Assembly (NCBI GenBank): GCA_965637545.1
Contig: OZ281497.1
Span: 20,770,001-20,834,000, forward strand
Direction: 5' to 3'
Source: Phallusia mammillata
Taxonomy: Eukaryota
Length of the DNA stretch: 64,000 nucleotides
Shown one piece after another: positions 1 to 64,000 of this stretch (positions are counted from its first letter, which is position 1; each line of letters starts with the position of its first letter). The position numbers were made by a program, and so were the translations under genes. Below the pieces are notes generated by a model, which saw only the letters and a program-made list of their open reading frames with translations, searched no databases and had not been told where the DNA came from.

Positions 1-2051
1 TATTTTCTGGATCCCGATTAATATTAAGCTGATGTCTTCTGATATGCCTCGGTCCAGGATTTGTGTTTTTACATTCACAAATACCAGCTGCACAGGAGGT
101 TACAAGTTTAAATAAAAACTATCACAGGGCGATACGCACATGCCATGCACTGCCTGTTGTTATATTCGGGAACCCCAATAACAATCCACAACTTTAAAGA
201 GCAAACAACAATAAAATTTGCTTGTCACCTAGTGTTTTTAATTTGTCCTCCATTGAAAAACAGTCCACATTTGTGACACGCGAACTTTACGTGGTAAATA
301 ATTTTAATCACGCGACGATGTACGTATGGATGCTCTTTAGTGACGCAATCGCAGACAAAGCAAATAAACTGAATTGTTGATCGAGTCGAATCGGCATTGC
401 GCGCGGACGTCACTAGCTGCTTTGAGCCGAAGATCTACCAAAATTATATACTTTGCTGGGAAGTTCTCTTGGACATTTTTTAAACTTTAAATCCAACCAA
501 TTTGACCACCTTTTGCAACATTGCTAGCAATGGGCTTCCGCCACTAATTGCCACCGTTGATAAGGGTCATTATTTTTTTGGTGGAGAAACGTCGCTTTCC
601 ATACTTTTACCCGCCAAGGCCAGGGAATTTCAAACTTTTTTTTAGCAAACGGACAAAAGAATAACAAGTGAGAAACACATAACAAGACATATCGTAGATC
701 TCAAATTAAAAAGAGTTCCAAGCTAGCCCCAAGATGTAACATTATAGCATGGCAAGGAATGGGTGTAATGCGTTTTCATAAGCGAATTTACGTGCGCTTA
801 GTGGCCGAAAGAACTAACCGCTGGCCATTATTTGGCGTTTTCATTGTAATTTTGTAATGCTTGTTATGGATCAAAATTAATTCTGCGATAATAGGGGTTC
901 TTTAATAAAAACAACCACTAGCATTGCCCAAGCAAGACCACCTTAACAGCATCCAAAGGACATACTGGTAAAATATACCCTTGCAATGATTGCTAGCTGA
1001 ACTATAACTGAAACAATTCTTGTTAACTCGTATGTACAGCCAAAGCATTGATGTCAAAATGCAGTGGTATTGGGGGAAAATATCCTGTAAAAACTGATTA
1101 TTTTAGAAACTGTTGTAAACCACGTTGAACTCCTGGTGCAAAATTTTGTCTGTAATGATATAGTTTAGCGGTTCGTGTTGTTGTTGTGTTTGTTTTGACA
1201 CTCTTGCGTTGTTTGTGTCACAGTGCAACAGCGTCCATACAATTTGCGCTCTAGGGTTCACGGCAGGACGGCTTTCCAGTGTTTTCTTCGCCACCGTTGC
1301 CGTGTTTAGCATATTTCTGAAATGCGATTGATTTTTTCGCTTTTTCTCGGTAACCAATTATTAGCATTGGACAGACCTACACGCTTTTTAAACTAAAAAA
1401 TGCAATATTTCCTTGTACATTGACGCACTGACATTTACACAAGCAGAACTTTGTTTTAACGCATTACCGCCTATAGTCTCTGTTCAGGCAAGATTGGCGC
1501 TAGGTTTATCCTCAATTAATAACTAATTAAATAAAAGTCGAAAATCTATGTAAATTGCGTCTGGATTGCAAAATCCCCAAACGACGTGCATATCTGATGT
1601 TTAAGCCGCGATCCTTGTTTTTTCTATACTGACCTTTGCTCCGTTGAAAGTCGTCATGGCCCGTTACAAATTAATATAATTTGGACGGTCACGCACATCG
1701 TGACAAATGCATAAAACTGAATTCGTGAATTGACTTTTTTACTTACGTTTGTGTTTTTTTACTTACGTTTGTTTTTGTGCAGTCACCGCACATTTATTTG
1801 AAATCTGGGGATTTTGTTTCCACAGATTTACTGAAGTTTGTGTGTAAGCCCATAGGCGCTACAAATGTCGGAACACTTTCTATATCTAAACAGATGTTTG
1901 GCGCGAAATAACTGTAAAAAATAGAAAATTAATTTAACAAACCTTTTTGGGGTATTTCCGAATTAGTTTTCGGAAGTTTTTGGAACATCTATAGTAATTT
2001 TACTGAAACTTTTTTAATTTGCTTTCATCAAACTATTTCAACATTTGTTTC

Positions 2052-2170
2052 CAGTGGTCGGATTAAATTTTTTTTTGTCAGCCGGTTCTATCACAAAAGT
2101 CATATTTTTCAGCCGGTTCTGTTACAAAAGGTCTATCGACAGTTACCAGTAATGCTAACCGGTTCGCTGA
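2052..2170 (+). mobile_element. Possible 5' fragment of a hAT (Tip100-like) element
   Basis: Starts CAGTGGTCGGATT and carries three A(G/A)CCGGTTC subterminal motifs; no right end found. Confidence 0.3.
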
Positions 2171-3578
2171 TCTCATAAAATTTCGCGAGACATGTTTTCT
2201 GGTTCGGATAAACACTCAGTGAATATTCTACGTTCAAGAAACATGCAAGAAAATCTATAGATATGCAAGTTTGCAATTTACTTCTACTTCTCGGTGTAGT
2301 GTGATTTGCATTAATATAAAGTTATGACGCAATGAAAGTGACGTGTCATCAGTATTGTGGATGAGATGTACGACGACTTCCGGCGATTGAGGCAAAATAT
2401 TGCAGCCCCACCATCTATCATCCACTTCCACTTAGTAATTTGAACTACTTGTAAATTATGTAGATGAACATTTTTGATGAATTGTCTCAGTTCTTTCCCA
2501 AGTAATACGTATTTGGTACATACAGTTCTTGTTGCAAACCATTTAAGGTCCTTTTTTAATTTGAGATTTTTGCACTTTTGATTTTAAAAAGTGTCAATAG
2601 TTTCATTTTGTTTGTACCAAGTGGGCACATGTCCAATAGAGATATATTATGGATATAATGCAAAGGTATGACGCGTCTGGTAATTTCATTCTGCACAAGT
2701 TTTATTTACTCTTGTTTAAGACATATAAGAATTAGGCTTTTGCCCGGCGTTTGCGGCAAACGTAGTTGGACGCTGACCAATACTTGTCACTTCCTTGAGC
2801 CGGGCCGAGTTGTTGGACGCAATCTTTGTACAAGTTGACCAGTGCGTCTGTCAAACAGCACTGCCGGGTGGTAAATTTTGCTTTTGATAAGATTTGAAAA
2901 TCCTCAGTCATTGAGAGCAAACTACCTCTTAAATAAAAATTCCCTAGCCTTTTAAACGTGAAATCTGTTACTGCGAAAACCGTGCTCTTTGTCACTGGGT
3001 TGTTATGGTATCAACAACTAGCCACAAGTTCAATAGCCCTGTATAAGGGAAAAAATAACGAGCCGTGATTACATGCCTTAGGTTATTTTGCTTACTGCAT
3101 AGTATATTTCAAGACCAAAATGCACTAAAACGTTGCATCATCAACAAAAGGGCAAGTGACCGTCCCTACAAATGTTATGGGGTTTCTGAAAGAGTAAAAA
3201 CTATACCCAATTGGATCCCATTGTGAACCGACAGGATTCTTTTACGACTTTGCTCATGCGCTTCATATTTCCCATTGTTATGCACTGTTAATTGCATCTA
3301 CGTTTTAATACCTGTGTCAGGTCTGCTAAGCATTCACATTTGGTATAGCATAGCCGACGTCCATATATTCTGTCAGGTGATGGGACCCCACCTCTGCCAA
3401 GACTTTTCTACCCCACCTCTTGCTTTATTTAGGCTTGTCAGGACATCTTAATGCGGTTCCATGCCTCTTTATGTCTTGTGGCTGTCGCAGATTATGAAAC
3501 GTCTCTTAATGTATTGAGCCTATGGTCATGTAAAGCGCTTTGTCGAACGTTCGATTTATAAACTTTCTTCTTTATTTA

Positions 3579-3644
3579 ACCGGCGAGTACAAACAAAACA
3601 TCCGACGTTTTGACGTCTCAAAAACGGGGCGTCTTCATTAGGGT
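3579..3644 (-). repeat. Dispersed repeat copy A, degenerate hammerhead-ribozyme-like motif (Penelope-like element remnant?)
   Basis: Closely similar to 60131-60194; minus strand reads CCCTAATGAAGACG...CGTCAAAACGTCGG. Confidence 0.55.
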
Positions 3645-3767
3645 TTACGAAAGTTTATGAAATATGCCTGTTTGAATGATTAAAATTGTTTGAATGATTA
3701 AAATACTGTATTTTCGTCTCAATGACAGTTTTCGTCTCGGTTTAAAATCTTCATCTTTGTTTTTCAG

Positions 3768-3922
3768 GGTTTTGCAGGAAGATAACGAGCGGTTGGCGAG
3801 AGAGAACGAACTACTGCAGAGAACTATGGAAGAGATGGAGACGAGAATCGAAGCGCAACGACAAACACTGGATACGAGGGACGAATCTGTGCGGAAACTC
3901 CTTGAGATGCTGCAGTGCAAAG
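3768..3922 (+). CDS. ERC1: ERC exon (first in window): VLQEDNERLARENELLQRTMEEMETRIEAQRQTLDTRDESVRKLLEMLQCK
   Basis: ttttcag acceptor (an alternative tttgcag at 3777 is possible) and AAG|GTAAGA donor; matches ERC 'EEMELRIETQKQTLNARDESIKKLLEMLQSKG'. Confidence 0.9.
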
Positions 3923-6900
3923 GTAAGATGAGAGCATCGTTGAATTTAAGATTAATATGCATATTTGTCATGTCTTCTTTCCACATAGTTCCACATATTT
4001 TTACTGTGGGTCTTTCTGCCTGCTGTGTCGGACACTTCTTGTGTCACGTTTTGATGAAAAAGTCCATTTCTATTGATCTTTTGGGTACCGAATATTGACG
4101 CATTGTCAGCAATTCTAGTCTAAAAAGACCATATTTTAAAAGAATAAAACCGTGATATTGAACTGACCCTGCTCAGTAAAAGTAGAAACCGGAATCGCTT
4201 TTTTTGTACAGTTAGATCATGGTCATGGTTATAACGAACCAATAGCATTTGTATGTTGTTTATTCATTTTATGGATTACACGTAATTGACCAATTTTTGG
4301 CCAACTTATAATAAAGAATTACGTAACAACCCATTGTGTCACATGTTCGAGAAATTTCCACATTATCGGCAATAAACGAATTGCCCCATAATTTCAGGCT
4401 CCCAAAGATTATTACGTCACACCACGTGGGTTACGACGTCACGTCAGACGCTAAATCTGTGTCACTTAGATCACGTGATCTTTGTCACGACAATATTGAG
4501 TGTAAAAGAGGCTAAAATGTCTTAAATGCACAAAAATTTTGCTTTCATTTTTTTTCAGACTCCACGTGACATGGCAAAAAAAAATTGGTGGGAGTCGTCA
4601 TCGAAGTATTTAGGCACGTGCGCGAATAATTTACATGTGCTTTTTTACCTGACGTTGCAAAAAAACGTTTCCTGCCTACAAACAAGTTACATATTATGGC
4701 TGTTTTTTTTTCGCCATTTAGTGGACATCAGTGTCCAAACCTCAGACCAACTACATTTTTTGGTGATCTCATGAAAGTCATTTTTGCAAAGTAAGTTGAA
4801 ATTGAAAAAACATTTTTTTTCCTGGTTTTTCAAACCTGCCCAATACAATCAGATAGGGTTGCCGCGTGTGGTCGCTAGAAAATTTTTATAACATTTTGAG
4901 AGTAACAAACATAAACGCCTTGGTAACTTAATGCATGATCACAAGACGTTGTATTGGCGTCAAACCGCGAAACATTATTTGTCATCCAACGACCTACTTA
5001 TTTTGTTGTAATTACATTAACTTCAAGTTTTAAAAATCCTTTTCATATTCATTGCCATCTAGCTACCCGTTGTCGTCTATAGTGCCAAACAAACACACGA
5101 TTAGTGTTACTTCATAAATGGCCTTTATTACGTTAATCGTCAGGTGTATTAAATATATTTTCGGTTCTATTTATAAACTCAAAATCTCATTTCGATTTCC
5201 ACGTAACTGAATCGTAAGTGTCGTGATTTCCTGTTGGTGGACGCGTCACAAATATATTGCGTATTAATAGCCACTAATTAAATCGACCCCCTCCCCCACT
5301 GCTGATGCCCAGAACCGATCTGTGACGCGGAAAACTTTAATTCTTTCTGTATTGCGTAATACGCGTAAGCATTACTCATTTAATTGATCGGATTTTCCAC
5401 TGCTGTTTGAATATCTTCCACAAAATTGTTTAATTTCGAAAAGTGGGTGTGCAACTGACAAAGGGATTTTTGGTGTATTCTTGTGAGTTTCATCAGGTAT
5501 AATGCATCATGTTTGGATTTGGGTGTCTTATAAATGGTCAACTCGTTTACGCCTATGAACACATGCCATTTTGTGTTTTGAATTGTTCTTTTTTGATAGT
5601 CCATAAAATAGGGTTTTCTGCACGCGACCTTTAATCCAGGCTATTTTTTCAGCCCATTCTTGTACATATCAAAGTCACCGAAACAAATACTTTGCAGGTT
5701 TATTCGACTTGCTATTTGCAATTTTAGGACATTCCCGTGTTATTAATGAAAAGGCAATGCTTGTAGAATTGATCATGTACTTGTTATTCTGTCAGCTTAG
5801 CTCATCAGGTCGACCACTGGTTTAAACTTACCTTATTTCACACAGTCACAGTCAGAAAACGTTTGCATCGAAAATATCTTGCCCTTTGCCTCTGCAACAC
5901 CCGGTTTCAAAGAAATTGTAAACAAAAGCTTGCCAAAACTGCCGCTAACTTGTGCCAGGGTTCTTGTGAATGTGGAGGAAATTACGTTTTGACCCTTTCT
6001 GCCTTTGCACCGTTGGCTCGTTCAATGTTGTTCCGGCATCGGAGTTCGAAGTCTGTTGTTGGCTAAAGCTGCTGTGATAACAATTCAATGCATAAGAGAC
6101 ACTTTTAAAATGCAGACCTTTGATCTGATTTAGATTTGACCATAGTATGCTAAACATCATGATGACAGTACTAACAACGTCTTGATAAAATATATAAAAT
6201 ATATTGAAAGATAAAATATATGGCCACCTATACTTAAGCGATGTATGACACCCAAACAGTACTAAGGCGATCTGTTCGTAACAATGCGTTTCAATGCGTA
6301 AAATAATATGTTTCTATATAATTGCGTTTTGCAAATTTTAACCTTTGTATTTGTTTCCCATTTTTAATATATTTCGTTGCATGTTTCCAGGCCTTTCGAA
6401 ATCCGACGATTCGAGTGTTGTGGCATCAGTGGAAATGGACGCACTTCGTGTACAAATTGCCGATTACGAAAGCAGGCTCGCCCACACTGATACGTTGCTG
6501 AGCGAAAAGACACGAGAACTGCAGAAGATGAAAATGGTGAGATTTTCCCAAACCCGTAGTTAGATGTGTAAATAATCTTTCCTTATTAATAAAATCCCCT
6601 TGGAAGTAAAAAAAAGAACTGCGACGGTTCAGTCATTTGGCTTCATCCCGTTCCTACATATTTTTGTTTTTTAGACTCTGATGATGCTTATAATGCATTT
6701 GTTTTGTAAAACCAAAAAAATATAGGGTCTGATTTGGTGTTTTCACTTTCGCGTAATTAGATGCATTTGAATTTGTGGACCACGAATTAATAACATAATT
6801 GGTACACATTAAAAAGAGTGGCATAAAAATATGTAGCAAAAAGCAATTTTAGTGCAAGATTAAAGAACTCTGTGTGATATACAAACGTTATGAAATAAAA

Positions 6901-9900
6901 AACGGTTTTTATTGATTTGATGCTGCCATCTAGCGGTGATTATCACGGCATTTTAATTTTTTGCAGGAAGCAGACGTTTACGATGATTCGGCGTCGAAAA
7001 CTAAAGCAATGCAATCCATCCTTGATATAAAGGTAATTTAGCGTGTTTGTAACACAGACAAAGCCGGTTAATCGCAAGCCGGTTAATTAGGGTATTCGGT
7101 TAATCTGAGTCCCAATTAATCGTTTTCGTTTGTATACAGCGAAATAAACAGTGACAATTTGAATTTGACCGTTGGCATACATGAACATACGAAAACTCCA
7201 CGCCTTTTGGAAAACTACTTCAACTACACTAAACAATGTTTTCTTGCACTATATGACACACATTTCACATAAATGCTATTAAACACAACGTTGTCATAGG
7301 ATACAAAAATCGCGTCGCTGGAACGAATAATCCACGAATTGGAAGACGAGCTGAATCTAGTGAGGAGCGATGGTGCGATGAACAGTGCTGAGAGGCAAGA
7401 GGAAATCAAACAACTGGAAGTTTATAAAAGTCACTCCAACTTTATGAAGACCAAGGTAGGACGAATTTCGACAATTGTTATTGCCCATATTAACAGCGTT
7501 ACTGTTTTAGTTTTGCAGCAATGGCTGTGAAATAAAAATGTTCATAGAGTATTGTTCAAAGTTTTTGTGCGTCTATTTTTGCCAAAAATAATTTGAGGGA
7601 TTCAGATTAAACTTTGGCGACTGGCAGATATAGTCACTGTAGGTGTGCCATCTGTTTTTTTGACTCGACAGCCCTATTGTCACCGCTGGATTTTAAAATT
7701 TGAAACAAAAACGAGAAGTATTGGTTTAAAATGTAAAAGAACGTGAAAATTACAAAAAAACACAAGAAAACCTTGTATTGGCAGATTGAACAACTGAAGT
7801 CGGATCTTCAGAAGAAAGAGACCGAAATGGTTTCATTACAAACACGACTCGACACTTTGAACAACCAACAATCGGACAGCAGACAGCATATTGATGTGCT
7901 AAAGGAATCACTTACAGCTAAGGAGCAAAGGGCAGCTATACTACAATCGGAGGTAATAAATAAAAGAAAAAAACACCTTAAAACGTTCTCTGTTTCGTTA
8001 GCGCTTTGTCAAGATATTCTACTTTAGTTTGCTCACTTTCTGGTTAGTTTGGCAAGAAGTTTCCACTGTCGATTTATTGTTCGTGGATTTTACAGCTGGT
8101 ATTTCCAGGAAAATCCCGCTTTACCCACTTTAACGATCGATCGGTGCCTTTGGGTTTTGATCGGCTTTTTCGACAGAACGGTCGATATTTCAGGAATTAT
8201 AGGTGTTAAGGATATTGTGACAATACACTGAATATTCTAGGGTTTTAGCCTTGGGATGAAGTCATGTGTTGTATTTTAATCAAAGCAGATTTGTCTTGTT
8301 TTCTGTATTCAAGAACAAAATACGATATAGAGCTAAGTTGTAATTTTCCTTATTAGGCGTTAAATTGAATACTTGCCTTAAACTAGTAAATAACTGATAC
8401 TGTATATACTTAATACTACAATTTCAATTAAACGTTATTTGATGTTTAAACGTTATTTGCTGCATATGATTGCTCTCAGTTTTCCTGCGTCATTAACTGT
8501 TTCTTTATAACTCTAATTTATAGTTTATTGCCAGCACGTCGTTAGCTAGCTGCTACTGCCGCCCTTTTAAATTTGATGGGTAGTACGAGCCTAGGCATAC
8601 AATATACATCAGATTACGTTTGGGTAATCGTTTTATTCAACACACTGTGTAAAATAGGCTGTTGCTGCCAGACATAATGTATAACCAAGTATTGCTCATC
8701 CAGCAGTTTTATTGTTTACAATAAAACTGCTGGATGAGCAATACTTGGTTATACACTGTGTAAAATTTGGCGATGGGATAGCAGGTTTAGAAGCCCTTCT
8801 TTAAATTACGCCTTCAGACTTAATTTTGCTGTTCACCAGGTTGATTCTCTCCGCACGCGGCTGGATGAGAAGCAGCAGGTGATTGATCAGAAGCAGGAGC
8901 ATCTTGCTCGCCTCCAGGAGGAGAGGAGCAGTAATGGATCCGAACTCTCCCATCTTCGCGACACTTTGGATGTCAAAGATCGAAAGATTGCAGTCCTCCA
9001 CAAAAAGGTCCAAAAAGTTTCGAAATCGAGTTGTAACTAATTGTGACATTATACTACGGTTCAAGCCAGACCAAACTATACCTTTTTTGAAAATCAAAGA
9101 ACTTCTGTCTAATTAAAAGCGTATAAAGTAACCTCATGCAACATACGTTGTGTTTGTCCTAAACTTTCGCCCATTAATATCTTTTTGCGCTGTGTAGTAT
9201 TTTTCTTTGCAGAAACCTTTATCTAACCCACGTTTTGCAGATTGAGAGCTTAGCGGAAGTGGTTCGAGAAAAAGATCGTCAGATTACCGCCAACAGCGAG
9301 CGAATGAGTGCGTTACAGCAGGACTCGTCCACCAGTGATTCCGCCCTCTCCACCATGGAAGAAGCCTTAACCGAAAAGGTTCGAAATAAATACCAAAAAA
9401 TGCGGTTATAGTTTGCATCTTGTTGGAAAATATAACAGTTTTTTTAAAATTGTCCGTTAGCGCCCTCTTCCGGGTGTTTATAAACTTGGATTGGTTGTAC
9501 ACAATGTGATGATACAATACATATTTGTTCTTCAAATTTATGTTTGAGGGAAAACGCATTTTGTGCCAAATATATAAATTTGGCGGTGGCGTGAAGAAGA
9601 ACACCTAGCTTAAATTGTCGCCCCTTCTCATGTTAAGCTGTGTTTAACAGTTGAAATGAAATAGGCCTTTTTTACCTTTATAGGACAAAGTCATCGAACG
9701 TCTCCGCTCCTCGCAAGAATCCGCGGAGGACAAGTTCCGAGAAGAGGTGGATGATCTGAAAAAAGCCAAAAGAGCGCTTGAGAAGAGACTGGAAGGTTTA
9801 CAAAAGAATCTTGCAGAAAAAGAGGTAACTTTCAAATTAGTATAGCCAGGTAGCAATTGTTTTCCAGAAAGCTTCTGTGCTCATTCTATGCACATTGAGT

Positions 9901-12900
9901 GAGGAATATCACACTTCGTCCATTGAAGGCGCTATACCGAATCAGCCGGTCACCAAGCATTCACCACCATATGGCAAGGCGTAGGCTAGAAAAATCTAGC
10001 TTCAGGGCTGATCCCAGTTATGAATTTATGTGCATCTTAACTGATACTGGTCAATCTGGCGATCCCCTACTACGAAGCTGACATGTGCAGCATACGAGGC
10101 AGGCAACGGTGCTTGTGATTCGACTTTCGGCGGATTCTCCACTGGGCCTGTGTAGCTCAGTTGGTAGAGCGCGAGTCCCGGAAAGACTCCTGTCGTGGGT
10201 TCGAATCCCACCGCAGGCTAGATTTTTCTAGCCTACGCCTTGCCATATGGTGGTGAATGCTTGGTGACCGGCTGATTCGGTATAGCGCCTTCAATGGGCC
10301 TGGCGTACTGTGATTTGAATGATTTAGTTTATCTTTTTGTGCGTTTTTATTTACCATTCGAAAAGACCTTTGAAAAAAATCCTTTTACTAACCTTTTACG
10401 GAACGAACTAAGTTTTGTAGCCATTGTTAATGAGATTGGAAGGATTGCAATGTTTTAAATTTTCATTTTCAGACATCTCTAAGTGAAGTCCAGGAGCACG
10501 CGTCATCCCTGGCATCATCCAGTCTCAAGAAAGACTCGAAGATGAAGCAAATCGAAATCTCACTTCAACAAAAAACTGAAGAGGTCGGCAGGTTGACGTC
10601 ACAACTCAAAAAGGTTTGTATATGATCGAACTATTTTCTTTCACTGACATTCTCAACCAAGCTACACACTTTCGGGATTTTAAATGCCTTACATTCAAAC
10701 GTTTAATAGTGTTTGTGTGTTTTTTAAACATCTTTTGTACCCGTCGGGCATTTCTTTACACCACCAACCAATTTTCGCTGCAACTGCTGTGTTTTCTGTC
10801 AAGTAAATTGTAATCCACAACCCTTATATGATTTAGCTTTCTTGCGTCTCGCAAAAGTGGTAGTTTTTTTCATATTTTATACAATTAGCTTGCAACAACA
10901 ATGGTAGTAATATCGTAGGCGATTGTTCAGCGTTCCTCATTTCGAACTGAATACGTCCAACATGTCTTACTATTTACGTCCATATTCCCTTTTTGCTGTA
11001 TTGCTTTTGTACGTGTAGCTTTCTATGTCAAAACATTTGATTTGACTGGGTTCAAGAATAGTAAGCTATGTGTATTAACCGGTTGGTTTGCAGGCCTCCG
11101 AAGAACATGAAGAAAATCAGGTAAGACTGCCTTGCCACTGCTGCCCGGCTAATTTTTTGCTTTTGCAACTACAGCAGTAGCAAAATTTGCTTGTTTTTTT
11201 TTTACTTTTGGGTGGAATGGTTGAGAATTTTGTTTGAAAATCTTCTAATTCTACAATTAATCTTGAACTTTGAATACAAATCTTTGGATTTGCTGGTGCC
11301 TGAATTTTTGAAGTTTAATTTGTTTTGAGTTTAATGCAACAAAACTTATTTAGTGGCTGCATTAGGTGCTTTGCATAGCAATGCTTCTAGCTTATATCAC
11401 AAACCTATCATTTTTTTGCGGATAAAAACACTTTAAAAACACGATTTTTTTGCTTTAAATATGTTTTGTTCTTTTTTGTCAACGTTAACCCCTTTATGTA
11501 GTTTTTTGCCATACATCTTTTAATATTTACTAATTTTACCCCAAACTACCAACTGCATGCGCCTAACTGCCCGCGAATTTTGGCTCCAATGACGATTTTT
11601 TTCATCATTGTGTTGTCACACAGACTCAGCAATCAGTCGCTCTAGCGAAAACGAAAGAGGAAAGCAAAGAGAAGATTGAAGGATTGGAAAAAGCGTTGAA
11701 GGAAAAATCAGAGGAGGTAGAGACTGACGTCAATGACCTATGACCTTTTACTGACTGTTGATTTTTAAATTTGAATCTCGTTGCCTAGGTAACAAGGGGT
11801 CAAGGCGAGTTGGATCGACTGCTTGAAATCTTGAAGGAAACCGAAAACGAGAAACACAATAAGGACAAGAAAATAATGACTCTCGAGAAGTTGGTGTTTG
11901 TGTTTTGCAACTGATTGGTTTCATTGATTTAACGTCTGTGTTAAACTTTGCAGGCAAACCCGAGACTTAAATGGTCAGATTAAAACCCTTAACGCTCAGA
12001 TGATTGACGAGATGAAGAAGAAGGGAGCAGCCCAGGATAAAGACCTTGCAAAGCTCCTTGTAAGTTATACAAAGAATTAGCTCACGAATATTCTAAACAT
12101 AGAACCTAGGTCTACGAGCTCATGTTTTTGTGCATGTCAAATTTTCTAAATTCATTTTTCAAAAAGGGGTTTTAAACTGTAAAATTTCAGCTTATCTTAA
12201 ACCACTTAAACTTCCCAACAAAAATTGAACGAAATGTGTAGTTTCTTTAAATTTGTTTGTTTGTCTAATTATGAATTTGCCTCACCTTTTTTAACAATTT
12301 TTCTGTGTTTGTTAAGCGTCAAATGAAGACAAGGGATGAGCGGATCGATGAATTGGAGGAAGCTCTGCGAGAGAGTGTCAGCATCACTGCTGAGAGGGAA
12401 GTTGTTCTCTCCAAGGAGGAGGACGCAAGACATAAAGTGGAAAAACAGGTGACTCCATTGTTAAACGAAAATAATCCTTTTTGATTCATTTTTCAACCTC
12501 TTGCTAAATACGTTTCCTATTCATACCTCTGCGTACCATCTTAATCTGGTTTCAATGGTTACACCAGTAATAAACTTTTTTTCCGCGGGAAACATGTTTC
12601 AAAAATCATCAAGATAGGAATTTGAACAGAATGTCCAAGACACGAGTTAAGCCCAATACCAGAAAAGTTTAGTTGGTGCTGGACTCTACTTTGATTTTAA
12701 ATGTTTTTTCATAGTTGGAAGAGCTTGTCCGAGAATTCGAACAGACGAAGGCGATCCTCGCTCAAACCGGAGGAAAACTCACCGCATCTGAAGCTTCCCT
12801 CCACGAGAAGGAGAGGTTGATACAACAGATGAGGATTGAAAGGAGAAAGCATTTGGAAGAAGCGCTTGATGTCAAGTGAGCAAATTATATGCTACTTTCA

Positions 12901-15900
12901 AATTTGGGTTTTTAGGAAATTGTTTATCAAAGTTCACAACAGTGTCATATTCAGCGTTAGTTCCAATTTAAATTGGTGGGGTCGGTGAGTTTTAGAGGTG
13001 AAAATTATGCAACGGAACGTCAATTTAAGTTTCCTGTAACTGTACACCATCTTGAATTTGTGCGCGATTCTGTAGCTTTGTTTGATGTTTTTAAATACTG
13101 AAGATGCCCATTACATAGGTATATATTAAAATACGGTAGATGACTTTAGACTTCCACCATAACTTTCAGATCAAAGTTATCAATCTGTACATAAATCTGT
13201 ACAGTACACTATTTTCTATTTTGCTTCCATGTTTTTTTTCATTTCACTTACCAATTATTTTGTGTAATAGATGCTCTAAGAGATCTAGTAAATGTTTTAC
13301 AGCTAACTTAATAAATTAAGGGTTACCTACAACTGCGCCTATTTTCAGGCAACAAGCTCTTTTAGCGGCAATCAGTGAGAAAGATGCAAACATCGCCCTT
13401 CTCGAACTTTCCCAGTCTCGTAAACGGACGAACGCTGAAGAGGTTTGCTTGCTGAGACGGGAAAAAGATAAACTGGTACAACAACTCAAACAACAAGTAA
13501 GTCGGGAAACTTTAGACATGCAGTTGAGATCATAAGTCTATTTCGTCCTTCAACTGTCAGTACGTTTTTCCTACTCTTCTGTTTAATAACAGCGTTAAAT
13601 TTTCAAATTTGTTTACGCGAGCTGATTAGGTTTGTACACAACATCCCACTTCCATTTTAGTGCCATTTTCTGTACTCTTTGATCACAAACGGTCACCAGA
13701 GGTCCCTAGAGTGCTTTCCTGTTTACTTAGCGCCAAATATGGTCAATAAGCGGCGATGATGCAACACAATTGAGTATGGCTCGATAATGGGCGCCGGGAA
13801 GCAGTCGCGTGGCGTGGGAAGAGCCGCGTTTCCGCTGCTTCAGTCGCGGTTGCGTCGAGATCCGTAACCTTAAGGAAGTGCGAATTGCCGTCGCGCCGTA
13901 ATTGCATGACCGCGTCTCGGTGCACGCGTTTCGTGTTCGCCCGGTGTTAATTTAAGAAGGCTGCAAATCGGATCTCAACAAAAGGCGTCTGAAGCTCTTT
14001 GAACGCAAGCCTATTCCCACGCATTGCAGGTGCACGTATGCAAAGTGATAGGCATGAGCTTGGCCTTGCCGCAGTCTGTGAGCTAGGAAACTTGTTAGGT
14101 GTGAACCGATGCGTGTATTATTGCAAAGCTGCTTGTTTACCTCGGTTTGTGTTTTTCCGGGAAGCGAAAACTCCAGATCTGTGGGTGCTAAGTACTTAAA
14201 CCTTCATAATACGACCTTGGTTTGCCATCTATTTTGTGATTTATCCGTTCCCAGCTTCTCCATTCACAATATGGCAAAATCTCTAACACTGGTGGTCAAA
14301 ACGCTTGTGGTTCGCTGCGACTATGTGCTGTCTTGGTGCATTTAAATTCCTCCGAACTTTGCGTTTTTGGCAAGCGTTGCTGAGACTTCACAACCATACT
14401 TTCGCATCGAATATTTTTGCAGGTGTAGTTTGCCTAATTCGCTGAATCAAGATTTACGGATACATACTTCTCACAACATTTTGCATCTTCTTCACTTAGG
14501 CACAAGTGGTTGCTTCCTGTGCAAGCAACCGGTCTAAACTACTGAACCCGATCACGTAACAAACAACCCAGCAATTAGAATTCCTCAGGGCGCTAGTTTG
14601 CGCCTCGGCCGTGATTTAACTCCCGTTTTCCCGCGGATGATATTCAGCGGTGTTTGGCCTCGTGGCATTGTACCTCGCGCTGTTTAACCTCGAGTCCGCG
14701 GGTCAATTCAACAGGAAGGCGGTGATTTAGCGTAGAGCGGTCAGCGCCGATTGCTAACTATTGTCCCCGTAACCGGTGTTTCAGCAGCTGTTGGCTTGAA
14801 ACCGCAAAAACAAATTGCCAACACGACTTGCTAACCTTCTCGCGGTCGTGTGATGATATTGTGGGAAGATTGTAACAGTAGGGGATAATTTGAACAGGTC
14901 GTGCACACATTTGGGAATTTTTAAAGCTGTTGTTGATGGATTCCTGATCACACGTTTAGCAGTGCCCGGTAATTTGTTACGAAAACTCAAAACACATGGC
15001 AGTGTAGCCCTGAACCAGTGGCAGTTATATGTTGACAACGATTGAATTGAAAACACACTTTAATTAAACCTGACAATGACAACTATATTGTGGCAACACT
15101 TCATCTTTTATGTTACTCGAGTGTTTATAAACGGGATTTACTGATGCAGCCTCTCACATTACTGACGACGGCATGAGCATTTTATATGTCGCCTTTTACG
15201 TCTATTTGAGCCATTATATTTGTCTTCAAACTTCCATAAAACCACTCAAAACATCTGCGTTGGTCACTTATGGCCGTTTCCCGCCATTTGATCAAACTAA
15301 CATTGATGACATCATTTTAAGGAAGAGAAAATTAAATACGAAACCGTCAATTATTTCTATAGTCAGCTGCTGAGATTTGGGTAAACAACCTCAAGTCGTT
15401 TGTGGAACCGAATATTTTCCTTATTTTGCCGAGCCGTCAATTTGAGTGTCCAATTTAACATTCCATTGAGCTGTTTGTTGCTAAATTTGCTCCTCACATC
15501 TTTTGTTGTAGCCGAGGGCTGCCGCTAGAGGCAATAATGAGCAGGTGTAAGATATTGAAATGTCATATTTTGATGCCACGCTTAATTTATATCTGCCTAT
15601 AGCAGGGCTTTTCAAATTGTGGGTAGCGGAATATAATTTTGGGGTCGAGAAACATCATGCGTTATTATATTTGTCACAATAAATGATATACGTGCGTAAA
15701 TTTATTGTTTAAACATCATTCACGTGTATAGGCTATATCCATCAAGGGGTCGCGTGGAATTTTTTTTTCTAAAATGGGGTCGCAGAGCCAGAAAGTTTGA
15801 GAAGCCCTGGCCTATAGTGCTCTGGCCAACACCACCAATGAAAGTGTTTGATAGAATGTATTGTTATTCAAACATATGGTAATATCATACGTCTCTAGGG

Positions 15901-18008
15901 ATTCCTTGTACATTTTCACCATATGAATTACAAAATTCTGTTTTTACACAAACGCTATTACCATAATTATGTTTTGGTCGCACGTCTTAATATTGGTCGA
16001 GTATTGAAGCCGTTGTTGCTGCAATTTTCAAGTTTTTTTTAATTTCCTATTTGTGTTGTTATAGATGTGATTACTGCTAGCAAACCGAATGCCTGCTTTT
16101 TTCTGTTTTAAAGTAACAACTAGGTAACAAACGGTTCTGACCAGCAAGTTTCTTTCAATATTCAAGTGACTAAATTTAAGTTAATCTTTCACAAAGCAAC
16201 TAATAATTGACACTATAATTTCCCACGTGGATTTTGTTCCTTCTATAATAGCACGCTGTCTTCAATTGGCTAATAACAATTCTTTACCAACTCTCGGGTC
16301 ACGAACTTTTAACTCAATGCAAATGACTAAGCGCAATTCACATCGTGAACACCGGAGCTGTTATTATAAGTAACCAAAATGGCTAACGTACACATTCAAC
16401 ACAATAGGTCTTCTTATCTTTAATCACTCTTCGCGGAATAACCAATCAGCAGCACTTGAAATGGCCGAGTTATCTTAAGTGCCGTCTGGTCTTTAGCATT
16501 TGTGCGTCCAGCGTCGAAACAATAGAGATGCTTTGTACGATGATCGTGTATTAAGAGCCGACACTTATCATTTCATGCCCAGGTCGGTGTTAAAATAAGG
16601 TGTGGAGTACAGGAATGCCGTTGGACGTATGTTGTTACGCAATCTTGGTGGGAATACTTTAAATTGAACTCGAATTTACAAATTAATGCCTTTTTGGGTG
16701 ATTATAGGTCGTTTTCCGTATTTTTAACACCGACGTTTTGGCTTGAATCTTATTTGAAGAATTTCTACAGATTAAATATCACCCAATTTGTTACTTCTTA
16801 ATGGATTGCAATTTTGAATGTCCACGTCCCTTTCTATGTTATATTTTATCGCCCCTAAAGCGCTACTAACTGTTCAGTTTAGTTGCTTAATTTGCCTCTT
16901 TGTTATTGCTGTTTGTTTTGACAGACCCAGAACCGCCTGAACCTGATGCAGGACGCAGCGGACACACCCTCGCCACACCCACCGCAAAGCAGCAAATCAC
17001 AGCAGGGCAACGGCAAGACACGTTACAGACCCAACAGTGCTGAAGTAAGTTTTGTGTTTTCACAAACACCTTGCACTTTTTTGTTTTGGTCACAGAAAAA
17101 AATCAAGACACAATTTGCTGACGCGGCAAATTTTCACGTCTGTGTTGTAAAGACCTAGGGTTATAATAAAAAGATTATTGTGTTTTAACAAACCGAATCG
17201 TGTGTGCTAATTAGATTAAGTTGTGTAAATGCGTTTAAAAATTCAAAGGGATATCATTTATGCTTTACGGTGCTCCAAATTATTCATACAAAAATACGTT
17301 AAAGGGGATCGAATATTGAAACAGTCCTGCGAAAAGCGTGCACCTATGACGATAACATAACGCACTTTGCCGTAACAAATACATTCCTTCGCGACAATTG
17401 TAATTCAGTTCTACGAACCTTAACTGTCGCGAGATGACACCAACTAAACGATGGCCAGGCGGCTGAAAAATCCCCATACAGAATCGCTGCAAAATAGGCG
17501 GCAATTTCAGCACCAATTTTCGGCGTAGCGCAATGATCTCGCCCGAAATAACCGCACTGCAACGGTAATTAACCTACCGGTGAACTCTGCGTTTTATGGT
17601 TTTCGCACACTTGAGTCAAATGTGACCGGTATTGTGTGGGATTGGCTTGCGCACAAATAATGGACTAATTAACGCAGGAGACCATGGTCGTTTGATGTTG
17701 TAAGTTAGTTGGTGGAATTTTTGCCTTGCGTAATGGCTAAAATGCGCCTAGTAATAAGATATCAACGCACCTAGTACTTGATTATGAAATTTTATGACCG
17801 TTACGTCAGTTACGTTGGACCTTTGGTGGGTCTATTTGGATGTATGTTGGGTGATTCAACTGCAGGTAACGTTTCTTGGAGTCTTGCTTTTTACCAAACC
17901 ATGTCTTGTTGTCTAACGAAGGTCTATTCGTAGCCGCAAAATCGAAACCCAATTCGTTCATTTTTTTCAATCTTTTCTCAGGACGACGGCGAAGGGATAT
18001 GGGCGTGA
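3768..18008 (+). CDS. ERC1: ERC1/ERC2 (ELKS/CAST, Rab6-interacting active-zone scaffold) orthologue, 5'-partial, 18 exons, ~730 aa in window; join(3768..3922,6391..6536,6967..7032,7300..7455,7785..7952,8840..9007,9241..9378,9684..9824,10473..10613,11094..11120,11624..11716,11789..11889,11954..12059,12317..12448,12715..12875,13349..13496,16925..17044,17982..18008)
   Basis: Manual splicing at GT-AG sites gives one continuous frame with consistent phases (2194 nt). It contains hallmark ERC peptides: RDESVRKLLEMLQ, HIDVLKESLTAKEQRAAILQSEVD, EHASSLASSSLKKDS, ELEEALRESVSITAERE, ALLAAISEKDANIALLELS, C-terminal EGIWA*. Similarity to vertebrate ERC1/2 is from recall, not from a search. Confidence 0.96.
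6391..6536 (+). CDS. ERC1: ERC exon: GLSKSDDSSVVASVEMDALRVQIADYESRLAHTDTLLSEKTRELQKMKM
   Basis: tttccag acceptor, phase 1 completes the Gly codon; ATG|GTGAGA donor. Confidence 0.9.
6967..7032 (+). CDS. ERC1: ERC exon: EADVYDDSASKTKAMQSILDIK
   Basis: ttttttgcag / AAG|GTAATT; resembles ERC 'DSAKTKALQTVIEMK'. Confidence 0.92.
7300..7455 (+). CDS. ERC1: ERC exon: DTKIASLERIIHELEDELNLVRSDGAMNSAERQEEIKQLEVYKSHSNFMKTK
   Basis: tcatag / AAG|GTAGGA; matches 'EREEEMKQMEVYRSHSKFMKNK'. Confidence 0.95.
7785..7952 (+). CDS. ERC1: ERC exon: IEQLKSDLQKKETEMVSLQTRLDTLNNQQSDSRQHIDVLKESLTAKEQRAAILQSE
   Basis: ggcag / GAG|GTAATA; near-identical to the ERC signature 'HIEVLKESLTAKEQRAAILQTE'. Confidence 0.97.
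8678..8755. repeat. Perfect palindrome, 38-bp arms with a 2-nt spacer
   Basis: TGTATAACCAAGTATTGCTCATCCAGCAGTTTTATTGT-TT-ACAATAAAACTGCTGGATGAGCAATACTTGGTTATACA. Confidence 0.97.
8840..9007 (+). CDS. ERC1: ERC exon: VDSLRTRLDEKQQVIDQKQEHLARLQEERSSNGSELSHLRDTLDVKDRKIAVLHKK
   Basis: caccag / AAG|GTCCAA; matches 'VDALRLRLEEK...LDVKERKVNVLQKK'. Confidence 0.94.
9241..9378 (+). CDS. ERC1: ERC exon: IESLAEVVREKDRQITANSERMSALQQDSSTSDSALSTMEEALTEK
   Basis: ttttgcag / AAG|GTTCGA; matches 'TDTALTTLEEALAEK'. Confidence 0.94.
9684..9824 (+). CDS. ERC1: ERC exon: DKVIERLRSSQESAEDKFREEVDDLKKAKRALEKRLEGLQKNLAEKE
   Basis: tttatag / GAG|GTAACT; in frame, coiled-coil character. Confidence 0.93.
9920..10297. 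mobile_element. Unclassified inverted-repeat element containing an internal tRNA mimic (ERC intron)
   Basis: 9920-10000 is the exact reverse complement of 10217-10297 (81 bp); GC-richer than the flanking intron; no TSD found. Confidence 0.8.
10146..10219 (+). tRNA. tRNA-like cloverleaf (pseudo-tRNA or SINE-type Pol III module, not a canonical tRNA; nominal anticodon GGA)
   Basis: Acceptor stem GCCTGTG/CGCAGGC; D arm GCTC-AGTTGGTA-GAGC; stem GAGTC-CCGGAAA-GACTC; T arm GTGGG-TTCGAAT-CCCAC; followed by T5. It has C33 instead of U33, an extra base before the anticodon stem and no Ser-type long variable arm. Confidence 0.55.
10473..10613 (+). CDS. ERC1: ERC exon: TSLSEVQEHASSLASSSLKKDSKMKQIEISLQQKTEEVGRLTSQLKK
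   Basis: ttttcag / AAG|GTTTGT; matches 'EHASSLASSGLKKDSRLK'. Confidence 0.95.
11094..11120 (+). CDS. ERC1: ERC 27-nt microexon: ASEEHEENQ (probably alternative)
   Basis: tttgcag acceptor, strong CAG|GTAAGA donor, phase 0-0, stop-free, purine-rich (GAAGAA x2). Confidence 0.7.
11624..11716 (+). CDS. ERC1: ERC exon: TQQSVALAKTKEESKEKIEGLEKALKEKSEE
   Basis: cacacag / GAG|GTAGAG; in frame. Confidence 0.85.
11789..11889 (+). CDS. ERC1: ERC exon: VTRGQGELDRLLEILKETENEKHNKDKKIMTLE(K)
   Basis: ttgcctag / GAA|GTTGGT (phase 2); matches 'AQAEVDRLLEILKEVENEKNDKDKKI'. Confidence 0.93.
11954..12059 (+). CDS. ERC1: ERC exon: QTRDLNGQIKTLNAQMIDEMKKKGAAQDKDLAKLL
   Basis: tttgcag / CTT|GTAAGT; follows a 64-nt intron; phases are consistent. 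Confidence 0.88.
12317..12448 (+). CDS. ERC1: ERC exon (132 nt): RQMKTRDERIDELEEALRESVSITAEREVVLSKEEDARHKVEKQ
   Basis: Uncommon AAG acceptor (tttgttaag), CAG|GTGACT donor; matches 'DDRIEELEEALRESVQITAEREMVL'. Confidence 0.92.
12715..12875 (+). CDS. ERC1: ERC exon: LEELVREFEQTKAILAQTGGKLTASEASLHEKERLIQQMRIERRKHLEEALDV(K)
   Basis: ttcatag / CAA|GTGAGC; matches 'ERRKHLEEVLEMK'. Confidence 0.95.
13349..13496 (+). CDS. ERC1: ERC exon: QQALLAAISEKDANIALLELSQSRKRTNAEEVCLLRREKDKLVQQLKQQ
   Basis: ttttcag / CAA|GTAAGT; highly conserved ERC motif. Confidence 0.97.
15603..15809. mobile_element. hAT-superfamily (Charlie-like) MITE, 207 bp
   Basis: TIRs CAGGGCTTTTCAAATT / AGTTTGAGAAGCCCTG (14/16); perfect 8-bp TSD GCCTATAG (15595-15602, 15810-15817). 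Confidence 0.92.
16925..17044 (+). CDS. ERC1: ERC exon: TQNRLNLMQDAADTPSPHPPQSSKSQQGNGKTRYRPNSAE
   Basis: tttgacag / GAA|GTAAGT; matches 'TQNRMKLM'. Confidence 0.92.
17982..18008 (+). CDS. ERC1: ERC terminal coding exon: DDGEGIWA* (RIM PDZ ligand)
   Basis: Long polypyrimidine tract plus ctcag acceptor, then GAC GAC GGC GAA GGG ATA TGG GCG TGA. Confidence 0.95.
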   Translation, partial: DDGEGIWA

Positions 18009-18463
18009 CGTCACACAATACACGATAAAAAACAATACCGCTAAAACCAGCGAAGCGTAACACTGCAATCCATCAAGCAGGTTCGGTGGAATGACACGCG
18101 CACATGCGGAAGGCGTCCTCATAAAAAACACATATTGCCCAGCAGCCTAAATTTATTTGTAACAATTTTTTGTGATAACCTCCCGTGGAATGTTTTGTTT
18201 GTTGAACTTTTTTCCTTGCTTTTATTGCTTGGTTGCACTTCTCTCTTGGCATGGTATTCCGTTTACTTTTATACTTAGCCTTGCAGACACCATTGCAGTC
18301 TAAAGAACATTTTCAGTCTACCTGATGTGTGTGTTTCGCTTTGGCATTTCAGTGCTTAACAGAAACATTATAGATTTTAGCTCTGCAATTATGCCAAAGC
18401 AGTTTAAAAAGGAATAACTATACCCTTGTTTGCCCAAACTGATTTATTTACATGCGTTCAAAA

Positions 18464-18469
18464 AATAAA
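18464..18469 (+). promoter_or_regulatory. Candidate polyadenylation signal AATAAA for ERC
   Basis: First canonical AATAAA I found after the stop codon; no transcript support. Confidence 0.3.
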
Positions 18470-19612
18470 TGTATTATTTTCTCACATTACGCGCTTTAAA
18501 TCTTCGCAATCTGCACGAACCTAACCTAAAAGATGTAGCAAAGCGCTGGCTTTCAAACTGCCTAATTGTTTGTACCGCGAAATTCTATAGCCCTGTTGCA
18601 GTTTTTTTTTACACTTCCAGGGCTGAAAAAATGCAGAAGCCCATTTAACCTCTAAATTTCTTCCATATCTGCCAATCTTATTTCAGTGTTAATACGTTTG
18701 ACTTTGGTGCCATAAAGGTTAACTGCGTTGCTTTTATGCTACACCTGCCAGTATTACCAATTTGCCTACTGCCCTAAGGTTCTTTTTGAAGCCCTAGGTT
18801 ACCATGAATTACTGATAAACGATAGTACATAATTTATACATCGAACTTTTTTTACATAAGTTATACATACTAACCCACGTGCTTGGACTTACTTCATATT
18901 TATTACCACTTCTGTAGTCGTACTTGTACTGGAACTTGTACATTGCATTTGGACGCTGTACTAGTACTTCATTTGAATTTGACCTACACTAACTTGCCAG
19001 TCGTATGGACACTCACCAAGCAAAGTATTGTTTTACCCACTTGGAACGCCACAATTGCCCGTTTTTGTATAATACTAAATTATAAATATCTAACTCAAAA
19101 CTCTATTTCCATCAATACCAATACACATGAATCAACAGAAGAAAAAATATCCTCACTTACGCCTGTTTTTCTTCTTGAAATTATACTATCCAGCCAATTT
19201 TCCTCTCGAGCCGGTGCCTTTTCCTTTTGCGTCTGCTGTGCGTTTGTGACGTCATGTGATGACGTATTTCGTTCGTTGCGCAATGCAATCCCGCCGATCG
19301 TGACGTGTTTGACCTGGATGGCATGTGTGTCGTGTCGTTGTGAGTAAAATCTCTATCTCTGTTGTGAAAGTTCTGTCTATGCTAGGTGGACCTTTCCCTA
19401 CGATCCATGACAAGCTCCTTTTGACAGTTTATGTTAGCCGTGCATTTAATCATTTATGAAGGTAAAAGTTGGAATTGTCTCGTGTTTACTATGCAACAAA
19501 AAACAAAATACCTTGAGACCCTTCGAATGAGATATATGCAATAGGCAACAACACAATATTCAAAACCGAATACGTTAGCCCTGTAAAAAGCGTTTCAGTT
19601 TGGCCAAGATAG

Positions 19613-19631
19613 AAAAAAAAAAAAAAAAAAA
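19613..19631. repeat. Poly(A) tract (19 nt)
   Basis: Seen directly; other long homopolymers at 23651-23672 (A), 47953-47969 (A) and 56757-56779 (T). Confidence 0.9.
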
Positions 19632-20363
19632 CGCTCAAAACAACTTTAATTTCGGTTGTAAGTCGTAAATCATTTCGTCGATCTGTAATTTACCACGATA
19701 TGAAGCTGTTTGTCCGATTAAATGCGTTGTCTATGCGTCACACTGCGCTTGCAAAACCTTGTTTACTTCCACATTAGGGCCTGAACGAACATGTTTGGAC
19801 AACTTAACCTACCAAATAGCGCATTGAAATCCGATCTTAAAAGTATTTGCCGAAACTTGCCAACTAAACGACCTTCTGTCACGCGATGTCGCTCGTTACC
19901 GCATCATTTCAGACCCGCGCGAAACGCGACACCCTGGCAATGTTTCGCGCGCAACCGTACACTTGAAATCTGAGCCGTCATTGCAATCGTCGCATCATCG
20001 AAGAATTTCAATCGGCGCTGTGACGTTGCACGGCAGGCATGTAAGATATTTTATTGTACTTTTCAAGTTGGGGTTATTGACCCCAGTAAGGCGTTCAGAA
20101 GGCTTATAAACATAACCAACTCTCACAAAAGAAATTAGTTTAGCTCTAAATCTAAACAGGTTATTACAAAAATTAATTTGGGCCGATGTTTTACATTTGT
20201 GACCATATTATTAACCGTATATACTGTACATTAAGTGTTTCGACCTTAAAGTCTCCAGCTTATTGGCTACTTTTATATTGGGACCCTATTGTTTTGAATA
20301 TTAGCCAAAGCAACCCTTAAAACTGCCAAATTAGGTTTTCTTGGTTGATAGTCTCTTTTCAAC

Positions 20364-20755
20364 TGCTAATTGAGAAAGTACGTTTTGGGGTAGTTTCTGA
20401 TCCGCCATTGCGCTTGGTACTTTATTGTTAAGTGCGGTTCCACCAGAAATTTTTAGTGTATATTTTTCACCAACTTTTTTTTCAGAAGTTGGTGTCATTG
20501 GCCCCGGTGAGGCGTTGATCAGTTACTATTTTCAACAAAAGCAAAAGCATAAAGTGTACTTGGAAACAAAACTGTGTTGAGACATTTTTGTACATTTGCT
20601 CATGAGACAAAACAACCAAACCGTCCAAAAAAGGTGTTTCGGATGCCAATTGAGAAACTGCGTTAGGGGCTAGTTTCTGATTAGGCATGACGATTGTTAG
20701 CCTATTGTTAAGTTCTGTCCCAAACTGGAATTTTAAGTGTATATTTTTTCCCAAC
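20364..20755. repeat. Diverged direct repeat, ~110-bp blocks 280 bp apart
   Basis: 20364-20474 and 20644-20755 share AATTGAGAAA, TAGTTTCTGAT, TATTGTTAAGT and AGTGTATATTTTT in register. Confidence 0.75.
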
Positions 20756-21373
20756 CAGGCTTCACATTTTCTGGAAAGCTCCAAATAAGCGCAAGTAACA
20801 CCCGGACAGGTCGGCGTCGCAGGGAACCACCCCTTGCGCCTGACACACCAATACAAACTCCCCAGTTCAAAAATAAACGCACCCCTGCCGTGTACAAATG
20901 CTTTGCCAAACGTCACAGTATTAACGCACACTTGAAATGCGTTTCCTATTTAGGATTGCGGACATTTTTGTTTAACCCCATGTACCCAGATGCCGCCCTA
21001 ACTCGTCACGCTGTCTTGAAAGGTACCCCGCCCGCCGGCTTCTTTCACCAATGGAAGGTGGGAGTTTAAAAGTCGCGGGAATTGTTTTTGGGCGCGTGTT
21101 TCTTTGTCAAGTGGCGACTTGACCGATCTGCATTCTCGAATAACATTTGCTGAGAAATAAGTTACTTTGAATATGCGGGCATAACCTGCTGGCTCACCTT
21201 TCGTTTGAAATGTGTTAGTGTGTTGAGAACTTGAGGTGGAGACTTCCGCGACGCGCAAAAGAGCGCAGGCGCCGTGGTTATGCCCATTCACAAATATGTT
21301 CTCTAAACCAGGACTTTTAACCTGGGCGTTGTGTATAAAATTACGTGTGCGGTATGAACTTTGTCAGCCCATG

Positions 21374-21569
21374 CAGAGTTGCAAATGGGTCGGGCTTTTT
21401 GGATCGGGTTTAGGTTCGAACCTAAGTTAAAACAAAATGGGCTTGATTCGGGCCTGACTTTACAGTTAGGCTTATTTATGTTGCAGGTTCGTCAACATTC
21501 TGGCCTAATTCGGGCTTTGTTGTAAAAAAAGGGTTCGGCCGGTTTCAGGGTAGTTTACTCACAACTCTG
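21374..21569. mobile_element. Degenerate hAT-like MITE
   Basis: 8-bp terminal IR CAGAGTTG/CAACTCTG and repeated subterminal TCGGGC motifs; no matching TSD. Confidence 0.45.
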
Positions 21570-23609
21570 ATACAAAGCATTATAATATGTTTGTTGGTGA
21601 AAAATAGCTGTTTTATTTCAAACGACTATTGTAAACTGAGGCGGTGGAGTAAAAACATTAAAAAGCTTTGCACCATACAAATTCCAAACATCAGTAACAA
21701 TTGTATTAATTCATTGACGTTGATATTGCATTTTGTCGTGTTTAAACAACATATATTAATGTAAACGGTGATTCTGACTTCGAATCTAGCATCGCATACT
21801 GTATTAAAGTCGTAAAGAAAACCGCTTTAATTTCTGGCATGTGTCAACCAACACTTGACAGATAGACTTGTTTACCTCGGCAAGAACAGTAACGTTGACA
21901 TTGCTCCCACACCAGTCAGTCAATTGCAAGTGCTTTCATAATTAATCCACCTTTATCTCTTGCCTTTGGCGCCGACTTTTACCAAAACTATAACGAAACC
22001 GTCCGGTTTGCCGTCTTTAAGTTGACGCAAACGATTCGTATTGAAATGATAATTTGGATTAAGTCATAGACTTTAAATACGTGCCATTCACAATCAATGG
22101 GATTTCGAAATCACTTCACTGCCAAACAAGTTCTTTGCATTGAATGTTGTGTAAGTGTATTGGCTGAAAGCACGTTTGACGGAATGCAACAAAGTATAGC
22201 TGCCACGCATAAATAAGACCAAACTGCCGTAGTGTCAACTGATATGTTCATTTAAAGTGTATTGGGTTTAATTTTTCAGCATTAGTCTGTCTTCGATGTG
22301 GAAAAGGCCTTAATGTGGGAAATTTCTTTTACTTTCAAGGCGTGCTTAACGCTTACGAAAAACAATATGTTCAAATGGAAGTTATGAAAATGTTAAAAAA
22401 CAAAACAAGTGCACATCAAAAGACACAAGTTTATTCTTGGATCACGATACGACCTCAAAGTGCACAAACTTTACGCGGGCCCAGGAAAAGAGGATCAACT
22501 TCGGTTGTCGTGATCGTCGAATACTTATAATCGGAACAAGGTCCTTCGCGCATTAAAGACTTAGACCACCGCCGTAGCGATTAATCTGATTCAGCAATTT
22601 TCATTGCTCAAGAGCAACTTCTAAAGAGACCGCAATCACAGCGTCAAATCTTCAAGCCGTGATCGATGTCCGCTTGTGTAAAATTCCATTACTGCTGATG
22701 GTGTCAGCTCCCGAACCACGGTAAATCAAATCATAGCTCGCCACAGGTCCGGATTAAGCCTGACCTATCGTCCTTCCTGTCATGCGAGGTGTCGCGGGCT
22801 TTTTGTTAGCGCGTGATGTTCATCAATCTGCACTGACGGCTATGGGATTTAAGTTGGGAATAAAATGTGGATGCAGGTTGTTGTTTGCGAAAACTGGAGA
22901 CGTTTCGCCGACAATCAAAATATGGACTTCGTTGCCTAGTATTTGACATTGTATTCATTGTAAATGTCATTGTAGACATTTTGTACACACACTTTAGATT
23001 GCTTAACGTTTTATACTGACGGTATTTTTATCAATATGATTTTAGAATTTAACAATTTCCAAAACAGTGTTTTAGGAACTGGCTGTTTTGGGTTCGTGAA
23101 CTTTTTACTGACTGTATTTTTAGCCTCAGATAGTGTTAGTTAACAAATTGTTTGAACAGTATGTTAAGAACCGGATCGAACCGGATAAATTCTATCCCTG
23201 GATAAAACCTTTTTTGAACGTTTAACAGAAATGACTTTCAATGTGACTTCACAACTGGTAATTTCCCTGATATTTTAAAAGTTATTTTTAGAATGAAACG
23301 ATATGCCGATCCCGGTATCGAAACACATGCTATGTGATAAATACATAAATGAGAAATGGGCATTTTTGGAAAGTCTCTCCCTGGATTATTACCAGAATAC
23401 TGCCATTCAGCGTTTAAGTGCTTTATAAGTCGGATTTTTCTCTCAAATAAGCGCGAAAACATCATCCATCAAAAAATCGTCAATGACGCAGCACTGACGA
23501 ACTTGCGTAAAGTCGACTGACTATATTTCCAAGAAATGACCACTACGTGGCGCAGCGGGTCTTACTGAATTATATTTTTCAAGAATTACAGACATAAAAA
23601 AACCCTGAT

Positions 23610-23819
23610 CGGGATTCGTCCCCGGGAGAGTCCTGGGTTCGAACCCCGTGAAAAAAAAAAAAAAAAAAAAAATTAGACGATTCCTGGGTTCGAACCCCGT
23701 GAAAAAATATAGACGATTATCGACAGGGAGATGGCCGAATGATTTTAGGCACTGCATCCATACACGCAAAAAATCGGAAGTTGTACACGACAATGTCCTT
23801 GGTTCAAACCCCGTTAAAA
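23610..23819 (+). repeat. tRNA-derived (SINE-like) repeat with tandem B-box units and an A22 tract
   Basis: TCCTGGGTTCGAACCCCGTG(A)n at 23631 and 23682, a degenerate third copy at 23796, and an A-box-like GGGAGATGGCCGAATGA near 23726. Confidence 0.65.
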
Positions 23820-25292
23820 CACGACCAATATATAGTTATGTGGTAATTTTGTTTTGTCGAATAAACGAACAAAAATTTAAACAATCTTTTGGATACGTGC
23901 ATGTACCCGTTATTGTCCCCCATTGTGTTGTATCGCTGTTTCACTTTTCCTCAGCACTTGAGCGCATATAATCATAGTTGCGGGGTTGCAGCACAGCCTG
24001 CTTGTTAAGAACAATTTGTCAGCACCGGGACTCAAGCTGCTTCGGCAAAGTTGTTGACGAGAACAGCGTGCGTTATTTGTTGATAAACATCTTGCACGGA
24101 TGGACCAACACATAAGCCCGTGCGCTGAGCGACGATTTAGTGCAAACCCGACCGAGTGTTTCTTTCACAGTGACTCGAACCATAAAGTAAAGCCCCCCAT
24201 AGTCACGATTTAGCCCCAACCCCGATTAAAACGCATAGTTCTGTTCAGTCTATGACGTCACAAGGTGATTGACGTGTTTCGATGACCGTATATGGGCAGG
24301 AATGAGGTTCAGGTAAAATTCAGAAATTAGACGTTTGTTTTTAACCCTAAATAGTATTGAGCGCTTAGTTAAAGTCTCTCCGCTTTTAGATTGTAATTAT
24401 CAGATACCAAACGCGGGTAAGGCTTTACCAAATCGTTCTAATATTGTTTTCGGGCAATGGCTTTATCAAATATTTACATTATGTTGAGCAGATTCTGGTT
24501 GCAATACAAGCTTTCTTAGTTTTCCATTCTATTTTCTGTGTACAGAAGGATACGCGTCGCGAACCTTTGGCGACTCAGTCTAAAAAAGCTACACCGACCT
24601 ACGTACTTTAACGTATCTCGTTCAAGTGCTTTTGAACTGGCGGGAACACTGTAGTAGGAAGTTTCGGCTGCTGACTAACGTGATACTTTTACGGATCCGA
24701 CGTGATGTTTACGCAACAAAACGGGATTAGAAGTTATTCATTTCCTCGTGAGATTCTCCCACTGAACATGGACGTTTGTCCGTTGGACCGCAAGGGCCCA
24801 TTCACGACCACATGGACTGACAAACCCGCTCTAAGCCGGTGTTGTCGTCAGAAATATTACTAATGGATGTTTCGCTTCCTTAAACTAATAGGCATCGGAA
24901 TTGTATGTGTCAGTACGCATGGCGTATATTTATCTTGATACACTCTTGGAAATCAAGCTTGTTCTTAAATTCACTTGCAAACAAACGTTCAATTTAAAAA
25001 CAATCGAAATATATTTGTGGTGACCGATATAGCACTAAGCTGACAAAACACATTTTTGCCAAAGTTTTTAACGCTTTACGATTTACCAAAGCTTTTCAGC
25101 CAACATACCCAAAAAAATACACAACAACCACTTGTTAAGTTGAAATAATCAGTTTTTGCCTAATAAGTCACCCCGCGCATGTATCTTTCTTTACTTCCCC
25201 CTTTCAAGGTAATTCCAAAGTTAATACGTAATGTCACGTCATCGCCAGAATTCGTCGACCCTTGACCTCAGTCAATACACCACAGTCACCAC

Positions 25293-25967
25293 TAGGGTTT
25301 CTCAAATTTGCCACTTTGGCTTATCCCGGGATTCCGGGACAAAAACAACCTCAATCCCGGGATCCCGGGATATCCCGGGATTTTATTAGATTTTTGTTAA
25401 ATTTATAATATTAGTTTGTTTGTTTCATTTTTATTTCTAGTGGGCCGGCAAAGCATCAATGCAATATGTTCAGAAGGCCACCGTAGAGCAGCCTGTTATT
25501 TTCTAAGTTAATTGAATATTTTTTTAAGTTCAAATCAGTATTCAAATTAGTCAGTTGGTAAGTCCAATTTAGTTCAACCCATCAGGTTCCAGCTACTGAG
25601 ATAGGATTAGAACCCACAACCTTGTGACACACGTCGATGGCGCTATATAACCACACCGCCGTCTTGGAATTTTACAAATTGCCAGATTTTTACCAACTGG
25701 AGAGCTATAGCGCGAATTTGACTAACTGGGTTCTAACACTGTTGTAATGTTCGCAACAGCAGAACTATTTATCATTCCTGTTTGAATTGTTGCAAGAAAC
25801 CTCGGTGAACACTTTAATTCACGGAAACCCAGTGGATGTCGCGCCTCTGGTTGAAGAGTGCAACTAAAAAAGCATTCAATTTTTGTCCCGGGATATCCCG
25901 GGATAGAATTTTTTGCTAAAATTGTCCGGGATTCCCGGGATCCCGGGATCCCGGGAGAGAAACCCTA
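25293..25967. mobile_element. hAT-superfamily (Ac-like, TAGGG ends) non-autonomous element, 675 bp
   Basis: Perfect 11-bp TIR TAGGGTTTCTC/GAGAAACCCTA; perfect 8-bp TSD GTCACCAC (25285-25292, 25968-25975); 5 left and 6 right subterminal CCGGGA motifs. Confidence 0.94.
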
Positions 25968-28900
25968 GTCACCACATCGACAGGTGACGACAATTGCTCA
26001 CGTCCCCCTTACCCGCAATCGTCTGGGTCAAGTTACCTCGGTGCTACGACCCCTGCGGCTCCTTTGGATAGCTTTCCTCCTCTTCAGCTGATAATCTTCA
26101 CCCCACTCGAACAGACAAACCCCGTGACGTAAGCAGTGAGGTCACTATCGGTAGGCGACTACGTAAATCGAATTCCGGCGAGAATATCAAGTTGGTCCAA
26201 GTTGTTTCTTTCGGTTAAATTTTACTTGTTTTGTTGTGGCGCGGTACGTGATTTTTAGGCGCTTTAAGGATTAGAGCGATTTGGTAATTCGGAGGAATTT
26301 GTGCGGGAAACCGGATCGCATTTTCAACCTGAATCTTTGCTTTGATCCCAATGTTAAGAGTCCGTGTGTGCGTCAATTTGTTACAATGCTTCAAAGCTTT
26401 CGGTGACGTACGTCCGATATCGACCAATGTATCTGGCTAGTTGTAAAACCATCAATAAGATGATCTTAATTGAATAAAGAACATCAATTCATATTTTAAA
26501 ATTATTGAGATTATGGGTTGCTCTGGTCGGCATGCAGATAAGGTCAATCCTTGAATAAACAAGACCCGTATCTTGTTTATTAATCAGTCTTGTGTTTACT
26601 AACATAAATAATGCTCTAGGGTGGGGTGCAAAGACAAAAATCGCTAGCTCAAAATATGGTTTGCACGCCGCTTTACGTTGAATACCGGGATATTTAACCT
26701 TGGCCGCATTGAAACGGTGGCTTGGTTCTGAACAGAAGCGGTTTCACCAGCACGATCCAAAGCAAACTGTCGAGAAAATCAAGCTGATCGGTTGGCATTA
26801 AGTTCCACCAGACACCAATCACCTGGTTGTGTTCGCCAAAAAGCCGCTTTTAATAAAACCTTTGCAATGTTGTGATGGAACAGCTGCTGATGGGCGTGTC
26901 GCTGTCTTGATCCTGACAGATTGAATCACAGGGTCGAGTGGCCGAGCCATGCAGCTGTGATTGGGTATCTCCTTTGGCGGGAAAGTCGTTGGGTGCTACT
27001 TCCACGGCCATGGCCCCAATATTACAGAGGATTAACCAAGACAACAACGATTTGGATCGACCGCATACGATAAGGGACCCTACCCCTTACTGCGTCACAT
27101 TCACGACCATCTAGTGCTTTTCTGGTGTCCGATAACGCCTCAAAACGGAGTGGACAGTGTTTAGGGCGCGTTAAGCCGATGTTGGACACTGAGACCGTCG
27201 CGTGAGTGACCGTCGTTTGCGCAAACGAACTTTGACCTCCGTAATGAGGATGGTTGGTGAAAAGTTGGGTGAGGAGCGAAACCCGAAACCAGCAAAATAC
27301 GCCGGGCGTTCATCAAGTCGCAAATTGACAGCATGGTGAAGTTTTCCTAGAGCTTAATCGACGTTTTTCGTTTGTCGAACCGAAAGGCAAACATATAGAT
27401 ACCTGACTAAAAATTTTTCAAGACATTCTCAGAAGTCTTGATTTACGATTCAAGATTACGTCATCTAAATAGCGTCTTTGAATAAGCCTTTTGAACAAAT
27501 GCAAACACAGATCGTGACTATTTTGATTAGTCTTGTTTGCAGTGACAATTGTGCCATTACCTTTCGCTTTGTGTTTGTGAAATAGAACGGGATATAGTTT
27601 GTACATTTTCACATACTCTATTCACCAAGGAAACTCTTTGTCATTCAACTTTGTCGAGGCGAAAATAAACAAACGTCTACTCGTGGCAAAAATGTGGCCA
27701 TGCGCGAATTGGTCACGTTTTCATTTGATTTTCGCGTGAAAATCGGAAATTTTAGGGACTTTTTCACTTTCACAGACACTTAAAACGTTGCTGCAAAACG
27801 TTTTCGTTTTGGGTTCACCCTATTCAGGCGTAAAGACTTTAATAAATGTAAAAAAGCTCTTGTGTGTTTTTCAAATTTCAAGTTTTATTTTAGTTTTGCA
27901 AATCATTTTTTTCTGTAAGCAAACTTCTGAAACTTCACAAACGGCCCCGCATTCCCACAGGTTTTCGAAAAGACTTCTTAGTCCAAATCTATACTTGACT
28001 TGTGCAAAACAACCTCATATAACACCAGGTCAGCATGTTTGCTACGGGACAAACCCTCTTTAACCCCTTCATGGATTTTCACACACTTTTCTGTGATCAG
28101 CAGTTCACACCTTGAAACCATCGACTTTTCACACCCAATAAACGCCTAATTGTGTTTTCGAATCAACATTTCCAGTTAGCGATGGTAAACGCAAATTAAC
28201 CTCGCCGAAAAAGGTCAAGTGTGTTCGGTAGCAGTCTTTTCACCATTAGCCTCATGCATCTTGACAGCTGGGACAGTTTCAACTGTGCGGTTTAAAGGGT
28301 GGCGTGTGATTGATAAGGTTTTGGGTGTTTTTGCACGCTACCACTCGTAAAACACGGTGTAATTTGGAGAGCAAATAACCCTTACTGCACGGTAGCTTTT
28401 CTGGGTCCTTAAAAGGGTATTTGATGGCATCTTAAACTATTCGAACCATTTAGGTAGAAATGTTGTACCCTAACTCGATAGGTTTATAACCTTTGTATGC
28501 TTTCTTAGTGACTTCAAGATTTGTAAAAAGACTATAGTTTTTATTGCAATGTTTTGGTTTTTTACCCCAACAAACAGTGGCACCATTTAGCTATAGGATT
28601 TGAATTCAAATCTTGATAAACAAAGACCATTTATGGTTTACATGGAATTTTTCTTGGTTTGGTGTAACTTAATTTGTAGCGGCTTGAAAAAAGACTTACT
28701 ATATTCCCAAAAAGTACTAGCCTTGAATTAAACACAAATTTAATTTTAATAACATCGTAATTTGTCATTTTTGCTTCTGCCTAAAGTATGTTAGGGCGTT
28801 GTTCAAACCCACCAAGTTCGAAAAAAAATCTGAGCTGAAAAACGAGCGTAAACTGGCCTTTTCAGCTGATTTGTGCATAAACTCGATTGACTTAAGCTGT

Positions 28901-31900
28901 GACATATTAGTTAAGCCATTCTCTTAACGGTAGTTGCTGGATTGGGATTAAGCTACGATTTGGTAATTAGCTTATCTGTAGGTGGTATTTCTAGCAAATT
29001 AAAACTTTAAATCGAGCGCAATACCATTTAAATCCTATGTTGTTTCACCAAACATATAAATCAATGTGTTTTCACAACTTTTGTAAGAATTGCACATTAA
29101 ATGTGTTTGAGGTTGTTAATTTTAAGCCGGAAGGTACAATACAACTAACTTAACGCCATTTCATCGTAAACACTTGAATATTTTTGATGCTACGTTTTGC
29201 ATTCGATTTTTTAATGCTGCGTTTTCAAGAGGGCAATATATCAAGATGGGAATAAAAAAAACACACAAAATATAACCACTTTGTAAGGTATAGTTTATGG
29301 CCACATATTGGGTGCAAAATTTAAAGTAAGTTTAGGTTTGCCACTGACATTTATTTTCACCCTTTAAAAAAGTGGGATTCGGACAGAGTTTATTTCATAA
29401 AACTATGACTAGCTTTATCTTAGTCTAGTTTTCTTGTTAATCGTATCACGTTAAACTTCACTGTATCACTAGGTTTTACCAAACCACGTGTAGATTTAGT
29501 TCAAATCCGGTGCCACAATTAAACAAATCCAATGTTATTTGCGGTTTCAATACCTCACCGATCGCACCTTTTCCGAGACATCTTCACTAAGCAATGTGTA
29601 TTTCTGACATCATAATCGCATTGGACGAGATTTCGAACTACAACAAGCAAACGGCGGCGTGCCTTCGCGAACAGGCGTTTGTTGTGCGCAAGGTATCGAA
29701 TGTAAATTAACTTTTTTTCCCAGCAGCTTAATCGCCATTTTTTCACGCTTTCGTTCTCAAGCGGAAATCGAAAACTGTACCAATCGTGTTTGTCTACAAA
29801 ATCGCATCCTTCAATCCGGATCACCCAGAATTTAATCCAATTTTCGGTCAGTCACATCAAGCGACCAAATCCAATAAAACAGATTTTTTGCGACCTTTCA
29901 ATTCATTGACTTGATAGAACTACAAGAGGGGTGTGACTGGGTCAAAAGGCGCTTTACATAACCAAGCCATAAAACTTTTTCTCTATGTTAGCCATGCGTT
30001 TGTTGGTGGTCCCTGGTATATTTGTTTGGGAAGAAATGGGGTCACCCAGGGTCGTCGCTTTTACATTGGCCGGGGCGCGTAACCAAAATGTCATTGTCAA
30101 TATTGGTTGAATATGGAGTTTCATTGCTTTTTTGGATTGCACACTGCTATGTTTAATCGGTATTTGCAAACGTTACTTCAAAGTACTTGGTGCTGTTCTT
30201 TGTTCATATGCTTACTTAGTTTCAGTATTGTTAACCCAATTAACTGAATGATCAAGTTTTTCAAAACGATATATTAAGCAGAATAAGTTCATTCAACACA
30301 TAGATTTTTAGGTTTTTACGACGACATAAGCGTGTTTTTTGTTTTTAGCATAGCTCTTCTATTTTGTGGATTAGTCAGCATAAGGTTATCGTGCTTAACG
30401 TGCCAGGTTAATCCGAAAATTGTACTTGTTTAAGAAAATCCATTCCATGCTACAGTCAGGTATACGGGATAATTGAGAGAAAAGTTGAAAGTTGAAACCG
30501 AAATTTTGCTAGACAATTTTAGTGTAAGGTTTGGGCAAGAATTGTCAGCCCTCCGCTCGTTTTAGATTTAAAAATGACAGAACACTTTGCTAATGTTGTA
30601 TGTATTTGAAATGTGGCTTGGATGGCGTGTGACATAACTGAACAACTGTTTATTCTGTAGTCGCCAGCCTTGCGAAGTCGAAAAAACATCATTTATCTTT
30701 TCAGAATTTGTTCAGAATTGTAGGCGCAGGCTCAGATTGCAGGCACGAACCCAAGTTTGTTTCAAAAGCACGAATAATGCCCAAAAGTTAAGTTTGCCAA
30801 ATCGATTTGGCGAAAAGGACATAAAATGTTCAGGTCCGAATAAAGCCTGTTTCAAAAGATATTTTGGCCCATGCCCGGCCCTTCTTACTTGTTTCTCTGT
30901 TTCTGATGCTTCCCTTACAGCATGTTATATGAAACTATCAGCCAAACGAAGAGTAAAAATAAATAGAGGTCGAGGTTTGACCAACAACGTTCCTGTGCTT
31001 TGGTCGCTGCACACTTGTGACTTGTTGACTCAAAACCTTTTATAAGTCAGTCAAGCCATAAAGTATTACTGTGTCGGCGCTTGCGACCGAAGGACAGCTT
31101 ATTTCAAGTCGGCGTTGTTATTTCAACAGCGTTTACACAGAGTTGCCCGGTGCACCGGATTAAGCAATGAAAGTGTTCTATGAATAGGGAATTCAATAAC
31201 AACTCGGTAATGGCTGACCGCAGTGTTGAAGGCACAGGGACACACCGTAATTTTAACTTGACATTTCCATTTTAGTGTCTGACAGAAATTTTTGCCTTAT
31301 TAATCCACGATTTATACCCCCTGCTCAGCCATTTGGCGGAATTACAGATCTTTTTGTGTGTATAAGGAATCTTTATTTCGACAAGTTTACACAATTACAA
31401 CATACGTTTAAGTTCAAAAGTACCCAAAATGTAGTGCTGCGTAGGCACAGGTTAATTTGTCAAAGAAACATTTTTGTATAGTACTGTAAGATGCGGATAT
31501 ACCCTTGTTAGATCAGTGCCTTTTTATGGGGCTACGCTATTATTTACTTTTTCTGGACGACGACAACAGTACAAATGGCTAAAGCAGTTATGGCCCCACA
31601 AGAAGCCGTACATGAACAATTGGTCAAAAACTCTAGCATTGTAAGATCGGTGGTTACCAACGCTGCCAACTCAACCCATTAATGTCTTTGTGTAACTGAC
31701 GTATGCAAACATTTGCAATAGTTGCACGAAGTTGGGGATATGATCTTAACATTTGTGTGCATTGTGCATTCCAACGTGTCAAAAGATTTTTTGATTGTCG
31801 AACTTGGAGACGGACATTGTCCTCCAATAGTCTTTGACTTGCCGCCTGGACTGGGTAAAGCAGGCAGGTTTGGACGTTGTTTAGTCATCGTATGATTTAC

Positions 31901-34900
31901 ACAGCCTACAGATTGCCTAGTGGCTGCGTCATGTTTTTTTCTTGATCATGTGCGCAACGAAAGCGACCAGTCACTTTATGAGACTTAAATCAACTTGCTT
32001 GCGTAGTCTTTGTTGCGAGCCGCCAAAGCCACTTTGCCCAGTGACGTCCAAGACCCTCGAAGGTTGTTTGTCAGGTACACAATATTTTCCGGCATAACAG
32101 CGATTTAATAAAGCAACGACGAGTGTTGTTTGCCTTGTAGCGATAACCGCACAACTTATTCCTAACCACACAACCTTACTCTCCATTGAGTCGGGGTAAC
32201 CGACTACAATGTTTCGAAAATTTTACACCAATTTACATCCTTTCCAGTTAAACATTCTGGTCAAAGTTCTGGATTTGCATGTGAAAAGAAACACTAGAAT
32301 TGAAAATAAAGTTGTCAGGGAGGTTCTTTAAGCACTGCAACACTGCAGCAAAGCAGTCCCTTCTGATGGTTTTATTTCACCTAAAAATGATGACAATAGA
32401 AACTGTCGAAACGTGGTGATGTTTTACACTCAATTACTGGCTTCTATCTTTACGCTCGACTTTTGCAACTTTATACAGCGGTAATGACGTTGTTGGACTA
32501 GTTAGATCATTCAAAGCTATTTTTATTTTACGAGGGTTTGGTGAATCAAATCCTAATTGCGTCCGCTTAAAGGCGCAATGGTGCCACACAATTTGAGGCC
32601 TGCGAACTAAAAAAGGTCAAACGGCCCCTCACTCAATTTCACATACACCCCATACAGCTAATAACGCTGTGTATACAAACTAGGTGTGATGGACGACCGG
32701 TACGCTATCACGCTTATTCCACTCATAGCGACGTGTTTGTCAAACAATAATCCGTCCAAGACAAAAGACGGCCTCGGGTAAACAAAGGGTCCTGACCCCG
32801 TCGCTCGAACCGTTAGTGCCCGTAGAACAATCGCGGCGTCGCACCTTAGTTTAGATTCGCTACAATTGGCGATGATGGGGAGGAGCGGCGCACCAAATTG
32901 ACGAGCCTGACACACGCGTAACGCCGCGCGATTCGTTTGTGACGCAGCTGGGGGGCGGAAGTGGTCACCTGCCGGCGACGATTGTGTAACAAATTTTCGA
33001 GGATGGATTTGGCGGCTTTGTAAACACTTAAACGTTACTGGCGGTCCCACCAGCGTCCACTGATCCACTGTAAACACGTTTGCTTGTTGTTGCAATTGAC
33101 TTCAATCAGCTTTAAGTTCTATTTTGATCAAAACTCCCAACGTTGTCTAACAAACTGTGCGGTCTGAACAAACGCATAATCTGCTGGACTTTATTCATTT
33201 GTTTGTAGTTGTGACTACGATTAGTGATACATCGGAATCCAGGTTAACCGGAGCAAGTTTATGAATACTTGTGTGCTTTGTAGCATTTAAGCCTCTTTCC
33301 CGCTAAAGTCGAACCGCAAATTAAAACGTTGATCCTAAAGTACCAAAGTCCAATATCACCAAATCAAACTATTTAGAAAAGATACTTCTACAACTGCAAG
33401 TACTTTGTTAGACAGCTATAGGTCTTAACATGCGTTGGTACGTATTATTATAAATCTCTATTTGTTTTACTTATTAATCCAACGAAAAACTAACTACAAT
33501 TGAACTATAGTTGCTTCTGGTCAAAATGTAAAGGTCACCCATATGTACACTGCCAAAAAGCTTGTTTTTTTACAACGCATGCGTATATCGCATTACAGGA
33601 CAACAAACGGATTAGATTTATAATCCAGTTACATCCTGTCAATCTAGTAACACTATAGTTTATCGCAGAGAAACAACGCCTTATTCAACATCAAAACAAA
33701 GTTTAATCCACTGTTGAAGCGAAAAAAAAAAACGTTTTTGTGTCGATTCCCTAAATTTCCATTGAAAAACTTGAGGCAAAGTTGATATTTGCACTGAAAG
33801 CCACTTTAGACTATTTGAGTAAGACTGCAGAGTACCATCAGCATGAGCCATAAAACTGTAGAACCACTATTTCAGCCTGCAAAAAATTAAATTGCGGTCT
33901 GGACCGGCTAATACGTTATTGTTTTCAGCGCATAGATGACAGTGCATGAGAAGAGCATTATAGGAAGTTCAAACAATTTCGATGCAGTTCACTGAGGTAC
34001 TGAGACCTAAATATGCGGACAGGAAGGAATTTAGCCAAACAAACAAACTGGTTGTTAGTGAAGCTGATTGAGTGGGTCAGTCAACGCAATTGTTGTGCTG
34101 CAGGAACACCTACAGTTTAGAAACCGACTGAGGTGTCTTATTTAGTTAACCTAGAGCTTTCATAACGCTTGTACTGCATTTATTTTGATGGATGATTGCT
34201 TGCTTACAAATTATGTCAAACTTATACGTTTTTACCTTGATGCAAATATGTGATCATTTGATGAAAAACTTTGAAAAACCAACGAAACAACCAGTTAAAT
34301 TAAAAATATTGATCTGTTTTTGATGGTATTTAATTACTTTGGTCTGTTATGGCCTGTGTGGGAGTATATACGCTGCTTGAAAGCTAAGTTTTGTATGCTG
34401 AGCGTGCCGCTTGTATTGTTTTGCATACAAAACGTGGAAACTTTTCAAATAATACGATTCTGCGTCATCAGAACGATTTGCGCATAGTTGTTTACTACCT
34501 GATGCTGTTTACTACTTTGTAGTTTGATGTTTCTGTGGTGGGATTATTTCTTACTATACATATCATGTATATCGGTTTGCGAATCTTGGATAACAAAAGG
34601 TGATTTTTCAAATTCCCGTTGTTTGATTCTAATCTGGGCAAACGCTAGAAACAAATTCGAAAACGATCTTGTCATTTTTACGTGCGTAATATCGCCCGAC
34701 CAAATGTCAAAAAGACATTTGCAGCGGTTAACTGTGAGATTTCGGAAACTAGAGTATCGTTAGTTTGCGGTGACTTTGATGGGCGATTTCAGGGCAGATT
34801 AACCCTCTTTGACCCGTGGGGTAACCCTTAGCCTGCTTTTTAACTTGGGACACTCGCACACAACAGTCAGTGTAATTCATTTGGTCGTGGACTTACGCAT

Positions 34901-37900
34901 CACTTATCAGCATTGGAAATCAGCTCGTTACCTTTTCCTTTGACAGTTGCCTACGTCAAAGTGGTCGTGAAACCGGCGGCCAATCGGTGAGGTAATTACG
35001 CTTTCCGGCAAATGTGGTTTGTTTTAGTGTCGCTGTTTGTTGATTGTTCTTCGGCGTGAGTTTCCACAGATTTGCGTGATTGGTCGGAAGTAAGGCGACC
35101 TTAGACTGTTTAGCGAGCTAAGTTTGATCAAAAACGTCTTTTGCAAGGTGTTCATGTTATGATTTAGGTTTTGCAGTGCACAAATTTTAATTTGTATCGT
35201 GGCGTGAGTTTGAATTAGGTTTTCGTTCACAACAACTTTGTGCAAAATGTTTTTTTTTTCGAGTTACAGAAGTGGACATTTTGTGGCTAGTCTATCAGAA
35301 GGAAAAAAAATCTTCGTATATACCGCCCTGTATTACATAGAAATCACATATCTGTTGTTGCCTGACGATTTTGAATCACATTTCTTCTTAGCAAATTTCG
35401 GAACAAATTATTTCGACCTTCTAAACCTGAAATGTCTTCAACAAATATTGTTGCTTTCGTGAATCAGTTCCATGACCTAAGAGTGCTTCGCTACGTATGC
35501 ACAAATGATGTAATTGCCTTTACGCCTGCGGGGCGACGCCAAACATCGGATGTGCTGAGACAGATCAAAGATCTTGAAGACTGTTGTGCAAACTATCTAA
35601 CACTCCGCGATAAAATCACAAAGACAATATGCCTTAATAGCCGAGTCGTGAGTAAGAACCGCGCGTGAGCTATTGAAGCTTATGAGAAGTTGATTTGAAC
35701 GTACAGCCGCCGGGCTTTGGTTCCACCCGTTACTAGGTTACGCGTTATAGTTGAGGTGGTAATATAGTTTTACTATTTTACGCAAGGATTTTCATCAAAA
35801 GTTTTCAATGCGCGTTTTGTTTTGTCATTATTCATTTCAAACTAAAGCTGTTTTTTACAGTTTAATAACTCTTTTTATTGTTTGCCGAGGGTTACTATTG
35901 ATAACTGTAAACTATCCACTATACACATCTAGCAATCAAACTCCAGAATAGACCACCCCACCAGTTATTATGCAGTCGTAAAACTTATTTTTAAAATCAA
36001 TACATAAACAATGAAACTGCCCTACAACAGTCACGAAAATGCAACGCAAAGTACATGAATAATTTAACGCATTGTCTGGCTTGTCAAAATGATGAATAGC
36101 AAGAGGAAAAATTGTAGTTTGTTGTGTCTTTTTTCTGGATAATTTTCCAAAGTTTCTGAAATCCATGCACGTATCAATCACATATTCGTCGCATAAACGG
36201 TATTTAATCGCGTGTGTGGTTCTTAGGGCGCCGGTGTTTGTGTCACGTTTTAGTATTTTAACACTCTTTATGCGTGAATGGCGAACGCAAATTTTGCCCA
36301 CCCCTAAAACAACTCAACGAACAACCGCTGGTCCTAAAATTTTATTGCGTGCGATTATAAGGAGTGTATATTTTCGCAAACAGAAGTGCTGACCCTCCCA
36401 CAGGCAGAGCGTTTTGCACGCGACAGCGGTAAGCAATAGATAAAATTATCTTCAAGGGTTAAAGGTCATGGGCGAGAGTAACCCCGAGCCGCACCACTCG
36501 TCATGCGGAACAACTGAAAATGTTGATGCGAAAATATCAAATCTTGCCTTGAATGTTTGCAAAGGCTTATAATGATGCTCCAGATGTTGTGTGACTGAAA
36601 TTCGAAAACTTACTCTTGTCTTCTTAGTCAACAGTCACATGGTTGCAATTGAGACGGCTAAATGAGATTTGGTTCAATAGTGGTAAACTGTTACAATTAT
36701 CAGTTAGTCCAACTGTTAAAATTCTGTAATATTAGAGCAAACTTTTAAGTACACTTTTGTGTAAGCGTTGATACTTAAGTTTGTTTAAACTGTTATTTCC
36801 TTTTACTGGCACGTTTTAAAAAGTGAAATTAATAGACTAATTTTTACATACTAACCTCGTTAGCCACACTTCCCCACTTTGGTAAGACCGGCATATATAA
36901 CACCTTGGCAATGTCTGGGCAATATTTTAAACCCAAACATGTCTGCATTGCTTGTGTCAAAGCCGCGTAACGCTGTTTTTAGGACCACCCAGGCTCTGAA
37001 AACTCTGGCATTAAGTTTTTTTGTTTGAGTCATTTCCTCGTATTATCGTGATTAAGAAAGAAGTCAATTATCAAAGCTAAAATGTTCGGAAACCTAACAC
37101 CAAGTTTATGTGCTAATGGTCTAGCAAAACAAATTGCCTTACTCAGTACATTGGATTAAGTAAACCACTTTGAAGCAAACCTGATTTTGCTAAGCAGTCT
37201 TACAGACCCAATTCCGTGCTGTACAACTGTCAATGATGTCATACATTCCTAATCTGACAGTGTGTCAAAAGAGAGGACATTTGCCATATATTGCTCACCC
37301 CACTCGACCTTAGTAGTATTCGCAGATGGGGTTATTTTGGGAAATGCATTCATTTGGGCTTATCAGTTTAGCAGAACACAAGCAAAGGTTTTGCTTGAAA
37401 AAGTCCAAGCCCAACGGTAGCCTCGTGATGGGTCAAAACCACTAAATTCGTGGGGGATCTGCCTTAGCGCGTGACCAACTTCCGAAACAGCGGTTGGTCA
37501 TCAAAAGGGGGCTGGTCGAAATGAAATGACCCATGCAGTGGGTAGAATAATAAGAGAACACCGAAAACCTTGCGTTCCGGAATGTATATGGTTTTGGTCA
37601 GGGCTTCCTGTTGGAATTGTAGCCTATTACAAACTTGACACACACCCTGTGCCTGGTCTTTCAGCTCGTATCAAGTTACACAACGAAATGTTACGATTTT
37701 ACTACAACACGATATGTTTCGACTGTATCTCTTTTAGTGATGGGGTTGAGTAAGATTAAAGAATGTTGTTTTCGAAAGCCACCCGAACAAGTATATTTTT
37801 TCATGTTTTGAAACAAACGGCACTGTTAATATGTTCAAAGTTAGTGTCAGATTCAGTTCTAATTTACGTTGCTCTACCGTTATATACAACACATTAGCAA

Positions 37901-40900
37901 ACTATAAAAAAATTTTGGGAAATGTTGTTTGTTTAAAAAAGATTGAGAACCTATTTCAATACCGATTAAAATCCTAGGCATTTATGCCTTTGCAGGTCAA
38001 TTTGAGAGATTTTTTTAGAATAATAGAATTTGGGCTTAGCATGCCTTGTGATAGTTTGTTTATGTTTGCACTTTGCACATGAGCTTAAACGTAGCAATGT
38101 AATTTAAACTTTGACCTAGTTTTCACGTAAGCTTAAACCTTGTCAACGTAAATTGTAGCCCTAGCTTTTAACATAGACCGTCTATCAAGTTTACCCTGCT
38201 TGTATCGTCAACATCAAACTCCGTCAGCTGAAAGTTTTTCCAAGCCAAAATCGTCCAGTGGTTATGAGGTTTGAAACACCCGATATCCCGGCCCCGCCAA
38301 TCACAGTGCTTGCGTAATCTCCCCGCCGTTGCAAACCCAAACACCAACACTTACTCTCTGTCTGTGCCTTCCTTCGCAACCACCGCCCGGCCTTGCAACA
38401 GAAAAGATTAATAGCGTAAGACAAGTCAAGTCGAACGGGCAGATGCAACACATCGGACAAAACTTTCATCCAATTACGCGCGCCGGCTCTCAACAGACGC
38501 ATTGTTGCTGCACGGATCCCTGCATAATAATGACACTGCTTTCACGCAGATTTGCCAGGGAACACGCGATCACCCGTCCCAAATCGCCATCTTCGCGCGC
38601 ATTACAGCTTGTTATTATTAACCCGATTGTACTGCCGCCCTATGCAGCCCTAACGCATGTTCGAAGCACCGATTTGAAGCCCTAATCGAGGCCAACTCCC
38701 GTTTATCTCACTGTGCCATCGATACATCAAACGGAGCTTGCTCCCTTAATGAATTGTGCTCCTGCGCTGGAACAAAACACACATTCGCGCTTCTCTTGGC
38801 GTTAGGTAACTTGCTATGGTTTGTAATTTAATTTTCCTGCTCTTTTATCACTTTCTGTCGTCGTTTGTCTGTTTCACGAGTAAGTATCTTTTTGCTTGAA
38901 CATTTTCATTTTGTTTGACAGAAACTCAAAGCGCTAACATTTTATCACGCAAAATGCGTTTATTGCTTATTTACGCGGTAACCATGTTGGCTAGCAGAGG
39001 TTTGGTTTAATCTTACGTGCCATACAACTTAAAACACAATCATGGAAAAAACAAACTATTTTTCTGGTGTTGGGCCCCAAATGACGTCATCACAACCGTT
39101 TTGGTCGTAGGTCGTGCGACCTGCAAACGGATGTCGAATTCAAGTCTATATTTTTTCTGACCTTCTTTATCCGGTGTCTTTTCTTTATGCAGCCTCGAAT
39201 TTTTTCGCCCACTTAGCTTCCGACAGTTCCCAGACCGAGAGCCACGCGCGGTTGTCGTTGGCAACAGGACGATACAGTGCCCGTGTTTTGGATCAAAACT
39301 GCCTGAATTCAGTGGCGCCCCTCGGCCCCGTTGCCACATCAGACCTATAGCCTTCAACTGGCACAGCTGCTCTTCCTCGGTACACCTTCCAGGCCGTCTA
39401 GCCCTGTACCATTAACGACTGGTATGATGGAGAGCTTGTTTTGTATGCGCATCGAATCTCTTCTTGATGAATTTGGCGAGATTCAGTTGCAGAACCGCCA
39501 TTGTCTCTTGTTTGTGTTCGTCGTGACTTTTCTGAGTTTGTTTGACTTAAACGTCGCTTGAAGTTTCCCATCCAGCCTTGTTTTGTGTATGTCTTTGGGC
39601 CAACTGGATTCGATTTCGCCTTGCAAATGTTGGAAAAGGTACCAAGAATTCGCAGCATCCAAGGAGGTTTCTTTGTATTGTATCAGTTTCGTTACTCGTT
39701 TTGCATATTGTCACGCGTTTGTTTAATTTTATATTTGGGTTTGATTGCGATAATAGGGAAATTGACAGTCACACTTCCTTAAGGGTCGTCTTTACGAAAA
39801 ACTGTTTTTAACTGCAAACTACATTTTTAACGCTCGTAAAATTGTTTTTTCAGCTGCCAAATTTGTGGTTTAATAATGTAAATTGCTATGAGCAATTCAT
39901 GAACATTTGTTTGTTCCTTTGCCAAACGCAAAACTGTTTTCTTGTGAGCAGCACGTGTAACTTTGCGGTATTTCACCTTTTGTGTTGTACCAATGAAAAA
40001 CAATCGCATTTTTTTGGAGCGACTGCCGCCCGACGTCATTCAAAGCAACTGACAGAAGTTGAAGAGTTGATGATACAACAAACACTGGCATTGTGATGTA
40101 AGAAAGAGGGTGGTGGAAAGCATGAGGGATGTGCGTCACTGGATGTTGCTGCATGAGCTCAGGTGGCAAATGGGCCTTTTTAGTTATGCGGACCTTGCAG
40201 CTGCATTACCTCCTGCGCCAGATTTTGCATTAAAACAGCAGCGGCGTCAACGGGAGTGAAGCGATACGTTTTAAGGTGTTTTCATGGACTTTTTATAAGA
40301 CTTTTAGGATGTTTGATACCAATGCACCGTGGTACTTGTCAAGCATGCTATTCTCAAAGCCCTGAAAATACAAATTGACATGTCGAACTGAGAAATCCCC
40401 AAATGACATATTGGTAAGCGACTAAGCCTGAACGAACTATTTGTCAACGTATCTTCCGTAGGCGTTTTAAACATATTATTACATAATTTCTGTGTTCATT
40501 CTTTTTCGATAAAGGCTATTTTTTGGGGGAAATGCTGAGTCATTCAAGTTACACAAACCAATTTGGACCTGAGAGAAACAGTTCAAGTGTCGCAAATTGC
40601 GAGTCTCCTGAAACACGGATTTTGCGCCCAAGAATTCGACTTGAATAATTTGATTTGTTTGCTTATTTGACTCCTCCCCCAGTAAATTCGCAGGAACGAA
40701 TCGTTCCAAGAACAATAAATACCACTCGTTTGATCTAGCGAGAGCGTTCGCACAACCAATTGTAACAACATGACCTCGCGGAAAAGTCGATAACTCAGTC
40801 GTTGTGAAAATACTAAAATGTTAACACACATACATTTGACGCAACGAAATCGATTGAAGTACTCTAAAAGAGAGAGCTCTTATCGCCTACTTTGAAGAAG

Positions 40901-41238
40901 AAATTCTTTCCAATTTTTTTGCGACCTCTATTAATGTCCCAGCCGAGCTACTGTATTTATTTAAAAGCATCAATTGGTAAAGGTGGAGTAGGAACTGGAA
41001 ATTACTGGGAATTTTAGGAGAGAAATTACTCGGCGCCCAAACCGATTTGCACCCTAAAACAAACTTGTTAGTTTCTAAATTCCTGGTACCATGGAGTTGA
41101 CAGAAAATTTTTTTTACAATGATAAATCTAAATAAAGTGGTCAAAACCAAAACAAAACTAGAAAGGTGCCTTTCTATAATATACTTTATCCTATATTACC
41201 AATTTACTATACACATCATTTAATCTACACATACGATT

Positions 41239-41719
41239 GTTTTTGTAAACAAAAACGAATGGGTCCCCACACGCGTGTTTGTGCAGATTTGCCGTAAACA
41301 AATGTTGTGGTTATTTTTAGATTCTTAAGGACATAACTTAAGTATTGATTCTTGACTTGATTGTCAAAAAACCCACGTTATGATGAAAAAAGGTTCTGAA
41401 CTGTGTTTGTGATACCTACAAGTTGACCTAGTGACTCGTGGTCATGCGACGACCAAGCTGACAACGAAAATTTAAAGACCATTGAAGTTTTGCTTGACAT
41501 ATACGAAACCGAAGCATGTTTTTCTAGTTTAAATCACGTCATAGGTGTGAAACTTTCGCCAAAACTGAAAATGTGTGTGATAACAAATTTGAATAAATTT
41601 AAAGCAGTCTTTCTTGACCAAACGCACGTTACAAACCAGCGTTAGACAGAAAAAAGAAAAAAGTAAAAAAAATACGGACAAAAACAATATGTGTCCCCTT
41701 CAGGAAAGGGGACCCATAA
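41239..41719 (-). mobile_element. Helentron-associated non-autonomous element (HINE / DINE-1-like architecture)
   Basis: Sub-terminal inverted repeats ATGGGTCCCC (41259-41268) / GGGGACCCAT (41708-41717); partial internal IR ATGTGTCCCC (41689-41698); adjacent stem-loop GTTTTTG-TAAA-CAAAAAC (41239-41256); no TSD. Confidence 0.7.
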
Positions 41720-44700
41720 CTAAACACTAAAACTGGTGTTTTCTCCGCGTAAAGTATATTGTTTCTCCTTGATACTTTTTCTCTGCAATTTTTACCATGC
41801 TAAACACAAACCGGGGCATTGTGTATACATTTTACCAGTTGATATGGAATTACATTTAAACAACACTCAGTACAGCAAACCCAACAACCATATCCTATAA
41901 AGTTCCACACATATTCCAGCTGAGCTTTTCCGAACATCGTTGAGCCTTTTCAAAAACGACAAAAAGTTTTGAAATGGGAAATGTTTCATCCCGACACGAT
42001 ACTTGTGTTTTCATGTTCTGTTATGTGTCCTTTTTCAAAGCTTCTGAAGTGCAGACAGTCACATTAATTTTCCACTCGTTTTCTCCTCTAGTCATCCATC
42101 ATATGTGTTCTATTGATCGGATCAGGCCAGACACAGCGTTCGCGTCTTGCTCGAGTCGCGAGCCTAATCTTCGACTGTTTGATGTTAGAATTGAGATTTA
42201 TTTTCCCCTCTCGCTTTTATTCGCTCGCATACCTCAAAATCTAGCGATACGACTTCGAGATGCTCATTGTGTCAGCAGCGTGGAAGGATATCTCCGCTGG
42301 ATCGTCAGTTGTCAGTGAATCGATGTCATAAATATTAATGTCAACAGATATTGTCTGTCGGCGCCCCTAAGACCCATATTCTACTTTGCGTTGAATTTGT
42401 ACTCGCCATAGGTTGTCGAGTTTTGACAATTCCGCGATGAAGTTATGTCCTTTACACCGCTTTGATTTTGTCTACCAAGCCTGTGTACCCATGGGAGGAA
42501 ACTTCATTAATTTCATAGAAACAATTATAACGGATTATTGTTTTATGATAACCAAGATTACACACATTGCAAGAAAAAAACGATTTTTTATTTATAGACA
42601 AAATTACAAGTGTAATGTGCCGAAAAAATCGTCATTAGTGCCGATTGCCTAATAAACTGTGCATATAGTTGTCGTGTTTTGATTCACTAAATCAAGCATT
42701 CGTCAAAGGTTTTCAACGGTACGTCGGGTCCGGGTAACTTTTGTGCTATTTTGAATATCCAAAATCAGGCAATGTCAAATTTGTGACAGAGACTTTATTA
42801 ATCCGGATATGTACCAGCGTGATTTTCCCACACATTGCTTTTTTGAGTCTACACCAGGTGAACAAAAAAGCCTTCTGTTCCGACAAGAAGCAGCGAATGG
42901 AAAATGGGTGTCGCTACGTTTGATTAGGGATTAGCAAGTCGTATTCCAGCCAGCTGCGTCTTTCCTATTTCAAAGCGGCGCCGACCCGAACAGAAACACT
43001 ACGGCGGGGGCGATGTTTGGCCCGTAGCCTGACCAAGATTATTTAGGCCCAGGGGGCTAAGCACATCGACACCGAGCCACTTTGAAATGCCCCCCACACT
43101 TGTGTTTGCTCTTGTATTTAGCGCGTTAACTTGAAAAGAGGAAATCCGATTTTGCTTTCCACCGCCTTAGACCACCGAGGCTGATTTTTCCATTCAACAT
43201 CGGCGTGTTTGGAATACAAATATGTCCGCATTGATCTTAGCGTAGTTGATGACTCGTCGGTGGACTTGTACCGCTTTTCTTGTTGTACAATGCATCAGTT
43301 TCTTATCACATTGCTCATACGTGATCAAAGAATGATTGATTCCGTTGATTTAATTTATAATCAATACTACACTGACAATTCCATTTCAAACATCTAAAAT
43401 GGAAGAAAATACAGGAAAGTAATCTACATGGATCAATGGCGATTCATGTTCGTTGGTTTGTGAAAGTTTTGGCACTTTCAATAGTTCTGTGAAGTATCAT
43501 TTTCTTTTATATGCTTTTGTAATGGGCTCTTGTCCAGGAATGTAGCTCACTTCTACGTTGGCTACAATATTTGTTTGTCAAAAGCATGTTCTATTTTCAA
43601 CGAGAAAAAAAAATTAGAAAACAAAAATTTTTAACGAGAACAACAAAAATCATTTCAATTTGCAGCAATGGTAACCTTTACCAAGAAATATTTTTACTGT
43701 GACTCAGTGTAATTCGACATAAAATTGCACAAAATCGTTTTTAATAAAGTAATTTAAGTTTGTCGCCGCCATAACTGGGCGTTTCAAAAGTCATGTACAT
43801 ACATTTGCAGCGCACTTTAAAGTTAACCGACATTATGACCTGGACTGAATCACGTAATATAGATGCGTAGAAGTTTTCTCTGTGATCTTGCGCGCCTGGT
43901 AGCCCAACATTGAAGAGATAGAAAATCGTCTGTCGGACCTACAATTGCAGTTTTTAAGTATACCCTTGTGTGTTGACATCTAAATTTTTAACGCTTTTTT
44001 CTACAGTCTAAACATTAAAATATATGTTTCTCAATATACAGTATGTTCCTTTACGTATATTTTAGAGACAATTTTAGAGTTATTCAAATATTGTAAGTAA
44101 AGCTTGTTTAAGGCAATACATTTTTCCTAACAGTTCATTATTATGGACACACAACAGCCAAACCTTTGAATATTTCCAACATTTTTCACAAATTTATCAC
44201 GCCCAATTATCCCTGGTATCTTTAGGGGGCGGGGTGCGTAGCGTGAAAGTCGCCCTTGCTCCCACGGGGTCGTATGTGGGGTGTTTGTGTTCGCGACAGG
44301 GCCGAGACCCCGAAACGCGTGCGATCGGTGTCACAGTGTGCTGTTTGATCTCGTCCTGTCGCACGCCATTCGCGCTGACACAATGCCGCCGCGACGACCC
44401 CACTGTTTATTACATGGTGGAATATGAACGGAGGGAGTTATTGGCGGCCATCACACAAACCTCGCATCTCGTGTGTACGTCCCTGAAGCACACCTGTCTA
44501 TTACAGGCGTAATTGAGCCACTGACATCTGCTTTCTATTGTAAAGACATTTTTTGCGCGGCTATTTCGGACTTCGTGATTGTGGCTTGACGCGAAATTGC
44601 TTTTGTCGCAACTTATTTGAGCGCGCGCGTCACCGCTTTATTCGAACGAAATATATGGCGCGCAAAATACCCCACGTCGCGTGCTGGAAGGTGTGAAAAT

Positions 44701-47700
44701 AGGGCCACTCATGTAGTCGGATTTTGGGTTCCCTTTAACTACATTGCAATTACCTCCGAATGGAATGTGGTTCATATTTTATCGTGTGAGCAAAAAGCGT
44801 CAGTAAACTCCCCCCATATTGTCCTATTTTTCGTGTTACGTTCAGCGTTTTGTGTTAAGCGACGTGGCTTTATATTAGTGTCGTGTTGTCGCCTGTTATA
44901 ATTCAAAAATGGCATTCTGCTCTTTTGAAAGAGCAAGCTAGTTTTATTTGTTACAGCCACGTATATTGTCCACTGGCACCAGAAAATGTTGACAGTCCGA
45001 ATCTGGACAAAGAATCGGCACGTCACAGTGACGTCATGTACATTCGTCACGTAGGGTGTCAATATCAATTTCAGGCGCTGTTGTATAGAGGTGGTCCATG
45101 TTTTCGGTGCGATACAAGCGGCTTCATGTTACGGGCGTGGACAGTGTCCTGTTAATCTCATCGACTCCTTGCCACTCAATTTGACACGCAAGCACTTGAG
45201 TTCTAGGCAAGATTTCTGTTGGTATCAGGAAATTTCTGGTTTTAGTTAAAGTTTGTAACGAACATAGAAAAATATAAAATTTGAGTTCTTGTCCATAGGA
45301 TGATGATGTATGCAAGCCTTTGCGTTTCTTTTCCGCTTTTTTATGGGTATATGTTCCTTTGTGTTCTATACGTTCTTTGTGCAATTTTATGCTACAAAAG
45401 TGTAAATCGCATCACGGAAAAATGCACGTTTGTGCCTATATTTTAATTCACCACAATCTTATTAAGCTGCAACTGACAGCTAATTTTTTTACACAAAGTT
45501 TCATTTTGTTCCGGGCACAAATTAATTCAATGTAATTTCCGGTCTATGTGGCACACATTTGCTCCACACTATCTGATAATGCACAGTCACCTTCCAGCAC
45601 GTCAATCAAATTAATAAATGATATTACTGTATGCTTATTGGCGGCTACCGCTCACGTGGTTAGACGTATTGGCCGTTAAGGTCCACCAAGGTATGCTATT
45701 AGTGAAACCAATGGACACGTATTTTTGCATAAGTGTCTGCAAATGAGCTCGTTTACATTCCTACATTATTGAAAGTTTGTATTGTGTGCATTCTGATGTG
45801 GCTTAGGTGAATCATATTGAATGAGAGATTTACTTTTTACGTAAAGCGCTCCCGTTGTAATAGGAGCACAAAGCAAACACGTTTTGCAGAGAATAGGAAA
45901 ACCAACTAACCGTTTGGATAAAACGTACATGCATGTAAATTTTTACGAACACATGAAATTTCAAAGCTTATAAAAAAAGTTTTCTGTGGCCAACGTTCCG
46001 ATACTTGATCAAAGTCAAATTTTAAACCCAATGAATTACACTGTATAATAACGTTTATATATTACACATAAATTCAAGCATTATGGCATAGATCAAACCC
46101 CAAAAGGCCATAACCTAGTCGTTTAAAAAACCGCAGTTATGACCGCCATATATGGCCCAACCCAAACACACATTTCGTTTTGGTTGAAATCCTTTTAATG
46201 CCTTTTTATCCTAATCCCACACAAGGTGATTTTGTGGGCTTCCTGTCTGGTGAGCACCAATTTCATTCATTTTCGGTTGGGCCAAGTCCATGACCTTCCG
46301 TCCATTCCCTTCAATTTTACGGCAATTGTTTCACCATCAAGGCGGCGCCATGGCGCGTTGAAGTCGATTTTAGGTGAAGGTTTTGTTTTATCAGCGTGAT
46401 TTGCGATTTGTTGCGCCTATCACGATGGAAAATCGCTTTTTCTCGACGCGAATGGCTGGGTTTACGGCCGGTTTTGTTGTAATTGTGTTTGGAATACTCA
46501 ATCGCCCGTAAAAAACAGACTGTTTTCGTCAGACCAAAAACTTTTGTCATTTGGCCAGTTTCAAATTTCCACAATCTTATTTGCAAAATAGTTTTACTGG
46601 AAAGTTTTTGTACAGATTTGGGAGTGTGTGACAAAAAAACTATGTGGGAAAACATTTTCTTATTTAATTACTGTTTTGTATTCTTGTTGTGGACAATACT
46701 CATGACTGTAATGTATAACAGGCTTCACAAGCTTAGCTGAATATTTATTGTCAAATCTCTAACTAGCAGAAACCGCTAATCTTCTAAGGGAGCAATGGTT
46801 TAGTTCGTTTACGGTACCCAGCAAACCCGAGTTGATCCGAATAGTTAACGAGGCACGATTTAAAGAAGCGGATACATTTGATCTTTTGTCAGATGAAAGG
46901 GTTTGGCATCATGGAAACGACCTACTTCACACGTTAGACAGCGAAACTTCCTGATTATGTTACCGGCGACGCCTCGAACCGATATCAAACATTATATTGG
47001 CGTTTTGAATACCTTTCCCGTCCTACACCAACGGGTGTTTTAGAAAAACTGAACCAAGCCCTTCTAGTATCTGAATTGTTTAGGTTATTTGGGTCCCATT
47101 TTGTGCTGGGTTTTCTTCTAAATAGAAACCGAAATAATTACTAAATCAAAAGAGAGCAGCATTTTTGGGCAATTATAATAAGAGCAGTATCTGTCCGAAA
47201 TTGTTTGTCTCTCCAGTTTAGTTATATTACATCTACAAATCAACATTGTCAGCACTTTATTCTAACAAAAGTTCAGTTTGAACAATTTGTCACGAGGTTT
47301 TTATTTTCTTCCCTGCTCTTGTGTAAATATCAAATTGAGAATGTCATATTCTTAAATAGTAATGATTCAGACCAGGCAAAAACTTTTATGGGAAATTGTC
47401 CGTTCGAGTTCGTCCCCAGTCGTCTGTGAAGTCCGGATTTGGGAGGTGCTACTGATCCATTTCGTTCCATCATAACCCGTTACTTAGTCGCTACGGTAAT
47501 TGGCAATTCAACCAGCCATCCAGTGAGTCAGTATTAAAGAATCTTAATGGCTTGTGTGGTTGGTTTATTGTTTTTCTTAGGTCACCCGATACGCCTGTCT
47601 AAGGTATATTTTGTTCAATGCTTTTCATGTCAATTGTTTGGTGCTTTGTTTTTGTGCATTTTTGTTGTGTGTACTGCTATATAAACCGCCTTTTGAACAA

Positions 47701-50700
47701 TTTCACGATCAGTGAAAACAGATGTCAAAGATCTGATTAATTTTACACAGGCTTTAGTAAATTCTTCTTTAAACAGTTGAGAAAACCAAGTACAAAAAAC
47801 AGTTTAAAAAGGTTAAGCTGGAAAACTCGACTCGAGTTGTTTAGGCATGTATGTAGTGATTTTTTGCATAATATATATTTGGATAAGTTTTGAATCCACC
47901 CTAAGACATAGAAACCCGACATTCTTTTGTATTTTTACGGGTCCGTTTCTTTAAAAAAAAAAAAAAAAACAGCACCCTGCTGCTCTCCGTGTCTCATATA
48001 GTGTTGAAGCAAAGAGTCAATACAAGCTGAACAAAGAGTTGGATTCGATCGCACGAAACCCTTGCGTTTCTTATCACCCCATTTATCACTGACATCTCAC
48101 CTAGAATGTTAATGACAGGTTCAGGCAACGACAAGTGGTTTTTGGTCCGACGATTTTCGCACGCACCTCACGCACGTTAGCGCTGACGTCTGTGTTTTGC
48201 GTCGAAATTAATTATTTCACGTCACAGTGACAAGGTACTCAAGTATGTTTTGTGTTGGGCGGTTTATCATCTTGTTTTCAGGATGATCTTATGGTGTGAG
48301 AATTGTACCAAGTACATTCTTGTATTTTTTCAGTAGCATTTTTACATGTTGTTCAACATATGTTTAGTGATGTTCTTACGAACACCTATACCTTGTGTAT
48401 GTTTGCGAAAACACGCCATAGCTGTAATGATCAGTACCAAAATGACATTTTCCGAAACGTTTGAGCAAACACGTATTTCAAAGATCATCAAAATTTACAG
48501 CAAATTTGTCATTGGCAGCTACAACAAATAACATGGTCACGTAAGTCAATGAGGTGTTTTGTTTTGGGTGTGCAACCAATCTGAGTGTGCAAATGTTAGT
48601 GACACTAACTCCTTGCACACACCCACGCTTAAATGTTCTGTTTTCCAACCCAATAACCGTGCAAACCGTTTTTACCTTGCGTTGTGGATACGTGTGACTG
48701 GCAGTGGTGTTGCAAACCACAACACGCAAAGGTGTCGCTATTTGGTAAACATACCGGTAACATGATACAAGATGTAACGCACGGGGATGAGCGACTCTCA
48801 TGCATTCTCAACAGATACAAGAAGGCGATCGTACAAAAGTTGTTGTCTTCAGAAACGCTTCGAGTGTTTCGTCACGAGATTTTAGGCTTGTGCAGCTGTT
48901 CAATTGCATGGTTGCGCATTTTGTTGTTGTCAGTTAAAATGTTTGGCTCGCCGTGACTTGGTGCTATTTAGGGTTATTAGCTGAAATCAAGAGATGTTTT
49001 GCACATGCGTAGGGGTTAGAATTAGAAACTACGCAATGAGTAGCTTAGCCTAGGTGCGTGACTGATGTGTAGTAGGCCAATGGGCTACTATAGGTCTTGT
49101 TTTGGCATATTGCTGCAATCGTCACCCTCTGTTAGGTTTATAAAAACGGCGGTTTGGTGACAAATAAACTTTGCCGGATAGACAGAGAGGAGCAACTGGG
49201 CTCGTAACCTTTCCACGCGTGTTGATATGTACAACAAAAAAAACTATATTCTTATGATGTATTTTGTAAATAGTTTCACAAGCAACATGGTGTTGTATAT
49301 ACTAAGTCAATACCTTGTTTAGCTGTGCAAAACAGTTTAAAAAGAAACAAAATACAACAAAAACCTGTTTGCAAACAGCTGTTGTGTATAAATGTGTCAA
49401 ATTCCTCTTAATCCCAAACGCCTTGACACCGTCTAAAATGCTCAGTCGGTACGCGCTGGGGCTTAAGGTGGGATTTAATGGACTTAAATTCGTTTTTGAT
49501 CCAACGCAAGATCCAGCACGAATCGGAAAACGGTCTTTACATTTCTTACTCGAGTAATGTTTTTGTAGTTGTTTGATCACGATAAGATGCGTTGCTGGAT
49601 TCAGACATGTGCTGGCTACTTTGAGACTAAATCAAGTGATGATATGGTGTTTATAACCACTGGGTAAACAAATATAGTGCAAGATCATAAAAGTCTCAGT
49701 TTCGTTCTCTTTACTACATATATTTTGCAACAGAGAAAACTTTTCCTGGTGATTTGTTTTACTCAAAAATGGCATAAAACCGTTTTTGCTTAAATTGTCA
49801 TGGGCTATTTTGATTTATGCCAATTTGCCAGATTGTTCAAAATAAATCTTGATATCAAAGGACAATAGATTTCGTTCTTCACGGTCCTCGAAAGATAAAA
49901 ACCAAACAAACCTTCCTACCCTTGTGTAGCAGTCCAAACGGTTTTTTAATTTTTACACTGTATCGTATAGTAGCTTCGGCAACATAACGTAACTCTATAT
50001 CCAAGCAATCTATCACGTTTACGTTACTAAGCCGTCTCAGTGCTTTGAAGTGCCGACCAAAAACGGGGCGGGTTTTCGTCAAGTTGCACCCCCTGAAAGC
50101 GGATGTCAAAGGCCTGTAGCGCATATTTTATGTGAACCTGACGCCAAAATCGCCACTCGGCCTCCCAGAATCAATTTACTTGTTGGCTCGGTCTGGAATC
50201 CGTGCCTTTGATGAGGGTTGGGATCTTGGCAGCACAGGGTGAGATGGTTACTTCTGACAGGTAGAGGGGAGTTCGTGATACCGGTGTGCTCAAAATTGGG
50301 GAAATGGACATAGATCGTTTAATGTCCGATTTGGCTCAACTTGCAACAGAAAACTATATTGTAAAATTTTAAACTAAAAAAATTGTGCTAATATCATAGG
50401 GCTCGTTATTTTTTAGCATTTTTTATGCTACTTTGTCGTTTTGATGTCCTGTATAGGGGTTCTACTGTTTGGGTTCAAAAAGATTATAACGTGTTTGCCT
50501 GGTGTGTATTGAATTTCTAACCAGGCGTATGCATTGCTGCATCAGTAACTTAGTTTGTATCCAGGTGAGAATAGCGGTGGTTTGTCCTAAAAATTGTTTC
50601 GGGGTCAAAACCTAGTCTTGGTTGTCGACTTAAACAAACTCATTTGTGGTTAATTAGTACCGCATGTTTGAAAACATACTGGCCAGCCAGCGCTTCAAGC

Positions 50701-53700
50701 TAACTTAATCCGGCGTTTAAAGCCTCGTTTAAGTGATTTTCCACTACTCCGCTTCAAGCTTGTTCTATTTTTAGATTCTGAGGTCAAGGCGAGCAACCTG
50801 ACGTAGGAATGCGTAAGGACAATTAGGGCGGCTATTTTGCTTGATGTGCGATGGTACCATCCTTAATATTAGTAGTTAACCACAGTGCAGGTGGCCCTGA
50901 GTGACCCACGCCGATTAACGGTGGCCTTTGCTGGAGTGAAAAGTCGTTTTCGAGCCTAATTGATATTTTACCGATAAATTATCACTTCTCAGTGTTGGAT
51001 TTCCGTTGTTTAATACAGACCTGTTACTATGACGTTTTGACGTAAGATTGTTTTTAATAACCGACGGAATCCATTTTGAACGCCGTTCGTTGCTTGCAAA
51101 TGGCACATGAATCATGTGCTAGCGTGTGTGTTTGTTTTTATGGTTAAATATTCTACATGAAGAAAGCTGTAGTATTATAAAGAAGTAATAAAACTCGCCC
51201 GCCGTAGTCCAAATCATGCCAATAATGCCACTTGTAGTGAAAAAATGTACCCGTTTCACATATTGGTCAAAAATAGTGCTACATGAAACAAGATACCAAT
51301 ATGAACGTAAAAATACCATCCTCGAAATATCTTGCTTCTACGTCAGCCGCCATGTCGTGTAACTTGATCCAACCAGACGAGTCGCTTATATAACAACATA
51401 CACACACCTTTACAGTATCGTTCGTCATTGGCTAAAACGGGGGCAATTATCGAGTCGTCCTTTTGGGCACCCCGCGTACGAATGTCACGCGCCAAAAAAT
51501 CGTGACCAGAACCTTGGGAAAGTTCTCACTGGCTCTGTGAACTTGGAGGAATTCCAAGCCCCGTGAAAGTCGCACCTCGCCATGTTTGGCCTCATTCTTT
51601 GACGGCGAAAACGCGAGAAGTGACAATTACTCGGTTTCCGTTCGCATCGAATCATAGCTTGGACGCTATGATCGGATTCCCTCGTTCGACACGGGCCGTA
51701 CCATTGTACCAAGCTTGTTAATCCCCTCTTAGGTTGCCGCGTGGACAAGTGCTGTGCCTTCGCAAATAGCTATAGAGACCGAAATAGTTAATCAGTTTTG
51801 CGAACCGGTTCCGGCTACAAAATAATTGCAGGTTGCCTAAGCTTGTGGCTGAGATTGCTAGGCGCGCTGAAGCAGGATGTGAAACGAGGGAAATACGAGG
51901 TGCAATTCCGCTGGTGGTGAGATGTGTCTGAAGTGCACCGCTGTCGAGAAATAATATAAATCTGTGGTGTGCAGATAATTTTGTGTCATCTTTAATCGGC
52001 CTCTTTTGCCTGGTTATTAAAAATCAGTGATCTGATTAAATTAGGTACATCGTATATTTCACGATCTTTTAAGATGAGACTTGTGGGGTATTTGGAATCA
52101 GATAGAACAGATTTCAAATTGAACCCAAACTCCGCATGGTTTGATAATGACAGTTTTCAAAAAAATCTTAGCCCAACGTCAGTTCATGTGTGGTGATGAT
52201 CAAATTTAGTTTGGTTTGGTAAAATACCACGTTAGCTAAATTTTAGGCAACCGTTGTTTTCTGTGTGGCTTTTCAGATAATCACGTTCTTCGAAAGTTGT
52301 TTTATGATCAGCAAAGCGGCTTATATTTGCTTGTTTCTGTTCCGACTAGCTGACGTAGGAAACACTAAAATACAACCCGATGACTGCTTCGAAACCAATG
52401 TCTGTCAATCAGTTTGACTTATTTGAAATGCAAAAGAAACAATTGTTGGTTTTCGCACAAACAGATCCACATTGTTCTAACTTTATGAATTATTGCTGCA
52501 ACGTTTTGCTAGGGTTAAAAATTGCCTGTTCATTCAAACGCCTGCCTTGCAAAACAAATAGCTACCGTCAATCAAACGCAGGGCATCGTGCAGAAGCTCT
52601 CGAAGGTAGTTTCGGCTCGACTGAACACCGCTGTCTCCGGTTAATGGCCGAACTGTTTGTACTGAAACAAATTACAAACCATATCGCCCGAGTTGTCCTG
52701 TAACTTGACTCGCCTCCACTCGCCCCTGCATCTGTGGTCCCACAATGCCCGATTCCCGCGGATTGGGATGATGACGAAGATCTCGATGACGCGCCCGCAG
52801 GTTGACGTCATAATGTAATTACACTGTCACTGGGTTGATGTCAAAATATGTTATTGTGTCGTATTATTTGGGAAGAGTTGTTGTCGTGAGACATGAGAGC
52901 ACGGATGTTTTTTATGTGTGACCATAATAAACTACGAGTAAAACCAACCAAAGTAACACCTTTACCCTCCGACGGCACTTGTGTTTCGCTGCGTCAAAAC
53001 AGAGGTCTTCTGTTTTAAAGACAAAAATATATATGGCATTCTATATTAAAGATAACATTCAGGGCACTGCTGAACTTTCTTCGACTTCCACTTTATTCCT
53101 GAACTTTCTTGAACTGTTGTAAGTTTCGGGGTGATAGCTACGACCCAGCGAGCAAAGAGGCTTGTCAAATCCGCTTAACGGCGGATGACCCACCAGTTAA
53201 TCTCGTCATGTTGTTTTTGCTAAAGCAAAAAGAGGAAATTTCCTCTTTGTACATTAGTGTAGTTACCCTATCATAAACATTTTGCTTGGAAAGGAGCGGT
53301 TTTATTGTTTCATATGTTATTTTTGTTTTGTTGAAATATGGGTGCAAGCGGTGCCATAAACGCATGTTGTTCCTGATATTTCGGGAACATCATATTTCTG
53401 TCCTTGAAAGTAAGAAAACTGATTGTTGGTGTTTCTTTTTTTGTCATAGAACGCAGTGAGTAGCTTGACGTGTGGCGATCCAATCAGCGCGTTTATAAAA
53501 CAAGTCTCGGAACAGACTTTTACCGCTTTTAAACCAAAGACCCACTTACAGCGGGGTTTTGCGGAAAATTTGTCGAGGAAACTCTAATGCCCCGGAACAA
53601 TAACTGCCAGTTGTAATACAACAGTAAACACTGTTCGCAGTTGGTGTTCGTAAAGGTCAGGCGCCCATAAAAGGACTGTGTTGCAAAATCTACTTGTCTC

Positions 53701-56700
53701 CTATCGTGGAAATCTTTATGATTTAAAATGGTTGTTAAGTATTATAATATATGTCATGACAAGTTCGATCACACATGATTGAAAACTGTTTGACCCAATA
53801 TGTGTTTCTGTATGGTAACATTGATTGCATGATAATCTGTGGATGAAAGAGTCTTCTTCACGTATTGTGTAAAGTGTCTTATCCGTTTTCGAGCAGCCGT
53901 CAATCCTTTTATTGTTATTCAAGAGCACTCCACTTCAACCGAAAGACTATATTAGGGCTGCAGAACAAGTCATTGACTTGTAGTTGAACTCACAAAGCAA
54001 CGGCCCTGATTCAATTAAACTGCGAACTACAGAAGCAAGTTGTATGTTCGGTTAATTTTCGTGCGAATGCGTCGGGTTTGGTGTGTCTGGTCTTGCATCC
54101 TTATATGGGATGTGCAACTACATCGTCAGTGTTTCACCTCTAAACCTGCTTGGCACGCGAAATAGCATTTACCCCTGCTAGACTGCTAACCTATACTTCT
54201 GTGCAAGAATATTTATTTTAGGCATACTTCTCGTGAGCTGTTTTAGCAGTTATTCGGTTGGCCGAAAACATTTGAACCTAATATTTTCTGTTGGTAATTT
54301 TTCAGTTCCGGCAGGGAACTGTTTTCAAAATTCCGAAAAAAGAAATATTTTAGGCTTAAAAAACGACCAATAAATGTCATACAAATAATATAAAACACAA
54401 TTGCTTCTTAAACAGCCATTAGGACGAACTTTTTAAGGTTGGTCAGACTCGCCTGATATTTTGGCTTCTTGGTCGAACATTCAGTTTTGACCCGATACTT
54501 TTAGGGCAAGGTCAGTGCATAGCTATTTATGCGCGGCATGACTGAATTAGAAAATATTGTGGGTTTAAACCATCCTCTATGTTAACGATATGTTTTTGTA
54601 GTTAAGGCGTTGTTAATCCATGCACGGGAACGACCAATTTACAAGGGACGCGGTGGTTTGTGAAAAACAACACCAACATTCGTAACCTTCTTGATGGGGT
54701 TCCCTCGTGTTGGGCAACATTTTCTGGCAAACCCATTCGTTTTCGTTGCTCAGGTAGTTAGATGGGGGTCACCTGCAATTGTTTAGCTTCCCGCCTGCAA
54801 TATTTAACTATTCCTGTTGCCAAAATGTACCGAACCTACTTGTTTAGTAATTATCCCTCCCTAACTGTCTGTTGCTGTTTTAGATATAATGGGTCTTGAA
54901 TGTCAAAAAATAAAAACAGAAATGATATATTTGTCACATTCAACTTAAAGAGAAATACTTAATTAAACAATGATGTCTTTCATTTCAATTTAGTTTGCAC
55001 GATTTTAAAATCAATCACAAATACAGGCTCATTTTAATGTTAGTGATAGTTGTAATATTCGTATGTTTTTGACGTTTTTAAATTGTACTAACTGTGAATT
55101 TACTGTAAGCTGTTCCATAAACTGTCCGAATTTTTACTTTTTTGAAAATGCGCAGTGAAATGTTACACAAGGATTTGTTCACATACTCTCAATTTAATAT
55201 TGAAAATTGCTGAAAACAATACGATAATGAATGTGACCTTACTTAATGGCAACCCCTACAAGCCCAACAAGATGGATGTTCATCAATTACCGTGCTGGCA
55301 TTATCAGTATACACCCACGTGGAGCATATTTGCGGGCAACAGTTAGGCCCAACTATAATACTTGCGGTTCGGCTGGTCTCTTGGCGTTCCTTGCCTCTTA
55401 GCGTCGGTTGTGGTTTGACCCTCCTTTTCACCGGCATTTGCTTTTCGGGATTTTTCTGTCGTTTAAAGTCTGGGGCTAAACAGAGGTTTATTTGACTTGG
55501 CTAAGTGCAAATCTTCTGTGTGGGAGTTTGCGCCTGCTATATTCGGAGTTAGTTTACATGACAGTCTGTCGGCACTGAAAGTTGTAGGTGCACCTTCAGT
55601 TTTAAAAGAAGCACAGTGCTCACAAAGCTACATGTTTGCGATTTAAATGCCTTTGTTTAGATGTCGACTATTAACCAAAAATAAGTTTCTTTGTGTTTAA
55701 ACAAAGGCACACAGCTTGTGAATTACTTTTCGTGTGTTTTGACACTGTTTTCAGTTGTAATGTTAAAACCGCGTTTTACTGGAGCATAATTGTCGGACTC
55801 ATATTTGTTTCTTTGTTTGGGCGCTGACGACAGGTCCCCGATGAAATGCCACATCAGAAACCAGCAATTATGATTATTAGCAGATGACGAATCACCATCC
55901 TGTGCTAATTGCTCTTTACGACCCGTCGTTCCTTTTTCATCAGATCTGCGCCTTTGTGACTGTCGTTTAGGCGTACGTCATAAAATGATCGCAACCGCCC
56001 CCTTAGAAGTCCTTGTATGGCCCTATAGTGTGTGACGTGACTTTTGAACGGCAACCGGTCTTCGTGCGATGTCCGGGCCTCTGCAGTTGTAAATCATTGG
56101 TTTCATTTCCGATGTTTGTCAGGCGTACGTAGCGTTGTTGACATTGAACATGCAAATGTTGGATGTGTTTACCTGGTGGTAAACCATTTCTAATGTATGA
56201 TAGTCGCATGTAAAGTGGTATGGCCTGTTGAGAAGCATTACATAGTGCATGGTCTTGTAAGAATCCACAAGAAAAACAAACGTTTATAAACAGCCGTGTA
56301 GATGTGAAAAACGTTCATATTGTTATTGCTCCATATTTGCAAAACCAAATCGAGTGCCATTCCTCAAAACCTAAATTCATCGTGTAAATCATTAAAGATG
56401 AATTGAACACGATTTTACGCTTACCGTATTCGGCAACAGACATTTTTTACCAGCTTCACCAGATGTGACGTCAAAATCCGCGAAAACCGACGGTAAAATC
56501 CAACAAAAAATTCCAACGGGATAGGCGTGCACAGGTCAAGCACTCGGTTCGTACAATTAACTCCGCTACCACCTACCACGAATCCTTAGTGAAAGTGCGT
56601 GTATTTTAATGTGTGACATTAAATGACCAGGCAGTCCCATTGTGAAGGAGATTGCATTGTTCTTCACTTCACTTGTGGGAAATTGTTCGGCTCAATAATT

Positions 56701-56874
56701 TGTTGTTAATTGCAACCATGACATTGATGAGCACGTCACCTCTTGAATTTTGCTCATTTTTTTTTTTTTTTTTTTTTTTGTGTGGACATAAACATCGGTT
56801 ACCTTACGTAAACACTTGAAATTAACCACAGACCGGCAAAAGCCAGTTATTTTACAGCATAAAAACACGCTTTA

Positions 56875-56995
56875 AGGCCCGTTTACACTGAGCGTACCGT
56901 AGCGAAGCGAAGTTGGGCGAAGTTGAGCGAACCTTTCGCTACAATGGATTTCAATGGGACTGTTTACACTGAGCTCGTCCAGTGTAAACGGGCCT
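56875..56995. mobile_element. PIF/Harbinger (Tourist-like) MITE, 121 bp
   Basis: Perfect 16-bp TIR AGGCCCGTTTACACTG/CAGTGTAAACGGGCCT; 3-bp TSD TTA. Confidence 0.9.
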
Positions 56996-59900
56996 TTAGT
57001 CTGTTGTTTACGTTAGTTGGCTTCGTAGAGGCATTACTTTATATTTGGTTTTTACCATGTTAATAACTTTAAAAAAAAGTCTTCAAAAAGTCCCTGTTAA
57101 ATACGAATCAAATTATTCGACAAACTTTATGCTTGTATACACCCATAGTCCCATTTGTTGAGATAAACAAGAAAACCCCATTTTTGTATCTTCTTTTAAG
57201 GTTAAAAATCAATGAGTGGCTTGTTTAAAACGAAAGTCTATATGTGGGTATACTTTTTGTCCAATTTTGTAAACATTTGTTTTCTACTGAAACTTGCAAC
57301 AAAATGTTTACGAATAAAAGTTCGCCAAAGTACATTAAAATTCAACGAATTTCATCCACACGGAGTGCAAACACAACAAGTAGTTTCTGCAAGAGCGACA
57401 AGAAGTCGACCTGCATAAGCTTTGTCACAGCAACAAACAAGTCCTTGTTATCGCGGCCGAAGGCGTTTCCCTGCCTTCAAACATCAACGTCGCATCTATC
57501 AAGCTATTTTCTCCATGCCGGCTTATAAGGAAAAGCGGCTTGATGCCTCACACAGATGAACATTCTTGTATTTTCGCCGAAAGCACGAGATTATCCAAAA
57601 GATCGAGAAAACATTTCAAAAAATAGCTTCCAGATCCGTTCAGGATTCCGAAGAGATGATAAAATACTTTTTTCAACACAGAATTTACATTTACACTGTG
57701 CTGTGTCACCTCGTGCCACCACAGGCAATGAGATGTCCTGGATATTGTCATATTTTTGGGTTAGTTTTAGAATCGAAAGTGGTCTTTACTTCACTTTCAC
57801 AGTCGTTAGGCGATTGTCGGTACTTCGGAGGCTGCAATTACTGAGAGATTCCGGAGATTTCTCCAAGTGATCACAATGTGTGTTCTGGACTTTTGCCCCA
57901 TCCATTTAGCCAATTGAACGTGTGTGGGCTAAGTGGAATAGGGTGCTAAACTATAATGAGTATTCATAATCGCTGTAAGGGTGTTGGTTGTGTTTGTCTG
58001 TTATAAATTCGAAAATGAAACGTTTTTGCATTTTTTGTGTTGTTGGGAACCTGACGCAAGGTATTGTCCCTGTATTTAGCACAATCCAACTATGAGAATT
58101 ATCGGTAACTAGCAACTAGCAAGTAACGACGTTGATTTAATTTCTCGGGCCAGTCAGGTATTGACGAGGAATGTCGGCGAATTGTCGTGGGATCTTAACT
58201 TGAACTTCATATATCACACGGTGTGAAAGTTTCGCCTTTACGTAAGCGCAAAACCCGGTCTGCAAATCGCGAATGCCCAACCCATATGACGACATACGTT
58301 GGGTTTGTATCCATCACTAATAACACACAGTAGTGTTTGCGACATGCCAATTTGGATTCAAGCCGCTGGCAACGGAATTTTCCCTCTGTGTGTCTATTTC
58401 TGGCCCCTATTCTTTGCTCCATGGATTCGTTACACTTGGCGTATGGAATTGACTGGTGTTTGTGATCGGTGTCGTGAAACCTGTTGTTTGGTCAACCCAT
58501 TGGCACGCCACACACAATAATACCTTGACAGTAGGTATTTGGAATATGCCCTATACGCGCGCTAAAGTGTACACGCCCACCACACGTATAGAGAATGGTG
58601 CTGATTCTTCCGGATGGGTAATAATTTTCTGTAACAAACTCTCCGTGTTGATGAATATAAGCACTGTTTAAATCGGTACGAGTGGATTTAACGAATATTT
58701 ATGTGACAGCTTCAATAGGGTAATTAAAGAAGTTTTGACAAATTTTGCTAATGGTTACTTCTTTGTGGGGGAAATTTAATAAACGTTTCCGCAAAAGCCA
58801 AGCATTCACCAGCAATTAAACAATAAAACGACGAAGATATGGCCAAATTCTGCAGGGAAGGTGTATTAACTTTCAATATTCAACGTGGGTTATCGACAAA
58901 TCAAAAATGACGTCTACCATGTTGCTCCTGATATTAAACCGTGTAATTTGTGTGGCTTAAAGTTGAAAAATACTCCATAATGTACGCAGTCTGTTTTGAG
59001 ACACTGGAGATAAAAAATTAGCAACTAATGCGCAAAATATGTGGAAGTATTTCCTGATTCACAGCGCTTATTCCAAAATCTCTTGCTATGGGACAATGTC
59101 TTGTATTTAATTACATATGTCTTGGATTTGTCAGCAATTGTCGGATGTCGTTGCATCCCGCGATGTCGCTGAATGTGGTTGCGTTGGCGTTGATACTTAA
59201 AAGGAGGTGCAGGTAGACGATTTTGCGGTCATAAAGAGGTATTTTTGTGTCTGTTCTATGTAAAATACACGACTTTGCCATTTTAATGTACTTTTTAGTC
59301 GCAAAGTAGTTAGATATTTCCCATACTTTCGCCTGCGCTTTGGGAGAATTCAGAATTGCGGACATAAACGCACTGTTGATGAAGAAGTTGATCTTGCAAA
59401 GATTTTTAGGATGTCACTGCTGTTCTCTGTCTTCTGGTTGTCATTTAATAACAAGTTTGATTTTGTAGGTTTTGGTTTTAAAGATTTCGTTTGAAAACTA
59501 TTTGAAGTGCTTCTGTTTAGACTTCATTTCAACAAATCATTTCAGATAAAACAAAATCTAATTTAACATCACAAAAACAAATGTAAAAATATCAAGCCTT
59601 TGATGCTGAATAAACAAACGCCGCAGAGGTGTGTTTACAATGTCACTGTGTTTTTGTCCTTCAATTTACATCGCACATAACGCACCGTGGCAATCTTCAC
59701 TTCATCAGCCGATTGAAATCTCGTTACTGCTTCCACCCATTTCTTGGCGATGGACCATCAGACACTTCTCGGACCATGAGGTTCTATTTTCGTCCCACTA
59801 TCTCACTTTCCTATTTTGTCAGTCTCACCAATGGCGATTGAATCGCGGCAGGATGCTTAGGCGGGAATTAACGAAGTCGATCCATTGTCTTTTGCCAGCT

Positions 59901-60130
59901 TCACTCCCAATCTCGAGTGGACCGTTCTTCAGCTTAAGGTTGGGCAGCCTCGAAAATACTCGTTAACTCCGCTTCCTGCAGATGCCCCATTCACGATCGG
60001 GCATTTCCCTTTGCATAGTTAAGGTTGGAGTGCTTTGTGCCTGCGTCATCATTACAACGCTGTTTTATTACTCTAAATATGAAAACTTGTAGATCAAACA
60101 AAGTGTTTAGTTAACTTTCATTTTTGCTCC

Positions 60131-60194
60131 ACCGGCAAATATAAACAAGTCATCCGACGTTTCGGTGTCTCATTCAGGGCGTCTTCATCAGGGT
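60131..60194 (-). repeat. Dispersed repeat copy B, hammerhead-ribozyme-like motif (Penelope-like element remnant?)
   Basis: Minus strand reads CCCTGATGAAGACG...CACCGAAACGTCGG, i.e. CUGAUGA and GAAAC-GUC core boxes. Confidence 0.6.
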
Positions 60195-63100
60195 AATGGC
60201 ACACTTTAACCTAGCACAATCGTTCTTAAAACAACACCGCACCGGGTGAAAACAGAGGGGAATTGACACAGGCAACGTGTTCACTGTTTTGTGTCTTAAT
60301 TCTGATGCCAACAAATTCAAGACTGGCCAATCCTATGTTGGAAAAATGCTTACGTGGTTTTATTTGCCTCTAATCCACAAACATTTTTCAGGGGAATCAC
60401 ATTTGGCCAGGGCTTGAGTGTGCTTGTGGTGCTTAAACAGCAATATATTTGATCTTCGAAAACGATAAAAGTAGATAGAAGAACGATATGAGTGAGATAA
60501 CATCCAAACTGCGATGAATTGTAGAGAAACGACGGATCGTGAGTCTTTAATCTGATCCATTCCAAAACCTTGCAATGAAGTGAGCCTAATGACATAACTC
60601 TACGTACACGCGTGAAAAATCAAGCGTAACACCTTGGAAATCGATTTTGTCTCTTGCTCAGATGTTTCTGACTTTTATATTAAAGTAAATTTATATTTGC
60701 GCTTCTATTTCAGCACATGGGATGGTCATTTAACTTGTAAATGCGTGCAAACATTCGTGTTAGGGGTATGATTTTAGAAAAATTTAGACACATTGCGGCT
60801 GAATGGTTTTGATTGTTGACCTACCCTACAGGAACTCCAGAACCAGGGATGGAAACTTTTAGCGGGTATTACCTAAAAACATTTTTCTGATCTTGTCGAT
60901 TGTTTTGTCAGAAGTCCAATCAGTCATTATTGATGGATCGAACATCAATCGGAATGTCATTAATTTGTTTTGACAGAAATCATTAGCTACAAAGCCACAT
61001 ACCTGTCATTCCGTCGTGTTATAATTCAGCTTAGTCTTAGGGTAAAATATTTCTTCCCGGTTACTGAGACAATGGCTTAGCACTAATGACACTTCTTAGA
61101 CCGCGAAGCGAGCGAAATTAGCGTTAAATATCGTGGCGCGATACAAAATTAACCCCATACCTCGCAAATTGGGCGGACCAAGCCCTGATGGTTGTGTAGA
61201 TGTTTTACAGGTTAATCTTTCTCCTTTCTATACTCAATACTTCGCATATTTCAGATACACATTCTGCATGTTATCTTGAATGGTTTTTGCTTTATTTAAA
61301 TCGCATGAAACACCACTATAGCAATGGACAAATAAAATTATAATAAAAGCAAACAAATAATCTGTTTTTATATGATAACTTTCATATGAAACAAATTTTC
61401 ACCAATTTTTATTTTACATCCGTGTAGTTGTGAATGAAATTGATGAAATAAAAACATGCATCTAGTATTAGGGCGTCGGTTTGTGACTATAGTTTCGCCT
61501 GCAATCACCTTATCTGTAAAGCACAACTGTACGCAAAACAAGTCAATTGAAGGTGACTTTTTCATATTTTACTATTGGTTTACAACCAAGTGCTTATCAT
61601 TATATTTCTATTAGTATTTTCATTTATAGCTCACAATTTGTTGGAGTGACATCACTTTAAATTTCACGCTTCCAGGTGAACGTTAGTGGCCTGAAAATAA
61701 CCATAAGAATGTGAATTTACTTGGTGGTGGTCGACAAATTGTGATCGAGTGCTTGAGAGTCCGATTGTCTTCCTAGAAGCAATTTTACTTCGCCACGTGT
61801 AATTGCTCCTTTCGCCGATTGAGACTATATTCTCAACTCTTGCGGCTGTCTCGCTAAGGTCGCTCTTGTGTTGACAACCGGGTGCTTGAAATAATTCAGT
61901 GTTGAGAACGATGAGTTGAACTTGTGGCAAACTATCGTGACATGCTGTTTTTGCAATTTTTGTTGCAAAATGACTCTTCACGTTTAATTAAATCACAACA
62001 ACACTACTTTGGCATTCTGGATGTAAAAAGTTCCCTCTGCCAACTTTACAGCATTTTTCCTTTTGGTTAAAAGCGGTTGGTGGCAGCATTAGCTTTTTCT
62101 GACATCACAATATTTTTGCTTAGTGCAAATAGCAGCTTGCAAACACAATCACCCTTTCTAAAATTGACGTAGTTTTTCTTTGGACAAACAGTGGTTGGTG
62201 GCAGCAATCGCTTATGCTAACATTAGAAGCGTTGATCTAGCGTTAAATTGGGTCGTCAAGACTCTATTAGTTTGTTACGGATTTTGTGTGTATTTGACTA
62301 TCGCAAACTTCCTCAAGCACGAAACATATCAAAGGGTGCGAATTCTTGCGCAGACGCATCAAGATCAACATGTAATTTCACACTGCAGGGGTGTTGGCAT
62401 GGGAACGTTGTAACAAGTCGTACGCCCAAGTGGCAAACCATGCAAATATTGCTTTAATATTTTATAAAAAATCATTAGCATATTACATAGTATGAAGTAT
62501 TTTTGCCATCAAGATATTTTTAAAAGGGAATTTTTCTGGTGGTTGGAGCCATTTTAAGTGTGTATGAGTGTATGTGTATGAAAGCTTTCAGGCAAATGAA
62601 GTGGGGAGCGGCGCGCGCCAGTCGTGTTATTATCTATGTTTGTTCAGCCTAATTACCAGGTTATTTGCTTTCATCTCGCCTCGGTTTGAGGGCGGTTATT
62701 GGAACATTGATCGACATGCTATTAGTTCACAAGAACCTAATCATAGTTGAATTGAAACTCTCCCTAAGAACGCTTATGAAGCATTATTTGACGCTGACTT
62801 GTCTGCTTTTGCTTACTGAGTTCTTTGCCAAGACTTGCCTTTAAAATAGATGTCGTTATGTATTGAAATATGTTTTTAATGTACCAATCTGTACTCTGTC
62901 GAAACAAATCTAAACGTTAATTTTACTGACAGTAAACTGGTTGCCAACTTTGTTCTGTAATGCTTCAATTTGGTTGTGTATCAAGTAAGCGCCAGTCGTG
63001 GCATTTCGGGCCACATGCCAGACGAAACTAATTGGAGATCGTTTCCTTTGTCCCAAGCTGCGAAAATCATTTGTTACCAACGTCTGGAAACAGTCATGCT

Positions 63101-64000
63101 AGCGAAATCGCCGGGTCGAGCAACAATTATCTAACTTGCACTTGTCTTTTGTTGCACAATTAATTACCACTTGCATTTGTTAAGCCCAAAAGAGCCGGCC
63201 CACCTTACAATAACAACTGCATGACCGCACCTGCTTGCTCGTGACAAGCTTTCTGGACACACCGCAATCTAGTTTACACCAGTTTTAACAAGTTAAAATG
63301 CTTCGTTTGTGGTCGCTGTGTACGTTGGTATGCGAGTTTTGAAAGTTTTGAAAGATGTCTCGCAGGTGTTCGTCTGTCTTTAGAGTAGGTCACGGATTTT
63401 CGTATGTGCAGGTTATTTAAAAAAGTATTACCTATTTTTTTCACTTTGTGGATTCTTTGTTTGATCAAAACTGTAGCTTTATAGCTTCATTGTTACCGTG
63501 CTGTTTTAAATTTTATTCGACAGTTATAAGTCAAGATTTCTTGCGTTATTTTTAACATAAAAGATTAGGGACATTCTTCAATTTTAAATTAACATGAGTG
63601 GCTATCTTACCAATAAAAAATGGGATGTATCTTTACTTGAATACGTCGAATATTGATAAGAGAGAACGTTTAATGTTTGTCTAACTTGTTAGAAAGCCTC
63701 TTGCAGACCTGGTAAATAGAATAGCAAACAAAACATCAAAAGACAATATTTTTAGCTGTTTCAAACTTGATATGTACCCAGGTTACATGTTACCCACCAA
63801 GTTTTACGGACTGAACGCGTGTGACTGGAAAAGAGAGCGACAACAAAAACAACATAATCCGTCGCTTTCTCCTGCGTAAACTGGCGAATGCGGCGAACTA
63901 TTACCGTTCACGAAAGCTCTCTTGCTTTTAGCGGCTCCACTCAAATAACAAAATAAACGGGGTGAGCTGTGCCGGTGGTGAGATTGCCGCGATGGTCGCA

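Follow-up and report, generated by a model that had tools for sequence, protein, structure and literature searches.

Penelope-like elements (PLEs), including Naiad and the non-autonomous Chlamys (MRC1), are described in the available part of PMC8557442 as carrying partial tandems, 5' truncation, an inverted 5' copy and a tail at one end, in some cases in microsatellite targets, and two start sites are reported for the PLE reverse transcriptase (RT) in the accessible sections of PMC11167929. Non-LTR retrozymes are tandem, hammerhead-cut, circular passengers of PLEs, as far as the available sections of the preprint describe them (bioRxiv 10.64898/2026.07.22.740005). The element described here resembles PLEs in this anatomy, and differs from them in having no ORF and an internal tRNA mimic. 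It shares with retrozymes the short non-coding tandem units, a kinship to the PLE pLTR that is seen in the related family D1, and a proposed rolling-circle copying by PLE proteins for which two processing sites are needed. Unlike retrozymes, it has no hammerhead ribozyme in the sequence scanned and carries a tRNA mimic, Pol III boxes and a palindromic loop, and its cutting would need host enzymes. The word 'tRNA' has 0 occurrences in the text of the retrozyme preprint.

During tRNA splicing in animals, TSEN cleaves the pre-tRNA after base 37 and RtcB joins the ends of the intron into a circle; the strength of the pair at 32 matters and its identity does not, and the 3-nt bulge is invariant (PMC6614914, PMC10485636, available parts). 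In tRNA intronic circular RNAs and permuted tRNA genes, the cut lies at a bulge-helix-bulge-like motif, and ligation by RtcB gives a circle with a permuted tRNA body (PMC4536317, PMC6614914, PMC3978253, accessible sections); the same cut is predicted, and the same ligation and circle are proposed, for the element. The published texts, as available, also report that permuted tRNAs mature via a circle, that an archaeal enzyme cleaved a tandem tRNA transcript at a motif of this kind in vitro (PMC3978253), and that circularised tRNA introns give rolling-circle RT ladders (PMC4536317). In contrast to these systems, the motif of the element would come from two identical copies via a palindrome, and its circle would be a transposition template rather than a side product or an intermediate in making a functional tRNA.

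The tRNA-derived SINEs (SINE2) share with the element their tRNA-derived Pol III boxes, high copy number and the absence of a protein. Unlike in SINE2, the tRNA of the element is not at a fixed 5' head, a simple-repeat tail is absent, the units are tandem and permuted, and the full cloverleaf is kept. The Ciona element Cics-1, which we take to lack both poly(A) and a target-site duplication (TSD), may be a relative.

Insertion in the ERC1 Intron

The window analyzed is a stretch of 64,000 nucleotides of the ascidian Phallusia mammillata (GCA_965637545.1, contig OZ281497.1, positions 20,770,001 to 20,834,000), and all features lie on its forward strand unless stated otherwise. The element is present in sense orientation in an intron (9825-10472) of the host gene ERC1/ELKS. 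The upstream (9684..9824) and downstream (10473..10613) exons, identified by protein match, correspond to the consecutive residues 586-632 and 633-679 of P. mammillata ERC1 with 98% identity, which confirms the intronic position given in an earlier note on this DNA. That note, made from the letters alone, described 9920..10297 as a young mobile element without a TSD, with a tRNA mimic between perfect inverted arms. Sequence comparison agrees that 9920-10000 and 10217-10297 are exact reverse complements of 81 bp each. Neither arm is a terminal inverted repeat: the left one (9920..10000, reverse strand) is an inverted piece of the repeat unit, a reverse copy of unit positions 10217-10297, and is joined by a 2-bp overlap (9999-10000) to a forward copy of the ~355-bp unit at 9999..10316, the start of which was taken from loose contig ends and the right end of which falls at 10313-10316. 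The locus thus consists of an inverted fragment of the unit, then a forward 5'-shortened unit, from which the ~37 nt found between 10316 and 9999 in tandem copies are missing. No TSD was found at this locus with either boundary set (9920..10297 or the revised ends), as previously noted. A MITE or other DNA transposon was rejected because the arms do not bound the element and a TSD is absent, and a DIRS-type element because an internal complementary region is absent and, again, the arms do not bound the element.

Copy Number, Repeat Unit and Probable Empty Allele

Contigs of four public runs, three of them DNA-sized (X1, X2, and X4), were placed on positions 9500-10700. The DNA runs contained 10,209, 10,663 and 8,179 matching contigs, respectively, in agreement with the earlier description of a multi-copy non-autonomous mobile element. 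The summed depth in X1 was 4.4e5-1.2e6 inside the element vs 69-76 in the flanks, with similar ratios in X2 and X4; summed contig depth is not a copy number and is read here solely as 'very many copies'. The identities of the copies on these contigs range from over 99% to under 90%, so the repeat family is long-lived. The fourth run, X15, guessed to be RNA, contained 181 matching contigs, which were not counted as expression evidence.

The high repeat depth, together with loose ends (24 of 1,880 listed), reaches 10314-10316, which is 16-19 bp past the right arm. The right end had been placed at 10297; the segment 10298..10316 is a further 3' part of the unit, and the ~145 bp formerly called unique have the same high depth and are part of the repeat. 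Joints connect 10314-10317 to 9999 across an intervening stretch of about 22-37 letters in all three DNA runs (15 of 505 joints listed), and therefore the unit is a head-to-tail repeat of about 355 bp; opposite-strand joints are also present among the listed ones. The unit reaches 147 bp upstream of the tRNA mimic. One fixed 3' end was observed in Phallusia (10314-10316), and a second is hinted at by long loose ends that begin with the linker, again among the 24 of 1,880 listed. Among the 40 of 133 variant rows listed, none lies within 10152-10217, and the locus copy departs from the majority at 10032 and 10145. Exact Phallusia motifs had 0 matches in viral and metagenome contigs; in viral contigs, a CCGG-bearing pattern had 0 matches and a hairpin pattern had 1, an unrelated tRNA.

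The flank contigs bear on the history of this copy. The left-flank contig of X1 fits the locus up to 9920 and continues for another 65 letters, and its right-flank counterpart begins at 10314. For X2, the left-flank contig continues for 109 letters, and its depth of 22 equals that of the contig with a 2-base insertion at 10355. By the sums of both X1 and X2, some 35 letters separate 9920 from 10314. The right-flank contig of X4 begins at 10291, within the element. These overhangs point to a probable insertion polymorphism, in which an empty allele exists and the filled allele is without about 35 bp of target, and this loss would explain the absent TSD at the locus. Along with these 35 bp or so, the outermost section of the left arm has likely been lost from the ERC1-intron copy. 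The identical arms and the probable empty allele fit the recent insertion that was originally suggested.

A rival account, in which the locus is either a conventional SINE that underwent a single inverted duplication or a MITE with a captured tRNA, could draw on the perfect arms in the ERC1-intron copy alone and on the finding of no partner in Phallusia. This account is largely refuted, and we consider it extremely improbable: the unit is tandem and circularly permuted, its tRNA is internal, the repeat passes the right arm, and in four control SINE seeds the 5' ends coincide with the tRNA and none of the abutting pairs is divergent. A tRNA-SINE as such was rejected on the tandem unit, the 147 bp upstream of the tRNA and the lack of a fixed 5' tRNA head.

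The tRNA Mimic

The tRNA mimic (10146..10219) is paired throughout its acceptor (7/7), D (4/4), anticodon (5/5), and T (5/5) stems. It scores 55.3 bits (E 4e-11) with the Rfam tRNA model, is called a nominal Ser-GGA by ARAGORN, and has the cloverleaf as its minimum-free-energy (MFE) fold (z -2.4). The Pol III A box (10153..10164) and B box (10198..10208) were recognized by sequence, and a T5 run (10223-10227) lies downstream; the earlier reading of this cloverleaf with its boxes, C33 and T5 is upheld. Because of its C33, its 5-nt variable loop and an additional base at position 26, ahead of the anticodon stem, the mimic is not a working tRNA-Ser; a functional tRNA-Ser gene was rejected on the same features. 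The anticodon arm (10173..10189) contains the palindrome CCGG at 10178-10181 (tRNA positions 32-35) and a three-base bulge at 10182-10184. It is the palindrome of this arm that co-varies across families; the earlier note had taken the arm as no more than a loss of decoding. In 7 of 10 families or subfamilies, acceptor stems of differing sequence are fully paired (7/7), which bears out the suggestion that the fold itself matters and supports a cloverleaf probably kept for its fold.

An 8-bp hairpin over the T5 run (10215..10234) uses the acceptor 3' strand and is a candidate read-through switch. The T-run hairpin is strong in some families, and families C, D1, D2, and F are without a strong form. 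Since the hairpin takes the acceptor 3' strand on read-through, it would hinder RNase P and RNase Z. One of the two roles proposed in the earlier note, the other being a Pol III promoter, was mascRNA-like cutting by these two enzymes at the cloverleaf ends, which would free linear units from long transcripts. The acceptor and T stems are intact in most families, and this half is all that the two enzymes recognise in a tRNA according to the available part of PMC3978253. However, the fixed genomic ends lie 95-170 nt downstream of the mimic and not at its ends (in Phallusia, the coral family, and subfamily A1 described below), and processing by RNase P and RNase Z leaves the co-varying loop palindrome unexplained. 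With the hairpin considered as well, such a role is very improbable.

Related Families and Their Insertion Anatomy

Metagenome contigs were first searched with a pattern of B box plus T-run hairpin in which the loop was left open. Of the 120 loci detected, 119 belong to one coral family, which is not a blind find, as the degenerate positions of the pattern were chosen with a coral repeat in mind. At a locus of this family the flanking gene is coral (best named matches 85-86% Porites). The unit is 249 bp with the loop CCGG-TAT, and the family may well be catalogued as a SINE in Repbase or Dfam. Some of its loci are one insertion repeated in different assemblies, and with this reservation 28 of 168 segments are longer than one unit, abutting neighbours are divergent in 31 cases, same-direction in 9 and convergent in 0, and 109 of the 160 3' ends are concentrated in 5 of 25 bins with the 5' ends spread. 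A second search, for non-T at 33 plus a T-run in prokaryotic genome bins, gave 97 loci, 34 of which are animal DNA in two bins, G001 and G002. The animal contigs of G002 are from a sea star (96% to three asteroids), and a shared repeat family suggests a coral as the host of G001. Further families came from generic B-box scans and BLAST.

In the young subfamily A1 of G001, 31 loci contain 26 divergent junctions, 2 in the same direction and none that is convergent; 51 of its 68 3' ends lie at two sites ~47 nt apart. Family G (88 matches) has 7 divergent and 0 convergent junctions in 10 loci, families C and D1 (370-bp unit) each have 3 divergent and 1 convergent, family E shows tandem permutation only, and family F is represented by one copy. 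Two fixed 3' ends are present in A1, C, D1, and G. Divergent insertions in G001 have a terminal repeat of at least 7 bp in 17 of 24 cases vs 19 of 550 mismatched flank pairs; the absence of a TSD, correct for the Phallusia locus, is thus not a trait of these coral-type relatives and is unsupported as a feature of the class. Tandem arrays and divergent inverted pairs are shared by look-alikes from the coral, the animal-contaminated bin and the sea star, and some relatives sit in microsatellite targets. One tRNA-like repeat without a proper anticodon arm (L384), present as direct repeats at a spacing of ~500 bp, is a possible counter-example. Similarity within arrays cannot separate rolling circle from local duplication. 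When the non-tRNA parts of the Phallusia unit were compared with 8 other units, the best result (A2, upstream part) was equalled by 1 of 200 shuffles among 16 tests and is treated as unproven.

The divergent pairs, arrays and truncation in the relatives match the PLE anatomy described in the available part of PMC8557442, and their two fixed 3' ends match the two RT start sites reported in the accessible text of PMC11167929. The inverted arm and head-to-tail unit in Phallusia, with the divergent pairs of its relatives, agree with the PLE-like anatomy noted earlier. We consider it very likely that the element depends on a PLE.

Comparison with Autonomous PLEs

Many RT and GIY-YIG frames occur in bin G001, and 20 regions of this kind yielded 23 hammerhead-like cores. 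The D1 unit and the 3' end of a GIY-YIG PLE at locus L263 share an alignment of ~135 nt that starts 3 nt after the hammerhead core of the PLE (score 78 vs shuffled maxima of 30.3 +/- 3.5; 0 of 100 shuffles as good), and the tRNA mimic and T-run of D1 occupy the place of the hammerhead ribozyme in this PLE. Based on its C-terminal GIY-YIG and hammerhead, the L263 PLE is not a Naiad. The 23 PLE ends, which are foreign to Phallusia, gave no match for the other seven units tested, including Phallusia (97 of 100 shuffles as good), A, C, D2, and E. No PLE protein match was found in the 64-kb window, and no match for A1 in the 20 PLE-bearing regions. Among the 67 of 77 long ORFs beside coral copies that were searched, there was no RT or GIY-YIG, and host genes were found instead. 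The hammerhead core is absent from 8 units by motif, and none was detected in Rfam scans, which covered the Phallusia unit outside its ~37-nt linker.

The Palindromic Anticodon Loop

The idea of a bulge-helix-bulge came from the Phallusia loop CCGG-AAA, and CCGG or CTAG in relatives was predicted before CTAG was found. The loops identified are ACGT-CAA in family C, CTAG-TAA in D1 and E, CCGG-TAA in F, and GATC-TAA in G. Family D2 contains CTAG-TGA, CTAG-TGT and CCGG-TAA and is thus one family with both CTAG and CCGG. A palindrome (CCGG, CTAG, ACGT, or GATC) is present at 32-35 in 12/12 family representatives, all 12 with a purine at 37, vs 0/11 control tRNAs and SINEs from the same contigs, the 32-35 register being uncertain for controls with long variable arms. 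The seven tRNA bodies are 53-69% alike and are no closer to each other than to a true tRNA-Lys. Counted per copy, the palindrome is present in 74/99 copies of A, with 12 more forming a subfamily in which an extra T shifts the register and the palindrome is kept, and in 5/7 of C, 7/7 of D1, 4/4 of D2, 2/3 of E and 15/15 of G (three E copies caught by the G pattern left out). One 7-unit array carries CTGG.

These palindromes could be a by-product of ancestry, with a CTAG-loop tRNA as one conceivable progenitor, combined with a bias towards C33-G34. The mimic of a PLE-dependent element would then be merely an internal promoter, with arrays arising from template jumps or local duplication. Palindromes do occur elsewhere: 29 of 63 bacterial non-U33 tRNA matches are also palindromic, 27 of those of one loop type. 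Moreover, two families were found by a pattern demanding non-T at 33, and the families were sorted after their loops had been seen. Even at the bacterial rate, which is inflated, seven of seven palindromic bodies would be expected in under 1 in 100 cases, and at the uniform rate of 16/256 far less often. Four different palindromes on seven bodies, their absence from the 11 controls, a two-base compensatory change within one family with the CpG retained, and the prediction of CTAG before its discovery all argue against a by-product, which we regard as quite improbable. We hold with good confidence that the loop pairing is functional. Pairing between copies is well supported by the co-variation, and its exact shape, hence cutting, less so.

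Folding of Paired Copies

For two Phallusia anticodon arms, the MFE dimer is an exact 3-4-3 bulge-helix-bulge (-16.7 vs -8.2 kcal/mol for two hairpins), in which a TSEN cut is predicted between 10183 and 10184. As modelled, this dimer offers what a TSEN substrate would need, namely a pair at position 32, a three-base bulge and an intact tRNA body; other families have competing folds. When a read-through copy and a terminated Phallusia copy are folded together, swapped halves with the hairpin and bulge-helix-bulge reach -68.6 kcal/mol, compared with -61.7 for their own arms and -58.8 for two cloverleaves; in the unconstrained minimum (-76.5 kcal/mol) the T arms cross-pair instead. In tandem precursors cut at the second T-run, the acceptor-stem swap probability is 0.92-0.99 in A0, A1, A2, and G, and it is 0.11, that is, no swap, in the real tandem precursor of D1. 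The loop-helix probability in real tandem precursors is 1.0 for G, 0-0.37 for A and 0.03 for D1. The exact 3-4-3 as MFE is found in Phallusia only among the 12 representatives. A 6-nt palindrome is present in 9 of them, with folds that are 3-6-3, 2-6-2 or helix only, and plain dimerisation fits these as well.

It is accordingly conceivable that, in a PLE-dependent element, the palindromic loop only dimerises the RNA as a kissing loop or extended duplex, with nothing cut and no circle, giving a PLE dimer two templates or aiding template jumps, and that the mimic is also a Pol III promoter. The 6-nt palindromes and varying bulge sizes suit this explanation, as do the near-obligate divergent pairs of A1, and the available part of PMC11167929 describes a PLE protein predicted to be a dimer, with unprocessed RNA as the main substrate in vitro. 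However, the register 32-35 and the purine at 37, kept in 12/12 representatives, are the geometry that TSEN measures (PMC6614914, accessible sections), autonomous PLEs form inverted pairs without a tRNA, and in D1 the mimic occupies the position of a cutting ribozyme. Dimerisation alone is therefore, in our assessment, somewhat unlikely.

Proposed Mechanism

The reading preferred here is a non-autonomous PLE passenger whose tandem RNA would be cut by TSEN and closed into a circle by RtcB, replacing the retrozyme ribozyme; we give it even chances. The element is a non-coding tandem repeat of high copy number that a Penelope-like reverse transcriptase likely copies, and in which the tRNA mimic likely takes the place of the hammerhead ribozyme of retrozymes. 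Pol III would start at one mimic and sometimes read through the T-run, or a Pol II transcript may cross the array. Read-through would form the T-run hairpin, and the 5' half of copy 1 would be freed to pair with the 3' half of copy 2; the swapped halves would amount to a pre-tRNA whose 'intron' is one whole unit. The palindromic loops of two successive copies would then pair, TSEN would cut both after base 37, and RtcB ligation would give a ~355-nt circle with its acceptor stem masked from RNase P/Z. The insertion anatomy suggests that the PLE protein would start reverse transcription at two internal sites and run round the circle, which would generate the arrays, random 5' ends, divergent inverted arm and target duplication. 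The ERC1-intron copy has a single tRNA mimic and would therefore be a dead end for the proposed circle.

Several points count against this proposal. T5-T12 runs should stop most Pol III before the second copy. In the available parts of the respective papers, flies produced less tricRNA when the helix was too tightly paired (PMC6614914), the tRNA introns of animals are naturally up to ~250 nt long (PMC4536317), compared with the ~355-nt unit, and PLE insertion in vitro did not need hammerhead cleavage (PMC11167929). The predicted circle junction is seamless, and contigs alone cannot reveal a cut or circle.

Implications for PLE Biology

The element is very likely a new non-autonomous PLE variant with a candidate new processing module. 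In the full-text literature, as distinct from repeat databases, subscription journals and preprint supplements, no description of tRNA-bearing PLE passengers or of such palindromic loops was found, and the available part of PMC5786205 does not cover tRNA-bearing PLE passengers. A broader possibility, which we advance tentatively and at slightly less than even chances, is a widespread unrecognised class of animal elements, 'tRNA-spliced retrozymes', in which the PLE hammerhead would have been repeatedly replaced by a palindromic-loop tRNA mimic and the circle made by TSEN and RtcB would be copied by the PLE RT; such elements would account for many of the 'tRNA pseudogenes' in corals, echinoderms and tunicates.

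If the proposal is true, a mobile element would make its replication template via the host tRNA splicing pathway, and the natural substrates of TSEN and RtcB in animals would include a large additional class. The element would further offer a direct test of what the ribozyme position of PLEs is for, a question long open in PLE biology, as the ribozyme slot would hold a module with a simple loss-and-rescue test, the palindrome swap. Even without a circle, the four co-varying palindromes point to genuine pairing between RNAs, and the anatomy moves abundant tRNA-like repeats in three phyla from SINEs or pseudogenes to likely PLE passengers.

Other Repeats in the Window

An insertion of 97 bp (8656-8752, in the region 8642-8766) consists, in the window sequence, of two divergent inverted arms, one of which is longer, and is flanked by exact direct repeats of 14 bp (8642-8655 and 8753-8766). 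No second copy of this insertion was found within the 64-kb window. Judged from its sequence, it looks like a tiny insertion of the Penelope-like element (PLE) type, with a tail and a TSD, from a family other than that of the main tRNA-mimic repeat.

A degenerate tRNA-like repeat at 23600-23830 carries three B-box fragments, an A run of 22 nt, and a short tandem duplication. A MITE-like element at 25270-25980, with an inverted arrangement of CCCGGGAT-type subterminal repeats, encloses a minus-strand fragment that resembles a tRNA (~25590-25660).

Observations Outside Phallusia

The combination of C33 with a TCGA palindrome in the anticodon loop is present in many bacterial tRNA-Val(GAC)-type genes (L124, L128, L130, L139, and others), which make up 27 of the 63 non-animal tRNA hits without U33. 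Animal DNA was present in two prokaryotic genome bins, G001 (L123 and other loci) and G002 (L134 and L299-L314): the former holds hundreds of animal contigs that are rich in repeats and in which RT and GIY-YIG frames are numerous, and in the latter the chromosome of the bin is accompanied by sea-star contigs. An additional tRNA-like sequence in G001 (contig C526, 194-242) has the word CTAG within its loop.

A (TA)n or (TC)n microsatellite forms the end of several hammerhead-bearing PLEs and of the tRNA-mimic families D1 and D2, and these elements lie nested one inside another (L259, L265, L266, L274, L318, L329, and L356). Among copies of one autonomous PLE (L267:7332-7377), the ends fall at two positions separated by 45 nt, a spacing equal to the tail length of the tRNA-mimic family A1.
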